Below are positions 1 through 64,000 of a stretch of DNA of 64,000 nt, one piece after another. A model generated the notes under the pieces. It was not told where the DNA came from, searched no databases, and worked only from the letters and a program-made list of their open reading frames with translations. Location: the sequence record NC_106514.1, one strand, 5' to 3'. How positions within the stretch are numbered: the stretch's first letter is position 1; each line of letters opens with the position of its first letter. This stretch comes from Escherichia phage vB_EcoS_ESCO40. A program made the translations under genes and the position numbers.

Positions 1-28
1 ATAACCGCCCTCCCTATAACCGCCCTGT
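1..28. repeat. tandem direct repeat (ataaccgccct x2)
   Basis: 11-mer ataaccgccct at 1-11 and 18-28 inside an ORF-free 420 bp. Confidence 0.5.
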
Positions 29-235
29 ATAGGAAAACCGGCCTAGGATATTTATAGCAGGAGAGAAACTGCCCTAGAATGTGAGAGTTTTCCTAGAAAC
101 TTAGGAGTCTACTAGAAAGTGTTGTGCCATCCTAGTAGATGGGCGGCAACAGGTGTATCATCTTGAATGTAAATTATGCGGTCAAAAGTTTTACTTTTAT
201 TTTAAATATAAGATCCCCCAGGATTGGAAGAGATG

Positions 236-360
236 CTCCACCCCTGGGATACGGATTGCGTGAGATGGTACAAAACTTCTGAAGATTTCCCTAGCCCTCC
301 GACAAGCTACGGGGGAAATAGAAGTTTCCCATCCACCATCCGTATCCGGGTGGATCTCTT
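236..360. repeat. imperfect long-range inverted repeat
   Basis: ctccacccctgggatacggatt (236-257) is a near reverse complement of ccatccgtatccgggtggatc (338-358); CTAG-containing motifs recur in 40-140. Confidence 0.45.
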
Positions 361-420
361 TATTCTATGTTATTTCATAGAGTTATTATAACATGCAGAA
401 ATCATAACGTCAAGTAGAGT

Positions 421-1311
421 TTATTCATCGAACATGATATTTCCTTTCATTCCCATCTCTGCATACTCCATGAGTTCTTTGATGGACCTCACGGGGTAAT
501 CTACTTTACTGAAGTTATCATAGATCTTACATGAACTCTCGTATAACTCGTTAGGTATCTGCAATTTGTTATCTGTTAGCTTCTCATAACATGCTGAAGA
601 ACTTGTACCCTCAAACAGAACTGCAATAACTGCTGCTATTTGTTTAGTAAGCTCATCTGCTCCTAGAATAACTCTATTAATAGCAATCGTTACCTCATGC
701 TTAGGTTTCACTGGTGGAAGAATAGGTTTAAGATCCTTAGGTAAAGGTTCTGTTCCTAGGAATCCTTCTTTTGTGCGGAACCAATAGTTATCTAGGTCAG
801 ATATCGTCTTAGACTTATTCCAAATAGTGAAGCAGGGTTTATTTCCTTCACGATCTCTGTATTCACGAATTGGAAGATAATGATCAGGAAATGAATTAAG
901 TGCATCATGCATCGGTGAGCCTGTCTTTTTAAAGGGCAAACCATACAACTCATTATAATTCATAACTTCATCTTCATAAACATGGAAATCTTTATATGCT
1001 GGAAGATTAAACCATTCCTGAAGTGAATGAACTGCAAAACGTTGTGCCCAAGCATGCATCACTAGAACTCTATATTCTTTTACTTCATCTTTTGGAGAAG
1101 TACCTTTAGCTGTCCTAGCTGACCGAATACAGAACATCTCAACAACACGTTTCTCATTTAAAGAGAGTTCAGAATAACAACGTTCATGGCAACCTTCTAG
1201 CATTTCTAGAAGTTCACGTAGTTTCTCTACATCGACCGGTGGAAAAGGTCTTTCTTCAACTGCGAATTTACCAGTTACACCTTTTGGTTTTCTATTACTA
1301 TAAAATCCCAT
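421..1311 (-). CDS. hypothetical protein (296 aa)
   Basis: Long ORF, stop/start overlap with next gene (ATGA at 1311); no motif recognised. Confidence 0.6.
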   Translation of the reverse strand: MGFYSNRKPKGVTGKFAVEERPFPPVDVEKLRELLEMLEGCHERCYSELSLNEKRVVEMFCIRSARTAKGTSPKDEVKEYRVLVMHAWAQRFAVHSLQEWFNLPAYKDFHVYEDEVMNYNELYGLPFKKTGSPMHDALNSFPDHYLPIREYRDREGNKPCFTIWNKSKTISDLDNYWFRTKEGFLGTEPLPKDLKPILPPVKPKHEVTIAINRVILGADELTKQIAAVIAVLFEGTSSSACYEKLTDNKLQIPNELYESSCKIYDNFSKVDYPVRSIKELMEYAEMGMKGNIMFDE

Positions 1312-1925
1312 TAATTACCTCTCTTATCCTCGTCAATAACAGCTCCCAACGCCTCCACAATAGCATCTTCTAAGCTTCCATGTTTACTAGGATTATTAAA
1401 ATGAATAGTACAAACAGAACCCCTAGAAACTCCAGCATCCGCAGGTGCTACGCTTCGCATATCAGATTCAAAAGCTTCTTGGGTATGTTTTAACTGTACA
1501 GAAGGCCCATAATCTTCACCAACTCGATATGAGGAATTATTTTCTATAACGCCACCGCATGGAACATTGTGCAAATCCGACGTTATTTTAGGACTGTTCC
1601 ACATTGTAATTGGCCCTGACTGCCATGGATCTCTAATAGTTACTGGAGTACTAGGGCGGTTCACCTCAGCCTTCACGAGTTTATAACCAGCATCTATTAA
1701 TGCATTAATAAGGTTATCAGCTGGAATGCGAGCCTTGCCAAAAATCTTACGAGCGTTGTTGAGCTTACCTTCAAAATCTTTACATGCTTTAATATTAGTG
1801 TGTGCAAAGGTTAGCTCCATAGATTTGAACTGTACAGTAGCAGTTAAATCTTTAAAGCTATAATCCCACGTATTCAGTTCATGATCTGGTACTACTTGAA
1901 TAGATTGTTGTGCATATAAAGTCAT
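1311..1925 (-). CDS. hypothetical protein (204 aa)
   Basis: ORF overlapping both neighbours by 1 nt, typical translational coupling. Confidence 0.6.
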   Translation of the reverse strand: MTLYAQQSIQVVPDHELNTWDYSFKDLTATVQFKSMELTFAHTNIKACKDFEGKLNNARKIFGKARIPADNLINALIDAGYKLVKAEVNRPSTPVTIRDPWQSGPITMWNSPKITSDLHNVPCGGVIENNSSYRVGEDYGPSVQLKHTQEAFESDMRSVAPADAGVSRGSVCTIHFNNPSKHGSLEDAIVEALGAVIDEDKRGN

Positions 1926-2110
1926 TATTTATTCTCCAGTTTGTCTAATAGCTTATGAGCTGCTAGATTATATTGTTTAACCTCACGGTTAAGGATTTGG
2001 TTCTCACACTTTAACTCTAAATTCTTATTATTAAGAATATTGCAGATTAGTAGAAGTGCTAGTATAACTAGTAGGGAACCTACGAGCATTAAAAGAAAAA
2101 GAGTTTCCAT
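1925..2110 (-). CDS. small membrane protein (61 aa)
   Basis: Hydrophobic N-terminus LFLLMLVGSLLVILALLLI; coupled to neighbours. Confidence 0.45.
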   Translation of the reverse strand: METLFLLMLVGSLLVILALLLICNILNNKNLELKCENQILNREVKQYNLAAHKLLDKLENK

Positions 2111-2343
2111 TATTTAATTCCCATGTAACGTTTGAGATACGTGATGAAGTCTTCTGTTGTATGTTCTACGCTACCCTGAACCACAAACAACTTTAAAGCC
2201 TCACGCTGTAATTTAAGAGCAGCTAACTCACCACGTAATTTTGTTATATCTTCCGCTAGTTCTCTAGCTCTGCGCATAATAGCAAATGATACAAATGTTA
2301 CAATAAATAACATAACTGCTAAAATAATTACTATGATCTCCAT
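2110..2343 (-). CDS. small membrane protein (77 aa)
   Basis: TM-like segment IIVIILAVMLFIVTFVSFAI. Confidence 0.45.
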   Translation of the reverse strand: MEIIVIILAVMLFIVTFVSFAIMRRARELAEDITKLRGELAALKLQREALKLFVVQGSVEHTTEDFITYLKRYMGIK

Positions 2344-2621
2344 ATTAACATCCAGCTCTTATCATATATTTGGGCATGCTCTATTAATTCATTTATTGAT
2401 GTAGAATTATCGTAGATACCCTCTAGTAAACGTTTTCTGTCAAATTTATCAACCAAATACTCTGTGTCATTTATTACTACCCTATACAGCTCTGGAACTA
2501 GGGGGTGTTTGTTTGGTATTGGGCGACTGCTTATGTCTATTTCATTATATCCCCACGTTGTTTTAAATAGTTTGTTACTAAGTGCTGCTAGTGGGTTTGA
2601 CCATACAATATAGCTACTCAC
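2331..2621 (-). CDS. hypothetical protein (96 aa)
   Basis: ORF in gene chain. Confidence 0.5.
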   Translation of the reverse strand: MSSYIVWSNPLAALSNKLFKTTWGYNEIDISSRPIPNKHPLVPELYRVVINDTEYLVDKFDRKRLLEGIYDNSTSINELIEHAQIYDKSWMLIWRS

Positions 2622-3060
2622 TACTTATCTCCATTCTTAGCTTTGAAAACTTATTATACCAAACTATATGATTATCGTCAATTACAAATTTATGGTAACA
2701 TGCTGGTACGGTATAAATTCCATAATCCGTGACACGCTGCACAACCTTGTGTGCACACAGTCGACAACCATGCCCTTCTAAATGAGATCTAGCAGTTTGC
2801 CAGTAATAACCATCATGATCTGGACAATAAATCTCGACTTGCTGCTGCATTGTTTTATAATTTACACGCTCATACCCAAAGAAAGCCCCATGAGCTGCAA
2901 CGGCTTTCTTGATAAATATAAGGTTTAGTGCTTCTTGTTGAAAGTCGGGATGTAGCTGCTTAATCTTAGTTCTATTAATAGATCCATCCGATTTGATGAA
3001 CCTATTTATTGGAAAGTTGTTAGCTTCCTCGATTAATAATTCATTTACTTTCTCTCTCAT
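2614..3060 (-). CDS. hypothetical Cys/His-containing protein (about 148 aa)
   Basis: ORF track gives 2614-3162; I place the start at the ATG at 3060, directly after the stop of the upstream 67-aa gene; start uncertain. Confidence 0.45.
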   Translation of the reverse strand: MREKVNELLIEEANNFPINRFIKSDGSINRTKIKQLHPDFQQEALNLIFIKKAVAAHGAFFGYERVNYKTMQQQVEIYCPDHDGYYWQTARSHLEGHGCRLCAHKVVQRVTDYGIYTVPACYHKFVIDDNHIVWYNKFSKLRMEISSE

Positions 3061-3061
3061 A

Positions 3062-3265
3062 TTAGATACTCTCACAACTAAGGTGGAAACATTCGTAAGC
3101 ATCCCCAGTAAACTCTTTATCTTGTAGTAAACACTTAGCCTGGTCTTCCGGTACTCCAGCATCTAATAATTGTTGTTTATTTGGCTTTTCAGCGAATACT
3201 TTTACAAAATACTCACCATCTTGATTATACTCATTTATATCTCTAGTAAGGACATATACTTGCAT
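3062..3265 (-). CDS. hypothetical protein (67 aa)
   Basis: RBS AAGGAAC 5 nt before ATG; preceded by terminator hairpin. Confidence 0.5.
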   Translation of the reverse strand: MQVYVLTRDINEYNQDGEYFVKVFAEKPNKQQLLDAGVPEDQAKCLLQDKEFTGDAYECFHLSCESI

Positions 3266-3283
3266 TTGAAGTTCCTTGAAAAC

Positions 3284-3314
3284 ATAAAAGGCCAGAACAA
3301 TTAAGTCCTGGCCT
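3284..3314 (-). terminator. intrinsic terminator hairpin
   Basis: aggccag / ctggcct stem followed on minus strand by U-rich tract. Confidence 0.5.
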
Positions 3315-3321
3315 CCTAAAA

Positions 3322-3693
3322 TTAATGAAGTTGTTTACCACTTCTTAACATAGTGGCCGTTTCCATAAGACCTAGCGTAGCATCACGCTTATTGATCTGT
3401 TTACCAAGTTCATCAGTACGTTTACTGATGTAAGCATTAATAGCCATATTCATAGCTGTAGCGAGATCTTCTTTGGTTATCTCTTCATCATCTAAAGCTA
3501 ATTTAGCCAAAGAATCAAATGTGCTAGAGAGTCCTATAAGATCTGAGGTTTCTCCAGCCAAAATAGGATTAATATTATCTACTGTTACTTCTAGCATGGA
3601 GTTGACAATATCTTCACCATCTATTAGACCAGTTTCAATATTACTCTCCCACTCCTTCATCTGCTCCAATAATGGATTTTTCTTTTCTGTCAT
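3322..3693 (-). CDS. hypothetical acidic protein
   Basis: ORF 3322-3759 in track; RBS CAGGAAACC precedes internal ATG at 3693 (MTEKK...). Confidence 0.45.
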   Translation of the reverse strand: MTEKKNPLLEQMKEWESNIETGLIDGEDIVNSMLEVTVDNINPILAGETSDLIGLSSTFDSLAKLALDDEEITKEDLATAMNMAINAYISKRTDELGKQINKRDATLGLMETATMLRSGKQLH

Positions 3694-4102
3694 GGTAGAG
3701 GTTTCCTGTGTCAGTCGGTAAGAAGGATGATTGCGTTTTAGGTGGATGTTGCTTAGCAATCCAGTTAAGAATCAGCACGCGACTGGGAACAATATCGGTG
3801 TTATACCAAAAATCGTGAACCCATTGACGAGCATCTTCAAACTTACCAAATTTATATGCTTTCTTAAACAATTCAAATCCAAAACAATCTGGTGTAAAGT
3901 CTACTTCTCGGTATTGAATTACTTTAGAACCAGTTAGGTCTTGGATCGCTGCATTAATTTCTGTATGCGAGAATTTTGTTTCATGAAACTTATTAAAGAA
4001 TCGGTAGTTGAAGCGTCCGTTCGTTTCGACAAATAACTGGATGAAGAGATCGTTAAATTGGTTATCAAACCAGTAATTCTGTAGTTGTTGTAGTGCTGTC
4101 AT
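3641..4102 (-). CDS. hypothetical protein (153 aa)
   Basis: ORF. Confidence 0.5.
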   Translation of the reverse strand: MTALQQLQNYWFDNQFNDLFIQLFVETNGRFNYRFFNKFHETKFSHTEINAAIQDLTGSKVIQYREVDFTPDCFGFELFKKAYKFGKFEDARQWVHDFWYNTDIVPSRVLILNWIAKQHPPKTQSSFLPTDTGNLYHDRKEKSIIGADEGVGE

Positions 4103-4299
4103 TTACGAACCCCGTTAATCGCCATAATGATGCCTTCATACATAAAAGGAAGTAACCCAGAAGTATAGAATATATTTTCTGTTATTCCTAGATGTCGAAA
4201 AAGTATATTAAACAATGCTGTTAGAAATACAACCTGAGGCAGTAATACAAAATACTCAGTTACAATCTTTGGTGCCTGATAAACAAGACGTTTTATCAT
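4099..4299 (-). CDS. small membrane protein (66 aa)
   Basis: Hydrophobic segments; 4-nt overlap with upstream gene. Confidence 0.4.
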   Translation of the reverse strand: MIKRLVYQAPKIVTEYFVLLPQVVFLTALFNILFRHLGITENIFYTSGLLPFMYEGIIMAINGVRK

Positions 4300-4398
4300 T
4301 GTTTTTAAGTCTCCTTATTACTTTGGCCTGCTCCACAATAATGAAAACTGCGAGCACTAATAGTGCTATTAGCCCCGCAGTAATTGGTACTAGATCAA

Positions 4399-4728
4399 TC
4401 ATGGGAGACGCCATACATAATTAGCTGTCTGTAGAACCTTAGGTGTGTCATCATGGTACATTACTACAGACTTTGGTGAATAACTATCAGCTAGTTCTTT
4501 ACGAATCATCTTACATTCTTCACCAGTATCGATATTTTTAACTATCACTTTCATATTAAGAGGTGTTAATACAGAAAGCGGTTTCCAGGAGTCCTCAATC
4601 TCAATTCCTACCTTTTTCTCGATTACCGTGAGAACTTCTAGTGTATCATCTGGAATACTAATATTATTATTATTCACAAACTGTAATATCTCATGTAAGG
4701 TATTTAATTCATTAAAATTAAGCTTCAT
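4399..4728 (-). CDS. hypothetical protein (109 aa)
   Basis: ORF. Confidence 0.5.
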   Translation of the reverse strand: MKLNFNELNTLHEILQFVNNNNISIPDDTLEVLTVIEKKVGIEIEDSWKPLSVLTPLNMKVIVKNIDTGEECKMIRKELADSYSPKSVVMYHDDTPKVLQTANYVWRLP

Positions 4729-4963
4729 CTTTAAGAATATCCTCTACCATATCACAGGACTGTTGCAATTCGTCAGCAATGCGCTTAACATCTGTTTTTG
4801 TTACTTTACCGATTAACATCACCAGTAACATAGAAAGTATAATAAGTGGAACTGGGATAACAAATAGTGCTACCTTAACTACATTCTTTGGTGCCCATGT
4901 ATGGTACTTAGTAACTAGAACTCCCACCACGATTAGATAAAATGCTAGAATAAACATCATCAT
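4718..4963 (-). CDS. membrane protein (81 aa)
   Basis: Two TM-like segments. Confidence 0.5.
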   Translation of the reverse strand: MMMFILAFYLIVVGVLVTKYHTWAPKNVVKVALFVIPVPLIILSMLLVMLIGKVTKTDVKRIADELQQSCDMVEDILKDEA

Positions 4964-5241
4964 TTTTTAATCTCCGTGATTATCTGTGTACGCATTACTT
5001 TAGCAGGTAATTTATTATTCCCAACTATTGCTTCTATACTATTTAGTTTTTCCTTAAGAATATCCGAGCGTCTCTGGGCTATTTCAATATCTTGCTCTTG
5101 CTCTAGCAAACGGTGGTGTAGTCCATCATTAGTACTAAGCATACTTTCCATGTTTTTTCGTGCATTCACAATCCCAATAACTCCGCCAATCGCTACTAGT
5201 GTAGTAAGAACTAGTAACCCAATAAGAATTTCTGTAATCAT
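4960..5241 (-). CDS. membrane-anchored coiled-coil protein (93 aa)
   Basis: N-terminal TM segment LIGLLVLTTLVAIGGVIGIV. Confidence 0.5.
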   Translation of the reverse strand: MITEILIGLLVLTTLVAIGGVIGIVNARKNMESMLSTNDGLHHRLLEQEQDIEIAQRRSDILKEKLNSIEAIVGNNKLPAKVMRTQIITEIKK

Positions 5242-5774
5242 TTATTTAATTCCTCTAAAGTAGGTAAGGGTCTTGTATGATCAAAAGTTTCTATAACAGC
5301 GTTAGACCCATGTAGTTCTAAACGTAGTTCATTAGCTCTTTGAACTGCCAACTCTAAATCTAAATACCTAAAGTAGCCTCCGTGTACTGTAATACTTTCG
5401 GCGCTTCTGACCTGGACTCTCCATTGTTGTCGATCTTTTTTCCAGGTAACTCCTAAGTACCCCGAATTAGATTGAGCGATTTTGCTGCGATTATTCTCTT
5501 GGGACGTACAATCTTTTAAACTACACCATCTATTATCTTTTCTTATATTATTTAAGTGGTGTACTAGATTTGGAATATATCCCTCCATGTACAAAAAGGC
5601 TAATCTATGTGCTGCATATCTTTTTCTATTTATTCCAATAAATATATAACCATCCTTATCAGGACTACCCGCAATACTACCTGCTTTACCCCGCCCTCTA
5701 CTGACTTTCCTTATAAACTCGCCCGTTTCCGGGCGGTATTCAAATAATTCTTTTAATCTTTCTTGTGTTATCAT
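5238..5774 (-). CDS. HNH homing endonuclease with AP2-like DNA-binding domain
   Basis: HNH motif NLVHHLNNIRKDNR...; paralogous to the gene at 19718-20233 (shared N-terminus ...TQ..LK....Y.P.TGEF). Confidence 0.7.
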   Translation of the reverse strand: MITQERLKELFEYRPETGEFIRKVSRGRGKAGSIAGSPDKDGYIFIGINRKRYAAHRLAFLYMEGYIPNLVHHLNNIRKDNRWCSLKDCTSQENNRSKIAQSNSGYLGVTWKKDRQQWRVQVRSAESITVHGGYFRYLDLELAVQRANELRLELHGSNAVIETFDHTRPLPTLEELNK

Positions 5775-6046
5775 TTTTTCTTTAATTGCTTGACTTCACG
5801 CTCAAAGCTAGCTGCTCGGCGTTCTGCCACTGCTTGATGCTCCTTAGCAAATCGTGCCTCTTGTTTCGCTAAGTTAAAGGCCATAGCGTTCTTATTAAGA
5901 GAATCATACATCTTTTTCATTGCTGGGATGGACATTTTCATCAGTTGCCCCTCAAATCCTTGCATGTCGAGGAGAATTGCTAATACGTTAGCCATTTCAG
6001 TCTTGGTAAGGTTAGAGGCGTCGAAGTCTTTAGTCATGTTTTCCAT
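5771..6046 (-). CDS. hypothetical protein (about 91 aa)
   Basis: Track start 6064 lies in the conserved promoter leader; RBS GAGAGGAAA precedes ATG at 6046. Confidence 0.45.
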   Translation of the reverse strand: MENMTKDFDASNLTKTEMANVLAILLDMQGFEGQLMKMSIPAMKKMYDSLNKNAMAFNLAKQEARFAKEHQAVAERRAASFEREVKQLKKK

Positions 6047-6078
6047 TAGAATTTCCTCTCTCATTAATTTATGAACTT

Positions 6079-6107
6079 ATTATACAGAATTTTAAGGCTT
6101 AAAGCAA
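6079..6107 (-). promoter_or_regulatory. sigma70-type early promoter (T5 family)
   Basis: minus-strand TTGCTT-17-TATAAT with A-rich upstream tract. Confidence 0.6.
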
Positions 6108-6124
6108 CTGAATTTTTTAATTAC

Positions 6125-6556
6125 TTACCAATCGTTAACAACACCAGAGAACTCAGAAGCAAAAACTTTTTCAAATTTTTCTGCAATTTCAGGATGATCC
6201 TTACAGATCAACTCAATACACGCTTCTGGAGTCATTCCTTCGTCTTCAGGATCACCGTAATATTTGTCCCAAAGATCATCAGGGATGATGTGCTCTGCCA
6301 AATCTTGGAAAGAGATTAGCTGATAACGTTCTGCTTCCTCGGGGATAAGGATTTCACAAAGATCTTTATCTATATCACTATGATAATCAGCAATTAGCAG
6401 GGCATTGCAAGCATGACACTCCCAGACCATTAATCGTTCAGAGATAGGGTTAGACTTATCCTGAACGTAAGATTGAAACAGGGTTCTGAAAGTAGCTTTA
6501 ACTTGTTCAAACTTATCTGCTGCTGCAAAAACTAGAGCTTTATCAACTTTGTTCAT
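6125..6556 (-). CDS. hypothetical acidic protein (143 aa)
   Basis: ORF behind promoter and RBS GAAGGAAAC. Confidence 0.55.
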   Translation of the reverse strand: MNKVDKALVFAAADKFEQVKATFRTLFQSYVQDKSNPISERLMVWECHACNALLIADYHSDIDKDLCEILIPEEAERYQLISFQDLAEHIIPDDLWDKYYGDPEDEGMTPEACIELICKDHPEIAEKFEKVFASEFSGVVNDW

Positions 6557-6586
6557 TTTGTTTCCTTCTCATCAATTTATAAAGTA

Positions 6587-6615
6587 ATTATACAGAAACT
6601 TAGGCATTTTAGCAA
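6587..6615 (-). promoter_or_regulatory. sigma70-type early promoter (T5 family)
   Basis: TTGCTA-17-TATAAT on minus strand. Confidence 0.6.
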
Positions 6616-6715
6616 ATAAAACTTTTAATTAAAATGCCTAGTCCTGTACCAATAGCAATACAAATGATTATACATATTGCTACTAATTGTATTACTCGTT
6701 TAATAATAGCCATGA

Positions 6716-7237
6716 TTAGACATTTAACATCCAGCTAGTTTTATCATGGGAAGTATACCTACCACTCATGATGTCCTCCAGTCGTACTGGTGATTTTGCA
6801 TACTCAACGCAAACGTTAATATAACGAGGGTCTCCCATTAACTCAAAGTGAGTATGCCCATGTAAGTTCTTCTTGCCCCTTAACTCTCCTGGGTGTACTG
6901 GAGCATGGGAAAGCCAGAAGTTTTTATATTTAACTAGTGATTGTACATTATCTACAACTCCTACTAAGTCTTTGAAAGATAATCCTTCTCGCTCTAAGTC
7001 GTGATTCCCCAAAACTAGTGTAGTTCTAACATTGCTAAAGAGTTTTCCGAACTTCTCCAAACCATTTCTAGATACAAATGCATCTCCTAAAATATAAAAT
7101 ACTGTACGCTTATCTTTCATGGATGTAATAGTATCCATAATAAATTCATCATGCTCTTCCATAGTAGAGAAGATTGGTCTGAATTTAGTAATATTTGCAT
7201 GTCCTAAATGGAGATCACTCCAAAAGCAAACTTTCAT
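6716..7237 (-). CDS. metallophosphoesterase (calcineurin-like)
   Basis: Motifs DLHLGH, GDAF, GNHD, GHTH. Confidence 0.7.
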   Translation of the reverse strand: MKVCFWSDLHLGHANITKFRPIFSTMEEHDEFIMDTITSMKDKRTVFYILGDAFVSRNGLEKFGKLFSNVRTTLVLGNHDLEREGLSFKDLVGVVDNVQSLVKYKNFWLSHAPVHPGELRGKKNLHGHTHFELMGDPRYINVCVEYAKSPVRLEDIMSGRYTSHDKTSWMLNV

Positions 7238-8113
7238 TTAAAGAATCCTCTGTACACCACAGCTATCTTCTCGAAGCGTGGTAAATGTTGTGATTTTCCC
7301 AGTTTCATCATTAACCTGCGCAATCGTCAACTGCCCGTTGAAAACACCGCCAGTATCAAGATAAACACGGTTTTTATAAAGAAGCGGGTAAGGTACTCCA
7401 GTATGTCCGTGAAACACGAAATCTACTCCTTTAACTTCTGGCACTTCTACCATGTATTTTTCTTTAAACCCAGAATAACGCTGGAAATAGGGGTGTTCCT
7501 CACCATTTTTAGACAAGAGGAAGCCTATCTCTTGGATTACATCTCGATCCCATAAATATGGTTCAACATAGTATCCAGGATGGTCATGTGGGTCTTCCTT
7601 AGCTGCTTCTACTTGTGCAATAAGGTTATCCCATACTGGGGTTTCCACTTCGTTACCGCATTCTTTGTACGTAAAAGGTACACCACCATGAACAACACCA
7701 TATTTCTTGCCACGATGCAGCACAGTCAGAAATACTGGAAGTTTTTCAGCCATGTCTTCGGCAATATTTTTAATGGTATCTGCATCTAGTTCATTCATAG
7801 CCCACATACCACCGTTATACATCCAGTTAGCCCAATCTCCTACAATCATAAACTGGTCATGATTTCCACGGACACTGATAAAGCGTGGGTTATACAGGAA
7901 TTTAGCTAGAACTTGTAGATTCTGCGCGCCTCGGTCAATTAAATCCCCTACACATACAACGCAATCTTTCTTGCCGTTATATCCAGCTAATTTCAACGCA
8001 TCTTCTAGCAAATCGTTGCACCCATGAATATCACCAACAAAGAATAAGTTAACATCATCAGGTACTACTAGTGTTTTATGCACATTAAATTCTTTTTTCA
8101 TAATTATTCCCAA
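7238..8113 (-). CDS. Ser/Thr protein phosphatase (PPP family)
   Basis: Motifs GDIHG, GDLIDRG, GNHD. Confidence 0.8.
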   Translation of the reverse strand: MGIIMKKEFNVHKTLVVPDDVNLFFVGDIHGCNDLLEDALKLAGYNGKKDCVVCVGDLIDRGAQNLQVLAKFLYNPRFISVRGNHDQFMIVGDWANWMYNGGMWAMNELDADTIKNIAEDMAEKLPVFLTVLHRGKKYGVVHGGVPFTYKECGNEVETPVWDNLIAQVEAAKEDPHDHPGYYVEPYLWDRDVIQEIGFLLSKNGEEHPYFQRYSGFKEKYMVEVPEVKGVDFVFHGHTGVPYPLLYKNRVYLDTGGVFNGQLTIAQVNDETGKITTFTTLREDSCGVQRIL

Positions 8114-8349
8114 ATAACATTTAAAATAGTTGTACCATAGTTATTAGATAGTTTGAGAGTATAACCCTCTTTATAAATGGCTTTTATGGCCTCATAGCTA
8201 ATTTCATCACGGTTAAACTGCACATAAGAACCACCACATTCTACAGAAGATATAATCCGTCTTTTAACGTATCTATACGGTTTCTTTCTGCTATTGAGAA
8301 GAGCAGCTCTATTAACTCTAGCTAAATGTTTTGCTTGCTCTGCTAACAT
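8104..8349 (-). CDS. hypothetical protein (81 aa)
   Basis: ORF. Confidence 0.5.
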   Translation of the reverse strand: MLAEQAKHLARVNRAALLNSRKKPYRYVKRRIISSVECGGSYVQFNRDEISYEAIKAIYKEGYTLKLSNNYGTTILNVIWE

Positions 8350-8353
8350 TTAA

Positions 8354-8731
8354 TTATCTCCAATGGTTGGTATGTTTTTCAGCCTCTTCATCATTAGGCT
8401 CAAATACTACGTGGCAATCTACAGCTTCCCAAAAGGCTTCACGGATTAAGGAGTTTTTAGCTGAGATATCTAACTCTTCCCACTCCTCCAAAGTCTCTAA
8501 GTCTGTATCAACTTCGGTATCACAGCCAACCAAACCCAGAGACACAACAAGAGTAAGACGATCTTCACGTTCTTCGGGATAAACCTCAGCATACTCCCAA
8601 GCAGCTTCTTCAACATAATATTGTTGTTCCTTTTCTGGAAGTGACTTATACTTTTCTTCTGTAATACCCATCTCAACAGCGCGAGTACCACAAACTACGT
8701 TATTATTAATAATTAGATATGCATAGTTCAT
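8354..8731 (-). CDS. hypothetical acidic protein (125 aa)
   Basis: ORF behind promoter. Confidence 0.55.
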   Translation of the reverse strand: MNYAYLIINNNVVCGTRAVEMGITEEKYKSLPEKEQQYYVEEAAWEYAEVYPEEREDRLTLVVSLGLVGCDTEVDTDLETLEEWEELDISAKNSLIREAFWEAVDCHVVFEPNDEEAEKHTNHWR

Positions 8732-8788
8732 TGGAATACCCCTATTTCTTGTAGTGCGTAGATAGCCTTCTCATCAATCTATACAAAT

Positions 8789-8817
8789 ATTATATCAAAA
8801 TTTTTAGCAAAAAGCAA
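8789..8817 (-). promoter_or_regulatory. sigma70-type early promoter (T5 family)
   Basis: TTGCTT-17-TATAAT. Confidence 0.6.
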
Positions 8818-8858
8818 GTAAAATAAAAGCCTGATCCGCTAAGATCAGGCTTGGTTTA

Positions 8859-9149
8859 TTAATCTTCTGGATTATCATCCAGGAAGTTTTTAATAGCTTC
8901 GTGCATAGTTTCCTTACGAAGCTGACGTCCAATCAAAATATGGTTAGCTTCTACTCGACCATTAGGTAAGCGATCTGCCAGAACTACTACAGGAACTTGG
9001 CGTACACCAAATTTCTGCATTAATTCTGTATTATCAGTCTCTTTATGGACTTCCAAATTATAGTCATTGACTACTTTATCAAATACTGGCTCAAACATTT
9101 TGCAAGGATTGCAAGTAGAACCTTTCAATAGATATACTAATTTACTCAT
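8859..9149 (-). CDS. thioredoxin/glutaredoxin-like protein
   Basis: CxxC motif CNPC near N-terminus, about 96 aa. Confidence 0.55.
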   Translation of the reverse strand: MSKLVYLLKGSTCNPCKMFEPVFDKVVNDYNLEVHKETDNTELMQKFGVRQVPVVVLADRLPNGRVEANHILIGRQLRKETMHEAIKNFLDDNPED

Positions 9150-9573
9150 AGTTATTAATGGCCTCTAAGAAGTTTTTCATAGTTTTTACGGTTGCGGTGC
9201 TCAGATCAAGATTTACACCCAAACACTCGGTTAATGCTTCCTGATAAGGAGCCTTTAATCTGCCTTCTGGGACTTCTACCTTCTTATATTCTTTATTTTT
9301 GACCTTTTTAATCATAGTCTCTAGTACAAGAAGTGGTAATTTAGCACCTTCAATATCAGTACCCAAAAGTTCAGTTAAAATTTTATTAAGATCAAGACGA
9401 GTTAACTTTTTGCCCTTAGACATAGATGCACCTACCTTTGTATCAATAGATTTTTCCGCTTTCTTTTCGAGCTTTTTGTACTCAGGAGAGTCATGATCAC
9501 GGAGTGCAATGTTTAGCTCGTAATGTGGTATACGAAAATGTTCCGCCATTTGAGTGTAGAAACGATCAGACAT
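9142..9573 (-). CDS. hypothetical protein (143 aa)
   Basis: ORF behind conserved leader and promoter. Confidence 0.5.
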   Translation of the reverse strand: MSDRFYTQMAEHFRIPHYELNIALRDHDSPEYKKLEKKAEKSIDTKVGASMSKGKKLTRLDLNKILTELLGTDIEGAKLPLLVLETMIKKVKNKEYKKVEVPEGRLKAPYQEALTECLGVNLDLSTATVKTMKNFLEAINNYE

Positions 9574-9606
9574 AATATATACCTCTCTTAACTAATTTAT
9601 GTATAT

Positions 9607-9635
9607 ATTATATAATAACTAGGGCTAAAAGTCAA
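9607..9635 (-). promoter_or_regulatory. sigma70-type promoter
   Basis: TTGACT-17-TATAAT on minus strand. Confidence 0.55.
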
Positions 9636-9648
9636 CTACTTTTTTATC

Positions 9649-10065
9649 TTAATCTACTGCATGTATAAATCTTTTCCTAACTAGATACATAGTTATTGGG
9701 TAAATTGAGTACATAAGTATAGGGGAGAAAAGGGTGAAATACGCTGTAACTCCCCCAGCTAACATCAAAGGTATTAATGCTAGAGTAAGGGCCATAAGAA
9801 TCATACCGAATGAAACAGCCAAAGCTATGGATATAGGATTCTCTAGTTCCATCCATAACCAACAATATTTCGTATCTCTATGGCAATTGCATTTACAAAC
9901 GCCGAATGAACCCATAATTATATACTCTAGTCCGTGAATAACCTTTATTAATAAGCTATTTCGGGTAGTTAATGCAATGATAGTAAAGACTATCATTAAA
10001 ACGAATACTACTAGACTTATTTTCCAGATACCTAGCAGCATCATAGTGAATAGTTCTGCAAACAT
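9649..10065 (-). CDS. integral membrane protein (138 aa)
   Basis: Multiple hydrophobic segments. Confidence 0.5.
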   Translation of the reverse strand: MFAELFTMMLLGIWKISLVVFVLMIVFTIIALTTRNSLLIKVIHGLEYIIMGSFGVCKCNCHRDTKYCWLWMELENPISIALAVSFGMILMALTLALIPLMLAGGVTAYFTLFSPILMYSIYPITMYLVRKRFIHAVD

Positions 10066-10104
10066 GGCTTTCTCCTATCTTCAAAAATTATTAAAGCCCC
10101 CTTT

Positions 10105-10131
10105 GCCTAAAAAGGCGGGAATATTCCCGCC
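10105..10131 (-). terminator. intrinsic terminator
   Basis: GGCGGG-AATATT-CCCGCC hairpin followed by U-run on minus strand, just after the endolysin stop. Confidence 0.6.
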
Positions 10132-10142
10132 TAAGTTATTAA

Positions 10143-10556
10143 TTAAACTAGTTCGACATGACCGCCATCATAGGTACCACGTTTTATTTCATCGTGATAG
10201 TCTCCCGAAGCATTCCAATCAGCACCAAAACGAAGTTTAATGCCTAGCTCTTTACCCGCTTGTTCAAAAGCCTTTTTAACTGCCCAAAATGCTTCTAAGT
10301 CATTCCAATCAATTTTGCCATTAATATATGGAGCAAAATCAATAGCATCCCCAGTAATATGTTTGCTTTTACTGGGATCTTTTAGAAATGAAGTACCGTT
10401 AGCAATGTTCTGGGCACTTTGTGCTACTGTACGAACACCTTGCACGATTGTGAAATCATACGGAGATAATTCTAAAGCCCTACGAGCTACTTTTTGTAGT
10501 TCGGGCTTAACGGTAGCTAATTGTTTTTCGCTATTTTTACCAAATTTAAAACTCAT
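10143..10556 (-). CDS. endolysin, L-alanyl-D-glutamate peptidase (137 aa)
   Basis: Size and zinc-peptidase-like H/D/H residues consistent with the T5-type endolysin. Confidence 0.75.
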   Translation of the reverse strand: MSFKFGKNSEKQLATVKPELQKVARRALELSPYDFTIVQGVRTVAQSAQNIANGTSFLKDPSKSKHITGDAIDFAPYINGKIDWNDLEAFWAVKKAFEQAGKELGIKLRFGADWNASGDYHDEIKRGTYDGGHVELV

Positions 10557-11209
10557 ATTGACCTACCTAAAGATCTCTGTTGTGGTGAACAGAGCTTTGC
10601 TAAATATTCCTTGAACTGTTCAGAATCAGCTGTATCTACGGGATTATCTTTCCAAGCAATACCAATGTACCCAGCATAGATATTTTTTAGATTGAAGTAT
10701 GGACAAGTGTATATGTAATTAAAAGTAACGTTTTTAAACGCAGGTATATTTAACCCCATATATTTATTTACTCTTACACTTAAATCCGATGCGTAGTTAA
10801 AGCCCTCTAAATGACGTCTGTATAATTCAGACGTTTTATTTACCGCTTTATCGGCCAAGTCAGCCCTATCTAATTGCGCATTACTTTCCCATGCAATAAT
10901 ATTGGAATAATCATTGATAGCATCTGGTTTATACTTGACTACAAAAACAGCATCTGCACCCGTCTGAGAGAAGAGAACCATGCTCTTTTCCCTCGCCACA
11001 TTAGGGAAGTTATCTATCCTCTGGGTTTGTAAATCCTGTAAAACTGCAGACGTGGAAAAAGTCTTTAAGAATGACATCACTTCACTAGTATTACTAACAA
11101 ATAAGAAAATAATGACAGCAACTAAGATAGTTAGCAGACGTTTAAGAAGCGATGCTGGGTCTTTCGCTTCTTGGAGCAGTACTGTTAATAATTGTAAGAA
11201 CTTTTCCAA
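10553..11209 (-). CDS. holin-like membrane protein (218 aa, TTG start)
   Basis: TM segment LLTILVAVIIFLFV; RBS AGAGGAGG 7 nt before TTG at 11209; track start 11263 lies inside the promoter. Confidence 0.55.
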   Translation of the reverse strand: MEKFLQLLTVLLQEAKDPASLLKRLLTILVAVIIFLFVSNTSEVMSFLKTFSTSAVLQDLQTQRIDNFPNVAREKSMVLFSQTGADAVFVVKYKPDAINDYSNIIAWESNAQLDRADLADKAVNKTSELYRRHLEGFNYASDLSVRVNKYMGLNIPAFKNVTFNYIYTCPYFNLKNIYAGYIGIAWKDNPVDTADSEQFKEYLAKLCSPQQRSLGRSI

Positions 11210-11233
11210 TTTGTAACCTCCTCTAACCAGTAC

Positions 11234-11261
11234 CATTATACTAATTTTGGAGGAAAATTTC
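11234..11261 (-). promoter_or_regulatory. sigma70 promoter of the lysis cassette
   Basis: TTGAAA-17-TATAAT on minus strand. Confidence 0.5.
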
Positions 11262-11365
11262 AATGGGTTTTTAAATGTTACACTTGGAGCACAAAATTAT
11301 GTCGTTGTCAAGAAGAATTTTAGATAAAAGAAAAGCCAGGGTTAAGTACCCTGGCTTAAAATTAC

Positions 11366-11965
11366 TTACTCTTCGTTGTGCTCTTCGGATTGAGGTAACT
11401 GGGCTTTACTATATTGCTCAGATCGATATTTTGCCAAGATTTCAATACGCTTATGGATTTCCTTGCTATCTAGATAGATATTTTTGTTGTCTTTTACCAT
11501 CTCGTCGATTTCATCTATTGAGAAGAACGGATAGTAGACATCCAGCATCATATCTTCTACGAACTTATTGTAAGATTCATAGGCTTTCTTGATTTCTTGA
11601 CCTTTCTCACAGAACCCGCCAGAAAACGTGTGTCCCATTAGCGTAGCATGTGGATGTACTACCCATCCATGACAAGATAGGAAAATTGTGCAGTAAGCAG
11701 AAGCACTAGGACCAATCAGGTGCCCTATAACTGTTCCACGGCAATTAGCAATTAAGTTAGATAACTGTGCAGCAGTATCAACATAACCACCCGGGCCATT
11801 AATCATCAGATTAATTTCGTCGTCCTCATTTGCCTGCATAAGTACCATTGATAAATCACGGTATTCATCCGGCGGACCAAGTTCTTCATCAAAGAAAAAG
11901 GTATACTCGTTAGATTGGCGAATGGAGTGGAACAGGTTAGTCTTTTCTTCTTTTTTATTAGTCAT
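11366..11965 (-). CDS. ClpP-like serine protease
   Basis: Region GPSASAY...MGH resembles the ClpP catalytic Ser/His context. Confidence 0.6.
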   Translation of the reverse strand: MTNKKEEKTNLFHSIRQSNEYTFFFDEELGPPDEYRDLSMVLMQANEDDEINLMINGPGGYVDTAAQLSNLIANCRGTVIGHLIGPSASAYCTIFLSCHGWVVHPHATLMGHTFSGGFCEKGQEIKKAYESYNKFVEDMMLDVYYPFFSIDEIDEMVKDNKNIYLDSKEIHKRIEILAKYRSEQYSKAQLPQSEEHNEE

Positions 11966-11977
11966 AGCGATCCTTGA

Positions 11978-12730
11978 TTATCCAACTAGTGGTTCTAGCT
12001 CTAAGTCACAGAAGTTATACACTTCTAGTTTAAGGTTATTGATACCATCGAATTTATTAACTAATTCGTGAGTGATATATTTTGCAGGAATACCACTTTC
12101 AGATGGATGATCTGATTTAATAGTGAACTTCTGCTCAGCGGGCACTACATTTATTAGTAAAGAATCCATATCTAAATGGTTCGTTTCTCTGAGTAACTCT
12201 CCTTCATTAGGGAATCTCACATCTGTTATTACGGCGACATCTGGGTCGTCTTTAGCGATGGATTGCTCCAGAATTATGAGCCAAATGCGTTCATGTACCA
12301 GCTGCCTTCCTAGCTCTGTTCCTACGAGCTGTAACATTTTTCTCGGAGAAATAAATAAACTATAAAGTCCGTCTTCTTTATTCTCTGAGATAAGTTGTTG
12401 AGGATTAAGATATTTTTCCTCAAAAATCGGCCAAACGTACGAGAAGTCTTCAAACTTATCGATACCATATTTAAACCATACGTCTCTAGCCCGCTCCAAT
12501 TGAGATTGTGTGACCGTAAACCATTGGTCAATCTCTTTTCCCCTGCGCTCTCCTAGAAACTCTGGAGTTACACCGAGGATTACGGATGCAAGTTCATAAA
12601 CGGGCTTAGCAAAACTATAACGACGGGCTAAATACGTTGGATACGTGTCATTACACCAATCGATAATTAATTTTGCAACGGTATCTTTTCCCGAACCAGC
12701 TTCACCATGTAAACCGACTAATACTGACAT
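11978..12730 (-). CDS. deoxynucleoside monophosphate kinase (P-loop)
   Basis: Walker A GEAGSGKDT at N-terminus. Confidence 0.65.
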   Translation of the reverse strand: MSVLVGLHGEAGSGKDTVAKLIIDWCNDTYPTYLARRYSFAKPVYELASVILGVTPEFLGERRGKEIDQWFTVTQSQLERARDVWFKYGIDKFEDFSYVWPIFEEKYLNPQQLISENKEDGLYSLFISPRKMLQLVGTELGRQLVHERIWLIILEQSIAKDDPDVAVITDVRFPNEGELLRETNHLDMDSLLINVVPAEQKFTIKSDHPSESGIPAKYITHELVNKFDGINNLKLEVYNFCDLELEPLVG

Positions 12731-13083
12731 TAATCTTTCCTATTGTTAATTGGTGGATAATATACTAAACAACGTTTTTCTTGTAAATCTTGGCGATAGA
12801 AGCAAACCATACCAGTCAGTCGTGAAATAAAGGAATATTCTGCCTCACGGCATTTTGCCAACATATTCCAGTCTTTATATGGTACAACAACTACTACGCC
12901 ATCTTCGCCATTTGTAGCTAATTTCTTTTCGAATTTGAAATCAAAGCTACAAGGCTGAAGTCCTTTAGGCCAATCCACATGGGCTTGCTTTAACTCATGT
13001 GACGGCTCTGGTACTACCGTTTCTGCACAGCCTGTGATTGTGATTGCGGCTGCGAGCAGTATTCCAAGCTTCCAGTTAAACAT
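12730..13083 (-). CDS. lipoprotein (possible outer-membrane spanin-like)
   Basis: Signal peptide with lipobox ITGC; start embedded in upstream gene. Confidence 0.5.
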   Translation of the reverse strand: MFNWKLGILLAAAITITGCAETVVPEPSHELKQAHVDWPKGLQPCSFDFKFEKKLATNGEDGVVVVVPYKDWNMLAKCREAEYSFISRLTGMVCFYRQDLQEKRCLVYYPPINNRKD

Positions 13084-13457
13084 GCTAATCTTTCCTCGAA
13101 CTCTTTACTCTGCTTTTTAGCAATTAATGTTACCAATCCAGGCTTTGCAGCTATAATATCTTGGCGACTAAGAGCTTTATCTAACTGCTTAATCTTTTTG
13201 TCTAGATCTGCTTGCGAAATATTATTCATTGTGAAATACTGATTCATTCTAGTCTCACGAAGTTCACTTTCAGCTTTCACCTTATTAAGGGAAGTCTCTA
13301 GATAAGAAATCTTTTTAGTAGCTACCGCAAGATCTCCCGCTAAAGTCTCCACTTTATCTACTAAGTGATAAGCACCGAATCCGATGCCTATCGCTAGACC
13401 TGCTCCCAGGATATACCACTTACCTTGCCATAGAGAACTAATAAAGTTTTTTATCAT
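13014..13457 (-). CDS. membrane-anchored coiled-coil protein (inner-membrane spanin-like)
   Basis: N-terminal TM segment then charged coiled-coil; overlaps the lipoprotein gene. Confidence 0.5.
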   Translation of the reverse strand: MIKNFISSLWQGKWYILGAGLAIGIGFGAYHLVDKVETLAGDLAVATKKISYLETSLNKVKAESELRETRMNQYFTMNNISQADLDKKIKQLDKALSRQDIIAAKPGLVTLIAKKQSKEFEERLACLTGSLEYCSQPQSQSQAVQKR

Positions 13458-14152
13458 CTTTTCATATTCCTGAATGACGTAACCGTATCAAATCCATGTG
13501 CTGCTAGGCGGTCTTTATCAGAAGTGGTAATAATATCTGGTTCTCCTGTTCCAAGCACGCCCCAGATATATTGCTCGATCATCTGGTGTAAACGGTATAA
13601 GTTACTTTCAATTTCCTGCCACGGAATACCTGACTGATGGAAACGAATGTTAGTCTGAATCACGAAGTTACGAACATCATCGTTATCGTTCTTCTTGATA
13701 CCTTTCACATATGCAATCGGTACACGCAGTTCGGACAAGATACGTTCTGCTTTAGGTTTTGCTTCAACGAGCAAATCACGCATTGTTTCACGAACATCTC
13801 CACGACTCTTATCCATTAAGTAGGAGCGAGCATGCAATCCCATCTCTTCCATTTTATCGAACATAGTGTCGAGGTCGAACGTTTTGAAGCTAAATGCTGG
13901 ATGCCAGCAGTACAGCTCATGTAACCAGTAAACTTCCCCTGCAACAAATAGTGGGTTTACAAAATATTCGAAATCACCCCGGAAAGATAGCGAACCATCA
14001 CGAAATACCTGGCGAGTATGCACAATGTTCTTTTCTGCATCATCGGTTACTTTAACCAGTAACTCCTCAGTTTTACGTTCCCACACACGATCTGGGTCGA
14101 ACAAACTGTTCTGCAAATCATACACATCGGCGAACTTAGAAATAATCCTCAT
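13454..14152 (-). CDS. hypothetical protein (232 aa)
   Basis: ORF with RBS AAGAGGA. Confidence 0.55.
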   Translation of the reverse strand: MRIISKFADVYDLQNSLFDPDRVWERKTEELLVKVTDDAEKNIVHTRQVFRDGSLSFRGDFEYFVNPLFVAGEVYWLHELYCWHPAFSFKTFDLDTMFDKMEEMGLHARSYLMDKSRGDVRETMRDLLVEAKPKAERILSELRVPIAYVKGIKKNDNDDVRNFVIQTNIRFHQSGIPWQEIESNLYRLHQMIEQYIWGVLGTGEPDIITTSDKDRLAAHGFDTVTSFRNMKR

Positions 14153-14183
14153 ATTTAATCCTCTTGCCTCAATCTATAAACAT

Positions 14184-14212
14184 ATTATACAAAAGTTTGG
14201 GCATCTAAGCAA
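14184..14212 (-). promoter_or_regulatory. sigma70-type early promoter (T5 family)
   Basis: TTGCTT-17-TATAAT. Confidence 0.6.
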
Positions 14213-14306
14213 CTAAAATTTTATTATAAAAATAGCCCAGTCGCAAAAGTGCAGGCTGGGCTTTGTCATTATTTGCTTTTGCTAGTAAGCTGACTTAGTG
14301 TCAATC

Positions 14307-14477
14307 TTATATAATATTAGTTTTTCTAGCTTTGTGCAGTACCCCTGCATTTCTCCACAATTTGATGTCAGCAACTGTTTCCTTATACGGAGCAATGGTA
14401 GAACCAATTGGGCCAGCAACTAATAGTCCAAAGAACCCTACAATACGCATATAGAACAAGCATTCTTTGGCTGTCAT
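14307..14477 (-). CDS. small membrane protein
   Basis: ATG at 14477 directly follows the stop of the upstream ORF; track ORF 14307-14552. Confidence 0.35.
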   Translation of the reverse strand: MTAKECLFYMRIVGFFGLLVAGPIGSTIAPYKETVADIKLWRNAGVLHKARKTNII

Positions 14478-14478
14478 A

Positions 14479-14652
14479 TTATTTACTGCTTTTTTTCTGT
14501 CTTTCATCTTTAAACTCATGTTCTTGACCATCAATACGTAGATACTTAACAAACCATTCAGCAGAATGTTCGTCCAAATGTCTAATAATAGCTATCGCGT
14601 ATCCAGCACCGATTAAAAACCAAGTTGTAACAAGAATTAGTAATATAGTCAT
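14479..14652 (-). CDS. small membrane protein
   Basis: RBS GGAG before ATG at 14652; track ORF 14479-14688. Confidence 0.35.
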   Translation of the reverse strand: MTILLILVTTWFLIGAGYAIAIIRHLDEHSAEWFVKYLRIDGQEHEFKDERQKKSSK

Positions 14653-14762
14653 ATTATCTCCAGTTAGGGCTAGCAGCCACCTCACCACTTACCGCACTAA
14701 GGGGCACGACTCCCTTATCCGTAACAGTTGCAGGTGACGCAACTCGGTCCTACGCGAGTTCT
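14653..14762. other. GC-rich ORF-free element
   Basis: Locally G+C-rich stretch with hairpin gttgc-aggtgac-gcaac in an otherwise AT-rich intergenic region. Confidence 0.3.
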
Positions 14763-15047
14763 TTAAGTATTCTGCATTTCAGCTTTAAATTTTTTCATAT
14801 TACGAGTTTTTCGGTAATAGAAAAATACAGATGCTGGTCCTAGTAGAATATCCATAATAAATATTGCAGATCTAGCACACCTGAGCAACGTTTTATCATC
14901 AAGAGGTGCTAGGTCTGATGGACGTGTTTTATGTACAACATATAAGATCACATCTTTATTCTTGGAGATGAATAAATCATCTATTAGACTATAAATAGCA
15001 ACCACAGAGCCGATGACGAACCAAAGAGCAAATGGAGAAACAATCAT
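14763..15047 (-). CDS. membrane protein (94 aa)
   Basis: Hydrophobic N-terminus. Confidence 0.5.
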   Translation of the reverse strand: MIVSPFALWFVIGSVVAIYSLIDDLFISKNKDVILYVVHKTRPSDLAPLDDKTLLRCARSAIFIMDILLGPASVFFYYRKTRNMKKFKAEMQNT

Positions 15048-15340
15048 TTCAGATCCTTTTCATTAATTAAAATATTTGTAAATAATGGAGTATTTCCTAA
15101 ACACATGGTAGGCCCAAAGGTTTGCATAACTACCCACAGCTGCATAGTAATCATACCATCTTTAATCTCTGGATCTTTGTACTCCTCGATACGTTTTTTA
15201 GCAAAGGCAACTACATCTGGAGTGCTACCATTCTTTATAACATGATCATGCCAAAATTGTGTATTCTCACTACGCAGGAATGTTAAGATGTCCTTAGTTG
15301 CTGGAATCTGAACTGTGCTATTGATGTTTAGCTTTTTCAT
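15044..15340 (-). CDS. hypothetical protein (98 aa)
   Basis: ORF, coupled. Confidence 0.5.
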   Translation of the reverse strand: MKKLNINSTVQIPATKDILTFLRSENTQFWHDHVIKNGSTPDVVAFAKKRIEEYKDPEIKDGMITMQLWVVMQTFGPTMCLGNTPLFTNILINEKDLK

Positions 15341-15737
15341 GTTCTTCTCTCCGACGTTTGCGTTCTTTCATCATATGATCTGCTACAACTTCATGGTAGT
15401 AGTCATTAATGTTATCTTCTGGCAAGAAATGCCTAATAGTCTCTAGCTGACAAATAACTCGATGAAGATGGTTATTTGGTAGACACAATTTTATACCTAC
15501 AACAAATCCAGAGAAGCCTGGAACACTGAACATGGGTTGGGCTTCTACTCTACCTTCAGAGTTGATATTAAGCTCAATTGAGATACCCATTTTCATGCTA
15601 TAAAGCTGGCAGTATTCCCCATTACCAGACCTTGACCAAATAGTGAAGTCCTCATCAATTTGGTCTTGGATTTCTGTAATTGCAAATTTAATTCTAGGGT
15701 CTAAATTATTCATCTTCACCTTCAAAGTTGCAATCAT
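15318..15737 (-). CDS. hypothetical protein (139 aa)
   Basis: ORF. Confidence 0.5.
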   Translation of the reverse strand: MIATLKVKMNNLDPRIKFAITEIQDQIDEDFTIWSRSGNGEYCQLYSMKMGISIELNINSEGRVEAQPMFSVPGFSGFVVGIKLCLPNNHLHRVICQLETIRHFLPEDNINDYYHEVVADHMMKERKRRREEHEKAKHQ

Positions 15738-16005
15738 AACGACAAGTAAAAGAACTAGAGCTATTAGTACGTTGAGTAGTTATCTCACCACGTTTGCTAA
15801 CAGTAACGGCTGGAGTAGAGAAGTTTTTGTTAGTATATATCTCTACTTTACCATTACGTTCCTTAACATCACGAACTTTACCATACTCGGTAATAATGCC
15901 GTTCTGCTGGACTTTAACATTACCATTTTTCATAGAAACTTTGGTAGATGCTAGAGAACCGAAACTAACTGCCGAAACCATCAGTGCAATAATAAACTTA
16001 TTCAT
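15706..16005 (-). CDS. secreted protein with signal peptide (about 99 aa)
   Basis: RBS GAGGAAG before ATG at 16005; N-terminus MNKFIIALMVSAVSFGSLAST. Confidence 0.45.
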   Translation of the reverse strand: MNKFIIALMVSAVSFGSLASTKVSMKNGNVKVQQNGIITEYGKVRDVKERNGKVEIYTNKNFSTPAVTVSKRGEITTQRTNSSSSFTCRYDCNFEGEDE

Positions 16006-16279
16006 CAGTATCTTCCTCATTACAGTCACGGCATACATCATAATCATTGAAGGAATGTTCGTGAGCTGCACACCACCAAGAACAAGAATCGCAGAGGAAT
16101 ATTTCGGTTTTCTCAAGTGCTTGGCCTAAAAGATCATCAGCTTCCTCAGCAGTAATCTTCAATCCACACACATCTGCCACACGTTCTTTAATTAAACGAC
16201 CTGCTTCATGGTAAGACATACAGGTTCCAGCAACATCATGTTCAACAACATGAATGGCACAGTCTAGGCGATTTTTCAT
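15998..16279 (-). CDS. Cys-rich hypothetical protein (93 aa)
   Basis: ORF behind conserved leader. Confidence 0.5.
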   Translation of the reverse strand: MKNRLDCAIHVVEHDVAGTCMSYHEAGRLIKERVADVCGLKITAEEADDLLGQALEKTEIFLCDSCSWWCAAHEHSFNDYDVCRDCNEEDTDE

Positions 16280-16309
16280 TTCAAACCTCTCTCATCAATT
16301 TATAAATAT

Positions 16310-16338
16310 ATTATAGCAAGAAAAGAGAGGTTTAGCAA
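16310..16338 (-). promoter_or_regulatory. sigma70-type early promoter (T5 family)
   Basis: TTGCTA-17-TATAAT. Confidence 0.6.
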
Positions 16339-16355
16339 ATGAATTATTTCAGAAA

Positions 16356-16703
16356 TTAGTCATAGCACCACCATAACCCACGCTTACGCATGTCATGATC
16401 GCGATTATAGTCGTAATTTTCTGGATCTTTCATCACGCGGTGGAGTTCTTGACGATTCCCTTGACGAACCATTTTATTAGAATGCCACTTAACATTCTTA
16501 CTAACAGAATTCCAGCTGTAACCATCCTTTTTCTCATTACGAATGGTTGCTTCCTTCATTTCTTTTTTGATGTCGTCCCAAGATTTGGCATAAATAACAC
16601 GAATCCAGTAGCCATTTTCTTTGATGAAAGAATATTCTTGAGAGAATTGTTCTTTAGACTTCCACCACTGATCACCAGATTGTTTACGATAAGTACGGCT
16701 CAT
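16356..16703 (-). CDS. hypothetical protein (115 aa)
   Basis: ORF. Confidence 0.5.
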   Translation of the reverse strand: MSRTYRKQSGDQWWKSKEQFSQEYSFIKENGYWIRVIYAKSWDDIKKEMKEATIRNEKKDGYSWNSVSKNVKWHSNKMVRQGNRQELHRVMKDPENYDYNRDHDMRKRGLWWCYD

Positions 16704-16780
16704 ATTACCTCCATTAAGTCTTTTAAATTAACCTAATGTGGATGAATTTTATTATACATATATTATGTACCTTTATACAG

Positions 16781-16813
16781 AAAAACCCCAGACTACTTAT
16801 TCAATAGCTGGGG
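16781..16813 (-). terminator. intrinsic terminator
   Basis: ccccag / ctgggg stem plus U-run on minus strand. Confidence 0.5.
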
Positions 16814-16824
16814 TTTGTTATTAA

Positions 16825-17139
16825 TTACAGATCGGGGCGTTCATCTTCGAAACAGCCTGAGCTGATTCCCTCTCCGAATCCTACAAAGCCATCAAATTCA
16901 TCATTTGAGATGCTCATAATCATTGCTTCCATTTTCCGGATCTCCGAGGTTTTCATGCCTGCTTTACTATTCTTATAATATTTGCGGGGGTTCCCGCACA
17001 TCCAACAAGAACAGATGCAAGGAGTAGTAGTGATAATACCTAACCGCTTAGGGCTTTCTTCATGTGGAAAGACTGTCCAGTACTTCTTGCGGTTGTTCTT
17101 CACACGTTGCCGGTGATGGCGTCTTAATGCTCGATCCAC
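16825..17139 (-). CDS. basic Cys-cluster protein (104 aa, GTG start)
   Basis: RBS AGGAGA 5 nt before GTG; CICSCWMCGN cluster. Confidence 0.45.
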   Translation of the reverse strand: MDRALRRHHRQRVKNNRKKYWTVFPHEESPKRLGIITTTPCICSCWMCGNPRKYYKNSKAGMKTSEIRKMEAMIMSISNDEFDGFVGFGEGISSGCFEDERPDL

Positions 17140-17220
17140 ACATTTCTCCTAAAACTTGGGAGATAAATGGAGTTTGCTCGACTACCTTGCGTAGTTCGGA
17201 GAAACCGTATCCAAGCCCCA

Positions 17221-17589
17221 TTACATCGCCTGAGTAAATGTACGACTAATAACGTCGTTCTGTTGTTCACGCGTCAGTGCGTTAAAACGTACAGCGTACC
17301 CTGAAACACGGATAGTTAATTGAGGGTATTTTTCAGGATGTTTCTGTGCATCCAAAAGCTGATCACGACTTAACACATTGACATTTAGGTGTTGACCACC
17401 TTCAATTTGAGGGGCGACTTCCACCTTGACTTCACGGAAGGATTCGGGGTCAAAATGGGGTGTGATACCCTCTAGATCTTCAACTAGAACTTTTTGTTTA
17501 AGTTCACCATCTTTAGAGTATAATTGAATAATCTGATTATTATGAACAATATTAATTACGCCAGATTTAAGATTTTGGTACGCTTTCAT
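17221..17589 (-). CDS. autonomous glycyl-radical cofactor (GrcA/YfiD-like)
   Basis: C-terminus [11 protein letters not shown]...[20 protein letters not shown] matches the glycyl-radical domain of GrcA/PflB as I recall it; RBS CAGGAG before ATG at 17589. Confidence 0.7.
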
Positions 17590-17775
17590 TAGATCTCCTG
17601 TTTGGTAGTTAGTAGTGGGTTTGAACCACTGTAGTCGCTCCGTATGAAGGAGGTGCATAACCACTCTGCCAACTAACTATTATGTTTTACTAGGCTAAGT
17701 AAGTATTCTTTGTACTCTTTAGACCAACTAGCTTTTTTAAACTTTCCTGGACGCATAGTCTTAATTCCTAGATTT

Positions 17776-17852
17776 GGTACTCCGGGAGGGATTTAAACCC
17801 CCGATCTCTCGGTTATCAGCCGAGTGCTTTAGATCGCTAAGCTACCGAAGCA
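17776..17852 (-). tRNA. tRNA-Ile (anticodon GAU)
   Basis: Cloverleaf by eye: anticodon stem CTCGG/CCGAG, loop CTGATAA, T-loop TTTAAAT, CCA encoded. Confidence 0.75.
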
Positions 17853-17866
17853 TTAAAATAATTACA

Positions 17867-18157
17867 TCACACACTGTCTAAGTAAGAAGTATAATGGAAT
17901 TTAGCTTCTCCAGTCTTATCTACTTCTACCTCAGTTCGTGGTACTTGACGAACTACACCATGAATCATCTTATAGCGAATACCTTTAGCTGGTTCATGAT
18001 CTTTTGGAAATACTTGTTTAACCGTTACTACTTTATACCCCTCTCGCGGTGTTAATACAACTATTTGATCACCTTCTTTGATTTTCCAAGAAGATGGAAA
18101 TTCATAGGTGTATCTTTGGCCACCAGTTTGGAATACTACAGAAAGATAACGCTTCAT
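17867..18157 (-). CDS. hypothetical protein (96 aa)
   Basis: ORF behind promoter. Confidence 0.5.
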   Translation of the reverse strand: MKRYLSVVFQTGGQRYTYEFPSSWKIKEGDQIVVLTPREGYKVVTVKQVFPKDHEPAKGIRYKMIHGVVRQVPRTEVEVDKTGEAKFHYTSYLDSV

Positions 18158-18187
18158 TTGGTTTCCCTCTCATTAATTTATATAAAT

Positions 18188-18216
18188 ATTATAGCAAGAA
18201 ATAAGAGAGAAAGCAA
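18188..18216 (-). promoter_or_regulatory. sigma70-type early promoter (T5 family)
   Basis: TTGCTT-17-TATAAT. Confidence 0.6.
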
Positions 18217-18231
18217 ATGAATTTTTAAGTT

Positions 18232-18306
18232 TGGTGCTCCCACTAGGAATCGAACCCAGCTCAGATGCTTACAAGGCAACTGCATCGCCAACAATGCTTT
18301 AGGAGC
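18232..18306 (-). tRNA. tRNA-Thr (anticodon UGU)
   Basis: Loop CTTGTAA, T-arm CTGGG-TTCGATT-CCTAG, CCA encoded; one mismatch in anticodon stem. Confidence 0.6.
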
Positions 18307-18473
18307 GATAATCCCATTATTTCAACGGGATTTCTTTTTCAAATACAGGGGATTTATCTGACATTACTGTCATTGCCAACTGCTGAAGAAACTCGAAAGT
18401 TAGCTTTAAGCGTTCTTCGCCTAATTCAACCTCAACGTATTTCTTTTGTTTGTCAACCTTTAATTTTAGGTTA

Positions 18474-18695
18474 TCAGCCATCTTCGGATTCTCGTTGCTC
18501 GGCTAATGCTAGCCAGTCTGGTAAAAGAAACTTAGTACGAAATTCTTCATACGTTTCTTCTGGATAAAAGCTAAAACCTCCTTTCTCATCATTCAAGATA
18601 ACAGAGCCGTCAGTTTGTTCGTATGCTCGATATGTTTCTCCAATAATGATAACTCGCTTATCAGTACTTTTATTACGAAACTCAAAAACGTGCAT
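18474..18695 (-). CDS. hypothetical protein (73 aa)
   Basis: ORF between tRNA genes. Confidence 0.45.
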   Translation of the reverse strand: MHVFEFRNKSTDKRVIIIGETYRAYEQTDGSVILNDEKGGFSFYPEETYEEFRTKFLLPDWLALAEQRESEDG

Positions 18696-18711
18696 AGTGT
18701 TTCCTTAAAGT

Positions 18712-18787
18712 TGGAGCGGCTAGAGGGAATCGAACCCTACTCAGCGAGGCTTGGAAGGCCTGCGACACAACCCGTGTGCTTAACCGC
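18712..18787 (-). tRNA. tRNA-Gly (anticodon UCC)
   Basis: Loop CTTCCAA; T-loop TTCGATT; CCA encoded. Confidence 0.55.
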
Positions 18788-18794
18788 GATTATT

Positions 18795-18870
18795 TGGCTG
18801 GAGAAGGAGGAATCGAACCTACCATTAACGGAGTCAAAGGCCGTTGTGCTAACCGTTACACTACTCTCCA
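18795..18870 (-). tRNA. tRNA-Gln (anticodon UUG)
   Basis: U1:A72 and G73 as in bacterial tRNA-Gln; loop CTTTGAC. Confidence 0.65.
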
Positions 18871-18876
18871 AGTATT

Positions 18877-18952
18877 TGGCTGGGATGCCACGGATCGAAC
18901 GTGGAACCTTCGGAGGCAGAGGCCGACGATCTGCCAATTGATCTACATCCCA
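18877..18952 (-). tRNA. tRNA-Gln-like (anticodon CUG), atypical position 37
   Basis: U1/G73, loop CTCTGCC with C at position 37; perfect T-arm CCACG-TTCGATC-CGTGG. Confidence 0.45.
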
Positions 18953-18965
18953 ATAATTCTTTACT

Positions 18966-19160
18966 CTATGGAAATAGAGTAACTGGCTCAGGTTCTTCAA
19001 GGCGCTTACCTTCATGATCTACTCGAATGACTCCGCACCCTTCGCAAACCACAACTGCACCATAACCTTCTTTGACTTCGGCTTCTGTAATCAGACCAGA
19101 TAAGTCACCAGTATCTCTACCCCACATATCAATGGAGCATTGTTTGCAGAACTCAGCCAT
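18966..19160 (-). CDS. small zinc-ribbon protein (64 aa)
   Basis: CxxC...CxxC pairs (CKQC, CEGC). Confidence 0.45.
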   Translation of the reverse strand: MAEFCKQCSIDMWGRDTGDLSGLITEAEVKEGYGAVVVCEGCGVIRVDHEGKRLEEPEPVTLFP

Positions 19161-19185
19161 ATTTTATTTCCTATTTAAGTTAATT

Positions 19186-19262
19186 TGGGGTGGCTAGTGG
19201 AATTCGAATCCACATAGGCCTGATTCACAATCAGGATCATTAACCAATTATGATATAGCCAC
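19186..19262 (-). tRNA. tRNA-His (anticodon GUG)
   Basis: Extra 5' G(-1), C73, loop TTGTGAA; ends TAGCCACCCCA. Confidence 0.8.
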
Positions 19263-19627
19263 AATTGAAAACTCGCAGGGTTAGCGAAACCATCCTCAAT
19301 TAGCATGTTCTAGAATACTAATCAAGTTATCTCCTATTGCACGCAGCTCAAGACTAGTACGAATTTTCAATTGTGGCGGCTCTCAGAAACTCTTCTATTC
19401 TAGCCTCAGAAGCTTACCCCCGAACGCATGTCGGGAAAGTCTTTCCAAGAGCATCAAATAGCACCGTTACACTTTGAGCCATTGATGTATCAAGGAATAG
19501 AAGGACTTGAACCTTCATGAGTTAGACCATTTAACTTAACCGCTTTTAAGGTATATTTCTAGGAGTGGATGTTCCTAGTAAACCTATTCGGCAGTCCCGT
19601 CTACCAATTCCGGCATATTCCAAGATT

Positions 19628-19722
19628 TGGAGGTAGGTAAGGGGATCGAACCCTTACACCGTATCACTACGATCAACCGATTTCAAGTCGGAGTCCAGCG
19701 CCAGCCGTTGGATTGACCTACC
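19628..19722 (-). tRNA. class II tRNA, probable tRNA-Ser (anticodon UGA)
   Basis: Acceptor GGTAGGT/ACCTACC, loop CTTGAAA, long variable arm, T-arm AAGGG-TTCGATC-CCCTT; unusually long at 95 nt. Confidence 0.5.
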
Positions 19723-20233
19723 CTATAAACTCTTCATATACTGCAAATTCCCCGAATAACTCACGTCTAAGATTATTAGCTTTATTTACAGCTTTATCTA
19801 GTTCAGTAAAAAGTCCACCATAATGGAGCTTGCCATCTTTACGTACTTCTATTTTCCACTTATTTCTTTGCTTATGCCAAGTTACATTTTTATACCCAGA
19901 GGTATTATCTACCCTTAATTTAGCATTAGCTTGATTCTGTGATACAGTGGCTATTCGTAAGTTATCCCATTTAGTATTGGACTTATCTTGATCCTTGTGG
20001 TCAATTAGATCTGGTATTTTTCCAGTCATGTATAAGAATGCTAGACGATGTGCTAACCAGCTAGTATTTCCTAGAGTTATCTTCCAATAGCCTAGTTCAT
20101 TAATAAATCCCGCTCTAGTTCCAGCATATTTACTATTCCATTGACTATCTAAATCAGATCTATATTTCCAGAAAAACTCTCCAGTATCTGGTTTATATAA
20201 CAACACGGATTTTAATTCTTGTTGTGTTAGCAT
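19718..20233 (-). CDS. HNH homing endonuclease with AP2-like domain (freestanding, inside tRNA array)
   Basis: HNH motif DLIDHKDQDKSNTKWDNLR; track start 20395 would run through a tRNA gene, so start placed at ATG 20233. Confidence 0.7.
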   Translation of the reverse strand: MLTQQELKSVLLYKPDTGEFFWKYRSDLDSQWNSKYAGTRAGFINELGYWKITLGNTSWLAHRLAFLYMTGKIPDLIDHKDQDKSNTKWDNLRIATVSQNQANAKLRVDNTSGYKNVTWHKQRNKWKIEVRKDGKLHYGGLFTELDKAVNKANNLRRELFGEFAVYEEFIG

Positions 20234-20248
20234 ATATACTCCAATATT

Positions 20249-20342
20249 TGGCGGAAAAGATGGGAGTTGAACCCATAAGGCAATATTGCTATTACTCAAC
20301 CGATTTCCAATCGGGTTTAGTCGCCAGTCTATTTGCTTTTCC
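20249..20342 (-). tRNA. class II tRNA-Ser (anticodon GGA)
   Basis: Acceptor GGAAAAG/CTTTTCC, loop TTGGAAA, long variable arm, G73, CCA. Confidence 0.6.
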
Positions 20343-20348
20343 GTAAAA

Positions 20349-20435
20349 TGGTAGGGATGGAGGGACTCGAACCCACACGTATGTTTCAACACCAAGTTCT
20401 AAGCCTGGCGCGGCTACCAATTTCGCCACATCCCC
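20349..20435 (-). tRNA. tRNA-Leu (anticodon UAG)
   Basis: 87 nt, loop CTTAGAA, long variable arm, A73. Confidence 0.7.
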
Positions 20436-20443
20436 ATTTTGTT

Positions 20444-20517
20444 TGGTGGAGAAAGAGGGAGTTGAACCCTCGTCTTCTGCGTGCAAAGCAGATGTTCTAC
20501 CATTAAACTATATCCCC
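20444..20517 (-). tRNA. tRNA-Ala (anticodon UGC)
   Basis: G3:U70 wobble, A73, stem TCTGC/GCAGA, loop TTTGCAC. Confidence 0.75.
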
Positions 20518-20755
20518 AAATTCTTTAGTTTACTAAGGCTATTAGCTCGGCGTAACTACAGCACCTTCGCTTCGAGCGGAAGGAACCGCGTCATCTCGCA
20601 AACCCGATACACTATTCAGTTGCCGCTGAATCTAGTGGACTAATCTAGAACCTCTCCCAAATAGTAGGGATCGTGCTTTTTGGCAGCCAGTCCTAGGTCG
20701 AGCTAATACCTTAGTGAACTATGATGAGGATTTCTCCTCATCAATTTATATAAAT

Positions 20756-20784
20756 ATTATAACAAGAAATTAAGCATCAAGCAA
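20756..20784 (-). promoter_or_regulatory. sigma70-type promoter driving tRNA operon
   Basis: TTGCTT-17-TATAAT; no ORF downstream, only leader and tRNAs. Confidence 0.6.
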
Positions 20785-20802
20785 ATGAGTTTTTCTTGAA
20801 AT

Positions 20803-20878
20803 TGGTAGCGGGTTCCAGTACTGCCCTGGACTTACTTAGCTTATGAGACTAAGAAGAACTCTATGCCTCCCACCCGCA
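20803..20878 (-). tRNA. degenerate tRNA-like element (CAU anticodon loop, non-canonical T-loop)
   Basis: 76 nt with CCA, loop CTCATAA, 1:72 mismatch, T-loop GGCAGTA lacks TTC, weak D-stem. Confidence 0.3.
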
Positions 20879-20884
20879 ATTGTT

Positions 20885-20960
20885 TGGTCAGTGCGGCAGG
20901 ACTCGAACCTGCGACCCGAATCATCCAAGGATCCCACGCTACCAACTGCGCTACGCACTG
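20885..20960 (-). tRNA. tRNA-Pro (anticodon UGG)
   Basis: C1:G72 as in bacterial tRNA-Pro, loop CTTGGAT, T-arm GCAGG-TTCGAGT-CCTGC. Confidence 0.75.
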
Positions 20961-20991
20961 TTTGTTTTTGTTAACTCACTTTATAAGATAT

Positions 20992-21020
20992 ATTATACAG
21001 AGAATTAAGCTAAATAGCAA
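20992..21020 (-). promoter_or_regulatory. sigma70-type promoter driving tRNA operon
   Basis: TTGCTA-17-TATAAT. Confidence 0.6.
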
Positions 21021-21168
21021 ATGAATTTTTAATAAATTTACTTATTGTGTAGGCCACCTGGAGGCTATGAACCCACGGCTGACAAAGAAATTTGCGAGAC
21101 TTCTCTTAAAAGCCAGAATAGATCCGCCGATCTATCGGAACCTACATAATAAGTAAACTTTATAGTGT

Positions 21169-21289
21169 CATTCTAGACAGGACTCGAACCTGCTATCACT
21201 TGTGCGGACTTACGAGAACCATTCTTTCACTCGAATCGAACGAGCTTCTGCCCTCGCCAAGCTGGTTTCCCCATCAACCACGCTAGAAT
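21169..21289 (-). ncRNA. atypical tRNA-like RNA (121 nt, two T-arm-like hairpins)
   Basis: Perfect 7-bp acceptor pairing ATTCTAG/CTAGAAT enclosing CTCG-TTCGATT-CGAG and GCAGG-TTCGAGT-CCTGT hairpins; does not fold as a standard cloverleaf. Confidence 0.3.
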
Positions 21290-21411
21290 GTTTGATTGTT
21301 TTCAGTGCAAGAGTCCGAGTCTTGGACACGACCGCTTCGCAAGTACATAGGCAGCTTATCATGAGTCAGCACTTCCGAATTGCTAGCTCCGTGTTCTGCA
21401 CTGAAATTTTA

Positions 21412-21759
21412 TTAGTTTAACCGTAAAGTATTATCTACTTCACCATTAATTGTTCGGCATTCCTCTGGGATTGCCGGGGTGGCCTTGTATTCCCACCACT
21501 CAGCACCATCATATTCCCCACGTTCTAGCCAAGTTCCGTCGGCAAACCATACATTACCATAAAGTAATTGTCCACCATATCCAGAATCATATTCAAAGTC
21601 TAGGTTATTAAGAAAATCCTCAATGTCTTCTTCTGTATAACCTAAAGGTAATACCCAAACTTTTTTATCCCCATAATACCCGAATTCTATTTTAATACAC
21701 TTAACTTCAGAATTAGTATTTTTTAAGGCGAGTAACAGCTCTTCTTTAGCATTACGCAT
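21412..21759 (-). CDS. hypothetical acidic protein (115 aa)
   Basis: ORF. Confidence 0.5.
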   Translation of the reverse strand: MRNAKEELLLALKNTNSEVKCIKIEFGYYGDKKVWVLPLGYTEEDIEDFLNNLDFEYDSGYGGQLLYGNVWFADGTWLERGEYDGAEWWEYKATPAIPEECRTINGEVDNTLRLN

Positions 21760-21784
21760 AGTATATTCTCATACTGAATTAATT

Positions 21785-21861
21785 TGGCGCGACCGATGGG
21801 ATTTGAACCCACATTCCCTCCCGTGACAGGGGAGTACCATTACCAAGCCAGCCCCGGTCGC
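21785..21861 (-). tRNA. tRNA-Asp (anticodon GUC)
   Basis: Acceptor GCGACCG/CGGTCGC, loop CTGTCAC, G73, CCA. Confidence 0.8.
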
Positions 21862-21870
21862 ATAATTTAT

Positions 21871-22056
21871 TTACTCAGCTTTGAGTTTTTCAATAGCTGC
21901 ATTAAGTTCTTTAAGAAACTCTTTTCGTACATTAAGACGATTGAGACTTACTAGTATATCATGTTTAAGTTCTTCGATGTATTTCTTCTCAACTTCAATA
22001 TTGTTGATAGTGCTATCACGATGAACTTCTAGCTGCGCAATCACATTCTTGGACAT
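21871..22056 (-). CDS. small coiled-coil protein (61 aa)
   Basis: ORF. Confidence 0.4.
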   Translation of the reverse strand: MSKNVIAQLEVHRDSTINNIEVEKKYIEELKHDILVSLNRLNVRKEFLKELNAAIEKLKAE

Positions 22057-22157
22057 GCTTGTTTCCTCAGTTATTAACGAAAATGGTATCTGTGGCTGAA
22101 TTCGATGTCAGCAATGATAGCTGGTTGGCTACCGGTTTACTTAACTCTACACAGAAT

Positions 22158-22240
22158 TTGGCGGGCCGTGTAGGATTCGAACCTACGTTGTCTTTCGACA
22201 TGGATTAACAGTCCACCGCCAAACCGCTTGGCTAACGACC
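22158..22240 (-). tRNA. tRNA with Asn anticodon (GUU) and a 13-nt variable arm
   Basis: Loop CTGTTAA, perfect T-arm GTAGG-TTCGAAT-CCTAC, variable region GTCGAAAGACAAC forming a GAAA-capped mini-hairpin; 83 nt. Confidence 0.5.
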
Positions 22241-22393
22241 CTAAATTTATATTGCTGACTAGGATTTTCACCTAGACGGAGTTAGCACCGTAGCGTGTAG
22301 CGGCATACCTCTCCAAACCGTGCCTCATCTTTCAATTACGGAGACAGTGTTCCTACGCGTGCCTGAATTGATTTAACAATTCTTTCAGCAAAT

Positions 22394-22469
22394 TGGACGA
22401 CCGCATGAGATTTGAACTCACATAAAAAGGATTTGCAATCCTTCGCCTAAGCCATTCAGCCAACGGTCG
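22394..22469 (-). tRNA. tRNA-Cys (anticodon GCA)
   Basis: Stem AAGGA/TCCTT, loop TTGCAAA, T-loop TTCAAAT. Confidence 0.7.
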
Positions 22470-22647
22470 GTTTATCTTGTTTTTCGAGATCTTCAAATTC
22501 TAAATCGTTGAAGTTCCCTAGAGTACGTGTATAGAACCCGTCTCCTGAGTCATAGCCTGATTTACCGCAATCGCACATTTTAAATTCGCGCAGATGTGTG
22601 AAAATATGTTCAGAACCACAACACTTAAATCTAACTAATCGTTTCAT
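22456..22647 (-). CDS. small zinc-ribbon protein (63 aa)
   Basis: CC...C..C pattern; ORF behind promoter. Confidence 0.45.
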   Translation of the reverse strand: MKRLVRFKCCGSEHIFTHLREFKMCDCGKSGYDSGDGFYTRTLGNFNDLEFEDLEKQDKPTVG

Positions 22648-22675
22648 TAGCTTCTCCAGTTCAATTTATGTAATT

Positions 22676-22704
22676 ATTATATAGAACTTTTGGAAACTAA
22701 GCAA
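22676..22704 (-). promoter_or_regulatory. sigma70-type early promoter (T5 family)
   Basis: TTGCTT-17-TATAAT. Confidence 0.6.
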
Positions 22705-22974
22705 CTACATTTTTAAGAATTTGATGCCTTTCTTTTTCTTCTTATATTTCCACGTTAATGGATTTTGTCGATTATGAACGCTTGAGATCTTTGTCTCGTC
22801 AAAGTTCTTCAATATCATGTAATCACAGGATAATTGTTCTAGTGGAATGTGATCACCGTCAAAAGCGTATACATAAGGCCGTTGACTAGCACGATAATGA
22901 TAGACTTTGTTAATTCTACGTTTCAGCGACTTATCCGCGCAGTAAATAAAGAAGTTTTCAGGATGCATCAGCAT
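22705..22974 (-). CDS. hypothetical protein (89 aa)
   Basis: RBS TAGGAGA before ATG. Confidence 0.45.
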   Translation of the reverse strand: MLMHPENFFIYCADKSLKRRINKVYHYRASQRPYVYAFDGDHIPLEQLSCDYMILKNFDETKISSVHNRQNPLTWKYKKKKKGIKFLKM

Positions 22975-22986
22975 CTCCTAAGTAAT

Positions 22987-23063
22987 TGGCGTCCTGTGCG
23001 GGGATCGAACCCGCAAACCCTACCTTGAAAGGGTAGTGACTTTACCAGTTTGTCTAACAGGAC
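22987..23063 (-). tRNA. tRNA-Glu (anticodon UUC)
   Basis: Acceptor GTCCTGT/ACAGGAC, stem CTACC/GGTAG, loop CTTTCAA, G73. Confidence 0.75.
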
Positions 23064-23069
23064 TTAAAT

Positions 23070-23157
23070 TGGTAGGGGAGGATGGAGTCGAACCACCCGA
23101 GTCGCAATGACAACTAATTTACAGTCAGCTCTGCTACCACTTACAGAATACTCCCCC
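23070..23157 (-). tRNA. tRNA-Tyr (anticodon GUA), class II
   Basis: 88 nt, loop CTGTAAA, long variable arm. Confidence 0.65.
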
Positions 23158-23282
23158 ATATTTGAATGAAAAGTAAGTCGGTTAAACTCAAGGTGGAATA
23201 TTTCAGGATTTCCTGACTTTACCCCTCAAAGCAACTCGCTTAGTTACTTCTCATTCAGATATGTTTTCCAAACTAGATAACT

Positions 23283-23311
23283 ATTATATCAAGTTTTAAG
23301 GCACTGAGCAA
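23283..23311 (-). promoter_or_regulatory. sigma70-type promoter driving tRNA operon
   Basis: TTGCTC-17-TATAAT; the -35 sits in the arm of the 23301-23340 hairpin. Confidence 0.55.
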
Positions 23312-23340
23312 GTCAAATTTTGAAGAACTTGCTCAGTGCT
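23301..23340 (-). terminator. 12-bp perfect hairpin (terminator-like) overlapping promoter -35
   Basis: gcactgagcaag ... cttgctcagtgc directly after the stop of the 23348-23623 gene. Confidence 0.45.
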
Positions 23341-23347
23341 GTATTAG

Positions 23348-23623
23348 TTAGTCGAACTTAGGAGTGACAGTTAAGGAGAACGGAAGTTCAAAAACTTCTT
23401 CACCCTCATTACTAACAGTAACTACACGACCTTTAAGTTCAGACATTGAAATATCAATATCAGCTTTTGCATCTGGAGCCATGCCAGCTTCAACACATTT
23501 AGCTTTAACTTCCGGAAGGAGTTCTACATCGTAGAAATAAAGCCATTCAATCTCACCTTCCCAGCCTTCCCAGGATTTACAGATTGCACTTTCAATACCA
23601 GTTGCTATAACTCGATTTTGCAT
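23348..23623 (-). CDS. hypothetical protein (91 aa)
   Basis: ORF, RBS AAGGAG. Confidence 0.5.
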   Translation of the reverse strand: MQNRVIATGIESAICKSWEGWEGEIEWLYFYDVELLPEVKAKCVEAGMAPDAKADIDISMSELKGRVVTVSNEGEEVFELPFSLTVTPKFD

Positions 23624-23653
23624 TCGTTAACTCCTTCATCAATTTATATAACT

Positions 23654-23683
23654 ATTATATCAGAAATTTAAAGTAAAAGGCAA
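23654..23683 (-). promoter_or_regulatory. sigma70-type early promoter (T5 family)
   Basis: TTGCCT-18-TATAAT. Confidence 0.5.
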
Positions 23684-23713
23684 GTACATTTTTAAAAATT
23701 CTGTTCGGAGGAG

Positions 23714-23920
23714 CTAAACTCCAGATTCTTCGGCCAAGTCTAGACTAATAAGAGTTATAGCCATAATTGCCGCACCATGTTCTTTTTCTCCGCTGTTTTT
23801 AGCAGAGTCTATAATATCCTTAATCTGTTCGTAATAACTTTTTACTTCTTGTTCAATGCCTGCCTCGGCTATCATGCCTTTAGTCATGAATCGTTGCATG
23901 GTAATTTCAGGATTAGCCAT
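23714..23920 (-). CDS. hypothetical protein (68 aa)
   Basis: ORF; start overlaps the stop of an unlisted upstream small ORF. Confidence 0.4.
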   Translation of the reverse strand: MANPEITMQRFMTKGMIAEAGIEQEVKSYYEQIKDIIDSAKNSGEKEHGAAIMAITLISLDLAEESGV

Positions 23921-24080
23921 GTTGTTTCTCCAGTTTCATTTTTAATAGTTTACAAATGAAATCAACGTCTTCATCTGTGCCTAAGTCTCTATCCTCAAGG
24001 GTTGCCTTGAAGTTTTTCGTCAATTCCATAAGGATAACTTCCTTAGAACGACGTGTTGGAGGCGGAGGAGGTCTATACAT
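23913..24080 (-). CDS. unlisted small ORF (55 aa, Pro-rich N-terminus MYRPPPPPTRR)
   Basis: Translated by hand; RBS AAGGAA before ATG at 24080; below the 60-aa cutoff of the track. Confidence 0.35.
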   Translation of the reverse strand: MYRPPPPPTRRSKEVILMELTKNFKATLEDRDLGTDEDVDFICKLLKMKLEKQHG

Positions 24081-24095
24081 CTTAATTCCTTAATT

Positions 24096-24172
24096 TGGTA
24101 GGGGTGGTGGGATTCGAACCCACAAAACCTGAATTTTAAGTCCAGTACCTATGCCAATTCGATTACACCCCC
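24096..24172 (-). tRNA. tRNA with Leu anticodon (UAA), class I architecture
   Basis: 77 nt, loop CTTAAAA, perfect T-arm GTGGG-TTCGAAT-CCCAC, A73, short 5-nt variable loop. Confidence 0.5.
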
Positions 24173-24273
24173 ATGTAATCAGTTTATTAGTTGATACATA
24201 TTATAGCCTAGAGAAAACCCTACTATTAATCCTACGAACCAACCAATATAATAATCTTTTAGTTTCACTGGTA

Positions 24274-24459
24274 TCAACCTCGTTCAATATCTAGAGAAAT
24301 ACCACAGGTAGGATTAATGCCTGTGCCTTTGCATGTAGGGCAAACCCAGATATTGCAAAAAGTATCCCCTGCTTCTGCATCAGAACTTTCTCCAATCCCA
24401 CGACATTCAGGACAGGCACATTCTTCTAGCTCTTGCTTGAGTTCTTGAAACTTAGACAT
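24274..24459 (-). CDS. small zinc-finger protein (61 aa)
   Basis: CxxC...CxxC (CPEC, CPTC). Confidence 0.45.
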   Translation of the reverse strand: MSKFQELKQELEECACPECRGIGESSDAEAGDTFCNIWVCPTCKGTGINPTCGISLDIERG

Positions 24460-24468
24460 ATAGTTTCC

Positions 24469-24657
24469 TTATTCAATTACTTTTGAAGCTTCAAGGGAGT
24501 CGATATAGTGTACGTTTTCTACCATAATCATATAATCTGCCACTTTATCCATAGCCTGAGCTTCAGAGGTAGCCCTGGCTAACCTATATCCTTTTTTATA
24601 CTCATCCGGGTATTCCCTATCTGGAATAAACACAACACAAACTAGGTATAGTTCCAC
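24469..24657 (-). CDS. hypothetical protein (62 aa, GTG start)
   Basis: RBS GAGGGG before GTG. Confidence 0.4.
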   Translation of the reverse strand: MELYLVCVVFIPDREYPDEYKKGYRLARATSEAQAMDKVADYMIMVENVHYIDSLEASKVIE

Positions 24658-24678
24658 CTGTAACCCCTCTAATTAAGC

Positions 24679-24756
24679 TGGTGGCTCCCCGAGGATTCGA
24701 ACCTACGTACCTTCCGGTTATGAGCCGGGTGCTCATACCATATGAGCTTGAGAACC
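24679..24756 (-). tRNA. tRNA with CAU anticodon (elongator Met or Ile2)
   Basis: Loop CTCATAA, acceptor GGTTCTC/GGGAGCC with two G-U pairs, A73; T-stem weak (3 bp). Confidence 0.45.
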
Positions 24757-24762
24757 AGAATT

Positions 24763-24851
24763 TGGCGGAAGAAGTGGGAATCGAACCCACAAGGCTATAT
24801 TTCAAACCGACAGATTAGCAATCTGCTGCAATACCGTTATGCTATTCTTCC
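24763..24851 (-). tRNA. class II tRNA-Ser (anticodon GCU)
   Basis: Acceptor GGAAGAA/TTCTTCC, stem CAGA/TCTG, loop TTGCTAA, long variable arm, G73. Confidence 0.7.
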
Positions 24852-24865
24852 GAATTTATAAATAT

Positions 24866-24894
24866 ATTATATTAGAAATTTAGCTTCATAGCAA
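24866..24894 (-). promoter_or_regulatory. sigma70-type promoter driving tRNA operon
   Basis: TTGCTA-17-TATAAT; tRNA-Ser begins about 8 nt after predicted start site. Confidence 0.6.
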
Positions 24895-25390
24895 GAAAAT
24901 TTTTCAAGTTTTCGGTAGACATCTCATCCACATCTACAGGAGAAACAAATCCATTTAATTGTCTAGCAAATTTTTCACCAGCAGGATCATTATCCCCAAC
25001 AGCTACCAATTTAAAAGGTAGTAATTTCAATTGCTTTAACAACGCTTTCCCGGGGGAAGAACCCAACATTGCTAGGGCAGGATAACCAGCGTTATGTAAC
25101 GCAACTGCCTTAAATACAGATTCAGCAATCAATACTACTTTTTCATCTCCATTGAGAGTTTCTAGTCCCCATACACACTGTGTAGTAGAATAAGTAAAAT
25201 ATCTAGCTTCAAGGGGGCACTTACCATGACCTTTTGGAGCAGAAGGATTATAAGTCTGATAGCCTCTCAACATCCCAGAGAAGTCATACAATGGGACTGT
25301 TAGCCATCCTTCCGGACTTAACCAGCAATGATATTTATCTGTATCAAACCCTCTAGATAAGAGATGTTCTGTTAGTTCATCAACAGTCAT
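24872..25390 (-). CDS. Toprim-domain protein (about 172 aa)
   Basis: C-terminal VLIAE...VGDNDPAGEK resembles the Toprim E...DxD signature; track start 25441 lies in the promoter -35. Confidence 0.5.
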   Translation of the reverse strand: MTVDELTEHLLSRGFDTDKYHCWLSPEGWLTVPLYDFSGMLRGYQTYNPSAPKGHGKCPLEARYFTYSTTQCVWGLETLNGDEKVVLIAESVFKAVALHNAGYPALAMLGSSPGKALLKQLKLLPFKLVAVGDNDPAGEKFARQLNGFVSPVDVDEMSTENLKNFLAMKLNF

Positions 25391-25420
25391 ACTAGATTCC
25401 TCTCTCAAATTTATAAATAT

Positions 25421-25449
25421 ATTATACAGAGAATTTAGCATTCAAGCAA
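25421..25449 (-). promoter_or_regulatory. sigma70-type early promoter (T5 family)
   Basis: TTGCTT-17-TATAAT. Confidence 0.6.
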
Positions 25450-25565
25450 TTGAATTTTTTAACTTTTTAGAGGAAAATCATAGGATGCTTAAGGGTAGCA
25501 GATAAGTGGTGAGTACCGAAATTTGTGACCCCACTAAAAATCTGGGGGCAATTTTTAAAGACCCC

Positions 25566-25594
25566 TTGACATTTTCGCCGGGGTAGTGTAAAGT
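25566..25594 (+). promoter_or_regulatory. sigma70 promoter of the opposite-strand island
   Basis: TTGACA-17-TAAAGT on plus strand, unlike the surrounding TTGCT family. Confidence 0.5.
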
Positions 25595-25656
25595 ATATGT
25601 TATGGATGAGTGATCAAAGAGACACACATTTTCTATATACTAGGAGGTGTCAAAAA

Positions 25657-26637
25657 ATGACAGAAGAAGTAGCTAAGAATCCTGAGACCGTCGCTAGCGT
25701 AGCAGCAGAACTGCATCGTCACGAGGAATCAGATAAGAAAAAGTGGGAGAAAGTTAAAGCCTACGAAGAAGAACATCGTGAACACGATGATAAAGATGAA
25801 GAAGATGACGATGATGAACATTGTCATAAATATGGAAAACATAAAATGCAAGAACCAGTAAACGTATTTACTAACGGCTTCCCGGGCATGGGTGCATTCC
25901 CAGCTAACGCAAGTGCTTTCGGTGGAGAAGGTATGGGTCTATTCGGCGCTATCCTAATCGGTGCTCTATTAACAGGCGGATTTGGTGGTTTTGGTGGTTT
26001 TGGTCGCGGTGCTGGCGTTGCCGCTGAAGGGACTGCTGTGGACGCGATCCTTTCTAACCAAGATACTGCAAGTATTCTAGCTGCAATCAATACTACTCGT
26101 ACAGAAGCTAATCAGGGCACTGGGGCTGTTCTAAGCGCAGTAAACGGTGTGGGAGCTGCTCAAGCTGCTAGCACTCAGCAAGTTCTGACTACTATCTACG
26201 GTACAGGTGCTAATCTGTCAAACCAGATCTGTGCTGAAACTCGTAACGTTATTCAGGGTCAGTTCGATCTTTCTCGTCAGATGGATCAATCTTTCGCTGC
26301 TAACCAGATAGCACGTGCTCAAGATAAGTTTGACTCTGCTCAGATTGCTTTCCAGCAATCTATTCAGACTAATAACCAGTTCGCCGCTGTTCAGGCTCAG
26401 ATGTGTGCTAACCAGAACGCTATCGAACGTCAGCTTGCTGAATGTTGCTGTGAGCTTCAGACTGCAATCGCTGGTGTAACTACTGCACGTATCCAGGACG
26501 AACTGAATGAATGCCGTCTGCGCGAAGCAATCGCTGCAGGTAGTGGTGCAAATGGTCAGGTAATCAACCAAATCGCTGTAAGTCTTGGTGCTATCACTCA
26601 GACTCTGGCTGGTCTGCAGGCTAAACTGCCGGCTTAA
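25657..26637 (+). CDS. low-complexity protein: acidic/His-rich N-terminus, glycine-zipper hydrophobic segment, Ala/Gln/Asn-rich C-terminus
   Basis: RBS AGGAGGTG before ATG at 25657 (track start 25597 unsupported); segment LFGAILIGALLTGGFGGFGGFG; codons biased to cgt/ctg/ggt. Confidence 0.65.
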   Translation: MTEEVAKNPETVASVAAELHRHEESDKKKWEKVKAYEEEHREHDDKDEEDDDDEHCHKYGKHKMQEPVNVFTNGFPGMGAFPANASAFGGEGMGLFGAILIGALLTGGFGGFGGFGRGAGVAAEGTAVDAILSNQDTASILAAINTTRTEANQGTGAVLSAVNGVGAAQAASTQQVLTTIYGTGANLSNQICAETRNVIQGQFDLSRQMDQSFAANQIARAQDKFDSAQIAFQQSIQTNNQFAAVQAQMCANQNAIERQLAECCCELQTAIAGVTTARIQDELNECRLREAIAAGSGANGQVINQIAVSLGAITQTLAGLQAKLPA

Positions 26638-26658
26638 ACTTAAGGGGAGGAGCCCATT

Positions 26659-27075
26659 ATGAGTAAATATGGTTTTGTAAACAACGGATTTAATCAACAA
26701 ATGGGCTCCCAGCAGCCCGTTCCGGGACTGGATAACCCTTACCTACAACAGTTGCAACAGCGTTTAGCAGAAGCGCAACAGATGCAGCAACAACTCCAGC
26801 AAAACCCTGGAAGTGTGAGTCCTATGCAAATGATGCAGCAAATGAGCGGGCAGTCACAAATGCCTCAACAAATGCAGCAACAGGTGCCTCAGCAGCAAGT
26901 TCAGCAACAAACCCAACAACCGCAGGTTTCTGTGGAAGGACAGGCAGTACTAGCCCTTTTCGAAGATTTCGCAAAGACAGAGGATGGGAAACAGCTTGTA
27001 TCACTTATGGGTAAGTTTAATAGCTTCTGCCAAAGCCAAGTTGCAAAAGCTCAAAATGGTGGTAATAACTCCTAA
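26659..27075 (+). CDS. Gln-rich protein (138 aa)
   Basis: RBS AAGGGGAGGAG; poly-Q tracts (QQMQQQLQQ, QQMQQQVPQQQVQQQTQQPQ). Confidence 0.6.
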   Translation: MSKYGFVNNGFNQQMGSQQPVPGLDNPYLQQLQQRLAEAQQMQQQLQQNPGSVSPMQMMQQMSGQSQMPQQMQQQVPQQQVQQQTQQPQVSVEGQAVLALFEDFAKTEDGKQLVSLMGKFNSFCQSQVAKAQNGGNNS

Positions 27076-27084
27076 GGAGGAATT

Positions 27085-27279
27085 ATGTGTTGCAGAAAAT
27101 CTGTTTCGTGCTGCCCAATGCCTGTAGCATGTTGTTGCTCTCCAGCAATGTTTACACAAATACCGGCGTTCAATCCCTTTGCCTTTAAGCCTATTCTTAT
27201 CCTGCCCCCTAGAGTAGATTTTCAGTCAAGATTGGCCTCCCGTATGGGTGGTTGCTGTAACAAGAGTATATGGTTCTAA
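27085..27279 (+). CDS. Cys-rich small protein (64 aa)
   Basis: RBS AAGGAGG; N-terminus MCCRKSVSCCPMPVACCC, C-terminal GGCC. Confidence 0.5.
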   Translation: MCCRKSVSCCPMPVACCCSPAMFTQIPAFNPFAFKPILILPPRVDFQSRLASRMGGCCNKSIWF

Positions 27280-27295
27280 AGAACCAATAATAAAA

Positions 27296-27329
27296 AGCCC
27301 CTAGTCGAAAGACTTAGGGCTTTTCTTTT
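27296..27329 (+). terminator. intrinsic terminator of the island
   Basis: Hairpin with GAAA loop followed by TTTTCTTTT. Confidence 0.55.
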
Positions 27330-27339
27330 ATCTTAAATA

Positions 27340-27375
27340 CAGAAAAGCCCTGCGCTCTCCAGGGAACGCAGGGCT
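27340..27375 (-). terminator. intrinsic terminator (convergent)
   Basis: Perfect 9-bp stem agccctgcg / cgcagggct with U-run on minus strand after the SPFH gene. Confidence 0.6.
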
Positions 27376-27399
27376 TACTTCGAATATTACGTGTGGGTA

Positions 27400-28347
27400 T
27401 TACTTGTTACGCATATCCATAATCATCTGGCCATCGTAACCAGTGCCAACTACTGTTTGCGGTACACCACCTTGATACTTCTGAGCACGAATCATTTCAA
27501 CCTCTAGTTGCTTCCAGCGGATCATCTCAGGAGTAATAGTACGTTGCAGAGCGGCGTTAGCTTCAGCTTCTTTCTTAGCTGCATACAGTTTGGCATCTGC
27601 ATCACGTTCGTTTGCAATAGCTTGGTTGTTACGAGCTTCACGATCTGCTTCTGCTTGTTTAACCTTCTGCTGTGCTTCTTGTTCAACACGAGCCAATTCA
27701 GCTTTCGCAGCATTAACTTGTTCTTCACGAACTTTGGTATTCTGTACCTGTTCCATGATTACAGGCGGCAAAGTAATATCCTGAAGGAACACTTGCTTAA
27801 CTGTGTAACCATAAGGGCGTGCGTACTCTTCAACTTCCTGTTGAATTGCAGTTTGCAATTGTGCTTGAATTTTAGCATCAAACAAATCTTGTGCTTTAGG
27901 TACAGACTTACCGAACTCACGAATAGTGGATAACAGCTTCTCAGTTACATATTTATCTAACGCCTGATCCTGAGTACCTGCATTAATACGGTTGATCGGT
28001 GCCTTAGAACCATCAAACTGCAACATAACAGTCAGGTCAACAGTGGATTTAAACTTATCCTGGCTGGGAACCTGAAGTTTATCTAATTTTACAGCAATGT
28101 CTTTTGTACTAAAAGTATCGAAAGATGCAAATGGATTTACAAGATGGAAACCAGGTAATACTGGGTTAGGATCTACTTTACCCAGAAATGTTTGGGTTTT
28201 AACCGTACCATCAGAAACAATAGTATATGAATTAAAAGCTAGGATTAAACCTGCTAAACCAACTACAGCACCAATCCCCCAACGTTTAATAGTACGAATT
28301 ACTTTCTGCTCAGAAGTTAGTTCTTTCATATTTTTAGTATTAAACAT
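27400..28347 (-). CDS. SPFH/band-7 (HflC/prohibitin-like) membrane protein
   Basis: N-terminal TM then long charged coiled-coil with Ala/Glu/Gln repeats typical of SPFH proteins. Confidence 0.65.
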   Translation of the reverse strand: MFNTKNMKELTSEQKVIRTIKRWGIGAVVGLAGLILAFNSYTIVSDGTVKTQTFLGKVDPNPVLPGFHLVNPFASFDTFSTKDIAVKLDKLQVPSQDKFKSTVDLTVMLQFDGSKAPINRINAGTQDQALDKYVTEKLLSTIREFGKSVPKAQDLFDAKIQAQLQTAIQQEVEEYARPYGYTVKQVFLQDITLPPVIMEQVQNTKVREEQVNAAKAELARVEQEAQQKVKQAEADREARNNQAIANERDADAKLYAAKKEAEANAALQRTITPEMIRWKQLEVEMIRAQKYQGGVPQTVVGTGYDGQMIMDMRNK

Positions 28348-28381
28348 ATATTTCCTTTGTTTTAGTTACAGTTAATAAAAT

Positions 28382-28456
28382 TGGCCGAGGTGACAGGATT
28401 CGAACCTGCATAAAGGAATTTAGAAGACTCCTGCCTCTCCCTTAGACTACACCCCG
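28382..28456 (-). tRNA. tRNA-Arg (anticodon UCU)
   Basis: Loop CTTCTAA, T-arm GCAGG-TTCGAAT-CCTGT, G73, CCA. Confidence 0.7.
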
Positions 28457-29253
28457 TTTAAGTATTTTTAAGAACTCTCGTAAAAACTCTTAAAAATACA
28501 GACGATACCGGGAGAGTCATAAGTCTCACTCATTAAGTATTTCAAGACAAAATACAGTAACGTCTATTATTTTCCAGTTTAAGTCAGGGTGACTTAGTGG
28601 TTATGTCCTGCGGTATATTGAGGACTCGGTTAGGCTTGGGGTCATGACTTCCCGCCTTTTGCTGCTACTCAACAGGAGTTATCGCGAATTACCTGTGCTA
28701 TTGTGCACCATTAGTGACATCTCTCATGTCAGCATTTCCCACTTTGTGGATAGCTTGAAAAACTACTCCGATATGGAGAAAGAACTTCACTATCCTAGAA
28801 TACCTTCTAAAGTTCTTCTTTAGCCTGGACATAGTTAAATCGTAATAAAACTATTCAGCAGACTGGTTGGTTAGTCTGGAACCAACTACCACGTGGTTTA
28901 GGCAGTGCGCAACTAACCTCGGAAGCTTTTACGTTAAAAGCATCAGTTATCCAGTTCTTACCGACCGTAGGATTCGAACCTACATCTTCCACCAGTTACG
29001 GCTTGATAATACCAATTATACTAGGACGGCGGTGTTACTACATAAGTGATTTCCACACCCCACTATTTATAAATTAGAGAAGAGTTTAGGGGAGAGGTTT
29101 CAGACGCCTCATTTTACACGTTCTAGCCACTAACCGGGATTGCCGCCCCCTGTGTACTAGTTTTACAACTAACCCACCGACTCTATTCAATGCGCTCCGG
29201 TTGGGATTCTGCACTCAGCGTAATCGGCTCGCTGTTCCCTAATTTATGAATAT
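28457..29253 (-). other. promoter-driven ORF-free region (candidate structured RNA(s) or degenerate tRNAs)
   Basis: About 0.8 kb without an ORF of 60 aa or more, downstream of promoter 29254-29282 and upstream of tRNA-Arg. Confidence 0.4.
28955..29030 (-). ncRNA. tRNA-like element with perfect T-arm but imperfect acceptor
   Basis: GTAGG-TTCGAAT-CCTAC T-arm; acceptor pairing needs a bulge; anticodon not assignable. Confidence 0.25.
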
Positions 29254-29282
29254 ATTATACAGAATTTATAAGCATTTAGCAA
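29254..29282 (-). promoter_or_regulatory. sigma70-type promoter (T5 family)
   Basis: TTGCTA-17-TATAAT. Confidence 0.6.
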
Positions 29283-29290
29283 ATAAATTT

Positions 29291-29734
29291 TTAATTAAAT
29301 TCGCCAGCAATCTGAGCAGCAGTACCACCATCATAACGCCCAGGAAATTCTTCCTTAATCGCTTTCATCAGCATACCTTTTGTAATTCCAGGGTTTAGCT
29401 TAACTAATTCTGCAAAGTATTTACGAATCTCAGTATCAGATAACTGAGGAGGCAGATACTCCTGCAACCACTTATTTAGAATGTATTCATACTGAGCGGA
29501 CTGCAAGCTATAACTATCAAGATCTTGACCATGAAGTTTAGCTTTCATCTGGTTAATGCTTTTTAGTTGAGCTTTGAGATAAGACACAAATTGTTCAGAA
29601 GTGATGAAATCTTTATCAATACGCTGAAGATCCCCGATTATGGTCTGATAGCTTTTAGCGACTTCTTTATCAGAACCATTAAACTTAGAATCCTGCAAAG
29701 CTCTACGCAAAACATCTAAAATATTCTCTTCCAT
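29291..29734 (-). CDS. GatB/YqeY-domain protein
   Basis: Segment EYLPPQLSDTEIRKYF...GMLMKAIKEEFPGRYDGG resembles the YqeY family as I recall it. Confidence 0.55.
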   Translation of the reverse strand: MEENILDVLRRALQDSKFNGSDKEVAKSYQTIIGDLQRIDKDFITSEQFVSYLKAQLKSINQMKAKLHGQDLDSYSLQSAQYEYILNKWLQEYLPPQLSDTEIRKYFAELVKLNPGITKGMLMKAIKEEFPGRYDGGTAAQIAGEFN

Positions 29735-29904
29735 TATTTCATTCCTAACGCTTGGTTAAAAGATTGTTCTGTCATAACTGCTGAGACTTTGGCGAAATCA
29801 AACTTTTTAGGGTTCGTAGTGATCTCAGCAACGTTAGAAGTTTTAACAGTTTTCGTAGTACGAATACCGCGAGTGTTAACACCAATAATTACAACTGATT
29901 TCAT
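29734..29904 (-). CDS. unlisted small ORF (56 aa, MKSVVIIGVNTRG...)
   Basis: Conserved leader plus RBS GAGAGGAAG before ATG at 29904; stop overlaps YqeY start (TAATG). Confidence 0.4.
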   Translation of the reverse strand: MKSVVIIGVNTRGIRTTKTVKTSNVAEITTNPKKFDFAKVSAVMTEQSFNQALGMK

Positions 29905-29935
29905 ATTTCGCTTCCTCTCATTAATTTATGGAAGT

Positions 29936-29964
29936 ATTATACGGAAATTTAAGTATTTAAGCAA
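29936..29964 (-). promoter_or_regulatory. sigma70-type early promoter (T5 family)
   Basis: TTGCTT-17-TATAAT. Confidence 0.6.
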
Positions 29965-29972
29965 GTAAATTT

Positions 29973-30440
29973 TTAAGTTTTAGTGACAACAGGTTTATAA
30001 AACGTATGTCCCTTAATCTTAGTTGTTTTCTTAAACTTCTTTGTCCAGTAAGGTTTATCTTTACCACTATGGAAGTATAGTGCTCCATATGTAGGATCTT
30101 GTGGTAAATCAACGTAGTATATCACTCTAGCTAAATTCTTAGCGGTTTGCCAAGCCTCATCAGTTTTATCAACTTTTGGTCTCTTAGATACCCAAGAGAA
30201 CTGGTTAGACTGATATACTACTTTACAGTAGGAATCTGGGAATTTACCGGAGTTTACACGGTTTTTAGTAACGTGTGCAATCGCCGTCATTCCCTTTATG
30301 CCCTCACCACGACTTTCGAAATAGATATTTTTAGCAATGCAATCTATTTCTTTTGCATCGTGCGATGCCTGACTACTAAAGCTGAAGGTAAGGGCAGCTA
30401 CTAAAAGCAAAGCTGCCTTCATTCTTTTTACTCCTGCCAA
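29973..30440 (-). CDS. secreted cell-wall hydrolase (SleB/CwlJ-like)
   Basis: Signal peptide; motifs IYFESRGE and QFSW typical of the family. Confidence 0.55.
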   Translation of the reverse strand: MAGVKRMKAALLLVAALTFSFSSQASHDAKEIDCIAKNIYFESRGEGIKGMTAIAHVTKNRVNSGKFPDSYCKVVYQSNQFSWVSKRPKVDKTDEAWQTAKNLARVIYYVDLPQDPTYGALYFHSGKDKPYWTKKFKKTTKIKGHTFYKPVVTKT

Positions 30441-30745
30441 TCATATTCAACACGATTGGGGTTTTCTTTGTACCCTAAGTCAAGCAAATCATTACGCATA
30501 TGTTGCTTAGCTACTGGGTTCGAGGTTACTAGTACCACTTTCTTTGGTCTCTGCCCAAATTCTAAGAGTAAACGAAGAATTTGATAACCTTCCATACCAT
30601 CTACAGCCAAGTCATTATCCATATAAACGAAGTGGCCTGTGGTATCAGTTTTATTCAGAAACTCTACAGCGGCTTCTGGGGTTCGAATGATAATGTCCAT
30701 TCCGGGAAGATTACGCACATCATCAATCAAAATATGAAAAGTCAT
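30428..30745 (-). CDS. hypothetical protein (105 aa), receiver-domain-like
   Basis: Acidic pocket ILIDD / YMDNDL followed by a Lys; weak resemblance only. Confidence 0.45.
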   Translation of the reverse strand: MTFHILIDDVRNLPGMDIIIRTPEAAVEFLNKTDTTGHFVYMDNDLAVDGMEGYQILRLLLEFGQRPKKVVLVTSNPVAKQHMRNDLLDLGYKENPNRVEYDWQE

Positions 30746-30775
30746 AATAGCCTCGTTTCATCAATTTAAAAATAT

Positions 30776-30804
30776 ATTATACAGATAACTTAATAAATTA
30801 GCAA
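30776..30804 (-). promoter_or_regulatory. sigma70-type early promoter (T5 family)
   Basis: TTGCTA-17-TATAAT. Confidence 0.6.
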
Positions 30805-31187
30805 ATACATTTTTAAATTGTGAAACTAGTAAACCGATAAACAGCCTAGAGGCGCCACAGGCCATATCTTATGAGCCATGTACCTTTGATCTAGGGTTTG
30901 AATCATCAACGAATACTTTGCATCTTTTAGCTTTAGAAGTTTAGAAGTTTGAGTTCTTTAAACTTTTCAGCTTTCATACTTAAATGTTGATCTTTGAAGT
31001 TGTGTCGGTAATATCAACGACGCTTTGTTCTTACGTGTCAGCTTAAAAGGCTGGTGTAATAAACATAATCTCCAATAGATTATACTTTATAGTATGGTCA
31101 GCGGTCTTATTTAACCTCGTATTTCAACCGCTGCTGCGAGGTAAGATGCTTGGGCTTTCGTCTACCGATTTACTAGCTTTTAAATTA

Positions 31188-31826
31188 TTACTCTACTTCA
31201 ATAAAGGTAGAGGCGTTAGACTCGGACAGAACAAAGTCAACATTTGTTGCAAAGTCCTGGTATTCCTCGTCATGCTGCTTAATCAGCTTCTCCAGTTCCA
31301 GCGGATCAATCAAGAATGGAGTATTCTTGAGTTCTAGCAGGTTGAGCTGCATTTTAACTTCATCTTCGGAAGTTTTCTTATCGCGGGTAGCCATGCTATC
31401 CTGCAAACGCTCATATTTAGCATCAAACTGTGCTTTCTGCGTATTAAACTTAACCGTAGCGGCATGGAACTGCTTACGCATGTTAGCCAACAGCTGAGCT
31501 TTAAGCTCCATAGAACGCTTAGCTTCAATTGCTTCCGCAACAGTCATCTTACGAGAGCCAATCTCAACGATTGTTTCCGCATTGCTCTTAATCAGAGCAG
31601 CTTTGATACAATCACGCTGGGACATCATATCTAGGAGAGATTGGAAATCTGCCTTAATACGAGCAGATAGATCGTCTACTTCGATTGCAGCGCCAACTAC
31701 AACCTTATTTTTATCCTTACCTTCACCAACAGCGATCAGAAGCTGTTGTTCAGTAGCTTTACGGATTTTAGCTTCCAGAGATTTGATAGTTGCCAGAGCG
31801 CGAGTTTTAGAAATACGAGTAGTCAT
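31188..31826 (-). CDS. coiled-coil protein (212 aa), high-expression codon usage
   Basis: Charged heptad-like sequence; cgt/ctg/gct codon bias. Confidence 0.55.
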   Translation of the reverse strand: MTTRISKTRALATIKSLEAKIRKATEQQLLIAVGEGKDKNKVVVGAAIEVDDLSARIKADFQSLLDMMSQRDCIKAALIKSNAETIVEIGSRKMTVAEAIEAKRSMELKAQLLANMRKQFHAATVKFNTQKAQFDAKYERLQDSMATRDKKTSEDEVKMQLNLLELKNTPFLIDPLELEKLIKQHDEEYQDFATNVDFVLSESNASTFIEVE

Positions 31827-31879
31827 TATTTGCTTCCTTATATGAAGTTTGAGATTTGAATTTGTTTAAATTTGATCTA

Positions 31880-32062
31880 TTACAGACCAATTGCCAGCAG
31901 AGTGCGCAGAACAGTATCATTACTGTTATCAATTTTAGGATTAGCACGATTTAACAGATCAAAGATTTTCTGGATACCTGATTGACGTTCAGCCATACGA
32001 CGGATACCCAGATTACGAGTAGCTTTCTTACCATTTTTACGAACATTTTTAGATACTGGCAT
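31880..32062 (-). CDS. small basic protein (60 aa)
   Basis: RBS AAAGGAAAAC; Lys/Arg-rich. Confidence 0.45.
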   Translation of the reverse strand: MPVSKNVRKNGKKATRNLGIRRMAERQSGIQKIFDLLNRANPKIDNSNDTVLRTLLAIGL

Positions 32063-32101
32063 ATTTGTTTTCCTTTTATTGTTTTCTCAAATTTATGAAT
32101 A

Positions 32102-32130
32102 TATTATACAGAATTTTGGAGCCGGAAGCA
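32102..32130 (-). promoter_or_regulatory. sigma70-type early promoter (T5 family)
   Basis: TTGCTT-17-TATAAT. Confidence 0.6.
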
Positions 32131-32132
32131 AA

Positions 32133-32834
32133 TCAAATTTTCATTTTTTCGATCATAGCTGCAACACAATAGCTTTCAACTAAGGCATCAAATGCAGGAT
32201 CATGCTTAACCGGATAGATCCCATAACGAATGGTGTCCATCTTCTCCATTTTAGCTATTGCCCAGCTAATACCTTCGGTCTCTAGAGCCTTATAACTGTA
32301 TCCAGCTTGCATCCAGAGATTACGAAGAGATCGAACATTACCCAAATTCCAGAATTTCCACGGAACTACCTCTTCATTGGTTCCAGCATGGAAAGTGTTT
32401 GCAGAGTAGATAGTCATATCAAACTCTGGGCCATTGCCATAATACAAAGCATTTTCGCCTAGAGCCAACTCCATAATATTTTGAGCCATAGAGAAGGCAG
32501 CATAGTTAGAGCCAAGTTTATTAGTACAATGATGTTTACCATTTTGGAAGGCAATCAGTTTTGGATTACGCTCGTTCATAGCTTCCATAATGTGGATAGC
32601 AGACGGGCTATTTTTAGCTTGATCCATCCAGAATGCTAGAGTAGATGCTGTAACTTTGGCACCAGAATTAAGCTGATCTTGCACATCCAAAGTAACAAAT
32701 ACTAGATTAGGGTCTTTATCAATCCCATGCATAGCCACAAAAGCGAAAGAAGGCATTACGATATGAGTAGTACCACAATCCCCTGGAGTTCCTAGAGATT
32801 CAATATCTAACATACCAAATGGTTTTACTTTCAT
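32133..32834 (-). CDS. DEDDh-type 3'-5' exonuclease-like protein
   Basis: N-terminal MLDIESLG (D-x-E) and C-terminal HDPAFDA (H-x4-D) motifs. Confidence 0.5.
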   Translation of the reverse strand: MKVKPFGMLDIESLGTPGDCGTTHIVMPSFAFVAMHGIDKDPNLVFVTLDVQDQLNSGAKVTASTLAFWMDQAKNSPSAIHIMEAMNERNPKLIAFQNGKHHCTNKLGSNYAAFSMAQNIMELALGENALYYGNGPEFDMTIYSANTFHAGTNEEVVPWKFWNLGNVRSLRNLWMQAGYSYKALETEGISWAIAKMEKMDTIRYGIYPVKHDPAFDALVESYCVAAMIEKMKI

Positions 32835-32862
32835 AACTTATCCTTTATTGCGTAGAAAACTA

Positions 32863-33099
32863 TTAAAGAGCTGTCTCTTTAATAGACTCCCACTTCTTGG
32901 GGTCTTTAAAACCAGGAAGCATATCTTCACTAACATCCCAGTTTTCTTCCATAGAAAAGTCTGGCCATTCATTCCAGCTATCTTCCAGTTCTTCGTAGCA
33001 GGTATCCATTACCTCATGACTAGAAAGTCGTGTATAATCTCTAGCGGACTTATGAGTGCTAGCACGGTTAAAATCATTCTTTGCTACAAAATTACGCAT
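32863..33099 (-). CDS. hypothetical acidic protein (78 aa)
   Basis: RBS TGGAGAAAC. Confidence 0.45.
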   Translation of the reverse strand: MRNFVAKNDFNRASTHKSARDYTRLSSHEVMDTCYEELEDSWNEWPDFSMEENWDVSEDMLPGFKDPKKWESIKETAL

Positions 33100-33140
33100 A
33101 GTTTCTCCAAATAAGAGGGGCTTTCGCCCCCTGACTTAAA

Positions 33141-33356
33141 TTATTTGCCCAGCAGTTTAAGGATATTTTCCATAATAGTTTGGGCAGATTTTTCACTCTT
33201 GTTGGTTTCAGCCAACTTTAAAGCGAGTTCTTCCTGCTGTTTCTGAATATCAGCAGCAATTTTCTGATCAGCCTCGATACGAGCTTGAAGTTCATCAGTG
33301 ATAGTAGTAAAGGAAGCAACGATTTCAGTAACGGAACGTGGTTTCTTGGAGAACAT
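33141..33356 (-). CDS. small coiled-coil protein (71 aa)
   Basis: Flanked on both sides by identical GGGGC-GAAA-GCCCC hairpins. Confidence 0.45.
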   Translation of the reverse strand: MFSKKPRSVTEIVASFTTITDELQARIEADQKIAADIQKQQEELALKLAETNKSEKSAQTIMENILKLLGK

Positions 33357-33415
33357 AAAAATATCCTTGATTAGTTAGAGAGCTAGTTGACTGTAGGGGC
33401 TTTCGCCCCTATCTA

Positions 33416-33931
33416 TTACTTCGCTTTACGTTTACGAGCTGGTTTAGCAGATTTACGAGCGGAATCGCCCGTGAATTTAATACCTACACCATAACACAGA
33501 GCACGAACGTTATCTTTGCTATATTCTACACCAAAGATATTTGGCTTAACAGAACCAAACTGTCCACGAGTATCACGCAATACATCTGCTGTTGGTTTAC
33601 GCTTCTGGTTAACTGCCTTCTCATAGTCTTTCATAGACATACCATTACGAGAGAACAATTCAGCCCCAGCGTTGAAGCTCAGGGAAACTGGGACAGATTT
33701 GTGGCCGTAATTTTCTACATACATAACCATTTTGTAGGATTTACGGGTAGCATTTTTAGCTTTAGGCTTCTGACGAATCGGAGCCGGATTATTCAGTGCT
33801 TGTGCAGCCTGAGCATCGGTAGGATGCTTACGCAGGTGACGTTCCAGGCGAGCTTTGCGATTAGCCTCAGTCTTCGGGAAAGTTTTAACTGCCGGAGCTG
33901 CTTGAGTTTTTGCGTTTTTCTGCTTAGCCAT
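33416..33931 (-). CDS. basic protein (171 aa), high-expression codon usage
   Basis: Lys/Arg-rich termini. Confidence 0.55.
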   Translation of the reverse strand: MAKQKNAKTQAAPAVKTFPKTEANRKARLERHLRKHPTDAQAAQALNNPAPIRQKPKAKNATRKSYKMVMYVENYGHKSVPVSLSFNAGAELFSRNGMSMKDYEKAVNQKRKPTADVLRDTRGQFGSVKPNIFGVEYSKDNVRALCYGVGIKFTGDSARKSAKPARKRKAK

Positions 33932-33969
33932 TATTTATTTTCCTTTTTGTTTATCAATTTATGAAGTAT

Positions 33970-33998
33970 ATTATACGAGAATTTGAAGCGTTTAGCAA
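33970..33998 (-). promoter_or_regulatory. sigma70-type early promoter (T5 family)
   Basis: TTGCTA-17-TATAAT. Confidence 0.6.
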
Positions 33999-34014
33999 AT
34001 GAATTTTTTAAAAA

Positions 34015-34293
34015 TTATCTACCAACCATCTTAGCTTGTTCGGCATCTGAGACATATTGATACGCTCCTTTATTATACGCTGGAGCAGTACACATTTTCT
34101 TACGCTCAATCTCTTCTTGAGCTTTTCTTTCGCGTTCAGCTAATTCTTCGTCCAGATAAACTAAACGTTGTTCTGGAGGAGGTGGAAGACGTGTTTCTGG
34201 CTCACCAATATTAGCCTTTCTTATTTGACGAGGTGATTGTGCACGTTTTCTCAATGGTTTAAATCCTAATGAATTTGAGTTATAAATTCGCAT
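34015..34293 (-). CDS. hypothetical protein (92 aa)
   Basis: ORF. Confidence 0.45.
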   Translation of the reverse strand: MRIYNSNSLGFKPLRKRAQSPRQIRKANIGEPETRLPPPPEQRLVYLDEELAERERKAQEEIERKKMCTAPAYNKGAYQYVSDAEQAKMVGR

Positions 34294-34318
34294 AAAGCCC
34301 CCTCACTTTCAATACGAA

Positions 34319-34347
34319 TATTATACTAAATTAAAGGGCTTTAAGCA
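34319..34347 (-). promoter_or_regulatory. sigma70-type early promoter (T5 family)
   Basis: TTGCTT-17-TATAAT. Confidence 0.6.
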
Positions 34348-34368
34348 AGAAAATTTTTAATTTATTTA

Positions 34369-34857
34369 TCACATCTCAGCCATTTCAGCTTCAGTAATAA
34401 CTGTATTACATAGTGCATCTACAGCTTCATTACCACTAATTCCTGAGTGCCCTTTTACTTTAATAAAAGTAGGATTAGTATTGTGGAAGTTAATGTATTG
34501 CTGAGTTAATTTAAATGCTTCTTGCCAAAGTTCTAGATTAAGAGGGATTTCACCATCTGCTTTCTTCCAGCCTTTCTTTTGCCAAGAAAACATCCAACTT
34601 TCCATACCATTTTTGCAATAAGCAGAGTCAGTATATATAATAATTGGTCTATTATCTTTTTTAACGGACCAACGTAGAGCTTCTACAATAGCTGTGAGTT
34701 CCATCTCATTATTTGTAGTTTTAGGACTATAACCAGATTTAGAGCCTAAACGATCGTCGTTATCATCATAGACAATAAAACCCCAAGCACCCGGGCCAGG
34801 GTTGGACTTACAAGCACCATCTGTGTAAATGTGGAAAACCGACATTATACCTCCCAA
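34369..34857 (-). CDS. rnhA: ribonuclease H
   Basis: N-terminal IYTDGACKSNPGPGAWG RNase HI signature. Confidence 0.8.
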   Translation of the reverse strand: MGGIMSVFHIYTDGACKSNPGPGAWGFIVYDDNDDRLGSKSGYSPKTTNNEMELTAIVEALRWSVKKDNRPIIIYTDSAYCKNGMESWMFSWQKKGWKKADGEIPLNLELWQEAFKLTQQYINFHNTNPTFIKVKGHSGISGNEAVDALCNTVITEAEMAEM

Positions 34858-35126
34858 CTAATTTTAAGACCTATGTCTACAAAGGCGGCTTCTCGGTAGT
34901 ATTGTGAGAGATGATACCCCTTATCCGATAAGGTTTTTAGTACCGATTTAGCGGCTCCTGGCATTTCTCTAGGATTATATAGCCACCTAGCGTAAGGATT
35001 ATCTCGAATAATTACTTCTGTATTTCCAGACTTAGCAGCTTCTACAATCTTTTCTTCTATAAACTTTAGAAATGCGGGTACTTCTGTTAATCCTGCAAGT
35101 TCTTGGGCTTCTTTGGCTGAAATCAT
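34845..35126 (-). CDS. hypothetical protein (93 aa)
   Basis: ORF. Confidence 0.5.
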   Translation of the reverse strand: MISAKEAQELAGLTEVPAFLKFIEEKIVEAAKSGNTEVIIRDNPYARWLYNPREMPGAAKSVLKTLSDKGYHLSQYYREAAFVDIGLKISWEV

Positions 35127-35148
35127 TGTATACCTCCAATTTATAAAA

Positions 35149-35177
35149 TATATTATATTTAAATTTCACTAAATAAG
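35149..35177 (-). promoter_or_regulatory. sigma70-type early promoter (T5 family)
   Basis: TTGCTT-17-TATAAT. Confidence 0.6.
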
Positions 35178-35180
35178 CAA

Positions 35181-35210
35181 ATGAAATTTAAATATAATAG
35201 CCCCGAAGGG
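35181..35210 (-). terminator. intrinsic terminator
   Basis: AGCCC-UUCG-GGGCU hairpin plus U-rich tract after thyA stop. Confidence 0.6.
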
Positions 35211-35219
35211 CTATTTAAG

Positions 35220-36059
35220 TTAAGAGGACATTTTAGCTTTAAGAGCTGGATGAGGATCGTACCCCTCTAAATGGAATGACCAAGCTGCCGTATTATTTTC
35301 TAGTAAGTCGTAAAGATCTACAAACTCTGGCATTACTAGAGTTGGCAGAGGGCGTGGCTTGCGTTTTACCTGTTCTTCTACCTGTTCCATGTGGTCATTA
35401 TAGATATGAGTATCACCGCCACTAAAGATAAGATAACGAGGTTTTAATCCTGTCAGTTTTGCTAATATATGCGTTAATAAAGCATAACTAGCAATATTGA
35501 AAGGTAAACCGAGGAAACAATCCACAGAGCGTTGTGTCCATTTAAGATCTAGGTATCCATCGTTACTTACATAGCACTGGAAGCCATAGTGACATGGTGG
35601 TAATGCCATTTTATCAAGTTCAGCTACGTTCCACGCAGAAACTAGGTGTCTACGACCATGTGGATTATTCTTGAGTCCCTCAATGAGTTCTAAAATCTGA
35701 TCTCGTCCGCCAAAGTTGCGCCATTGTTTACCATATACTGGTCCTAGATTACCATTGTCATAACCCATGCTTATAGCTTGGTCTTCATAATTTGGGGTCC
35801 AGATGGTCCACTGTCCTTCGTCACGACCAAATGTGAATACACGTAGATCATGAAGATTTGTGGAACCAGACAAGAACCATAAAAGTTCTCCTACTACTGA
35901 TTTCCAGGCCAGGCGTTTAGTAGTTACAGCCGGGAACCCTTCACGTAAATCGAACTTAGCATAGGAATCAAAAATTGAAACTGTGCCTGTTCCTGTACGG
36001 TCATTACGGGGTTCACCTAGTAAAATTACATCTGTCAAAATTTTTAAGTATTGTTGCAT
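35220..36059 (-). CDS. thyA: thymidylate synthase
   Basis: Active-site region ALPPCHYGFQCYV and YGKQWR motifs. Confidence 0.85.
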   Translation of the reverse strand: MQQYLKILTDVILLGEPRNDRTGTGTVSIFDSYAKFDLREGFPAVTTKRLAWKSVVGELLWFLSGSTNLHDLRVFTFGRDEGQWTIWTPNYEDQAISMGYDNGNLGPVYGKQWRNFGGRDQILELIEGLKNNPHGRRHLVSAWNVAELDKMALPPCHYGFQCYVSNDGYLDLKWTQRSVDCFLGLPFNIASYALLTHILAKLTGLKPRYLIFSGGDTHIYNDHMEQVEEQVKRKPRPLPTLVMPEFVDLYDLLENNTAAWSFHLEGYDPHPALKAKMSS

Positions 36060-36592
36060 TAATAAGTAACCAATTCCTGTACAAATCGCAGGCTGTTATC
36101 ACTGTTTGCGCCAACTGCATAGACTAATCGGGTGGATTCATAGTTATAATCCAGTATCATACTATCTAGGTGTATATCTGCCTCTAGCTTCTGTTCGCTA
36201 AAGATTGTAGATACAAAAGCACTTTCTATATGCCCATGTTGGTACATTTCTAGAAGAAGATTAGCTCCGCCTAGAACTACTGTTTGCTGATCTTTTAGAA
36301 AGGTAGGTAATGTATCACCTATCATTGATATGGGAGTGTAAATATCATGTGTAATATCGTCTGGCAATGGACGATCAGCACGAATAAATAGGTCAGAAGC
36401 TCCAATCATACGTTCCCTAACGGCATATGGAAGAGCTAAATAAGTACCAGCACCAATGATGATGTTATCTGGATTCAACACGTCCAGTTGAGAATAGAAA
36501 GCATCTAGTTCTTCTTTGAAGGAACCCCATGGAAGTTTACCACGGAGGCCGAACTCCCCATTCGGCCCAACTGCATATATTGCTGTAATCAT
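36059..36592 (-). CDS. frd: dihydrofolate reductase
   Basis: N-terminal IYAVGPNGEFGLRGKLPW; coupled to thyA and nrdB. Confidence 0.75.
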   Translation of the reverse strand: MITAIYAVGPNGEFGLRGKLPWGSFKEELDAFYSQLDVLNPDNIIIGAGTYLALPYAVRERMIGASDLFIRADRPLPDDITHDIYTPISMIGDTLPTFLKDQQTVVLGGANLLLEMYQHGHIESAFVSTIFSEQKLEADIHLDSMILDYNYESTRLVYAVGANSDNSLRFVQELVTY

Positions 36593-37734
36593 AAGAAATC
36601 TCCAAATTCATTACCCAGATCTTTCAGAGTATCAGTAGAGGTCTCAGTTACCTGACCTACACGGTAAGCTGCACCAATCTGGATTTCTTGCGGAGCAGGC
36701 TGTAGAGAAGTAGTATCCAACCAGTTCATGATCCACGGAATAGGGTTTTTGGTGATTACAGGCAGATTACTTGGCCATTCTACACCGATGTGCATAAATG
36801 CATTGCGCCCCACAAAGTACAGATATTCTTCTAGAAGTTCTGCATTCAAGCCAATCAGACTACGACCTTTGAAAATGAAATGACCCCATTCAATTTCAGT
36901 TTTCAGAGTTTTCAGGAGCTGTGCTGGTGCTTTAGCCACTGCCTCATCTACCAGATCTTTGTCAAATTGCTGAAACATAATCTGGATGATTGCTTTGGAC
37001 ATCTGAGTGTGCAGAGCTTCATCTTTAGCGATTAATTGCAGATTTTTAGCAATACCTTGCAGAATATCGTTCTCTGCTAATGCAAAGGTACATGCAAAGG
37101 ATGCGTAAAACTGCATTGCTTCCAGACCATAGATCGCAAAGTAAGCGTCTAATAGTTTAGCCTGAGTTTCACGTTTAACTTCAGGGAACTCAGTTTCTGG
37201 ATATGTATTGTCGCCACGATGATCGCGTACTGCAATGAAATACTGACCTAACTGGTACAGTTCATCGAATAGTTCAACAGAATCAGCGATGCGTGCGAAT
37301 GCTTCCTGGTTTTTGGTTACAGAATCAATAAATTCTGCTGGATCAGTCAACACATTACGAATAATATTACTATATGCACGGCTATGCAGATCTTCGAAGT
37401 AGCTCCACTGCTTGAGCATACCTTCCAATTCTGGACGACTTACAAGCGGCATAATAGCTGCTTCAGGAGCACGACTGATAAAGGAATCTGTTTGGGTCTG
37501 CCATGCTAAGTTCAGGAGTGTAATTTCCTGAATTTCACGTGGGAGGTTGGGCCATTGTTTCTTATCTGCTTCCAGACTGATTTCAGTTTCAGTCCAAAAT
37601 TGAGAGCGTTGCAGAAGTGCCAGACGCTCTAATTCTGGATGTGCTACACGCACATAATCTGCGATACCTAGAGAATCGCCCAGGAAAAGATCAGCGTTAG
37701 TATGATCCCAATTCAGGTTTAGTAAAGTAGTCAT
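36589..37734 (-). CDS. nrdB: ribonucleotide reductase small subunit (class I)
   Basis: Length and di-iron R2-like sequence; adjacent to large subunit. Confidence 0.8.
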   Translation of the reverse strand: MTTLLNLNWDHTNADLFLGDSLGIADYVRVAHPELERLALLQRSQFWTETEISLEADKKQWPNLPREIQEITLLNLAWQTQTDSFISRAPEAAIMPLVSRPELEGMLKQWSYFEDLHSRAYSNIIRNVLTDPAEFIDSVTKNQEAFARIADSVELFDELYQLGQYFIAVRDHRGDNTYPETEFPEVKRETQAKLLDAYFAIYGLEAMQFYASFACTFALAENDILQGIAKNLQLIAKDEALHTQMSKAIIQIMFQQFDKDLVDEAVAKAPAQLLKTLKTEIEWGHFIFKGRSLIGLNAELLEEYLYFVGRNAFMHIGVEWPSNLPVITKNPIPWIMNWLDTTSLQPAPQEIQIGAAYRVGQVTETSTDTLKDLGNEFGDFL

Positions 37735-37765
37735 TGATTTTCCTCTTTCTCACTATTTCAGGAAT

Positions 37766-37794
37766 ATTATAGCAAATCAGGTAGCGATTAGCAA
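37766..37794 (-). promoter_or_regulatory. sigma70-type early promoter (T5 family)
   Basis: TTGCTA-17-TATAAT. Confidence 0.6.
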
Positions 37795-37804
37795 GTAAAA
37801 TTTC

Positions 37805-37832
37805 AAAGAAAAAGGAGACCCGAAGATCTCCT
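37805..37832 (-). terminator. intrinsic terminator
   Basis: aggaga / tctcct stem with U-run after nrdA stop. Confidence 0.55.
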
Positions 37833-37840
37833 TGTTTTTA

Positions 37841-40172
37841 TTAAATAGTACAACCACCGGATGCACAACCTGCTGCTTCTTCTCCAGCACCTCCACCATT
37901 TGCGGTATTGAAGTTAGCATAATACCAAGTTTTCCACCCATACTTAACAGCAGTCATGAAATCACGAACTACTACTGGGCCAGGAATAATTTCATTCTCA
38001 AACTTGGTGTAGTCATAGTACATATTCGTGCTGATAGACTGACTGAAGAATTTCTGCATAGTTGCTACCCATTTGATCCACTCGATACGATCTACATCAT
38101 AAGCCAATTTATAGCTCATTAACGTTTCCCAATCGGTTGCACCTGGAGCAATTGCAATTACTTTATTTACTGCACTACCTTTGATAGATACAATCTTACG
38201 AGGTGGTTCGATAGAGTTAGTAACACCTAACAGAACAGAAGAACTTTCTCCCGGCATCTGAGCAGTCAGAACAGAGTTACGCATACCATATTTCATAATA
38301 TCTGCACGCAGAGACTCCCAATCCATTTCTAGACCTACGGATACCAGTTCATCAACAGTTTTCTTGTACGTGTCGATTACCAGAATTCCTTTAGATGGTT
38401 TAGTACGATCAAACCACTCACATGCGCCCTGTTCTTTAGCCAGGCGTACGGAGGCTTTATGCAGGAAGTAAGATAGTTTTTCAGCCTCACGGTGGATCCA
38501 GTTACGAGCTTCAATACCTTCGTAAGCCAGACCTTCTGCTGCCATTGCACCTGCTGCGTTCATTAGTCCAATACCAACATTACGACGTTTCTTAGCCGTA
38601 TATTCCATAGTTGGGAACGGATAATCCTGAATTTCAATAATTGTATCAACGAATTTCAGAAGGATGTAGCAAGTTTTTTCCCACTCAGCCAGAGATTCCA
38701 TGCGTCCTAGTACAACACCACCTAAGTTGCACAGAGATACTTCACCAATATCCTCCGGCTTCATTTGATCAAGTTGTTCTTTTGTTTTATACAGTTCCGT
38801 GATATGATGGAACGGACGTGTAGGCTGAGTAATTTCAACACAAAGGTTTGTCATACGGATCGGATCAAGGAAGTTACCGTGACGATTAGATTCCCCGATG
38901 TGGTGAGCATACATACGTCCTGTTTCCATTCGGATACGTAGCCAAGTATCTAGGATTTCTTTTGCAGAGACTTTAGGAGCTGCTGGAACTGTTTTTCCTT
39001 CGTGGTCGATCTTTGTAAGAGATGCCACACGTTTCTCCGCTGCCACATAGATTTCTTCAAATTTAGCCTCGTCATCACTATAAAACGCTTCATGAACTTC
39101 TGGAGCATAGAAGTATGACATTAGCGTAATATCTTCATTTTTCAGATAACGTTTTAACAAAAGATTGTTGAAGCTCAGAGAATAATCCATCTTATCGATT
39201 TTATTCTCATCTGTAGCACGTTGCTGCTTAACCTGCATCAATTGAATGATTTCAGGGTCAAAGTATGGATAAGACACTGTAGCAGAACCACCACGAGTTT
39301 GCTGAGTATTGGCCTTTACTGAGCGGTCAATGTGTCGATAATATGGCAGTTTTCCGGAATGCGGGAATGCCCCATTTCGCACCGGATCAGCAATTGATCG
39401 GCTTTCAAGATGATACCCGATTCCCGCTCTGGCTGCGACCATTTTGAAGACGATGTGCTCGGCTGTGTCGATTGAATCCAATGTGTCAGTGGAATCCACG
39501 AGGCAACAACTAGCAAATCCACGATCACTAGAGCGCAAGCCAACCAATGGCGGCGTAGGAATGTTGATTTTGTGTAGCGACATTGCGTTGTAGAGGTCGA
39601 TTGCATCTAGAATTGTCCAATTAGGTTGAGATAACATCGCCATTGCCATACCCATATAGGCGAATTGCGGGGTTTCGTAAATTTCGCCAGTTGCGATATT
39701 ACGACGGGAATACTTATCAAAGAATTGTTTCAATCCTCCGCTAGTGAAAAGACGGTCGCGATCATGGTCGATAACCTGATTCAGAGCTTCAAATTGCTCA
39801 TCGGTAATCCATGCACTCATGTCTTCCCATGCACCTACACTAACCATATGATCGTGGAAGAAGCGTAGAGAAGGTGGTTCGAAGGAATCATAAAGGCGTT
39901 TACGCATCTGCGCAAGACGTAATTCCTTTGCTGGCACGTCGTATGCTGGATTATCTTTGATAAGACTTTCAGCAGCTTTAATTAAAGCATCCATCAGAGT
40001 GTCGGAATCTACAACCCCTTTAGGCAGAGTTTTTTGAGCAGCCATAGTAATGGCTGACCAACTTACATCAACTGTTTTGCAGCCATACTCTGCCCAACCA
40101 TTGAGTTTTTCAGGAGCAAAGTCTTCTACAGTACCGTCACGTTTAATTACTTTTTCAATGCGATGGCTCATT
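37841..40172 (-). CDS. nrdA: ribonucleotide reductase large subunit (class I)
   Basis: N-terminal ATP-cone (RVIKRDGT...); start at ATG 40172 with RBS AAGGAAAA rather than track start 40276. Confidence 0.85.
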
Positions 40173-40315
40173 TGGTTTTCCTTTTTATAGTTATCAGGAT
40201 TTAGGAAATAGTTTACTTTATTCTCAGTCATTTGGCAAATAAAATTTTCTGATAGAAAAGGCCCGAGTATTTTCATACCCAGGCCTTCTGTGTTGTCAGT
40301 CTAGTTTTTGGCCAC

Positions 40316-40513
40316 TTAAGTTCTCAGCAGAATATCTATTGAGGTACTTAGTTCATTATAATTGAAGGGCCGATTTGGATTTGAGGTTACAATTTTCCAC
40401 GCTAGGGTAGTCTTAGGACTTTCTTCCCCTTCCTTACGTGTAATCATATTAGCAGCACTCAGTGAAGTACGATGTATTTTAGTTTTACGGTGTAGATGTA
40501 CGACGTTTCCCAT
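40316..40513 (-). CDS. small basic protein (about 65 aa)
   Basis: RBS GGGGAAGG before internal ATG at 40513; track ORF extends into phoH. Confidence 0.35.
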   Translation of the reverse strand: MGNVVHLHRKTKIHRTSLSAANMITRKEGEESPKTTLAWKIVTSNPNRPFNYNELSTSIDILLRT

Positions 40514-40514
40514 A

Positions 40515-41276
40515 TTACACCTTCCCCATGTCTTTAAAAATATCATAGAATGCTTTAGACTCAACAGAACGAACGTTATCAATCAATTCGATCATTGAGA
40601 ATGGGGCATTTTCGTATTTCTCATAGACTTCCATAAGTAGTGCTAGACCTGAGTCACCTTTAATGTCTTTCTGAGCTATATCTCCGCAGATAATTAAACG
40701 GCAGTCTTGTCCTACACGAGTTAGGAGACAAACCATTGCCTCAACGGAAATATTCTGAGCTTCATCGACAATTACATAGGAGTTGTTGAAAGTTCTGCCA
40801 CGAGCATGTTCTATAGCCAAAAATTTAATTTTCTGACGTTCGACATATCCCTTATAGGCATGATCACCGATGGCCCATTTCATACCATCAGCTATTGGCT
40901 CTAACCAAGGCTCTAGCTTTTCCGCTAGATCACCAGGAAGCATACCAAGAGACTTACCTAGAGGTTCATTAGGACGTACGAGGATCACTTGCTCAATATC
41001 TGAGTGAATGTCTACGAGTTCCTGAGCTGCAAGAACAGACGGGATAAAGGTTTTACCAGTACCTGGCTCCCCGATACCCACAGTCACTGTGTTGTTCTTG
41101 ATCATATTGATATATGATTTTTGCTCGCGGTTTTTACCTACTAGGGATTTAGCAACTGGGTTAGCGTAATCATTAGAAAAATCAGCCTGAATTACGTTAT
41201 TCTCATATTTGTTGCCACGCTTTCTTGAACCATTGCGGTTCTCTCTTTTTTGACGTGCTTTTCCCATAAATAACAC
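40515..41276 (-). CDS. phoH: PhoH-like ATPase
   Basis: Walker A GEPGTGKTF and PhoH-like length. Confidence 0.8.
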   Translation of the reverse strand: MLFMGKARQKRENRNGSRKRGNKYENNVIQADFSNDYANPVAKSLVGKNREQKSYINMIKNNTVTVGIGEPGTGKTFIPSVLAAQELVDIHSDIEQVILVRPNEPLGKSLGMLPGDLAEKLEPWLEPIADGMKWAIGDHAYKGYVERQKIKFLAIEHARGRTFNNSYVIVDEAQNISVEAMVCLLTRVGQDCRLIICGDIAQKDIKGDSGLALLMEVYEKYENAPFSMIELIDNVRSVESKAFYDIFKDMGKV

Positions 41277-41353
41277 TCCTATAGTGTACTTCGCTTCTAA
41301 CAGAGGATCAACAAAGAGATCTTGTTTATCAACTTACAAATATATTATAACAA

Positions 41354-41382
41354 GGTTTACAGCAAAAAGCAAGTATAATTTT
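41354..41382 (-). promoter_or_regulatory. sigma70-type early promoter (T5 family), leftward arm of divergent pair
   Basis: TTGCTT-17-TATAAT. Confidence 0.6.
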
Positions 41383-41544
41383 AAATAAACCTATGATATT
41401 GCTTTTAAGTAAAAAATTTACTTGCTTATAAAGGTAGAAATATGATACTAGATAATCATTTATTTATATGTAAAGATATTATGCTGTATAGCATCGATAA
41501 AAATTGATAAAAATCAAAAGTCAAATAGTATTAGAAAAATGTAG

Positions 41545-41573
41545 TTGACTTATGGGGTGGAATTGTGTATAAT
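41545..41573 (+). promoter_or_regulatory. sigma70 promoter, rightward arm of divergent pair
   Basis: TTGACT-17-TATAAT on plus strand. Confidence 0.6.
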
Positions 41574-41594
41574 ATATGAATTAAGGAGAATTTA

Positions 41595-42266
41595 ATGGTA
41601 AGAAAGAAAATAACTACAGAAGATGTGAACTTAACACTTGCTCCCAGAGGAATAATTATGCTAAGCACGTATATATCAGCTAAATCCAATGCTATATTTA
41701 AGTGCTCTAATGGACATAGTTGGGAGGCTAGAGTAGATAATGTAAAAGGTGGGAGAGGTTGCCCTTATTGTGCTAGTCGTACTTTAGATCTTAAAGAGGT
41801 AAGTGAATCCTTAGCTGCTCGTGGAATAAAGATGGAAGGTAAATACATCAATTCTAAGAGTAAAATTATGTTCAGCTGTGAGAATAATCATAGGTGGGAG
41901 TCTACACTTGATAGTGTTAGAAACCATAGTTCTGGTTGTCCTATATGTTTATTAGAGAAGGATAATTATCCTACTAGCGTATATATTTTAATAAGTAATG
42001 TGGGAACCAAAATAGGAGTGTCTAGCAGAACTAAAGATAGACTCAGAGATATTAAAACTTCTTCTAACATACATGATTTAAAAATATTTAAGGAATATAG
42101 CTTTTCAGATAGATCAAAAGCTATGCGTATTGAAAGAGAGGCCCATTTACAGTTTAAGGAATATAATTGTCAGTACAAAGATTTTGATGGTGCTACAGAA
42201 TTTTTTAATATTGAGCCAGAAGTAGTAGCAAGGTTTATTGAGGAAATAATTAATGACAGAGAATGA
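41595..42266 (+). CDS. zinc-ribbon repeat protein with GIY-YIG-like C-terminal domain
   Basis: Two repeats of ...C.NGH.WE......CPYC/CPIC, then YILISNVG...RLRDIK; overlaps nrdD start. Confidence 0.55.
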   Translation: MVRKKITTEDVNLTLAPRGIIMLSTYISAKSNAIFKCSNGHSWEARVDNVKGGRGCPYCASRTLDLKEVSESLAARGIKMEGKYINSKSKIMFSCENNHRWESTLDSVRNHSSGCPICLLEKDNYPTSVYILISNVGTKIGVSSRTKDRLRDIKTSSNIHDLKIFKEYSFSDRSKAMRIEREAHLQFKEYNCQYKDFDGATEFFNIEPEVVARFIEEIINDRE

Positions 42267-44079
42267 ATTAATTGAGAATTGCAAAGGTCTGCTCACTCTA
42301 ACTGCGGATAAGGACTTACAGCATAATAATGCTAATAAGCCTAGTGAGATGTTCCATACTCAAAGAGACTTATTAGCTGGGGAAATTAACAAGTATTTAG
42401 TATCGCAAGAATTACCTAAACACCTGTTAGACGCACATAATCTAGGTAAAATACACATTCATGACATGGACTACAGAGCACAAGGGTACACCAACTGTTG
42501 CTTAGTAGATCTAGGCGGTATGCTGAAAAATGGCACTAAAATTGGTAACGCAAATATTGAAACCCCTAAATCCATAACTACTGCATGCGCGATTACTGCT
42601 CAGATTATTGCTCAAGTATCGGGTGCTCAGTATGGTGGCACCTCTATTGATCGTATCGATGAGGTTTTAGCCCCCTATGTCAGAAAGTCTTATGATAAAC
42701 ACCTGGGTCGTGGGCTACGTTGGCTCAAGGATGAAAGAAAAGCTGCTGTGTATGCTACTGAGCTTACTGAAAAAGAGTGTTATGATGCATTCCAAGCCCT
42801 AGAGTATGAAACTAATTCATTATTTAACTCTAATGGGCAGACCCCTTTTGTTACGCTTGGCTTTGGATTAGGTCAAGAGTGGGAGGAAAGGATGATTCAG
42901 AAAGCCATCCTCCAAAATCGTATTAAAGGTTTAGGTGCTGCTGAGTCAACCCCTATCTTCCCTAAACTAGTATTCTCAGTTAAAGAAGGGTTAAATAAAA
43001 ATCCAGGTGATCCTAACTATGATATAAAACAGCTAGCACTTGAGTGTTCTGCTACTCGTATGTATCCAGACTATTTAAGTTACGAGAGAGTTGTAGCTGT
43101 TACTGGTGATTTTAAAGCCCCTATGGGTTGTCGTAGTTTTTTATCTGCTATCCCCTCTGGAGAAATTGCAGGGCGTAATAATTTAGGTGTTGTGTCTATC
43201 AATCTACCTATGGTTGCTGCTGAGGCAGATGGAGTTTTTGAAGATTTCTGGGATATTCTAGACAAATATGTGGATGAGGCTTTTGAAGCGCATGACTTCT
43301 TCTTAAACAGACTGAAGAAAGTTAAGGCTAAACAAGCCCCTATTCTTTATATGCACGGTGGTTTTGGTGTACGTTTAGAAGGGGAAGAATATGTATGGCC
43401 TATTTTTGAGGGTAGATCCTCTGTATCTCTTGGGTATATTGGGGTCTATGAGATGTGCCAAATAATGTTTAGTTTACCACAGACTCATAGGGACTGTATT
43501 GAATTTACAGAGGAAGTTCTCACTCACTTAAAAAATCGTTGCGAAGTTAAAGCTAATGAGACTAATCTTGGGTTTAGCTTGTATGCTACTCCTAGTGAGT
43601 CTCTGTGTAATCGCTTTAATAAATTACTGGAGCGTAGATTCCCAGAGTATTCTTGGTTAACAGACAAAGGCTATCTTACTAATAGTCACCATTTGGACGT
43701 AAGAGAGAAGGTAGCCCCAGATACTAAATTTGAGTACGAAGCTCATTTTACCAAAATAGCTAATGGGGGTAATATATCGTTTGTGGAATTACCACAAATG
43801 AAAAAATTCCATAAAGCTCTTGAATACGTAGTAGATAAGGGACTAGAGTGTAGCCATTATATCGGTGTTAATATACCGATTGACGAGTGTTTCAACTGCG
43901 GATATATGGGTGAATCTATTGCCTCTGAGCGTGGGTTTGTATGTCCAAGTTGTGGGTCTGAAGAAATAGAGGTTACACGTAGGGTTTGCGGGTACCTGGG
44001 ATCCCCGGGCAGTAGGCCTTTCAATTCTGGGAAACAAAAAGAAGTGCTTGGTAGAGTAAAACACTTAAATCTTAAGTAA
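42253..44079 (+). CDS. nrdD: anaerobic ribonucleoside-triphosphate reductase (class III)
   Basis: C-terminal zinc-ribbon CFNCGY...CPSCGS and glycyl-radical motif RVCGYLG. Confidence 0.85.
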   Translation: MTENELIENCKGLLTLTADKDLQHNNANKPSEMFHTQRDLLAGEINKYLVSQELPKHLLDAHNLGKIHIHDMDYRAQGYTNCCLVDLGGMLKNGTKIGNANIETPKSITTACAITAQIIAQVSGAQYGGTSIDRIDEVLAPYVRKSYDKHLGRGLRWLKDERKAAVYATELTEKECYDAFQALEYETNSLFNSNGQTPFVTLGFGLGQEWEERMIQKAILQNRIKGLGAAESTPIFPKLVFSVKEGLNKNPGDPNYDIKQLALECSATRMYPDYLSYERVVAVTGDFKAPMGCRSFLSAIPSGEIAGRNNLGVVSINLPMVAAEADGVFEDFWDILDKYVDEAFEAHDFFLNRLKKVKAKQAPILYMHGGFGVRLEGEEYVWPIFEGRSSVSLGYIGVYEMCQIMFSLPQTHRDCIEFTEEVLTHLKNRCEVKANETNLGFSLYATPSESLCNRFNKLLERRFPEYSWLTDKGYLTNSHHLDVREKVAPDTKFEYEAHFTKIANGGNISFVELPQMKKFHKALEYVVDKGLECSHYIGVNIPIDECFNCGYMGESIASERGFVCPSCGSEEIEVTRRVCGYLGSPGSRPFNSGKQKEVLGRVKHLNLK

Positions 44080-44087
44080 GCTAATCA

Positions 44088-44120
44088 GCCAGGTTGCTAG
44101 TCGACCTGGCTTTTATTTTA
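44088..44120 (+). terminator. intrinsic terminator
   Basis: gccaggt / acctggc stem plus T-run. Confidence 0.6.
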
Positions 44121-44121
44121 T

Positions 44122-44150
44122 TTGCTTTCAGCCAAAAATTTATATATAAT
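44122..44150 (+). promoter_or_regulatory. sigma70-type early promoter (T5 family)
   Basis: TTGCTT-17-TATAAT with conserved leader. Confidence 0.6.
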
Positions 44151-44178
44151 AGATTTATAAATTTGAGAGGAGAAGACT

Positions 44179-44460
44179 ATGAGCGAATTGCTTCCTAAAG
44201 TAGATGTTTCTCATCTTGGAGAGCCTAGTGAAGAACGTAAGGCTCTTGATTGGCTAGGTTACTTTGATTATCGTCGTGTTGTTGCAACATGGAATGATAA
44301 GAAAGTTAAGAAGTTTCGGGTACATTATGTAGGTAAAGACAAGTGGCTCTGGATTGATTATGAGGAATCGAAGGGGTCTACTAAGGCTGTGAAAATTTAT
44401 TGTATGTATGGGTATTATTATGCTCACTGTGATAAGAATGAATTTACAGTACAGAACTAA
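44179..44460 (+). CDS. hypothetical protein (93 aa)
   Basis: ORF behind conserved leader RBS. Confidence 0.5.
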   Translation: MSELLPKVDVSHLGEPSEERKALDWLGYFDYRRVVATWNDKKVKKFRVHYVGKDKWLWIDYEESKGSTKAVKIYCMYGYYYAHCDKNEFTVQN

Positions 44461-44469
44461 GGAACAAGA

Positions 44470-44700
44470 ATGAAAGACGTAAAACATCTTAAATATCGCT
44501 TAATCTATAATGGACGTATGGAAACTGAGGAGCTAGCTCAATTAGCTACTAACTCTAATGAGGTTATGGTGCGTGCGCTAGCAATTGAAAAGTTGCGTGC
44601 TTCTTATGAAAGTCGTATTATGCGACTGGAGGAAACCCTTTATGGACTTCTTGAATCAGAGGCTAAAAGTAACCCAGAGGATGGGCCTTCTAAGCAATAG
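44470..44700 (+). CDS. hypothetical protein (76 aa)
   Basis: ORF. Confidence 0.5.
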   Translation: MKDVKHLKYRLIYNGRMETEELAQLATNSNEVMVRALAIEKLRASYESRIMRLEETLYGLLESEAKSNPEDGPSKQ

Positions 44701-44752
44701 AGGGTAACTTTACCCAAAATATTATCAAAGGACTCAAGAGAGGAATCATATA

Positions 44753-45589
44753 ATGCGTAGATTAATTATTATTAGTGGTGCAGGTTTGAGTGTTGAAAGT
44801 GGTGTACGAGCCTTCCGTACTGATACTGCTAGTGGTAAAGCATTGTGGGATGATTATGATCTAGAAGAGGTGTGTAATATTCATGCCTTTCGTGGTAATT
44901 TTTACCATAAAACTCACGCATTTTACAATAAACGTCGTGAAGAGTTAGAAACTGTTGAACCTAATCTTGCACACTTGCGTATTGGTGAATGGTATAAACA
45001 ATACCCAGGTCAGGTAGTAAACTTGACTACCAACGTTGATGACCTTATTGAGCGTGCTGGTGTTCCGCATAGTGACATTCTGCACATTCACGGATACTTA
45101 AAAGAGGTTGTTGTAGCTGATAGCTACAATAGTAGCAATAAACGAATTATTGATGTTGGGTATAGCTCTATTGACCCAGATGATTATAAGTGGGTTAAAC
45201 CTAATGTAATCTTCTTCGGAGAACATGCTCCAGCATACGCGGAGATGTACAATGTTTTTGATGGTATTACCAGTCAAGATATGATTGTGGTGGTTGGTTG
45301 CTCTAACCAAGTAATTAACTTCTACTGGGAATTATTCCCTGTTCTTAATCGGACTGCTGCGAAACTTATGGTAGTTAACTACTACGATAGTGCCTTAGCG
45401 GCGGAACCAGGCTATCAAGGTATGACTCGTAGTGATATGTACCAACTGGAAGATCGTGATATTCCTTACTGGAGTAAAGGTGCGGTAGATGCTTTCAGTG
45501 ACCCTGGTTTTATCGCTCGTGTAGAAGCTCATCTAGAGGGTAGACCTTATATGCCGGAGAGAAGGGGAAACAGATATGTCCATAGTTAA
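44753..45589 (+). CDS. Sir2-like NAD-binding protein (no zinc ribbon)
   Basis: GAGLSVESGVRAFR and TTNVDDL...LHIHGY motifs; no CxxC zinc module seen. Confidence 0.65.
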   Translation: MRRLIIISGAGLSVESGVRAFRTDTASGKALWDDYDLEEVCNIHAFRGNFYHKTHAFYNKRREELETVEPNLAHLRIGEWYKQYPGQVVNLTTNVDDLIERAGVPHSDILHIHGYLKEVVVADSYNSSNKRIIDVGYSSIDPDDYKWVKPNVIFFGEHAPAYAEMYNVFDGITSQDMIVVVGCSNQVINFYWELFPVLNRTAAKLMVVNYYDSALAAEPGYQGMTRSDMYQLEDRDIPYWSKGAVDAFSDPGFIARVEAHLEGRPYMPERRGNRYVHS

Positions 45590-45758
45590 ATCTGTATATA
45601 CACATCCCGATGATATATTTGTATGGGCGGATGGTAGTTGGTGTTATCGTTGTGAGCTATGGGAAATGGACTATAAATCTGATGACTATGGTGTCATATA
45701 TGTTGATACGGTTGAGTATGATACGTTCTTAGCAAGGGACAAAAATGGAAATAAGTAA
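45576..45758 (+). CDS. hypothetical protein (60 aa)
   Basis: ORF, coupled. Confidence 0.4.
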   Translation: MSIVKSVYTHPDDIFVWADGSWCYRCELWEMDYKSDDYGVIYVDTVEYDTFLARDKNGNK

Positions 45759-46251
45759 TACTCCAATTATTTTTCTAGATATTGATGGGGTGCTCAACTC
45801 GAGCATCTCTCATCACCATGCACCTGATGATGAAAAGATTTTCTTTGGAAGTGACTGGGTTTTTAAACCGCTTCTCAAGGCTTTTCAGGACTTTATTCGT
45901 CCTTCTCCAATAATGATTGTTGGGGTATCTTCATGGTTCTCTGTCAGGAATGAGATGGAGAACGTTCAGATTATGACCGGATTAGATCTTATCGATCGTT
46001 TTCTTGGTACAACGGATTTTACTGGTGGTGGGCTATCTAGGGGTAATTCTGTTCTTCGCTTCGTTGAAAAGTATAAGCTCAAACATTGGTGTGTGCTGGA
46101 TGACGCTGGTGCTATGATGTATCAGTATCCAACGGTTATAGTCAATGGTAGAACTGGAATAAATCTTCAAGATTTAAGAGCTGTTAGCTATATGTTAGAA
46201 TTTAGTCCAGATCTTGAAATGTGTAAAGCCCTACAACAATTTAAGGTGTAA
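45745..46251 (+). CDS. HAD-like phosphatase candidate
   Basis: N-terminal IIFLDIDGVLN (DxDG) and later VLDDAG. Confidence 0.5.
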   Translation: MEISNTPIIFLDIDGVLNSSISHHHAPDDEKIFFGSDWVFKPLLKAFQDFIRPSPIMIVGVSSWFSVRNEMENVQIMTGLDLIDRFLGTTDFTGGGLSRGNSVLRFVEKYKLKHWCVLDDAGAMMYQYPTVIVNGRTGINLQDLRAVSYMLEFSPDLEMCKALQQFKV

Positions 46252-46253
46252 AT

Positions 46254-46682
46254 ATGTTTAATAATGTATTCTCTAAAGAAGCTAACCCAATATTGGTTAA
46301 TTTTTGGCGTACTCTTCCAGACAACCTGTACAATGAGGCTATTAATGCCCTGAAAATATGGTGTGAGAATAATGAAATCTCCTTTGCTTTTAGAGGTGAG
46401 GTTGAAGAATCTCCCTGTATTGGTTTAATTGTGCAGGTAGAGGATGGTTTTGAAGAGATTGTCGGCTGGAAAGAGTTAGATGAAATGGGCTTGGTTTTTG
46501 CATTAAACTATAAGCTGTTTATGCCTAATAAACACCGTATTGTTGTTAACTATAAAACCAATGAATCTCCTGGTTTTCAAGTTAATGAACATTACGGTTG
46601 GTCTTACTCACCGGAAGAGGTAAATGATGGTATCCAGAAACTTCGTCGTTTTGGTTATCAGATTCCTGGTTTAACTGCCTAA
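46254..46682 (+). CDS. hypothetical protein, paralog A (142 aa)
   Basis: Shares conserved core with 46692-47084 (...ELDEMGLVFALNYKLFMP vs ...ELSAMGLIVALNFSLFHP). Confidence 0.5.
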   Translation: MFNNVFSKEANPILVNFWRTLPDNLYNEAINALKIWCENNEISFAFRGEVEESPCIGLIVQVEDGFEEIVGWKELDEMGLVFALNYKLFMPNKHRIVVNYKTNESPGFQVNEHYGWSYSPEEVNDGIQKLRRFGYQIPGLTA

Positions 46683-46691
46683 GGGGACACA

Positions 46692-47084
46692 ATGGAACAA
46701 GTATATTGGCGTCAGATTGATCCTAGTTTGGTGAAGCGTGCGGAGAAGCTGCTACAACGTTGGTTGGGGGTAAGACAAGCCTCCTTCACTTTTCCAGAGC
46801 AGCAAATAGATGATCCCTGTGTTGGTGTTTTCCTATCAGGCTACGCTAGGGAATGGGAATTGGATTGGAATGAATTGTCTGCTATGGGTTTAATTGTTGC
46901 ACTAAATTTCTCTTTGTTCCATCCACGTGGTTTGGCCATATGTCGTGTGCCTGGTGACGGTTGTTCGCCCCATCTTTTACAGGTGGAAGATGATATTTGG
47001 GAGTACACTCCAGGTATTCTCAAAGAAGCTAAAGAACAATTAAATCGTGTTGGAATCTATGTTCCGGGACTAAATGATGAATAA
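46692..47084 (+). CDS. hypothetical protein, paralog B (130 aa)
   Basis: Tandem paralog of the previous gene. Confidence 0.5.
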   Translation: MEQVYWRQIDPSLVKRAEKLLQRWLGVRQASFTFPEQQIDDPCVGVFLSGYAREWELDWNELSAMGLIVALNFSLFHPRGLAICRVPGDGCSPHLLQVEDDIWEYTPGILKEAKEQLNRVGIYVPGLNDE

Positions 47085-47268
47085 AGAATATTGGGTATGT
47101 TATGGTAAAATTAAAAAGTGGAATAAGGGTCAACTTTCCGCTAAACAAGTAAAATTTATGGCGAGATATTTGACTGATCCCACTTTCGATATTAAAAAGT
47201 TAAGTAGCTCAAACCGCGCTATTATACTTAAATTTGCTAATACTATTCGTGGTCTTTTTTATGATTAA
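47074..47268 (+). CDS. hypothetical protein (64 aa)
   Basis: ORF. Confidence 0.4.
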   Translation: MMNKEYWVCYGKIKKWNKGQLSAKQVKFMARYLTDPTFDIKKLSSSNRAIILKFANTIRGLFYD

Positions 47269-47275
47269 TCCGTAT

Positions 47276-47304
47276 AACCGAGTCATTTTGGCTCGGTTTT
47301 CTCT
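47276..47304 (+). terminator. intrinsic terminator
   Basis: aaccgag / ctcggtt stem plus T-run. Confidence 0.6.
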
Positions 47305-47344
47305 GTACTCAAAGACACTGATAGCACCATCCGGAAAATTTTAC

Positions 47345-47373
47345 TTGCATGATACTCAAAATCTTGATATAAT
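47345..47373 (+). promoter_or_regulatory. sigma70-type promoter
   Basis: TTGCAT-17-TATAAT. Confidence 0.55.
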
Positions 47374-47389
47374 ATTTATATTGAATTGA

Positions 47390-47873
47390 GAGACATTAGT
47401 AAAAATTGGTTTTACTAATTTTTCTTGTTTACAATCCGCGATACGGAACAGTTAGGCTGCCCCATTAAGGGTTGTTTTAACTGTTACGTGTTAGTTTTTA
47501 AACAAATAGTTAATAGAATACTTAGCGATCTGCGTCCCATAGGAACCCTGGTAAGGCCTCGAAGCAACCTAGTATGAGGTGGTTGTGAAGTGAGATGGGA
47601 GGAGTGAAAAACTACCGAGACGTGATTCTGTAAGTTATATTGCATCTAGTATGAGCTAGTATATGAAGCATTAGGTGAGCAAATCTGGCTTAGCGGCCAT
47701 CCTCAAGGATTTGTGCGGTATAATGAGGCAGCAGCGCAGCGTGAAAGTGGAAGTTGCCACCCCACTTCAGTATTTGCGATTAATTTGTTGAGAAATTGAC
47801 AGTAACAGTTGTTCTATTCTTTCTGAATAGTCCTAAAGAAAACTTATTTCATTTCCAACACAGGAGTATTGTT
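47390..47873 (+). other. long ORF-free leader with AACAGTT/AACTGTT palindromes
   Basis: About 480 nt between promoter and the first plausible start (GTG 47874); contains a possible 12-codon upstream ORF (atgggaggagtgaaaaac...). Confidence 0.35.
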
Positions 47874-50663
47874 GTGTTTTCAATCCTACAAGGTCATGCA
47901 GGATTTCATCGCGATTTAGCCACAGGCAATTGGCGAGAAGTTAAAGCAGAAGATTATCTTTTTGCTAAAAGATTTTCCTCAAAGCATCCTGAAGGTAAAC
48001 CAGCTTCAATGCCCTTCAAGTTTGATGTAATTGACGAAGTTGATCCTCAAACCCTAGTAGAAATGCTCCCTCTTATGAGACGTTTAACGTCTGACCCTCA
48101 TATCGTTGCGGTACGAGGTCGATGTCTTGCACCTAAAAATAATGTGCGGCGTAAGAAGGGCAACTTTAATGTATCTAATCCAAGTCATATAATCGCAATG
48201 GATGTGGATGGTATTGTAGATACAGGAGGTTGTAACAAGTTTGATCTTGTTGGCGTGGCTCGACATATTATTAGGATGTTAAATAGTATTAGTGAGGATA
48301 TGTTTCCTCTTGATGCAGGGTTTATCGCTCATGCATCGTCTTCGGCTGGACTAAAACCAGGTATCCGAATGCACTTAATACTAGAATCTAATGTTAAAGT
48401 TACACAGGGTCAGATCAAGTTCTTATTTACATCTATCAACGAAAGTAGTAGACAAAAGTATGGCTTTGATATTGCCGACTTAGCTTATTACTCTTCCGTA
48501 CAGCTCCACTATTTCGCAGATCCTTTATTTATTGATGGTATAGTCGATCCGTTTAAAGCGGAGGGTGCTTCACGTCTGGTATTTGTTAAAGGCTCAAAAG
48601 TAAATTTACCTAATAATCTAGTTGACTATGAAACAACTAGAGGAGAGTTTAAAGAGGAATTCTACTCTTTACTCGATCAAATTAAAGGTAAAAAAGCTGC
48701 CTCTGATAAAGTAGAGGAAACTATCAGTGAGCTAGAAGAGGCTGATGATGGGGTATACTTACGTATTATTCCAAAGCTATATCACCGAGCGTTAGAGGAT
48801 GGGGTAGATTTTGGTTGGCTAGAAAAAGAAATCCGCCCAGCTTTATCAGAATATATTGCAACTAAAGATAATAGCCGTAATATTCAGGATTATTTCAATA
48901 ACGGACGGAAACAGGCATTAAAAGCCTTTGTGAATAACTCTAAGCGTGAGATCCCTGAAGTATTAAAAGGTATCCCCCTTAAAAAGCTAGAAACTAATTC
49001 ACTAGAGACTGACAACTTCTTGAAATTAAATACTGTACCACCAGAAGGCTATATGACTTTTGTAAAAGCAAGTCTAGGCACAGGTAAAACCACGGCGGTT
49101 GTGCGTTGGTTAGATTCAGGGGTTATTAAAGGTAATTTCTTAGCAATTACCAATACTAGAGCACTGGTATCTTCAAATGCTAAGAAATTTAGTGCAGGAC
49201 AATATGATAAGTCTGTAGATATGCTTAATTTTAAGCGTGGTGCTATTGACCGTATGTCCACAACTATTCACTCTTTGCATAAATTCAAGAGTTTTATTGG
49301 TCAAATTGACGCAATCTTTATCGATGAATGTGATGCAGTAATGAATGACCTATTATTCGCTCCGGTTGTTAAGCAACGTCGCGAGTGTATTCAGGTTCTT
49401 CGTGATATTCTTGCAACTGCAAAAATAATTATATTATCTGATGGGGATATTAGTGCAGAAACAATTGAAGCATATGGTTCTTTGATTGAGTTCGATAAAC
49501 CAGTTGCATTTTACAATCACCACCGTAAAATGCTGTCAAAAGCTCATGCTTATGAGTTCCCTGATGAATCCAGTATTTGGGTTGCACTTCAGACTTCTCT
49601 AGAGATGGGTGAGAAATCTATTCTAGTATCTGATTGTGGCCCGGATGAGCTGAATGAGAAAGGTATGGCACTGCGTCGTAATACGGGTGCGTTAGTTAAG
49701 GAAATCCATTCAAACTCTACCTCAGATGTGGATATTCGACGTATTCTGGATTACACAACTAATGAACTAATTGATCAACAAATTGATTGCTTATTATGTA
49801 GTCCATCCGTAACGAGTGGTGTTGACTTTAACTATTTTGATAACGTATTTGTTATTACTAGAACTAGTAATCAAGCGCCAAACATGCGTTTTCAAGCAAT
49901 CAGGCGCGACCGTGGTGCTCAGAATATCTATTATTTTATTGATAAATCCACTAGTGGGTTCTCTGCTGGTTCTGAACAATATAATATTGATGAAGGTTGG
50001 CTGGAGTTAGCACAGCAGTTATATGCGCGTCGCAGGGAGCTAGAATCTAGGAACTATACTAGTACTTTACGTTATTACTTGCTTGATCAAGGTGCAACTA
50101 TTGATATTTTCAGCGAAAGCTGGGGAACTATTGAAGGTGCTGGTAAAGAGTACACAGAAGAGCGAATCAAAGCTATTCTGCATTCAACTCCAGATTATTG
50201 TGCTCCACGTCATGCGGATGCGTATGAAGCTAAACTACTTCTTGTTCGCTATTATCATCTTGAGTCTATTAAAGATGTAACAGTTGAGCATGTTGAACAA
50301 TATATCAAAGATAAGCCGAATGATCGAGCTGCATTCTTCCATAAGATGCACGAGATGTTCTGGGAAGATATTAAGAAGTGTTCAAATGTGACCATTAAAC
50401 CATTCATAGAAGCTCTGAAAGGTAAGAAGAAGGACTTCTTCCTTAAAACAGGTCAGAGTGCTAACCCAAAATATGCTAGAATGTATCTTGGTATGATGGG
50501 TATTGGTAAAGATATGAACACGGAGAATATCGTAGACTGGTACAGAACCTATTGTAAAATCGAGTGTATGCCAATTCCTTATAAGTTCATGACTGACGAG
50601 GAAAAACATATGCACGATGAAGCAATGTCAGAGCTAGGTGCTAGAAATGACAGTGAAGAATAA
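47874..50663 (+). CDS. large P-loop NTPase (about 929 aa), replication-associated candidate
   Basis: Walker A GTGKTT, Walker B IFIDECD; RBS CAGGAG before GTG at 47874 (track start 47796 unsupported). Confidence 0.55.
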   Translation: MFSILQGHAGFHRDLATGNWREVKAEDYLFAKRFSSKHPEGKPASMPFKFDVIDEVDPQTLVEMLPLMRRLTSDPHIVAVRGRCLAPKNNVRRKKGNFNVSNPSHIIAMDVDGIVDTGGCNKFDLVGVARHIIRMLNSISEDMFPLDAGFIAHASSSAGLKPGIRMHLILESNVKVTQGQIKFLFTSINESSRQKYGFDIADLAYYSSVQLHYFADPLFIDGIVDPFKAEGASRLVFVKGSKVNLPNNLVDYETTRGEFKEEFYSLLDQIKGKKAASDKVEETISELEEADDGVYLRIIPKLYHRALEDGVDFGWLEKEIRPALSEYIATKDNSRNIQDYFNNGRKQALKAFVNNSKREIPEVLKGIPLKKLETNSLETDNFLKLNTVPPEGYMTFVKASLGTGKTTAVVRWLDSGVIKGNFLAITNTRALVSSNAKKFSAGQYDKSVDMLNFKRGAIDRMSTTIHSLHKFKSFIGQIDAIFIDECDAVMNDLLFAPVVKQRRECIQVLRDILATAKIIILSDGDISAETIEAYGSLIEFDKPVAFYNHHRKMLSKAHAYEFPDESSIWVALQTSLEMGEKSILVSDCGPDELNEKGMALRRNTGALVKEIHSNSTSDVDIRRILDYTTNELIDQQIDCLLCSPSVTSGVDFNYFDNVFVITRTSNQAPNMRFQAIRRDRGAQNIYYFIDKSTSGFSAGSEQYNIDEGWLELAQQLYARRRELESRNYTSTLRYYLLDQGATIDIFSESWGTIEGAGKEYTEERIKAILHSTPDYCAPRHADAYEAKLLLVRYYHLESIKDVTVEHVEQYIKDKPNDRAAFFHKMHEMFWEDIKKCSNVTIKPFIEALKGKKKDFFLKTGQSANPKYARMYLGMMGIGKDMNTENIVDWYRTYCKIECMPIPYKFMTDEEKHMHDEAMSELGARNDSEE

Positions 50664-50880
50664 AAAATGGGAAACAAGGAAGTTTCCAGTAAAAGAACGT
50701 AAGGTTCCTGTTTATGATACTTCGGAAAAGCTATGTAGGGTGGTACCACACAGATTAGCTGGTATCCCTAACATATCCGAGTGGTTACTTAAACAACGGA
50801 GGACTAGCGTATCCCTCCGCATAGGGTTTGAGTTAGATAAAGTATATGCTGAACTTTCTTCTTTGCTCAAAGAATCATAA
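50638..50880 (+). CDS. hypothetical protein (80 aa)
   Basis: ORF overlapping end of ATPase gene. Confidence 0.4.
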   Translation: MLEMTVKNKKWETRKFPVKERKVPVYDTSEKLCRVVPHRLAGIPNISEWLLKQRRTSVSLRIGFELDKVYAELSSLLKES

Positions 50881-50888
50881 AAAATTAT

Positions 50889-50917
50889 TTGCTTTCAGGA
50901 AAAATTTTCTGTATAAT
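50889..50917 (+). promoter_or_regulatory. sigma70-type early promoter (T5 family)
   Basis: TTGCTT-17-TATAAT with conserved leader. Confidence 0.6.
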
Positions 50918-50948
50918 AGATTCATAAATTTGAGAGAGGAGTTTAAAT

Positions 50949-51653
50949 ATGGCTGGTTCTCGCAGAAAGAAACATATCCATGAAATCCCGGATGAAGTCT
51001 TTAAAAAAGTTATAGAGCATCTGGAGAACGGTGGTACTAAGAAAGCAGCATGTGAAATGCTCGGCGTATCATCCAATCCAACTATGGAAAGGATGATTGA
51101 AGAATGGCAAGACCGCCAGATTCAAGTTGCCGAAATGAAGAAAAAGAAACGTGGTACACTCATTGAAGGTATTGAGTTGGCCAACGTTATTGAGCAGTAT
51201 CTATCTGGTGACTCCTTTGAGGAGATTGCCGATCGTAATTATCGTTCTGTAGCAATGGTTAAATCTGTTCTGGAACGATATGGTGCTCTACTTCGTTTGA
51301 ACGATATTGTAGATCCATTGAATCCACCAATTATTCCTGATGATGCTGTAGCAGAAGAATTTGAGGTAGGCGAGCTTGTTTGGGTTCCTGGATACCAGTG
51401 TATCGGTGAAATCAAAAAGGCAATGGATAATCCTGTTGGTTGCTACCGTGTATGGCTTCTATCAGAAGGCAAACAACAGAACGTTCATTATATGAATTAT
51501 GAATTAGCTTCTGTAAAGCATTTGGAAAAGTTAGGGGTTGACGTAAAATCTCTGGGGTACAAGTGGACTCGTGAAGAAGTTATTACGTTGATTAACGAAG
51601 CTGTTAAGGCTGCCCTGAAACTTGATAAAGAAAAAGGAAAACGCCGTGAGTAG
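50949..51653 (+). CDS. helix-turn-helix DNA-binding protein (234 aa)
   Basis: N-terminal HTH-like TKKAACEMLGVSSNPTMERM. Confidence 0.5.
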   Translation: MAGSRRKKHIHEIPDEVFKKVIEHLENGGTKKAACEMLGVSSNPTMERMIEEWQDRQIQVAEMKKKKRGTLIEGIELANVIEQYLSGDSFEEIADRNYRSVAMVKSVLERYGALLRLNDIVDPLNPPIIPDDAVAEEFEVGELVWVPGYQCIGEIKKAMDNPVGCYRVWLLSEGKQQNVHYMNYELASVKHLEKLGVDVKSLGYKWTREEVITLINEAVKAALKLDKEKGKRRE

Positions 51654-51897
51654 ACTAACTGATTTACTTAAAGATGGGGAAGTAAAAACACTATATCGCA
51701 GAAGCTGGGGTAACGATAATAACGGCTTAGTGTTACTAACTTTAGATGCTGACTCGGATGTAGCTACCCAGCATACCTGGGTAGCCGGTAACTATCCATA
51801 TAGCGAGGTCGTTTCATTAACAGTATGCGAAGCTATTGCGGACGATTGGGAGGTTGCCAGCATTGATGATATGCTCGCTGTTGGCCTGGTGGAGTAA
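51622..51897 (+). CDS. hypothetical protein (91 aa)
   Basis: ORF. Confidence 0.45.
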   Translation: MIKKKENAVSRLTDLLKDGEVKTLYRRSWGNDNNGLVLLTLDADSDVATQHTWVAGNYPYSEVVSLTVCEAIADDWEVASIDDMLAVGLVE

Positions 51898-51914
51898 CTA
51901 CTTAAAAATTTCAG

Positions 51915-51943
51915 TTGCTTAATCCTATAATTCTTGATATAAT
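51915..51943 (+). promoter_or_regulatory. sigma70-type early promoter (T5 family)
   Basis: TTGCTT-17-TATAAT. Confidence 0.6.
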
Positions 51944-52000
51944 ATTCTCATAGTTTGAAAGAACTATTCTGTTTAATTCTTAATTAAGGAAATATAAAAT

Positions 52001-52411
52001 ATGACTACTCCAACTCAGTGGACTGATGAACTGTTCGAAAAAATGTCTTCCGAATACGTTGCTCGTATGGAGCAATTCCCAGAGGATGAACGTCCGAGTG
52101 TTAGTATGGAAATTGTTAGTGAAATTGCCCAAGAAAATGGTGTAACTCCGAACGGTTTTCGTATGAAGCTGACTAAAGCAGGTGTGTATATCAAGAAAGC
52201 TGCTGGTTCTGCTTCTAAATCTAGCGCATCTACTGGAGAAAAAGCTTCTGGTGGTTCTCGTACCTCCAAAGCCCAAGCTCATGCCGACCTGCGTTCAGCA
52301 TTCTCTGATGCTGGCTTAGCACCAGATTTTCTGGATGATGCAATTATCGACAAACTGACCGGTAAAGCGGCCGCTCATCTGGCAGAAGCAATCCGAGCTA
52401 TCACTAAGTAA
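52001..52411 (+). CDS. repeat-containing DNA-binding-like protein (136 aa)
   Basis: Helix-hairpin-like repeats similar to those in 55329-56096; high-expression codons. Confidence 0.5.
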   Translation: MTTPTQWTDELFEKMSSEYVARMEQFPEDERPSVSMEIVSEIAQENGVTPNGFRMKLTKAGVYIKKAAGSASKSSASTGEKASGGSRTSKAQAHADLRSAFSDAGLAPDFLDDAIIDKLTGKAAAHLAEAIRAITK

Positions 52412-52448
52412 TATTTAGATAAATCCACCAACAAAAGGAACTACAGTT

Positions 52449-52745
52449 ATGACCAAAGCTGAAATTATCGCACAGTGTGAAAAATTTGGTGAGTTTTATC
52501 TTCATTACGAGAAACTTCGTCAGAAAGGAACCACGTACCTTCAGGGTACAATGGAATTTGATCCGGCCCAAGATAAATATCTGGCTGAGCGTATTAAACG
52601 TGAACGTATTCGTAAAGCGAAAGATGATGAAATCCTTGTCTTCTCTCGTACTAATGATAGCTTCCGTTTTATTCCTGTCGAGAAAGTTCGTCGTGTGACT
52701 AGCCTCCAATCAGAGTTAGATCGTGCTTCTCCAGTAGGCCGATAA
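52449..52745 (+). CDS. hypothetical protein (98 aa)
   Basis: ORF. Confidence 0.5.
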   Translation: MTKAEIIAQCEKFGEFYLHYEKLRQKGTTYLQGTMEFDPAQDKYLAERIKRERIRKAKDDEILVFSRTNDSFRFIPVEKVRRVTSLQSELDRASPVGR

Positions 52746-52755
52746 GAAAACAATT

Positions 52756-52778
52756 AGCCCCTATATGGGGCTTTTTGT
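52756..52778 (+). terminator. intrinsic terminator
   Basis: agcccc-tatat-ggggct plus T-run. Confidence 0.65.
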
Positions 52779-52795
52779 GTATTTGGGATATGTAA

Positions 52796-53104
52796 ATGAG
52801 CGAACAGGTAAATCAAAACTATGAAGGACACGTTGATGACCAGTCCATCATACTTTGGGAGAAGGAGGGGGAACAAGTAAGATTAACAGTATCTGAATTT
52901 CGTGGGAATCTATACATGGGTATTCGTTACTGGCTTCTTGATATTAATGATGAATGGTTTCCAACGAAATCTGGCTTCTCTTTTCCTTACACCCTAGAAA
53001 CAACATCACAGCTTTTCTATGCGTTTACACAGATTCTTAGTGAATCTGAGGTTTTACATGAAGTACAGAAACGAGCTGAAGAACTCAAAGCCAAGAATGC
53101 CTAG
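52796..53104 (+). CDS. hypothetical protein (102 aa)
   Basis: ORF. Confidence 0.5.
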   Translation: MSEQVNQNYEGHVDDQSIILWEKEGEQVRLTVSEFRGNLYMGIRYWLLDINDEWFPTKSGFSFPYTLETTSQLFYAFTQILSESEVLHEVQKRAEELKAKNA

Positions 53105-53117
53105 TTCTTGGCTTTTT
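53091..53117 (+). terminator. intrinsic terminator
   Basis: ccaagaa / ttcttgg stem plus T-run, overlapping the stop codon. Confidence 0.55.
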
Positions 53118-53131
53118 CTTTATAAATGTAT

Positions 53132-53160
53132 TTGCTTTCAACTCAGTTTTGTTATATAAT
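53132..53160 (+). promoter_or_regulatory. sigma70-type early promoter (T5 family)
   Basis: TTGCTT-17-TATAAT. Confidence 0.6.
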
Positions 53161-53189
53161 ATTTATATAAATTAATGAGAGGATCAATC

Positions 53190-53390
53190 ATGGCAATGAC
53201 AGTAACACTTCCCAAGATTCAAGCAAAACTTAATCTACTTTCCACAGCACGTATTAATTATCAAGATAGCATAGGCACAGTAAATCAAAAAGCGTACAAA
53301 GATGCGTTTCTGAAAGAATCTGCTGATTTGATGGATATGGTTACACAATATAATAAAGAACTCAAGATGGAAATCGCCGATGATGAATAA
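53190..53390 (+). CDS. hypothetical protein (about 66 aa)
   Basis: Track start 53175 is the ATG inside the conserved leader; RBS GAGAGGA precedes ATG at 53190. Confidence 0.45.
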   Translation: MAMTVTLPKIQAKLNLLSTARINYQDSIGTVNQKAYKDAFLKESADLMDMVTQYNKELKMEIADDE

Positions 53391-54354
53391 TGTAAAAGGC
53401 TTTATTAGGCGTTGTCAAGAAGCATATTATCAAGGCATGTCTTTAATCTCTGATGAGGAGTATGATTGCCTGGTAAAACGCTTCCCGTTAGAAGAAGAGA
53501 TCGGGCCTAAAGGTGATATTCCACATCTGTATCGTATGTATTCTTTACAGAAAGTTTATTATAATCGTGGAGATAAACCCCCATTTAACCCCTTAGGTCA
53601 GGTAGAAACTGATAAGTTAGATGGTTGTGCAATTTCTCTGTTATATATTAACGGCGAATTTGTCCAAGCATTAACCCGTGGTAATGGTATTCTAGGGAAT
53701 GATGTCACAAGCAACGTAAGATTGCTGAACATTCCTAAAAAGATTTCCCAAAAAGTACCTACTCAAATCACTGGTGAAGTTCTAATTACAAAAGAAGTAG
53801 AAAATAAACGTAACTTTGCCTCTGGTGCTATTAACCTCAAAGATAGTGATGATTTCGTACAACGCATTGGAGAAGGCGGTTTAATCTTTGTTGCTTACGG
53901 TATCCAATGTTCTGCTGAATCTGTAGGTATTACAGAAGCATACTTAAAAGATATGCTTTGGCTAGAGAATGAGAACTTCTTAACAGTTGTTAATGTGCGT
54001 TCCTTCTTTAAATGGATTCCGACGGACGGTAAAGTTGTTCGTATTAATGACAACAACAAATTCTTCCGTGAAGGCTGGACTAATAAATTCCCTCGTGGAG
54101 CATTCGCTATTAAAGAGGATGAAGAAGGCGAAATTACAACTCTTACTAAAGTTGAATGGCAGGTAGGGGCTTCTGGTAAAGTAACTCCAGTTGGTTATTT
54201 CGAACCGGTAATTATTGATGATGCTACAATTGTTAAGGCGACTCTTAATAACGTTGATTATATTAACTCTCTCGATCTAGAGATCGGTTGCCAGATTCGA
54301 GTGATTCGTGCTGGTGGTGTAATCCCGTGCATAGTAGAGCGAGTATACGATTAA
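53380..54354 (+). CDS. ligA: NAD-dependent DNA ligase, N-terminal part (adenylation domain)
   Basis: KxDG adenylation motif (ETDKLDGCA). Confidence 0.7.
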   Translation: MMNNVKGFIRRCQEAYYQGMSLISDEEYDCLVKRFPLEEEIGPKGDIPHLYRMYSLQKVYYNRGDKPPFNPLGQVETDKLDGCAISLLYINGEFVQALTRGNGILGNDVTSNVRLLNIPKKISQKVPTQITGEVLITKEVENKRNFASGAINLKDSDDFVQRIGEGGLIFVAYGIQCSAESVGITEAYLKDMLWLENENFLTVVNVRSFFKWIPTDGKVVRINDNNKFFREGWTNKFPRGAFAIKEDEEGEITTLTKVEWQVGASGKVTPVGYFEPVIIDDATIVKATLNNVDYINSLDLEIGCQIRVIRAGGVIPCIVERVYD

Positions 54355-54497
54355 TACATAACCCTTTGCTACCCATCTACCATATCGGAATTATAAAGTG
54401 GTTATTGACATTTTCGCCGCTTAGGTATATACTATTATCATTCAGTTGAGGGATAGAAAGTTATGGCGAGGGTAAGCAAAGTTAGTTAAAATTGTAG

Positions 54498-54526
54498 TTG
54501 CTAAATGCTTAAATACTTGCTATAAT
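54498..54526 (+). promoter_or_regulatory. sigma70-type promoter between the two ligase ORFs
   Basis: TTGCTA-17-TATAAT with TG at extended -10. Confidence 0.55.
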
Positions 54527-54556
54527 ATTTATATAAATTGATAAGGAAGAAATTTG

Positions 54557-55336
54557 ATGAAAATCGAAATTCCAACACAATGTCCCTCTTGTGGTTCTAA
54601 GCTAGATCTTGTCAACGGACAATTATTCTGTCGTAATAAGTCCAACTGTCCAGCGCAATCAAGTAAGTTAATTGAGAACTTCTGTACAAAAATGAAGTTA
54701 AAGGGCTTTGGCCCGAAAACTATTGAGAAGCTGGAGCTGACGAAGATTTCAGAACTATTTTACCTAACCGAAGAAGATTTGGTTAGAGCCGTGGGTAGCA
54801 AGGTTGCCGCTAAGTTAATTAGCGAATTAAATACTAAAGTTCGCGGAGACATTGACTTTGGTTCAGTTCTCGGTTCTTTAGGAATCCCTCTAATTGGAGA
54901 GGTTGCAGCAAAGAAATTGTCCCAAAATTGCACCAGTTTTCAAGATGTGAGAGCTGATGGCAAAGCTGGAGAAAATTATAAAGCCTGGCTAAATTCCCCA
55001 CAAGGCAAGGATGTTATCGAATTACCGTGGAAATTCACAACTGGTATTAAAGGTGCTAAAGCTGGGGTCATCATTACTGATGGTCTAGTAGCCCAGCCAA
55101 ATGGAATCACGGTGTGTATTACCGGGTCTTTGCAAGATTTTGCAAATAGAACGGATGCAACAAATTATTTAGAAGGTCTAGGGTATACTGTTAAAAAATC
55201 AGTTACCAAAGACGTTAAATACCTAATCTGTGAGGATGAATCGAAGCGTTCTTCCTCATCTTATAAGAAAGCCGAAACGAATGGGATAGAAATCCTGTCG
55301 ATTAAAGAACTATTGGAGAAAAATAATAATGTCTAA
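54557..55336 (+). CDS. ligA: NAD-dependent DNA ligase, C-terminal part (Zn finger, HhH, BRCT-like)
   Basis: CPSCGSKLDLVNGQLFCRNKSNCPAQ zinc finger; RBS AAGGAAG before ATG at 54557. Confidence 0.65.
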   Translation: MKIEIPTQCPSCGSKLDLVNGQLFCRNKSNCPAQSSKLIENFCTKMKLKGFGPKTIEKLELTKISELFYLTEEDLVRAVGSKVAAKLISELNTKVRGDIDFGSVLGSLGIPLIGEVAAKKLSQNCTSFQDVRADGKAGENYKAWLNSPQGKDVIELPWKFTTGIKGAKAGVIITDGLVAQPNGITVCITGSLQDFANRTDATNYLEGLGYTVKKSVTKDVKYLICEDESKRSSSSYKKAETNGIEILSIKELLEKNNNV

Positions 55337-56096
55337 ACTGAACTGGAACGTAGAAGGTGTAACCGAGTCTCTGAAAGCAAAAGCCACTGCTCTGGGTGTT
55401 GATGTAATCTCTCAAGAACAAGTAGCTACTATCGCTGCTGAACTGGCCGCTGAAACTGGCAAAGACGTTACCGCTCGCTCTGTTGGCTCTAAGCTGCGTA
55501 AAGAAGGTTTCGAAGTACAGAAAGCTAACGAAGTACAGAAATCTCCGTGGACTCCTGAGCAGGAAGCTGAACTGGTTGATTTCCTGAACGCTCATGCTGG
55601 TCAGTATACTTATGCTGAAATCGCTGCTGCTGTAGCTGGTGGTCAATTTGGTGCTAAGCAGGTACAGGGTAAGATCCTGAGTCTGGAAATGACCGCTTCT
55701 GTTAAACCAACTGAAAAAGCTGCTGCTGTTCGTTCCTTCACTCCGGATGAAGAAACTGACTTTGTTAATCAGGTTGTTGCTGGTGCTACTATTGAAGCTA
55801 TCGCTGCTCACTTCGGTCGTAATATCAAGCAGATCCGTGGTAAAGCTCTGAGTCTGCTGCGTGAAGGTCGTATCGCTGCTATGCCGGTACAGGAAACTTC
55901 AAGTGCTAAAACCCGTGAAGATCTGTTAGAAGGTCTGGATCTGGCTAATATGACCGTTGCTGAGATCGCTGAGAAAACTGGTAAGTCTGAGCGCGGTGTT
56001 AAATCTATGCTGTCTCGTCGTGGTCTGGTTGCTAAGGACTATGATGGTGCCGCTAAGCGTGCTAAACTGGATGCAAAAGCTGCGGCTGCTGAATAA
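55329..56096 (+). CDS. abundant repeat-containing DNA-binding-like protein (255 aa)
   Basis: Four helix-hairpin-like repeats (eg TVAEIAEKTGKSERGVKSMLSRRGL); strong cgt/ctg/ggt/gct codon bias. Confidence 0.5.
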   Translation: MSKLNWNVEGVTESLKAKATALGVDVISQEQVATIAAELAAETGKDVTARSVGSKLRKEGFEVQKANEVQKSPWTPEQEAELVDFLNAHAGQYTYAEIAAAVAGGQFGAKQVQGKILSLEMTASVKPTEKAAAVRSFTPDEETDFVNQVVAGATIEAIAAHFGRNIKQIRGKALSLLREGRIAAMPVQETSSAKTREDLLEGLDLANMTVAEIAEKTGKSERGVKSMLSRRGLVAKDYDGAAKRAKLDAKAAAAE

Positions 56097-56113
56097 TCTG
56101 GTAAATTAAACCT

Positions 56114-56146
56114 AAGGGGAGGGGGCTATGCTCCTTCCCCTTTTTG
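56114..56146 (+). terminator. intrinsic terminator
   Basis: G-rich / C-rich stem plus TTTTT. Confidence 0.55.
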
Positions 56147-56178
56147 CATTTAGAAGGCACGAAAGCGTGCAAAGGAGA

Positions 56179-57651
56179 ATGACCTTGTTTAACGTGCAAG
56201 CTGTAGTGTTGAAGATGCTTCTAGCTTCAGAACAGAAGCAAATAGCATTGGAAACATTCTCAAAACTGCATAAAGATCATTTTAATGACGCTTTCTCCTC
56301 AATTTACCAAGCCGTCCAGAATTATTATAAAAAATATAACACAATGCCGTCCATTGACGCACTGATGCTTGAGGCTAATAGGAACGCCCGCCTTTCTCAA
56401 GCTCTAGTCGTTTTAGCTAACACTCAAATTCCAGAAGTTAGCATGGAACAGGCACTTGAAGTCTTAGAGGCCGAGTATACACAGGATTTATTCCTGAAGC
56501 TTCTAGAAACAGACGTGCTTCAAGATTTAACAATGCTGGATCAGGGAGAAATTCTTAACCGAGTTGCCTCCCTTCACTTAAAATTAGAAGAGAAAGTAAC
56601 GAATACTGGAAAAGTATTCAACGCAGATAACATGCGTATTTTCCAGAGAGAAGAAGATACCAAACTGAACTTAATCGCTCTTGGTATTTGTAATGAGTTC
56701 GATGCTCAAATTGGTTTAGCTCGCACAGAAACGTTACTGCTTGGTGGTTGGCGTGGTACTGGTAAATCCATTATCTGTTCAAACATACAGGTTCAGCAAT
56801 ATTTGAATGGAGATATTGCTCCATACTTCTCAATTGAGATGAAAGAACATGAAGTATTTAGACGTAATCTAGCCATGTTAGCTGGTGTATCAGCACTAGC
56901 AATGCGTAATAATACTCTAGAAGGTGCAGCTCTGTTGAGATTAGCCAGAACTAGAGCTAGGATGTTTAATGGTGGTGAGGAGCTTTTCGATAACTTCGTT
57001 AAACAGTACACAATGGCTAAGATGAGTGATTTCTACGATATGGAAAGTAAGCTAATAGAAGGATATGAGCTACATACTCCTATGATTATTGTTTATGATC
57101 CTGAGCTGTCTATTACAACAGTTGACGTAGAATTAAATAAATTAGTTGCTAGATATGGGGATAAAGTTACAGTAGCTTTACTGGACTATATTAACCAAAC
57201 CCGACTTCCAGACTCTAAAACCATTGATATGTATGACTGGAAAGAACAGATGGTTGTTAGCTCGTCTTTCAAATCTATCTGCCAGAAACATAACGTGGCT
57301 GGTGTAGCCCCTTACCAGATTGATCAAGATGGTAGAACACGTATGTCAAAGGGGATTCTTGATTCCGCAGACATGGCTGCTAATCTTAATGCTGCTAAAG
57401 CTGATAATGGTCAAGGTGCTATTATGTTTGACTTCGTTAAGACCCGTTCTTCTGATAGCGTGAAGTTTATGCCTAAAATGAACTGGGAAACCCTGCGAAT
57501 GGATAACACTACCAACCTAGCAATGGAAGATATATCTCAAATGGAAGCTGAGTTCGTTATCCCTATTGAGAAGGATAAGCCAGCTCAATCTAAACGTGCT
57601 AAGAAAGACAAAGCTGAAAATTCAACAGGTGAACAGGCCAGCGATATATGA
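56179..57651 (+). CDS. P-loop ATPase (RecA/DnaB-fold helicase candidate)
   Basis: Walker A GGWRGTGKS; track start 56128 lies inside the terminator hairpin so start moved to about 56179 (uncertain, could be TTG 56185). Confidence 0.5.
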   Translation: MTLFNVQAVVLKMLLASEQKQIALETFSKLHKDHFNDAFSSIYQAVQNYYKKYNTMPSIDALMLEANRNARLSQALVVLANTQIPEVSMEQALEVLEAEYTQDLFLKLLETDVLQDLTMLDQGEILNRVASLHLKLEEKVTNTGKVFNADNMRIFQREEDTKLNLIALGICNEFDAQIGLARTETLLLGGWRGTGKSIICSNIQVQQYLNGDIAPYFSIEMKEHEVFRRNLAMLAGVSALAMRNNTLEGAALLRLARTRARMFNGGEELFDNFVKQYTMAKMSDFYDMESKLIEGYELHTPMIIVYDPELSITTVDVELNKLVARYGDKVTVALLDYINQTRLPDSKTIDMYDWKEQMVVSSSFKSICQKHNVAGVAPYQIDQDGRTRMSKGILDSADMAANLNAAKADNGQGAIMFDFVKTRSSDSVKFMPKMNWETLRMDNTTNLAMEDISQMEAEFVIPIEKDKPAQSKRAKKDKAENSTGEQASDI

Positions 57652-58538
57652 GTAGAATAACAGAACTACTTGATCTGAAAGGCATTGAATATAAAGACAC
57701 AGGTGGGGACATCCTCATCTGTTGTCTCAATCCAGATCATGACGATAAACACCCAAGTTTGCGTATTGACCCTGAAACAGGTATTATGCACTGCTTGAGT
57801 TGTGGCTTCGGTAAAGGTATACCGAGCATTTACCATTATTTTAATGAGACTCAGTACCGACAGTCCCCAAGGCTATCGCAAGTACGTAAAAAGATTTCAG
57901 AGATTAGGAATGGATCAACGAATCTTGCAATTCCTGAATCTGCTTACCTTTTCGAAGGTGATTTCCGGGGTATAAGTTCTAAGACCTTGAAGAAATATTT
58001 TGCTTTCCAACACCAAGAGAGCTGGGAAGGCAGAATTGTATTCCCAATCACAGATGCTGTTGGACGCAATATCCTATTTTTGGGTCGTTCTATAAACAGT
58101 TCTGCCCCTCCTAAATACTTAGTAAAACCAAAACAAGTTTCACCGCCAATTTTTCCTGTACGATATAATACTCCAGTTCTTATTCTAGTTGAAGGCATCT
58201 TTGATATGCTGAACCTAGAGGATAATGGTATAGACTATGCTTCTTGCTGCTTTGGTACACATCAGTTTACTTCGGATAACATTGCAGATAAGTTCAGTCC
58301 TTATATTATTGCTGGGGTAAAAGTTGTTGTTATCTTACTAGATAATGATGCTTCCGGTAATAAAGCTGCACAAGCACTGGCCAAGCTAATTCGTACAAAA
58401 ACGCGTTTAACACCTGTAGTTGCTAACTTTCTTCTGCCCGAAGGTAAAGACCCCGGTGATTTAAATAAAGAAGAGATTGATATGTTAGCAAAACGTATTG
58501 AAATTTTAGTTGCTGAATCACTTAAAGATTTGGTATAA
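57648..58538 (+). CDS. DNA primase (zinc-finger plus Toprim)
   Basis: CHC2-type zinc finger C..H....C..CG and Toprim E...DND signature. Confidence 0.7.
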   Translation: MSRITELLDLKGIEYKDTGGDILICCLNPDHDDKHPSLRIDPETGIMHCLSCGFGKGIPSIYHYFNETQYRQSPRLSQVRKKISEIRNGSTNLAIPESAYLFEGDFRGISSKTLKKYFAFQHQESWEGRIVFPITDAVGRNILFLGRSINSSAPPKYLVKPKQVSPPIFPVRYNTPVLILVEGIFDMLNLEDNGIDYASCCFGTHQFTSDNIADKFSPYIIAGVKVVVILLDNDASGNKAAQALAKLIRTKTRLTPVVANFLLPEGKDPGDLNKEEIDMLAKRIEILVAESLKDLV

Positions 58539-58564
58539 TAGTCCTAAATAACTGAGGAGCTACT

Positions 58565-58894
58565 ATGGAATATGTATATATTTATGAAGATGTTCCAGTA
58601 TACGATAGTATAACACACGAAGAAGTTAAACTAGAGCTATTTACAGTACTAGAGTCCCTTAATAAACGAAAGGATTTCCATTTATTTGGTGATCCTAAAT
58701 TACCTGCATCTTATATTTTCTTTAAAGTAAAAGATACAGGTCAAGAGGTGTATCTAACTTATGATTGGGCTGTTGTAGAAAATACTGAGCAATCTATGAA
58801 AGTGTTAGGTGCTTTTCTGCGTATAGATGAAGAATTTCGGTCACTAGAAAAGCAGCGCAATGAAATGCGTAAATTACTACATACCTATAAATAG
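58565..58894 (+). CDS. hypothetical protein (109 aa)
   Basis: ORF. Confidence 0.5.
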   Translation: MEYVYIYEDVPVYDSITHEEVKLELFTVLESLNKRKDFHLFGDPKLPASYIFFKVKDTGQEVYLTYDWAVVENTEQSMKVLGAFLRIDEEFRSLEKQRNEMRKLLHTYK

Positions 58895-58897
58895 TAT

Positions 58898-58927
58898 TTG
58901 CTATTATCCCAATATTTTTGATACAAT
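58898..58927 (+). promoter_or_regulatory. sigma70-type promoter
   Basis: TTGCTA-18-TACAAT. Confidence 0.5.
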
Positions 58928-58988
58928 ATATTGGTAAGTTAGAGAAGAAACACTGAAGTTATACTTACTTACCAAGAGGAGATTAAAT

Positions 58989-61556
58989 TTGAAAATCGCA
59001 GTAGTTGATAAAGCTCTAAATAACACTCGTTATGATAAACATTTCCAGCTATACGGCGAGGAAGTTGATGTATTCCATATGTGTAACGAGAAGTTGTCCG
59101 GTCGTTTGCTCAAAAAGCATATTACTATCGGGACTCCGGAAAACCCATTTGACCCGAATGATTATGATTTTGTTATACTGGTAGGTGCCGAACCTTTCCT
59201 ATACTTTGCAGGTAAGAAAGGTATTGGTGATTATACTGGTAAACGTGTAGAGTATAATGGATATGCTAACTGGATTGCGAGTATCAGCCCAGCCCAGTTA
59301 CACTTTAAACCTGAAATGAAACCAGTTTTTGGTGCAACAGTAGAGAATATCCACGATATTATCAATGGTCGTGAGAAGATTGCAAAAGCTGGTGATTACC
59401 GTCCTATTACTGACCCGGATGAGGCAGAAGAATATATCAAGATGGTGTATAATATGGTTATCGGACCTGTCGCATTCGACTCCGAAACCTCAGCACTATA
59501 CTGTCGAGATGGTTATCTGCTTGGTGTTTCTATGTCTCACCAAGAGTATCAGGGTGTATATATCGATTCTGATTGTCTCACAGAAGTTGCAGTATATTAC
59601 CTCCAGAAAATTCTAGATAGTGAAAACCACACTATTGTTTTTCACAACTTGAAGTTTGATATGCACTTTTATAAGTACCATCTGGGACTTACTTTTGATA
59701 AAGCACATAAAGAACGCAGGCTCCATGATACCATGTTGCAGCACTATGTTCTAGATGAACGTCGGGGTACTCATGGCTTGAAATCTCTAGCAATGAAGTA
59801 TACCGATATGGGTGACTATGACTTCGAACTAGATAAGTTCAAAGATGATTACTGCAAAGCACATAAAATCAAGAAAGAAGATTTCACCTATGATTTAATT
59901 CCGTTTGATATTATGTGGCCTTACGCTGCGAAAGATACAGATGCTACCCTACGTTTACACAACTTCTTCTTACCGAAAATTGAGAAGAATGAAAAACTTT
60001 GCAGTCTGTACTATGATGTTTTGATGCCTGGTTGCGTATTCTTGCAACGTGTTGAGGATCGTGGAGTACCTATCTCTATTGATCGTTTGAAAGAAGCTCA
60101 GTATCAATTGACTCATAATTTGAATAAAGCCCGTGAGAAACTGTACACTTATCCAGAAGTTAAACAGCTAGAACAAGATCAGAATGAAGCATTTAACCCG
60201 AACTCTGTTAAGCAACTTCGTGTTCTTCTGTTCGATTATGTTGGTTTGACTCCAACTGGTAAGTTAACAGATACTGGTGCAGATTCTACAAACGCAGAAG
60301 CTCTGAATGAGTTGGCAACCCAGCATCCGATTGCTAAAACTCTTCTAGAGATTCGTAAGCTGACTAAGCTGATCTCTACTTATGTTGAGAAGATTCTACT
60401 GAGTATTGATGCAGATGGTTGCATTCGTACTGGTTTCCATGAACATATGACTACTTCTGGTCGTCTGAGTTCTTCTGGTAAACTGAACCTGCAACAGTTA
60501 CCTCGTGATGAATCTATCATTAAGGGTTGTGTAGTTGCACCACCTGGATACCGTGTAATCGCATGGGACTTAACAACTGCGGAAGTTTATTATGCTGCTG
60601 TTCTATCTGGTGATAGAAATATGCAACAAGTATTTATCAACATGAGAAATGAACCTGATAAATACCCTGACTTCCACTCTAACATCGCCCACATGGTATT
60701 TAAATTGCAATGTGAACCTCGTGATGTTAAGAAGTTGTTCCCAGCTCTACGTCAGGCAGCTAAGGCAATTACCTTTGGTATTTTGTATGGTTCTGGCCCG
60801 GCTAAAGTAGCACATTCTGTTAATGAAGCATTGCTAGAACAAGCAGCCAAAACTGGTGAACCGTTTGTTGAATGTACTGTTGCAGATGCTAAAGAGTATA
60901 TTGAGACTTACTTTAGTCAATTCCCACAGCTTAAGCGTTGGATTGATAAGTGCCACGATCAGATCAAGAATCATGGATTTATCTATAGTCACTTTGGTCG
61001 TAAACGTCGTCTACATAATATCCACTCCGAAGACCGTGGCGTTCAGGGTGAAGAAATTCGTTCTGGATTTAACGCAATCATTCAGTCTGCTTCTTCTGAT
61101 AGTCTCCTTTTAGGTGCTGTAGATGCAGATAATGAGATCATTTCTCTTGGCTTAGAACAAGAGATGAAGATTGTTATGCTGGTTCATGACTCCGTAGTTG
61201 CTATTGTTCGTGAGGATTTGATCGACCAATACAATGAACTTCTGATTCGTAATATTCAGAAAGACCGTGGTATCAGTATTCCTGGTTGTCCTATTGGTAT
61301 TGATTCAGATTCTGAAGCTGGAGGTTCTCGTGACTATTCTTGTGGTAAGATGAAGAAACAGCACCCATCAATCGCTTGTATTGATGATGATGAGTATACT
61401 CGTTATGTCAAGGGTGTATTACTTGATGCAGATTTCGAGTATAAGAAATTAGCTGCAATGGATAAAGAGCATCCAGACCACAGCAAGTACAAGGATGATA
61501 AGTTTATTGCTGTATGTAAAGATCTGGATAACGTGAAAAGGATTCTCGGTGCTTAA
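58989..61556 (+). CDS. DNA polymerase, family A (855 aa, TTG start)
   Basis: 3'-5' exonuclease and Pol I-like palm motifs; 855 aa matches my recollection of T5 DNA polymerase; RBS AAGAGGAG before TTG. Confidence 0.85.
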   Translation: MKIAVVDKALNNTRYDKHFQLYGEEVDVFHMCNEKLSGRLLKKHITIGTPENPFDPNDYDFVILVGAEPFLYFAGKKGIGDYTGKRVEYNGYANWIASISPAQLHFKPEMKPVFGATVENIHDIINGREKIAKAGDYRPITDPDEAEEYIKMVYNMVIGPVAFDSETSALYCRDGYLLGVSMSHQEYQGVYIDSDCLTEVAVYYLQKILDSENHTIVFHNLKFDMHFYKYHLGLTFDKAHKERRLHDTMLQHYVLDERRGTHGLKSLAMKYTDMGDYDFELDKFKDDYCKAHKIKKEDFTYDLIPFDIMWPYAAKDTDATLRLHNFFLPKIEKNEKLCSLYYDVLMPGCVFLQRVEDRGVPISIDRLKEAQYQLTHNLNKAREKLYTYPEVKQLEQDQNEAFNPNSVKQLRVLLFDYVGLTPTGKLTDTGADSTNAEALNELATQHPIAKTLLEIRKLTKLISTYVEKILLSIDADGCIRTGFHEHMTTSGRLSSSGKLNLQQLPRDESIIKGCVVAPPGYRVIAWDLTTAEVYYAAVLSGDRNMQQVFINMRNEPDKYPDFHSNIAHMVFKLQCEPRDVKKLFPALRQAAKAITFGILYGSGPAKVAHSVNEALLEQAAKTGEPFVECTVADAKEYIETYFSQFPQLKRWIDKCHDQIKNHGFIYSHFGRKRRLHNIHSEDRGVQGEEIRSGFNAIIQSASSDSLLLGAVDADNEIISLGLEQEMKIVMLVHDSVVAIVREDLIDQYNELLIRNIQKDRGISIPGCPIGIDSDSEAGGSRDYSCGKMKKQHPSIACIDDDEYTRYVKGVLLDADFEYKKLAAMDKEHPDHSKYKDDKFIAVCKDLDNVKRILGA

Positions 61557-62046
61557 TTTCAAATTGCCCGTCTATGCGTTACGGGCGTTTGTATCAATTG
61601 AGCAAGAAGGTGATTATTCCGTAATTACAACAAGATATAATAAATATGTGCTAGATAACAGGAAGTTGCCTGGCACGTTTTCTCAACGTAGGCTTATTCT
61701 ATTTGAGAAACGGAAAGAATTACCATACAAGCTTTATCCTATTAGGGGTAGAATATCAATGTTGTCTCAATTAGTTGGGTCAAAGCGTGACCAATTTATA
61801 GATTCTGATGGAAATCTTATTAATTGGAAGAAAACTACGTTCTATGATGTTGTCACCTCTAAAGTTTTGCATTCAGCTAGAATTTATAATGGAAAATACC
61901 AATGCTATGTGGCTAAAGTCCCTTATCCATTTGTACTATCCTATGTTCCAGCTTATATAAGCTATATTCTGGTAAATAATAGCCCTGTTATTTATCAAGC
62001 CCATCAAGAGGAGCCTGAAATTCCTAGACTTAGAATAAAATTATGA
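61549..62046 (+). CDS. hypothetical protein (165 aa, GTG start)
   Basis: ORF coupled between polymerase and helicase. Confidence 0.45.
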   Translation: MLNFKLPVYALRAFVSIEQEGDYSVITTRYNKYVLDNRKLPGTFSQRRLILFEKRKELPYKLYPIRGRISMLSQLVGSKRDQFIDSDGNLINWKKTTFYDVVTSKVLHSARIYNGKYQCYVAKVPYPFVLSYVPAYISYILVNNSPVIYQAHQEEPEIPRLRIKL

Positions 62047-63395
62047 AGGTTGTTATATCTAATAAAGCCTATTTCAAGCCCGATGATGAACTTTGGGATT
62101 ATTGTAGTAAGCAAACCACTTATCACATAGAGACAATGACTAGTAAATACCCTATTATGTATAAGAATAGTGGTGTTGTTGCCAAAGAGATTAAGTGGAT
62201 TCCTATTACGCGTCTGGACTTACTAGATGCTAAAGGAGTAAAATACGAATTAGTCGATAAACGCACATTAGCTCCGGTAGATATACCAAAACCTAAGTTC
62301 AAACTGCGTGAAGAAGATCAGCTTCCAATATACGAAGAATGCGATGATACCTGTATTATTAATGGTAAGCCTGGATTTGGTAAAACTATCCTAGCCCTTG
62401 CACTTGCGTATAAATTTGGCCAGAAAACTTTGGTAATCTGTACGAATACATCCATTCGTGAAATGTGGGCGGCAGAAGTTCGTAAATGGTTTGGGTTTGA
62501 ACCAGGCATCATAGGTTCTGGGAAATACAATATTGATCCACCAATTGTAGTTAGTAATATTCAAACAGTGAATAAACATGCGAATAATCTTTCTAAAGTA
62601 TTCGGTACTGTTATAGTTGATGAAGTTCACCATTGTGTAGCTACAACTTTCACTAACTTCCTAGAAATATCATGTGCTCGCTATAAAATTGGACTATCCG
62701 GTACACTAAAACGAAAAGATGGTTTGCAAGTTATGTTCAAAGATTTCTTTGGATATAAAATCTTTAGTCCTCCAGTTAATAATACTGTTGCTCCTACAAT
62801 CCACAGGTACTCCGTACCAGTTGAATTGTCTGGAAACCAAAACGTACCGTGGGCATTACGTGCTAACGATGTGTATAATCATCCTGAATATCGAGAGACC
62901 ATTATAAACCTAGCACATTTATATGTGAATATGGGACATAAAGTACTCATTGTAAGTGATAGAACAGAGTTAATCCAAACAGTACTAGAAGCACTATCTC
63001 AGAGAGGAGTCACAACCTATGAGATTATTGGCGCAACCCACTTAGATGACCGATTAAAAATTCAGGAAGATATAGCAAAAGGTGGGTCTTGTGTACTTGC
63101 AGCAGCTCAAAGTATCTTCTCTGAAGGTATTTCCCTTAACGAGCTGTCTTGTTTAATAATGGGAAGCCTCATTAATAATGAATCTCTCATCGAACAGCTT
63201 GCAGGCCGTGTTCAACGTATTGTCGATGGTAAACTCGACCCTATTGTTGTAGATCTAATTATGAAAGGTGGCACTGGGTTAAGGCAGGCTTCTGGACGTA
63301 TGGCAGTATATCGTAACAACGGGTGGAAAACTATTACTATGACTCCGGAGAAAGCAGTTCAATTAGCTAAAATTGCATTTGGCAACAGCTCATAA
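62043..63395 (+). CDS. SF2 helicase
   Basis: Walker A GKPGFGKT and DEVHH box. Confidence 0.7.
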   Translation: MKVVISNKAYFKPDDELWDYCSKQTTYHIETMTSKYPIMYKNSGVVAKEIKWIPITRLDLLDAKGVKYELVDKRTLAPVDIPKPKFKLREEDQLPIYEECDDTCIINGKPGFGKTILALALAYKFGQKTLVICTNTSIREMWAAEVRKWFGFEPGIIGSGKYNIDPPIVVSNIQTVNKHANNLSKVFGTVIVDEVHHCVATTFTNFLEISCARYKIGLSGTLKRKDGLQVMFKDFFGYKIFSPPVNNTVAPTIHRYSVPVELSGNQNVPWALRANDVYNHPEYRETIINLAHLYVNMGHKVLIVSDRTELIQTVLEALSQRGVTTYEIIGATHLDDRLKIQEDIAKGGSCVLAAAQSIFSEGISLNELSCLIMGSLINNESLIEQLAGRVQRIVDGKLDPIVVDLIMKGGTGLRQASGRMAVYRNNGWKTITMTPEKAVQLAKIAFGNSS

Positions 63396-63479
63396 ATGAT
63401 GTATAATATATACATAAATTTGAGAGAGAAAGTTTCGGATTGATAAGAAAGTCCGAAGCAGAAAAATAAAAATTTTAGT

Positions 63480-63509
63480 TGCTAAATTCTCTCGAAATCT
63501 AGTATAATA
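63480..63509 (+). promoter_or_regulatory. sigma70-type early promoter (T5 family)
   Basis: TTGCTA-18-TATAAT with conserved leader; a near-duplicate -10/leader copy lies at about 63406-63430. Confidence 0.55.
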
Positions 63510-63615
63510 TATACATAAATTCGAGGAGAAAACAAAAATTAAATTCTTCGATTATGAAAAGCTATACTTACTAGCTAGAGGAAATTCTGACCTAATTATT
63601 AAGCTATTCAAAAGA

Positions 63616-63900
63616 ATGCTTACAGAGCCTGATGCTCACCAATTATTGGTCGGTTCCTCATTTATTTTGAATGAATCAACAATAGTTGATAATCCAAATA
63701 AATTGTCTAATAGACAACTGGCAGAATATCTAGGAATTTTAAGTCTACGAAATTATGCCGAATACAAGTTTACAAACGATCCTAGTTTGGACATACAATA
63801 TGTTCCAGTATGGATACCACGTTTAGTAATCGACACTAACCCACTAATCGCAATTAACAAATCGAAATTAATCTTTAAAGAGGAAATAAAATATGGCTAA
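63616..63900 (+). CDS. hypothetical protein (94 aa)
   Basis: ORF; weak RBS, start uncertain. Confidence 0.4.
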   Translation: MLTEPDAHQLLVGSSFILNESTIVDNPNKLSNRQLAEYLGILSLRNYAEYKFTNDPSLDIQYVPVWIPRLVIDTNPLIAINKSKLIFKEEIKYG

Positions 63901-64000
63901 GTCTTGGGGCGAAACTACTGGCGGTTCTAACGATAAAATCGAATTCCTGAAGTTCAACAACGGTATCACTCGTGTTCGTATCGTTTCTGGTGTTCTTCCA
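63893..64000 (+). CDS. highly expressed protein, 5' part only (runs off window end)
   Basis: RBS AAAGAGGAAA before ATG at 63893; MAKSWGETTGGSNDKIEF... with strong cgt/ggt/ctg codon bias. Confidence 0.5.
   Translation, partial: MAKSWGETTGGSNDKIEFLKFNNGITRVRIVSGVLP

What the first reader, a model, noticed from the sequence alone, without database searches (positions are those of the whole stretch)
28457..29253. Promoter-driven 0.8-kb ORF-free stretch upstream of tRNA-Arg
A canonical T5-type promoter (29254-29282) fires into about 800 nt with no ORF of 60 aa or more on either strand, ending at tRNA-Arg. The stretch contains one perfect T-arm (GTAGG-TTCGAAT-CCTAC near 28965) whose acceptor does not pair cleanly, several long-range hairpins, and no recognisable coding signal. 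It could hold degenerate tRNAs, a large structured RNA, or processing signals for the tRNA precursor.
Basis: seen in the sequence. Interest (0 to 1): 0.6.

Follow-up and report, generated by a model that had tools for sequence, protein, structure and literature searches.

The report
Large structured phage RNA "RNAX"
The 0.8-kb gene-free stretch is RNAX, a long non-coding RNA of T5-like phages that databases list only as "stable RNA with unknown functions"; comparison across phage genera shows it is an elaborately folded RNA with a tRNA-shaped module and self-complementary loops that suggest copies of it bind each other, as in the recently solved GOLLD/ROOL RNA cages.

Summary
A T5-type promoter (TTGCTA-17-TATAAT, 29282-29254, minus strand) fires into about 790 nt with no ORF over 60 aa, ending at tRNA-Arg(UCU). 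The stretch matches the feature annotated in T5, BF23 and DT57C as rnaX, "stable RNA with unknown functions", so its existence is known.

New here:
- **Range.** Homologues of 0.64-1.3 kb occur across Tequintavirus, Epseptimavirus, an Enterobacter phage and Klebsiella Sugarlandvirus. Conserved blocks keep the same order and are better conserved than the neighbouring endolysin gene.
- **Structure.** Helices covary: 26 of 66 pairs in the 3' domain and 10 of 26 in the tRNA-like module show compensatory changes, beating 500 of 500 shuffles.
- **tRNA-like module.** The acceptor, D and T arms are kept, but there is no anticodon loop.
- **Self-complementary loops.** One apical loop holds a hexamer that changes between lineages yet stays palindromic (UCGCGA, CGCGCG, CUCGAG, CCGCGG, UGCGCA). 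A second loop has an invariant GUCAUGAC. Palindromic covariation is the signature used to support symmetric kissing loops in OLE and GOLLD.
- **Shared motif.** A 21-nt motif also occurs verbatim in unrelated phages and in tombus-like and sobemo-like RNA viruses. This is unexplained.

Rfam finds no GOLLD or ROOL homology. Best reading: a new class of large, probably self-associating phage RNA.

The parts
29254..29282 (-). Early sigma-70-type promoter (T5/BF23 'P16-17'): -35 TTGCTA at 29282-29277, -10 TATAAT at 29259-29254.
   Evidence: Consensus scan gives 10 of 12 matches. The same sequence is annotated as promoter P16-17 in BF23 and T5. It is conserved in all lineages.
28457..29247 (-). RNAX transcript body. 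The 5' end is inferred at about 29247 from the spacing after the -10 hexamer. The 5' end annotated in GenBank for BF23 and T5 maps to 29240. The 3' end abuts the tRNA-Arg 5' end.
   Evidence: 97.7% identical to BF23 rnaX. Annotated as misc_RNA 'stable RNA with unknown functions'. Coordinates.
29071..29245 (-). 5' domain, closed by helix P1 (5' strand 29245-29235 AAAUUAGGGAA, 3' strand 29081-29071 UUCUCUAAUUU). It contains hairpin CAGCG-AGCCGAUUA-CGCUG (29234-29216) and covarying helices. It is dispensable.
   Evidence: T5 and DT57C delete the whole interior, leaving only a P1 hairpin. rokbiter and L020 replace it with an HNH endonuclease ORF. Covariation is visible by eye, for example AGUGC/GCAUU against AACAC/GUGUU against AUUCAA/UUGAGU.
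29031..29065 (-). Near-invariant block UAGUGGGGUGUGGAAAUCACUUAUGUAGUAACACC, forming two short stacked helices just 5' of the tRNA-like module.
   Evidence: Found only in T5-like phages in the IMG/VR collection of viral contigs. The hairpin pair 12-18 switches between G-C and C-G.
28959..29030 (-). tRNA-like module. Acceptor, D and T arms and a UUCGAAU T-loop are present. The 'anticodon' arm is a 3-bp stem with a 6-nt loop (GUAACU).
   Evidence: Rfam tRNA model 35.5 bits against a gathering score of 29. ARAGORN does not call it here and assigns inconsistent anticodons elsewhere. Cloverleaf covariation: 10 of 26 pairs compensatory, 0 of 500 shuffles as high. Lineage variants listed.
28744..28958 (-). 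Central, more variable region. It includes GGAUAACUG, the covarying hairpin GCUUUUA-ACG-UAAAAGC (28941-28925), and a hairpin at 28919-28900 whose loop carries UGCGCA.
   Evidence: Alignments. The loop varies as UGCGCA, UACGUA, GCGCGC and GUGCAC, but two lineages are non-palindromic, so this site is weak evidence.
28672..28696 (-). Hairpin K1: ACAGG-UAAUUCGCGAUAACU-CCUGU. The apical loop carries the palindrome UCGCGA (28687-28682).
   Evidence: 46 of 47 distinct sequences have a 6-nt palindrome at this site, in five versions: UCGCGA, CCGCGG, CUCGAG, CGCGCG, UGCGCA. Each hexamer occurs once per representative RNA checked, and palindromes are not enriched overall. The closing helix covaries.
28632..28657 (-). 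Hairpin K2: AGGC-GGG-AAGUCAUGA-CCC-(C)AA-GCCU. The loop carries the invariant self-complementary GUCAUGAC.
   Evidence: Invariant in all 32 aligned sequences. The stem covaries: AGGC/GCCU, AGGU/ACCU, AGACU/AGUCU, GUGAC/GUCAC.
28605..28625 (-). Covarying hairpin GUCCU-CAAUAUACCGC-AGGAC, followed by the invariant AUAACCAC (28604-28597).
   Evidence: Helix 6: 100% of cells paired, 3 of 5 pairs with compensatory changes. Single-sequence folds agree.
28574..28594 (-). 21-nt motif AGUCACCCUGACUUAAACUGG: hairpin AGUCA-CCC-UGACU plus a single-stranded tail.
   Evidence: Invariant in the RNAX family. Single copy in the window. Exact copies occur in unrelated phage and (+)RNA-virus contigs.
28500..28565 (-). 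Three-way junction: outer helix AGACG.UACUG/CGGUA.CGUCU, inner hairpins GUAUUU/AAAUAC and GAGU/ACUC, and an invariant junction string CUUAA.
   Evidence: Independent single-sequence folds recover the outer helix in nearly all lineages and the two-hairpin junction in most, despite different sequences. Compensatory pairs in helices 8-10.
28462..28499 (-). Terminal 17-bp A/U-rich hairpin at the 3' end of RNAX.
   Evidence: 98% of cells paired, 5 pairs with compensatory changes. It ends RNAX whether a tRNA or an ORF follows.
28382..28456 (-). tRNA-Arg(UCU), co-transcribed. Its 5' maturation by RNase P would create the RNAX 3' end (inferred).
   Evidence: ARAGORN and Rfam, 49.3 bits.

Best explanation
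The stretch encodes RNAX, a roughly 790-nt non-coding RNA. It is made early in infection from promoter P16-17 as one transcript with tRNA-Arg.

Shown here:
- It is a conserved, multi-domain structured RNA found across Demerecviridae.
- It has a dispensable 5' domain closed by a long-range helix, an embedded tRNA mimic, and a conserved 3' core.
- The 3' core holds two apical loops with self-complementary sequences, a 21-nt invariant hairpin motif, a three-way junction and a terminal hairpin.

Inferred:
- RNase P cleavage at the tRNA-Arg 5' end releases RNAX.
- The two self-complementary loops form symmetric kissing contacts between RNAX copies. RNAX would then work as a homo-oligomeric RNA-only assembly, the same principle as the phage RNAs GOLLD and ROOL, which also sit by tRNA islands.
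- The tRNA-shaped module is displayed or enclosed as a handle for tRNA-recognising factors.
- The biological role is most likely in managing the phage's tRNA and translation programme, or in absorbing host factors that target tRNAs.
For: - Identity with annotated rnaX.
- Promoter.
- Conserved blocks in the same order in Tequintavirus, Epseptimavirus, Enterobacter phage KKP_3711 and Klebsiella Sugarlandvirus. The blocks are more conserved than the adjacent endolysin gene.
- Covariation on sequence-only alignments, 3' domain: 84.8% of cells paired against 35-50% in slid controls. 26 of 66 pairs are compensatory against 15.5 +/- 1.9 in shuffles, 0 of 500 as high.
- Covariation, tRNA-like region: 86.5% against 31-49%, and 10 of 26 against 4.7 +/- 1.3, 0 of 500 as high.
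- Most lineages fold independently into the same three-way junction, and nearly all keep its outer helix.
- Precise domain deletion or replacement at helix P1.
- Palindromic covariation in loop K1: five different hexamers, 46 of 47 sequences, one copy per representative RNA checked. Loop K2 is invariant and self-complementary.
- Kretsch et al. 2025 (PMC12286853) use exactly this palindromic covariation as support for symmetric intermolecular kissing loops seen in the cryo-EM structures of OLE and GOLLD. They describe GOLLD as phage-encoded, near tRNA islands, with a conserved 3' region, a variable 5' region and sometimes a tRNA in the linker.
- No ORF over 74 aa in any lineage.
Against: - Oligomerisation is inferred from sequence only. 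K2 never varies, so it gives no covariation. K2 is also complementary to the stem strands of the 21-nt motif, so it could pair within the molecule instead.
- One sequence (L051) has only a 4-nt palindrome in K1.
- Single-sequence folding energy is not unusual (z = -1.2).
- No Rfam homology to GOLLD or ROOL.
- I found no published expression or end-mapping data. 'Stable RNA' rests on the GenBank note alone.
- The function is not addressed by any data here.
- T5 and DT57C lack the 5' domain and some phages lack the tRNA-like module, so neither can be essential to the core activity.
Confidence: 0.6

Rival explanations
1. RNAX is a structured but monomeric non-coding RNA. It acts as a decoy or sponge, for example for host anticodon nucleases, tRNA-modifying or processing enzymes, or ribosomes. 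The palindromic loops would serve something other than self-association, such as binding a dimeric protein or pairing within the molecule with the 21-nt motif.
For: The tRNA mimic keeps the elbow and acceptor but not the anticodon. Loop K2 (AGUCAUGA) is complementary to the motif strand UGACU in all 32 sequences. A YqeY-like protein is encoded just upstream; YqeY-like domains are tRNA-binding, which I state from general knowledge.
Against: K1 changes sequence yet remains palindromic, and each representative RNA checked has only one copy. A protein site would be expected to keep its sequence, and an intramolecular partner would have to be a second copy, which is absent. The tRNA-like module is replaced by a plain hairpin in GSW6, L023 and L067.
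Confidence: 0.2
2. The stretch is mainly a long 5' leader of the tRNA-Arg precursor. Its structures guide or time processing by RNase P and RNase E, and the 'stable RNA' is a by-product.
For: It is directly adjacent to tRNA-Arg in the window, T5, BF23 and DT57C. The terminal hairpin abuts the tRNA 5' end.
Against: In many Epseptimavirus phages, KKP_3711 and Klebsiella phages, RNAX is separated from tRNA-Arg by one or two ORFs yet keeps all conserved blocks and its terminal hairpin. About 20 conserved helices and invariant loops are far more than a leader needs.
Confidence: 0.12
3. The stretch is non-functional spacer: decayed tRNA genes and scars of homing-endonuclease traffic in the tRNA island.
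For: The region is a hotspot for insertions, including an HNH ORF, unknown ORFs and hairpin inserts. One tRNA-like element is present.
Against: Blocks are more conserved than the neighbouring coding DNA. Compensatory changes are significant. Only one block resembles a tRNA.
Confidence: 0.04
4. The conserved blocks act at the DNA level, for example as palindromic protein-binding sites or signals for replication, nicking or recombination, rather than as RNA.
For: K1 and K2 are DNA palindromes. T5 DNA carries specific nicks nearby. The 21-nt motif is duplicated around an insert in T5 and L092.
Against: G.U pairs and strand-specific covariation occur throughout. The 21-nt motif also occurs in the sense strand of RNA-virus genomes, which have no DNA stage. 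The feature is promoter-driven and annotated as a stable RNA.
Confidence: 0.04

Closest known systems
rnaX / RNAX of phages T5, BF23 and DT57C (GenBank misc_RNA, 'stable RNA with unknown functions')
   Same: Same locus, same promoter (P16-17), same downstream tRNA-Arg. 97.7% identical to BF23 rnaX. This is that gene.
   Different: The database entry gives only coordinates and 'unknown functions'. The window's version (about 790 nt, like BF23's 784 nt) has the roughly 150-nt 5' domain that T5 (719 nt) and DT57C (636 nt) lack. It also lacks T5's 87-nt insertion with the duplicated motif.
[quoted passage not shown]
   Same: Phage-encoded, beside a tRNA island, about 800 nt. Conserved 3' region with a variable 5' region, and a tRNA(-like) element between them. 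Symmetric loops with palindromic covariation (PMC12286853, compared).
   Different: No match to the Rfam GOLLD model, even at E <= 10 on the isolated region. The conserved sequences differ and the host range differs (Enterobacterales phages). Oligomerisation of RNAX is untested.
ROOL RNA (Rumen-Originating, Ornate, Large)
   Same: A phage or prophage RNA near tRNA islands. Large, multi-helix, no known protein partner, assembles through kissing loops (PMC12286853).
   Different: No Rfam ROOL match. In ROOL the 5' and 3' parts are intertwined, whereas the RNAX 5' domain is separable.
OLE RNA symmetric kissing loop L9.3, and the HIV-1 dimerisation initiation site (the latter from my own knowledge)
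   Same: An apical loop with a palindrome that switches between different self-complementary sequences in different lineages (OLE: GGCC, GAUC, AGCU). In several lineages K1 has A residues flanking a 6-nt palindrome, as in the HIV-1 loop.
   Different: Unrelated molecules. The resemblance concerns mechanism only.
Bacterial and phage Y-RNA-like YrlA (tRNA-mimicking module). That YrlA carries a tRNA mimic is from my own knowledge.
   Same: It contains a tRNA mimic with T and D arms and an acceptor-like stem but no decoding anticodon loop.
   Different: No YrlA model match in RNAX. RNAX is about seven times longer.
s2m-type mobile RNA elements of RNA viruses (from my own knowledge), as an analogue for the 21-nt motif
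   Same: A short, almost invariant RNA module found in untranslated or intergenic regions of unrelated viruses.
   Different: The sequence is different. This motif also occurs in dsDNA phages.

Membership tests
T5-group rnaX (annotated stable RNA) | Lies between promoter P16-17 and tRNA-Arg(UCU), downstream of the T5.081 homologue. | tested here: met
T5-group rnaX (annotated stable RNA) | Sequence homology to annotated rnaX. | tested here: met
   97.7% identity over 835 aligned positions to the BF23 region. 91-98% to T5 over the shared parts.
T5-group rnaX (annotated stable RNA) | Accumulates as a stable transcript during infection. | not testable with these tools
   Only the GenBank note is available. 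No paper was found in the library.
GOLLD RNA | Match to the Rfam GOLLD covariance model. | tested here: not met
   No hit at E <= 1 on 4 kb, at E <= 10 on 921 nt, or at E <= 0.1 on 11 homologous loci.
GOLLD RNA | Phage or prophage location next to a tRNA island. | tested here: met
   18 tRNAs in the window. RNAX abuts tRNA-Arg.
GOLLD RNA | Conserved 3' region, variable 5' region, and a variable linker that may hold a tRNA. | tested here: met
   Analogous layout only. Description of GOLLD.
GOLLD RNA | Homo-oligomeric assembly through symmetric kissing loops. | tested here: inconclusive
   Palindromic covariation in K1 and an invariant palindrome in K2.
ROOL RNA | Match to the Rfam ROOL covariance model. 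| tested here: not met
tRNA (internal element 28959-29030) | Scores above the Rfam tRNA gathering threshold. | tested here: met
   35.5 bits against 29. 29-38 bits in homologues.
tRNA (internal element 28959-29030) | Cloverleaf arms maintained by compensatory changes. | tested here: met
   acceptor, D, T and 'anticodon' stems all show changes on both sides.
tRNA (internal element 28959-29030) | 7-nt anticodon loop with a conserved anticodon. | tested here: not met
   The loop is 6 nt (GUAACU) here, 5 nt (GCGAA) in phiR2-01, and an extended arm in Klebsiella phages. ARAGORN calls it act, tca or cga, or makes no call.
YrlA / Y-RNA-like | Match to the Rfam YrlA model. | tested here: not met
GIR1 lariat-capping ribozyme / group I-derived | Match to the Rfam GIR1 or group I intron models. 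| tested here: not met
   None in RNAX at E <= 10. Sub-threshold GIR1 hits occur only in RNA-virus contigs that share the 21-nt motif.
Class 3 plant-virus exoribonuclease-resistant RNA (considered for the 21-nt motif) | Sequence resemblance to a solved member (ST9a). | tested here: not met
   The ST9a construct sequence in PMC12397905 shows no similarity to the motif. No Rfam hit.

The most novel reading that the evidence does not exclude
RNAX is a third, independently evolved class of phage tRNA-island RNA that self-assembles into RNA-only multimers through two symmetric kissing loops. It sits in the genetically tractable T5 / E. coli system. It also carries a 21-nt hairpin module (AGUCACCYUGACUWWAACUGG) that is shared verbatim with unrelated phages and with tombus-like and sobemo-like RNA viruses. 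That module would be a self-contained RNA element engaging some universally conserved cellular target.
Probability: 0.3. Interest if true: 0.9.

Novelty: new variant of a known kind. Interest (0 to 1): 0.72.

Why it matters
GOLLD and ROOL showed that phages encode giant RNAs next to their tRNA genes that build protein-free cages, but nobody knows what these are for. One reason is that their hosts and phages are hard to manipulate.

RNAX has the same genomic setting and layout, and it shows the sequence signature of symmetric RNA-RNA contacts. It lives in phage T5 and its relatives, classic E. coli and Salmonella phages with a long history as laboratory models. If RNAX self-assembles, the function of this kind of RNA becomes directly testable with phage deletions, loop-swap mutants, cryo-EM and host defence panels.

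Separately, a 21-nt RNA motif shared word for word by dsDNA phages and two orders of RNA viruses is hard to explain by descent. It points to an unrecognised portable RNA element.

Tried and rejected
- **Rfam 15.** Searched the window at three stringencies and 36 related or motif-bearing loci. Within RNAX, only tRNA hits appeared. There was no GOLLD, ROOL, OLE, YrlA, group I, GIR1, RNase P, tmRNA or riboswitch match.
- **Single-sequence thermodynamics.** z = -1.2 on the sense strand and -1.8 on the antisense strand, so uninformative.
- **RNAalifold on the MAFFT alignment.** It recovered only invariant helices because variable helices are misaligned. I replaced it with anchor-delimited blocks and hand-defined helices, then tested those with shuffles and slid controls.
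- **Degenerate-tRNA array.** Rejected: there is only one tRNA-like block.
- **Small-protein coding.** Rejected: no ORF over 74 aa and none conserved in position.
- **The UAGUGGGGUG block as a portable module.** It is restricted to T5-like phages.
- **Relaxing the motif to 17 nt.** This mostly returned chance matches inside coding regions, so only the 21-nt results are used.
- **The motif as a plant-virus exoribonuclease-resistant RNA.** Rejected on sequence.
- **The motif as part of the GIR1-like fold through a downstream UGACU.** That UGACU is present only in the L040 lineage.
- **Third palindromic loop (28900-28919).** Suggestive only, because two lineages break it.
- **Literature.** Searches for RNAX, T5 stable RNAs, T5 transcriptomes and the literal motif found nothing relevant.
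- **My own errors.** A mistake paired loop K2 with the motif; I corrected it and kept the complementarity as an observation. An earlier count gave wrong motif coordinates; the correct ones are 28574-28594.
Full report

The window is a T5-like phage, 99.8% identical to Salmonella phage VSe12 over the region. All features below are on the minus strand.
- A sigma-70-type promoter, TTGCTA-17-TATAAT, lies at 29282-29254.
- tRNA-Arg(UCU) lies at 28456-28382.
- The 797 nt between them contain only short ORFs. The longest are a 60-aa TTG-start ORF and a 59-aa ORF, both antisense, and a 45-aa sense ORF.
It passes the Rfam tRNA threshold (35.5 bits against 29), but ARAGORN does not call it.

The one small correction is that a single antisense ORF reaches exactly 60 aa.

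**The feature is already annotated**

The BF23 tRNA-region record, the T5 RefSeq genome and DT57C all annotate this interval as misc_RNA rnaX, 'RNAX, stable RNA with unknown functions'. The annotated lengths are 784, 719 and 636 nt. In each case it is driven by promoter 'P16-17' and ends at tRNA-Arg. T5 lists seven further small 'stable RNAs' in the tRNA island, and RNAX is by far the largest. I found no paper in the searchable library that describes RNAX, its structure or its function. The existence of the RNA is thus known. What it is has not been worked out.

**Distribution and modular conservation**

Homologous ORF-poor stretches of 0.64-1.3 kb occupy the same position. They lie downstream of the endolysin and/or the YqeY-like T5.081 gene, and upstream of tRNA-Arg. 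I found them in Tequintavirus, Epseptimavirus (rokbiter, GSW6, Seafire, SB13, phiR2-01), Enterobacter phage KKP_3711 and Klebsiella Sugarlandvirus phages.

Conserved blocks occur in a fixed order, separated by variable inserts. Against Klebsiella phage FZ41 the RNAX blocks are 80-90% identical, while the neighbouring endolysin gene is 68.7% identical. No lineage has an ORF over 74 aa in the region. In many Epseptimavirus phages, KKP_3711 and the Klebsiella phages, one or two ORFs lie between RNAX and tRNA-Arg. RNAX nevertheless keeps all its blocks and ends with the same hairpin. It is therefore not merely a tRNA leader.

**Evidence for structure**

Single-sequence folding is unremarkable (z = -1.2). 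The comparative evidence is strong. I extracted 47 distinct RNAX sequences and defined helices between invariant anchors.

For the 3' domain I used a plain MAFFT alignment of 32 sequences, not fitted to any structure, and an 11-helix, 66-pair model:
- 84.8% of cells are paired, against 35-50% when partners are slid by 1-3 columns.
- 26 pairs have changes on both sides, against 15.5 +/- 1.9 in 500 shuffles. None of the 500 reached the observed value.

The block after the 21-nt motif folds independently into the same three-way junction in most Tequintavirus, Epseptimavirus and Klebsiella sequences, with quite different sequences. The outer helix is recovered in nearly all lineages, and the invariant junction string CUUAA is always present.

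The terminal 17-bp hairpin has five compensatory pairs.

At the 5' end, AAAUUAGRGA pairs with UCUCUAAUUU about 170 nt downstream (helix P1). T5 and DT57C have deleted exactly the enclosed domain, leaving a P1 hairpin. rokbiter and L020 have replaced it with an HNH homing-endonuclease gene. Clean excision at a helix is what one expects of a modular RNA fold.

**The tRNA-like module**

Across 16 diverse sequences the acceptor, D, T and 'anticodon' stems all show compensatory changes. 10 of 26 pairs are compensatory against 4.7 +/- 1.3 in shuffles (0 of 500 as high), and 86.5% of cells are paired against 31-49% in slid controls. The T-loop and the D-loop GG are conserved.

The anticodon loop is not conserved:
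- a 6-nt loop (GUAACU) in most phages;
- a 5-nt GCGAA loop in phiR2-01;
- an extended arm capped by a tetraloop in Klebsiella phages;
- the whole cloverleaf replaced by an unrelated hairpin on the same basal stem in GSW6, L023 and L067.

ARAGORN accordingly calls it Ser(act), SeC(tca), Ser(cga), or nothing. This is a tRNA-shaped structural module, not a decoding tRNA and not a decaying pseudogene. Relatives restore that pair as A-U or U-A.

**Self-complementary loops**

The most informative feature is hairpin K1 (28696-28672). Its stem covaries, and its apical loop carries a 6-nt palindrome that differs between lineages:

| Hexamer | Distinct sequences | Lineages |
|---|---|---|
| UCGCGA | 32 | Tequintavirus and most Epseptimavirus |
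| CCGCGG | 9 (10 counting SB13, where the second hexamer lies in another hairpin) | KKP_3711 and Klebsiella phages |
| CUCGAG | 3 | 26175V, SB13, L023 |
| CGCGCG | 1 | T5 |
| UGCGCA | 1 | phiR2-01 |

Only one of 47 sequences lacks a 6-nt palindrome, and it retains CGCG. In the ten representative RNAs checked, each hexamer occurs once. Palindromes are not enriched in RNAX overall: about 9 are observed against about 13 expected.

Adjacent nucleotides of a 6-nt palindrome cannot pair with each other within one loop. Conserved self-complementarity with changing sequence therefore points to pairing between two copies of the same loop. Kretsch et al. used exactly this argument to support the symmetric kissing loops seen in the OLE and GOLLD cryo-EM structures (PMC12286853).

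A second hairpin, K2 (28657-28632), has a covarying stem and an invariant loop containing GUCAUGAC, which is also self-complementary. A third loop (28919-28900) shows UGCGCA, UACGUA, GCGCGC and GUGCAC, but two lineages are not palindromic there, so I give it little weight.

**Comparison with known large phage RNAs**

GOLLD and ROOL are phage or prophage RNAs near tRNA islands that form RNA-only cages through kissing loops and A-minor contacts. GOLLD has a conserved 3' region and a variable 5' region, and sometimes carries tRNAs in the linker between them. RNAX has the same setting and layout, and it has candidate symmetric loops.

It is not a detectable homologue. Rfam 15 contains both families and gives no hit, even at E <= 10 on the isolated region or on eleven homologous loci. 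I therefore class RNAX as a new variant of this kind of RNA. It works like them at the level of inference but is not a member of either family.

**Most likely mechanism**

Shown: a promoter-driven, conserved, multi-domain structured RNA with a tRNA mimic and self-complementary loops.

Inferred:
- It is co-transcribed with tRNA-Arg, and its 3' end is released by RNase P.
- It self-associates through K1 and K2 into dimers or higher oligomers.
- Its role is tied to the phage tRNA and translation programme, or to titrating tRNA-recognising host factors.

I put about 0.9 on 'functional structured RNA', about 0.5 on 'homo-oligomer', and 0.6 on the explanation as a whole.

Rivals:
- A monomeric decoy RNA (0.2).
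- A processing leader only (0.12).
- Junk spacer (0.04).
- DNA-level signals (0.04).

K2 is complementary to the stem strands of the 21-nt motif in all sequences. An intramolecular alternative for K2 therefore cannot be excluded.

**An unexplained by-product: the 21-nt motif**

The RNAX block AGUCACCYUGACUWWAACUGG (window 28594-28574, single copy) folds as AGUCA-CCY-UGACU plus a tail. Exact copies occur outside the T5-like phages in three kinds of place:
- 12 IMG/VR contigs and about 19 of the 29 metagenome stretches, several of which are the same contigs again.
- One of 32 million bacterial or archaeal genome contigs.

The flanks of these copies are unrelated to RNAX and to each other.

The carriers are of two kinds. 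Some are unrelated DNA-phage contigs, where the motif lies between genes on the sense strand. Others are small (+)RNA-virus genomes of two different orders: L040 has RdRP_4, Peptidase_S39 and a coat protein, and L045 has RdRP_3 and a coat protein. In the RNA viruses the motif is on the sense strand. In several contigs it starts 8-25 nt after a stop codon, either between the RdRp and coat-protein ORFs or in the 3' UTR near the contig end.

In three to four of these RNA-virus lineages the motif is followed by a sub-threshold but recognisable GIR1 (lariat-capping ribozyme) fold. Its CAUCC..AUACAUG segment abuts the coat-protein start codon. No paper in the library mentions lariat capping together with RdRp.

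Relaxing the motif to 17 nt gives mostly chance hits. The 21-mer would be expected well under once by chance. This is my own estimate, scaled from the yield of the 17-nt pattern and not measured on the collections.

T5 and L092 carry the motif twice, flanking a 66-nt hairpin insert.

I could not identify the motif. It is not in Rfam, it is not a class 3 exoribonuclease-resistant RNA, and the literal sequence is not in the literature.

**Verdict**

The finding is real and more than chance. Its bare existence is already in GenBank. Its nature as a conserved, ornate, probably self-associating RNA with a tRNA mimic, in a model phage, appears not to have been described, and it is directly testable.

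Noticed in passing
window 28574-28594 (-); L038, L040, L042, L045, L049, L050, L060, L061, L063, L072/L099, L080, L084, L088, L091, L093, L098, L100, L103, L107, L108: The 21-nt RNAX motif AGUCACCYUGACUWWAACUGG occurs verbatim in unrelated DNA-phage contigs and in tombus-like and sobemo-like (+)RNA-virus contigs. It is always on the sense strand, in intergenic or 3'-UTR positions, and in several cases 8-25 nt after a stop codon. The flanks are unrelated. Only one hit appears in 596 Gb of bacterial and archaeal genomes.
   Followed up: partly
L040:2920-3096, L045:2675-2839, L050:544-709 (-); also L063: Sub-threshold GIR1 (lariat-capping ribozyme) matches of 35-44 bits (E = 6e-7 to 2e-4) lie in the RdRp-CP intergenic region of RNA-virus contigs. 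The conserved core strings are present, and the CAUCC..AUACA segment lies directly at the coat-protein AUG. This may be ribozyme-generated, lariat-capped subgenomic mRNA. No paper with 'lariat-capping' and 'RdRp' was found.
   Followed up: partly
L003/L066 (phage T5) and L092, within rnaX: T5 and one metagenomic T5-like phage carry the 21-nt motif twice, flanking a 66-nt perfect-stem hairpin insert. It looks like an insertion with duplication of the motif.
   Followed up: no
L027:717-1199 (rokbiter) and L020: An HNH_3 homing-endonuclease ORF has replaced the RNAX 5' domain directly behind the promoter. T5 and DT57C have instead deleted that domain cleanly.
   Followed up: partly
L027:1787-2296, L029:2168-2677, L026:1992-2501, L031:2252-2728; L035:2660-3165: A 158-169-aa ORF with no Pfam hit (Epseptimavirus, KKP_3711), or two small ORFs (Klebsiella phages), sits between the RNAX terminal hairpin and tRNA-Arg, with a ribosome-binding site right after the hairpin.
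   Followed up: no
window 29291-29734 (-): The gene just upstream of the RNAX promoter is variously annotated as 'tRNA amidotransferase' or 'recombination related exonuclease'. It matches only the YqeY-like domain, just below threshold (25.4 bits against 27). It is a possible tRNA-binding protein next to an RNA with a tRNA mimic, and it is absent from this position in Klebsiella phages.
   Followed up: no
window about 17600-24900 (-); T5 record NC_005859 28038-37258 (L142): T5 annotates seven further 'stable RNAs' (RNAIII, RNAI, RNA1, RNA2H, RNAIV, RNA2, RNA3; 73-172 nt, some tRNA-like) between tRNA genes. The window's tRNA island has similar gaps, for example 19263-20248 and 21000-21784, which I did not examine.
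   Followed up: no
window 22159-22241 (-): ARAGORN predicts an 83-nt tRNA-Asn, longer than usual. In T5 this position holds a 78-nt tRNA-Asn directly preceded by 'RNA3, putative tRNA-like RNA'.
   Followed up: no
L072:14170-14241 (-) / L099:4876-4947 (-); L108:266-491 (-): Two motif-bearing DNA-phage contigs also hold weak Rfam matches about 3 kb from the motif: a Y-RNA-like YrlA match (37 bits) and a group I intron match (34 bits).
   Followed up: no
window 28632-28657 and 28574-28594 (-): The invariant K2 loop AGUCAUGA is complementary to both stem strands of the 21-nt motif hairpin (AGUCA/UGACU) about 45 nt downstream. This could be an alternative pairing or a switch.
   Followed up: partly

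What the first reader, a model, noticed from the sequence alone, without database searches (positions are those of the whole stretch)
44179..47268. Sir2-like and HAD-like gene cluster with paralogous pair downstream of nrdD
One operon carries a Sir2-like protein with the NAD-binding and catalytic-His motifs but no zinc ribbon, a HAD-like phosphatase candidate, a tandem pair of paralogs and four small ORFs. Zinc-less SIR2 domains also occur as NADases in bacterial defence systems as far as I know; a phage copy with a phosphatase could act on NAD, ADP-ribose or protein acylation during takeover.
Basis: partly seen in the sequence, partly recalled or inferred. Interest (0 to 1): 0.55.

Follow-up and report, generated by a model that had tools for sequence, protein, structure and literature searches.

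The report
T5 phage sirtuin–phosphatase early operon
This is the known, conserved early operon of T5-like phages (genes T5.100–T5.107) that pairs a zinc-less but catalytically intact sirtuin with a small HAD phosphatase; the pairing was already described and predicted to repair cut RNA, but no experiment has tested what it does.

Summary
Window 44179–47268 holds eight tightly packed + strand ORFs, between two intrinsic terminators and behind a T5 P-N25-like early promoter. They are a 278-aa sirtuin (Pfam SIR2, E=2.7e-24), a 168-aa capless HAD phosphatase (Pfam HAD_SAK_2, E=3.4e-19), two tandem DUF7415 paralogs (31% identity, E=1e-18) and four small conserved ORFs, just downstream of nrdD.

The window is a T5-like phage and the cluster is the orthologue of T5.100–T5.107. 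None of it is new. Sir2 is annotated in the T5 RefSeq record. The zinc-less state of phage Sir2/CobB was noted in 2016. The sirtuin–HAD neighbourhood, typified by the Tequintavirus SP15, was described in 2022 and predicted to be NAD-dependent RNA repair.

The sirtuin resembles E. coli CobB and SIRT5 (class III), not the defence NADases. It keeps every NAD-site and catalytic residue.

Orthologues at 58–63% identity sit inside RNA-ligase/kinase/cREC/phosphoesterase clusters in V5-like and related ~145-kb phages. T5-like genomes themselves encode no RNA ligase or kinase.

Best guess, at about 0.4: NAD-consuming processing of phosphorylated RNA ends. A CobB-like deacylase role is the main rival.

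Novelty: already known. Interest about 0.35, because the function remains untested.

The parts
42253..44079 (+). nrdD, the anaerobic ribonucleotide reductase. It is upstream context and not part of the operon.
   Evidence: Pfam NRDD E=1.8e-157 plus Gly_radical. It is 98-100% identical to nrdD of several T5-like loci.
44087..44111 (+). Intrinsic terminator of nrdD, marking the upstream boundary of the cluster.
   Evidence: 10-bp stem with 6 GC pairs followed by a T run. Annotated as a terminator at the same place in T5 and Bf23.
44122..44150 (+). Sigma-70 early promoter: -35 TTGCTT, 17-nt spacer, -10 TATAAT. It has the conserved T5 early-promoter downstream box.
   Evidence: Read from the sequence. 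An alignment with annotated T5 promoters shows a near-identical core to P-N25.
44179..44460 (+). Small ORF 1 (93 aa), function unknown. Present in only some T5-like phages.
   Evidence: phrog_7953 E=2.6e-64. No Pfam hit. Presence and absence across loci.
44470..44700 (+). Small ORF 2 (76 aa), function unknown.
   Evidence: phrog_5236 E=9.4e-43. 82-95% identical in the T5/Epseptimavirus-type loci.
44753..45589 (+). Zinc-less class-III-like sirtuin, the orthologue of T5.102.
   Evidence: Pfam SIR2 E=2.7e-24. AF2 model pLDDT 88. Foldseek best match CobB 1s5p, E=2e-17. Invariant NAD and catalytic residues, and no Cys4.
45576..45758 (+). Small ORF 4 (60 aa) with the motif W-x-DG-S-WCYR. It overlaps both the Sir2 stop and the HAD start.
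   Evidence: phrog_5116 E=3.4e-29. Relatives lie immediately downstream of Sir2 in T5-like, Sugarlandvirus and four other loci.
45745..46251 (+). Capless HAD phosphatase of the HAD_SAK_2 family, the orthologue of T5.105.
   Evidence: Pfam PF18143 E=3.4e-19. Motifs I-IV invariant. No relative with a solved structure by sequence.
46254..46682 (+). DUF7415 paralog A (142 aa), the orthologue of T5.106.
   Evidence: Pfam DUF7415 E=3.1e-31. An HMM of single-domain relatives hits residues 67-125 strongly and 20-43 weakly.
46692..47084 (+). DUF7415 paralog B (130 aa), the orthologue of T5.107.
47074..47268 (+). Small ORF 8 (64 aa, basic, pI 10), function unknown. Present in only a few relatives.
   Evidence: phrog_29527 E=7e-38. 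pI. Distribution.
47276..47298 (+). Intrinsic terminator closing the operon.
   Evidence: 10-bp stem followed by a T run. A terminator is annotated at the equivalent place in T5 and Bf23.

Best explanation
What it is (shown): the early transcription unit T5.100-T5.107 of a T5-like phage (Tequintavirus). A strong P-N25-type promoter drives it and terminators bracket it.

Its core is a catalytically intact sirtuin derived from class III (CobB/SIRT5-like) enzymes. The zinc ribbon has become a cysteine-free beta-ribbon. The sirtuin is translationally coupled, through a 60-aa ORF that overlaps both genes, to a capless HAD phosphatase of the RNA-repair-associated HAD_SAK_2 family. Two DUF7415 paralogs of unknown role follow.

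How it most likely works (inferred): early in infection the sirtuin uses NAD+ as an ADP-ribosyl donor on an anionic group of a macromolecule. The most likely target is a 2'-phosphate at a broken or re-joined RNA, a reaction analogous to that of Tpt1/KptA. It would release nicotinamide and an ADP-ribose phosphate.

The HAD phosphatase would remove terminal 2'/3' (cyclic) phosphates from RNA ends, or dephosphorylate the ADP-ribose phosphate by-product.

T5-like genomes encode no RNA ligase or 5'-kinase. Sealing would therefore have to come from a host ligase such as RtcB.

The biological purpose would be to rescue host or phage tRNAs cut by anticodon-nuclease defences. This window alone encodes 18 tRNAs.
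For: Identity with T5:
- The DNA is 92-96% identical to T5-like phages.
- Gene order is the same as T5.100-T5.107.

The sirtuin looks active:
- G9 A10 G11 S13 S16 G17 F21 R22, T92 T93 N94 V95 D96, H113 G114, K149 P150 V152 F154 F155 E157, G182 S184 and N209 are invariant across 33 relatives at 54-95% identity.
- The AF2 model is confident.
- The fold matches CobB and SIRT5.

Anion recognition: the class III Tyr-x-x-Arg pair (Y58, R61) is invariant. It aligns with the CobB segment 'FYNARR'.

The HAD looks active and suited to large substrates:
- Membership of HAD_SAK_2 is secure, at 70 bits against a cut-off of 27.5.
- All four motifs are invariant.
- At 168 aa there is no room for a cap module. 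By established knowledge of the HAD superfamily, capless members typically take macromolecular substrates.

Sir2-HAD coupling:
- Both genes are kept, in shuffled order, in divergent Demerecviridae loci: L068 is nrdD-HAD-x-Sir2 and L069 is nrdD-x-HAD-x-x-Sir2.

RNA-repair context of the orthologues:
- In V5-like and related ~145-kb phage contigs, sirtuins 58-63% identical lie in the conserved block Metallophos - RNA_lig_T4_1 - cREC_REC - AAA_33 kinase - Sir2.
- Among 24 Sir2 identity groups, Rnl1 lies within 5 kb in 5, Metallophos in 7 and PNK in 4.

Published prediction: Iyer et al. 2022 (PMC9503650, section 3.7.3) made the same prediction for this neighbourhood type, which they typify by phage SP15. 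SP15 is a Tequintavirus.

tRNAs: 18 tRNA genes lie in the window.
Against: - No homologue of RNA ligase, polynucleotide kinase, cREC or the cluster-type Metallophos exists in the window. None exists in 8-107 kb of the close relative Bf23 either. T5-like phages therefore cannot heal and seal RNA on their own.
- Sugarlandvirus keeps Sir2 and the DUF7415 pair but has no HAD.
- Seven of the 24 Sir2 groups have no recognisable RNA-repair neighbour.
- The sirtuin keeps the complete acyl-lysine machinery, including the FGE loop and Tyr/Arg. That fits a protein deacylase equally well.
- The Sir2 family (pI 4.6-6.0), the HAD (pI 5.3) and DUF7415 (pI 4.4) are all acidic. That is unusual for RNA-binding enzymes, though this is weak evidence.
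- In T4-like phages the HAD homologues sit in variable early regions, near td, dUTPase or Dda, with no consistent RNA-repair partner.
- The RNA-repair role of the V5-type cluster is itself only predicted.
- No experimental paper on any phage sirtuin of this clade was found.
Confidence: 0.4

Rival explanations
1. Protein-modification erasers. The sirtuin is a CobB-like NAD-dependent lysine deacylase, probably preferring acidic acyl groups such as succinyl or malonyl. It resets acylation of host or phage proteins during takeover. The capless HAD is a phosphoprotein phosphatase.
For: - The best sequence and fold matches are E. coli CobB, Sir2Af and SIRT5.
- The best NCBIfam hits are protein deacylase models.
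- All canonical catalytic and acyl-lysine-tunnel residues are invariant, including FFGE and the class III Tyr58/Arg61 pair.
- A 2016 modelling study of the Vibrio phage homologue reached the same conclusion (PMC5107563).
- By general knowledge, capless HADs include protein phosphatases.
Against: - Scores fall far below the CobB equivalog cut-offs, at 91-102 against 243-320 bits.
- The zinc module that shapes the peptide cleft is remodelled across the whole family.
- The host already has CobB.
- No neighbouring gene points to protein modification. The conserved partners are RNA-end and nucleotide enzymes.
- The HAD belongs specifically to the RNA-repair-associated Pfam family.
Confidence: 0.25
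2. NAD+/ADP-ribose small-molecule metabolism or counter-defence. The sirtuin and the HAD would process NAD-derived metabolites, such as ADP-ribose phosphates or immune signals. Or they form part of a phage NAD economy that works together with NAD+ reconstitution pathways.
For: - In L063 the sirtuin lies three small genes from a divergent Prs-like plus NAPRTase pair, which looks like NARP1 (Pfam for the Prs-like protein).
- In L066 the sirtuin is two genes from a NAMPT-like gene.
- In L067 the HAD_SAK_2 gene is two genes upstream of Prs-like plus NAPRTase.
- A Prs-like gene lies within 5 kb of Sir2 in 3-4 identity groups.
- Some T5-like phages carry the NadR/PnuC NARP3 module (PMC13464706).
- The phage also depends on NAD+ for its split LigA/LigB DNA ligase at 53380-55336.
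Against: - NAD-salvage neighbours occur in only a minority of lineages.
- No Prs-like or NAPRT-like gene lies in this window or in Bf23.
- Among the four large ORFs of the tRNA region that I scanned, none was NadR or PnuC.
- A sirtuin that hydrolyses NAD+ would work against a phage that needs NAD+.
- Capless HADs are poor candidates for small-molecule specificity.
Confidence: 0.15
3. Accessory module of DNA-precursor synthesis or replication. The position next to nrdD is functional. The HAD would act as a nucleotidase, and the DUF7415 proteins as adaptors or regulators of nucleotide or replication enzymes.
For: - nrdD lies within 5 kb of this sirtuin clade in 9 of 24 identity groups. One of them, L066, has the T4-type order endoVII-nrdD-nrdG.
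- A DUF7415-like ORF sits between nrdD and nrdG in the Jiaodavirus KPN6.
- DUF7415 is fused to thymidylate kinase (P0212) and to dATP/dGTP pyrophosphohydrolase PF04447 (P0254, P0256).
- Single-domain DUF7415 genes are adjacent to the P2-type replication gene A in 39 of 80 viral loci.
- In Aeromonas phage AsFcp_2 the HAD homologue lies between td and nrdA.1.
Against: - A terminator and a separate promoter divide nrdD from the cluster.
- Among the 80 single-domain DUF7415 loci, none has an nrdD neighbour and only 3 have nrdA.
- This idea gives the sirtuin no role.
- The HAD matches no nucleotidase family.
- The evidence concerns DUF7415 more than Sir2 or the HAD.
Confidence: 0.1
4. A defence-type SIR2 NADase that the phage uses to deplete NAD+, for example in superinfection exclusion or host shut-off.
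For: Zinc-less SIR2 domains are NADase effectors in Thoeris, DSR and SIR2-HerA systems (general knowledge; PMC9503650). The operon is expressed early.
Against: - No PADLOC defence model matches at E<=0.05.
- Only the canonical PF02146 model matches, and SIR2_2 does not.
- The fold matches are deacylases, with no defence SIR2 among the top 50 listed PDB matches.
- There is no fused or adjacent sensor domain.
- The phage needs NAD+ for its own DNA ligase.
Confidence: 0.03

Closest known systems
Bacteriophage T5 genes T5.100-T5.107 (T5.102 'Sir2', T5.105, T5.106, T5.107) and their orthologues in Bf23, S131 and other Tequintaviruses
   Same: Same genes in the same order, after nrdD and before the replication-origin-binding gene. 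Protein identity is 94-99%. A promoter and terminator are annotated at the same places.
   Different: Only the small ORFs differ. T5 has a 126-aa T5.100 where this window has the 93-aa ORF 1. T5 also has an extra WCYR-type small ORF (T5.103). The last 64-aa ORF is present in only a few relatives.
Type-3 phage sirtuin neighbourhood of Iyer, Burroughs, Anantharaman and Aravind 2022 (Viruses 14:1977, PMC9503650): sirtuin plus 'Swiss-army-knife-like' HAD phosphatase, typified by Escherichia phage SP15
   Same: It is this neighbourhood. SP15 is a Tequintavirus, and the HAD here is a secure HAD_SAK_2 member. The prediction is RNA-end clean-up, with the sirtuin acting like KptA.
   Different: In the passages I read, the paper does not discuss several points:
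- the DUF7415 pair;
- the overlapping 60-aa ORF;
- the lack of a ligase or kinase in T5-like genomes;
- the loss of the HAD in Sugarlandvirus.
The prediction is untested.
E. coli CobB and human SIRT5 (class III sirtuins, NAD-dependent lysine deacylases)
   Same: Same fold (Foldseek E=2e-17, TM-score 0.84 normalised on CobB). Same NAD-binding loop, the same Asn/Asp, catalytic His and FGE loop, and the Tyr-x-x-Arg pair.
   Different: - About 24% identity.
- No Cys4 zinc site.
- TTNVD replaces TQNID, GCS replaces GTS and KP replaces RP.
- Scores are below the CobB equivalog cut-offs.
- The gene is phage-encoded and sits in a different context.
Sir2/CobB of Vibrio phages KVP40, phiSt2 and phiGrn1 (Skliros et al. 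2016, PMC5107563)
   Same: Phage sirtuins of the same broad clade. tblastn gives about 40% identity over 75-86% of the query. They were reported to lack the zinc ligands while keeping the active site. That paper also notes the T5 homologue.
   Different: They are more distant, sit in a T4-like genome, and lie near NAD-salvage genes and nrdD/nrdG rather than next to a HAD. L066 shows this type of arrangement.
Tpt1/KptA RNA 2'-phosphotransferase
   Same: The proposed chemistry. [quoted passage not shown]
   Different: The fold is unrelated: ART-type there, a Rossmann-type sirtuin here. This is a functional analogy only, and it is untested.
T4 Pnkp/Rnl1 tRNA repair and the V5-type phage cluster (Metallophos - Rnl1 - cREC - kinase - Sir2)
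   Same: The orthologous sirtuin (58-63% identity) is embedded in the V5-type cluster. By general knowledge, the HAD here would correspond to the DxDxT phosphatase domain of T4 Pnkp.
   Different: The T5-like operon has no ligase, no kinase and no cREC.
Defence-associated SIR2 NADases (ThsA, DSR1/DSR2, SIR2-HerA, SIR2-APAZ)
   Same: They share the sirtuin superfamily, the use of NAD+ and the absence of a zinc ribbon.
   Different: They belong to a different subfamily and give no PADLOC hit here. They are fused or coupled to sensor domains, are encoded by the host, and have a different function.

Membership tests
Sirtuin family (Pfam SIR2, PF02146) | Profile score above the curated threshold | tested here: met
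   86.6 bits against a cut-off of 24, E=2.7e-24, covering profile positions 1-178 of 180.
Sirtuin family (Pfam SIR2, PF02146) | Rossmann NAD-binding loop GAGxSxxSGIPxFR, plus the catalytic Asn/Asp and His | tested here: met
   G9-R22, N94, D96 and H113 are present and invariant in 33 relatives. The fold was confirmed by an AF2 model with pLDDT 88 and Foldseek E=2e-17 to CobB.
Sirtuin family (Pfam SIR2, PF02146) | Cys4 zinc ribbon in the small domain | tested here: not met
   There is no Cys between H113 and V152 in the window protein, and 0-2 Cys in every relative. The model keeps the three strands 114-122, 131-134 and 147-152.
Class III sirtuins (CobB/SIRT5 type) | Tyr-x-x-Arg pair that recognises acidic acyl groups | tested here: met
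   Y58 and R61 are invariant and align with CobB 'FYNARR'. The role of this pair in CobB and SIRT5 comes from the literature as I recall it. A PDB title for a CobB Y92A specificity mutant is consistent with it.
CobB orthologue (NCBIfam NF040867 / PRK00481 models) | Score above the equivalog or subfamily cut-off | tested here: not met
   The best scores are 102 and 91 bits against cut-offs of 243 and 320.
Defence-associated SIR2 NADases (Thoeris ThsA, DSR, SIR2-HerA, pAgo-SIR2) | Match to defence SIR2 models, and a fused or adjacent sensor or partner (SLOG, HerA, pAgo, CTD) | tested here: not met
   No PADLOC SIR2 model matched. The only hit was a type I restriction-enzyme model at E=0.051. No such partner is present in the operon.
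HAD superfamily, HAD_SAK_2 family (PF18143) | Profile score above threshold and the four catalytic motifs (DxDx[TV]; S/T; K/R; DD) | tested here: met
   70 bits against a cut-off of 27.5, covering profile positions 1-138 of 139. D12, D14, S62/S63, R99, D119 and D120 are invariant or nearly invariant in 17 relatives.
HAD superfamily, HAD_SAK_2 family (PF18143) | Activity on terminal phosphates of RNA | not testable with these tools
   This is the family's predicted role only, from the Pfam description and PMC9503650. No relative with a solved structure was found.
Phage heal-and-seal RNA repair system (T4 Pnkp/Rnl1 type, V5-type cluster) | RNA ligase encoded in the same genome | tested here: not met
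   tblastn with six Rnl1 sequences from Sir2 neighbourhoods gave no hit in the window or in Bf23 positions 8-107 kb.
Phage heal-and-seal RNA repair system (T4 Pnkp/Rnl1 type, V5-type cluster) | Polynucleotide 5'-kinase and a cyclic-phosphate-opening enzyme (cREC, 2H or Metallophos) | tested here: not met
   The only hit was a weak P-loop match at E=0.001, at window 12545-12733, which is the position annotated as the dNMP kinase gene in Bf23. There were no cREC or cluster-type Metallophos hits.
Phage heal-and-seal RNA repair system (T4 Pnkp/Rnl1 type, V5-type cluster) | 3'-phosphatase candidate | tested here: inconclusive
   The HAD_SAK_2 protein is a candidate by family membership only.
Tpt1/KptA RNA 2'-phosphotransferase | KptA/ART-type fold | tested here: not met
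   The fold is a sirtuin. Any resemblance would lie in the chemistry only.
Phage NAD+ reconstitution pathways (NARP1/NARP2/NARP3) | Prs-like/Adps plus NAMPT-like genes, or NadR plus PnuC | tested here: not met
   No Prs-like or NAPRT-like hit in the window or in Bf23. NadR and PnuC were not searched for directly. The four large ORFs of the tRNA region that I scanned are not NadR or PnuC, and Bf23 annotates neither.
DUF7415 (PF24187) | Profile score above threshold | tested here: met
   108 and 107 bits against a cut-off of 27, with two matched stretches in each paralog. An independent HMM built from 61 single-domain relatives hits the C-terminal halves at 6e-10 and 3e-20.

The most novel reading that the evidence does not exclude
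The zinc-less phage sirtuin clade would be the first sirtuin whose physiological acceptor is a nucleic-acid phosphate. It would be a Rossmann-fold analogue of Tpt1 that ADP-ribosylates RNA 2'-phosphates. In T5-like phages it would work with the HAD_SAK_2 phosphatase and a host ligase to undo tRNA cleavage by anticodon-nuclease defences. A second, independent possibility is that DUF7415 is an unrecognised adaptor domain of phage replication and dNTP-synthesis machinery.
Probability: 0.25. Interest if true: 0.75.

Novelty: already known. Interest (0 to 1): 0.35.

Why it matters
Finding this cluster adds nothing new. It is annotated in T5 and in hundreds of relatives, and the sirtuin-HAD link and a mechanism have been published as predictions.

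It still matters as an open experimental target. T5 is a classic, tractable model phage. The operon sits behind one of the strongest known E. coli promoter types. The sirtuin clade is conserved at 50-60% identity across several unrelated groups of large enterobacterial phages.

If the sirtuin acts on RNA phosphates, that would extend sirtuin chemistry beyond proteins and reveal a new kind of counter-defence against tRNA-cleaving immunity. If it is simply a deacylase, it would be a case of a phage rewriting host protein acylation.

The analysis here narrows the experiments in three ways:
- The enzyme is CobB/SIRT5-like, not defence-like.
- T5 lacks its own ligase and kinase, so host RtcB and KptA backgrounds are the informative ones.
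- The HAD is dispensable in one genus.

Tried and rejected
- **Defence-type SIR2.** A PADLOC scan of all eight proteins gave nothing meaningful. Rejected.
- **Solved relatives of the HAD.** phmmer and a 17-sequence profile against PDB sequences gave only noise, at E>=0.37.
- **DUF7415 as a nucleotide-metabolism marker.** It was suggested by fusions and by the nrdD-nrdG position in KPN6. A wider sample weakened it: 39 of 80 loci lie next to the P2-type gene A, none next to nrdD and 3 next to nrdA. It stays a minor rival only.
- **HAD context in T4-like phages.** It is inconsistent, with td/nrdA.1 in one, dUTPase/primase in another and Dda/exoA in a third.
- **P-N25 itself.** I first thought the upstream promoter was P-N25. 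The T5 annotation places P-N25 before D2. The cluster's promoter is a close paralogue of it.
- **Non-coding RNA.** No Rfam family lies near the cluster. The 400-nt downstream gap folds no better than shuffles, z=-0.7.
- **NrdG activase.** I looked for one among the unknown ORFs and found none in the window or in Bf23.
- **Literature.** Searches for T5.102, T5.105, DUF7415, HAD_SAK_2 and PF18143 gave 0 papers. Searches for 'phage sirtuin' and similar terms gave no experimental study.
- **Missing paper.** Burroughs and Aravind 2016 (NAR 44:8525), which defined the SAK HAD domain, is not held in the library. I could not check its evidence directly.

Full report
**Origin of the window.** The region 44100-47400 is 92-96% identical at the DNA level to Tequintaviruses such as Salmonella phage S131 and Escherichia phage Bf23; 529 phage records match. 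Annotated records of Bf23, S131 and T5 show the same gene order: phoH (divergent), nrdD, terminator, promoter, small ORFs, Sir2-like, small ORF(s), three ORFs listed as 'hypothetical' (T5.105 is mislabelled 'Sir2' in RefSeq), terminator, then the replication-origin-binding protein. In T5 these genes are T5.100-T5.107. The finding is therefore the T5-family orthologue of a long-annotated cluster.

**Check of the observation.**
- All eight + strand ORFs lie at the stated coordinates, with gaps of -14 to +52 nt between them.
- ORF 44753-45589 is a sirtuin: Pfam SIR2 E=2.7e-24 and phrog_2162 E=1.7e-119.
- ORF 45745-46251 is a HAD phosphatase of the family 'HAD domain in Swiss Army Knife RNA repair proteins' (HAD_SAK_2), at E=3.4e-19 with full-length coverage.
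- ORFs 46254-46682 and 46692-47084 both match DUF7415 (E about 1e-31) and are 31% identical (E=1e-18).
- Each of the four small ORFs matches a PHROG family of unknown function at E=3e-29 to 3e-64. They are conserved genes.
- The upstream gene is nrdD: NRDD E=1.8e-157 plus Gly_radical.
- Terminator-like hairpins at 44087-44111 and 47276-47298 bracket the cluster.
- A TTGCTT-17-TATAAT promoter sits at 44122-44150. Its core and downstream box are almost identical to the annotated T5 early promoter P-N25.

The 'one operon' description is well supported, although transcription itself was not measured.

**The sirtuin: catalytic site.**
- An alignment of 33 relatives at 54-95% identity shows an invariant NAD-binding loop (G9 A10 G11 S13 S16 G17 F21 R22).
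- The catalytic triad region is also invariant: T92 T93 N94 V95 D96, H113 G114.
- So are the substrate loop (K149 P150 V152 F154 F155 E157), G182 S184 and N209.
- The segment between H113 and V152 is a Cys4 zinc ribbon in CobB. Here it has 0-2 cysteines in every member. Loss of zinc is a property of the whole clade.
- The AlphaFold model (pLDDT 88, pTM 0.87) keeps three strands there.

**The sirtuin: which kind it is.**
- The closest solved proteins by sequence (E=5e-18) and by fold (E=2e-17) are E. coli CobB, then archaeal Sir2Af and SIRT5. These are class III deacylases.
- The Tyr-x-x-Arg pair typical of that class (Y58, R61) is invariant and aligns with CobB 'FYNARR'.
- It is not a CobB orthologue. 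NCBIfam scores of 91-102 bits lie far below the cut-offs of 243-320.
- It is not a defence-type SIR2 either. No PADLOC model matches.

**The HAD and the DUF7415 pair.**
- The HAD has all four catalytic motifs invariant in 17 relatives: D12-I-D14-G-V, S62/S63, R99 and D119-D120.
- At 168 aa it has no cap module. By established knowledge of the superfamily, capless members usually act on macromolecules.
- It has no relative with a solved structure detectable by sequence.
- An exhaustive profile search found 160 representative clusters. Most match only the C-terminal module, profile positions 57-112.
- An HMM built from 61 single-domain relatives hits each T5-type paralog strongly in its C-terminal half and weakly at its N-terminus. 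Each paralog therefore looks like a full domain preceded by a degenerate repeat.
- Fusions exist with thymidylate kinase and with a dATP/dGTP pyrophosphohydrolase domain.
- A DUF7415-like ORF lies between nrdD and nrdG in a T4-like Klebsiella phage.
- In a sample of 80 viral loci, however, the commonest neighbour (39 loci) is the P2-type replication gene A.
- DUF7415 is thus a widespread domain of phage early, replication and precursor modules. Its function is unknown.

**Gene neighbourhoods of the sirtuin clade.** I collected 63 loci and grouped them into 24 Sir2 groups at >=75% identity.
- Demerecviridae:
  - The usual order is nrdD - small ORFs - Sir2 - small ORF - HAD - DUF7415 - DUF7415.
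  - Two divergent members keep both enzymes in another order: nrdD-HAD-x-Sir2 in L068 and nrdD-x-HAD-x-x-Sir2 in L069. That argues for a functional link between Sir2 and the HAD.
  - Sugarlandvirus keeps Sir2 and the DUF7415 pair but has no HAD.
- V5-like and related ~145-kb phage contigs:
  - Sirtuins 58-63% identical to this one lie in a conserved block: Metallophos, T4-type RNA ligase 1, cREC_REC, AAA_33 kinase, Sir2, ATP-dependent DNA ligase.
  - This is the strongest contextual clue to function.
- Links to NAD salvage:
  - A few lineages place the sirtuin or the HAD next to Prs-like and NAPRTase/NAMPT-like genes (L063, L066, L067).
- No informative neighbours:
  - Seven groups, including the Justusliebigvirus type, have none.

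**What is already published.**
- The T5 RefSeq record already annotates T5.102 as Sir2.
- Skliros et al. 2016 modelled the Vibrio phage Sir2/CobB. They reported that the zinc ligands are absent while the active site is kept, and they listed the T5 homologue (PMC5107563).
- Iyer et al. 2022 defined a distinct viral sirtuin clade with three neighbourhood types. [quoted passage not shown] They proposed that the sirtuin acts like KptA to remove 2'-phosphates during RNA repair (PMC9503650). SP15 is a Tequintavirus.
- I found no experimental study of any member.

**Most likely mechanism and its weaknesses.**
- I favour the RNA-end-processing model at about 0.4. In it the sirtuin transfers ADP-ribose from NAD+ to an RNA 2'-phosphate, and the HAD trims terminal phosphates or the ADP-ribose phosphate by-product.
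- The main support is the RNA-repair context of highly similar orthologues, the HAD family membership and the Sir2-HAD co-retention.
- There are three main weaknesses:
  - T5-like phages have no RNA ligase, kinase or cREC of their own. tblastn found none in the window or in 99 kb of Bf23. A host ligase such as RtcB would be required, which is an inference.
  - The enzyme keeps everything a lysine deacylase needs.
  - The proteins are acidic, with family pI of 4.6-6.0 for Sir2.
- The deacylase reading is the main rival (0.25). NAD/ADPR metabolite processing comes next (0.15), then an accessory role in precursor synthesis (0.10). A defence-like NADase is unlikely (0.03).

**Verdict.** The cluster is already known as an annotated and computationally interpreted unit, and I add no new kind of system. 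The points I did not see in the passages of the papers I read are these:
- the clade-wide invariance of the class III Tyr/Arg pair;
- the demonstrated absence of ligase and kinase in T5-like genomes;
- the loss of the HAD in Sugarlandvirus;
- the exchange of the Sir2 allele between Tequintavirus and Epseptimavirus backbones;
- the WCYR-type small ORF that overlaps the end of Sir2 in several lineages;
- the broader distribution and fusions of DUF7415.

Interest is moderate to low (0.35). The question 'what does a phage sirtuin do?' is open and directly testable in a model phage, but the finding itself is ordinary.

Noticed in passing
window 25597-28347: GC content rises to 0.458 at 26-28 kb against about 0.38 elsewhere. 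The stretch lies inside the tRNA-gene region. It holds a + strand 346-aa ORF with no Pfam hit (25597-26637) and a - strand 315-aa SPFH/Band_7 ORF (27400-28347). Bf23 annotates no ORF of comparable size in its tRNA-gene region. It looks like an inserted island.
   Followed up: partly
window 42253-44079 and the whole window: NrdD is present, but no NrdG activase homologue was found in the window or in 99 kb of Bf23 by tblastn with a phage NrdG. T5-like phages apparently rely on the host activase.
   Followed up: partly
window 41595-42266: A 223-aa ORF overlaps the start of nrdD. It carries a treble-clef zinc finger (DUF4379) plus a T5orf172/MUG113 domain, the homing-endonuclease type. It is absent from T5 and Bf23 but present in L068.
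   Followed up: partly
L044, L045, L049, L050 (Epseptimavirus-type loci) against window 44179-46251: The Sir2 gene in these loci is only 52% identical to the window's. The flanking ORF 1 and ORF 2 are 83-98% identical and the HAD is 90% identical. Just the sirtuin allele has been exchanged between lineages. nrdD also comes in two allele classes, about 60% and 98-100% identical.
   Followed up: partly
window 45576-45758; L006, L040, L043, L068, L069 just after Sir2: A 55-76-aa ORF with the motif W-x-DG-[ST]-WCYR follows Sir2 directly in several unrelated phage groups, usually overlapping its stop codon. T5 itself has two such ORFs (T5.103 and T5.104). It may be a sirtuin partner.
   Followed up: partly
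window 44104-44181: The promoter of the cluster shares nearly all core positions, and the downstream 'AGATT.ATAAATTTGAGAG' box, with the T5 promoter P-N25, which the T5 record annotates upstream of gene D2. By my recollection, P-N25 is the strong promoter used in expression vectors.
   Followed up: yes
window 47299-47795: About 500 nt of non-coding DNA lie between the operon terminator and the replication-origin-binding gene. There is no Rfam match and folding is no better than shuffles. The TTG start at 47796 of the 955-aa ORF is probably too far upstream, since relatives annotate about 929 aa.
   Followed up: partly
window 53380-55336: The NAD-dependent DNA ligase is split into two genes. 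One carries the adenylation and OB domains and the other carries HhH and BRCT, as in T5 ligA/ligB. The phage's own replication therefore depends on NAD+.
   Followed up: no
L047 5079-5564 and L055 (162-aa ORF between the kinase and Sir2): A conserved 161-aa protein with no Pfam hit sits directly upstream of Sir2 in two lineages of ~147-kb phage contigs. Another conserved 229-aa protein (c16, also no Pfam hit) always accompanies the V5-type cluster.
   Followed up: no
RefSeq/PHROG annotation of T5.105 homologues (window 45745-46251): Many records label the HAD phosphatase gene 'Sir2 (NAD-dependent deacetylase)'. PHROG 18062 carries that name, but it matches the C-terminal half of the HAD protein (residues 77-168, E=1e-57). 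This is an annotation error that has been propagated.
   Followed up: yes
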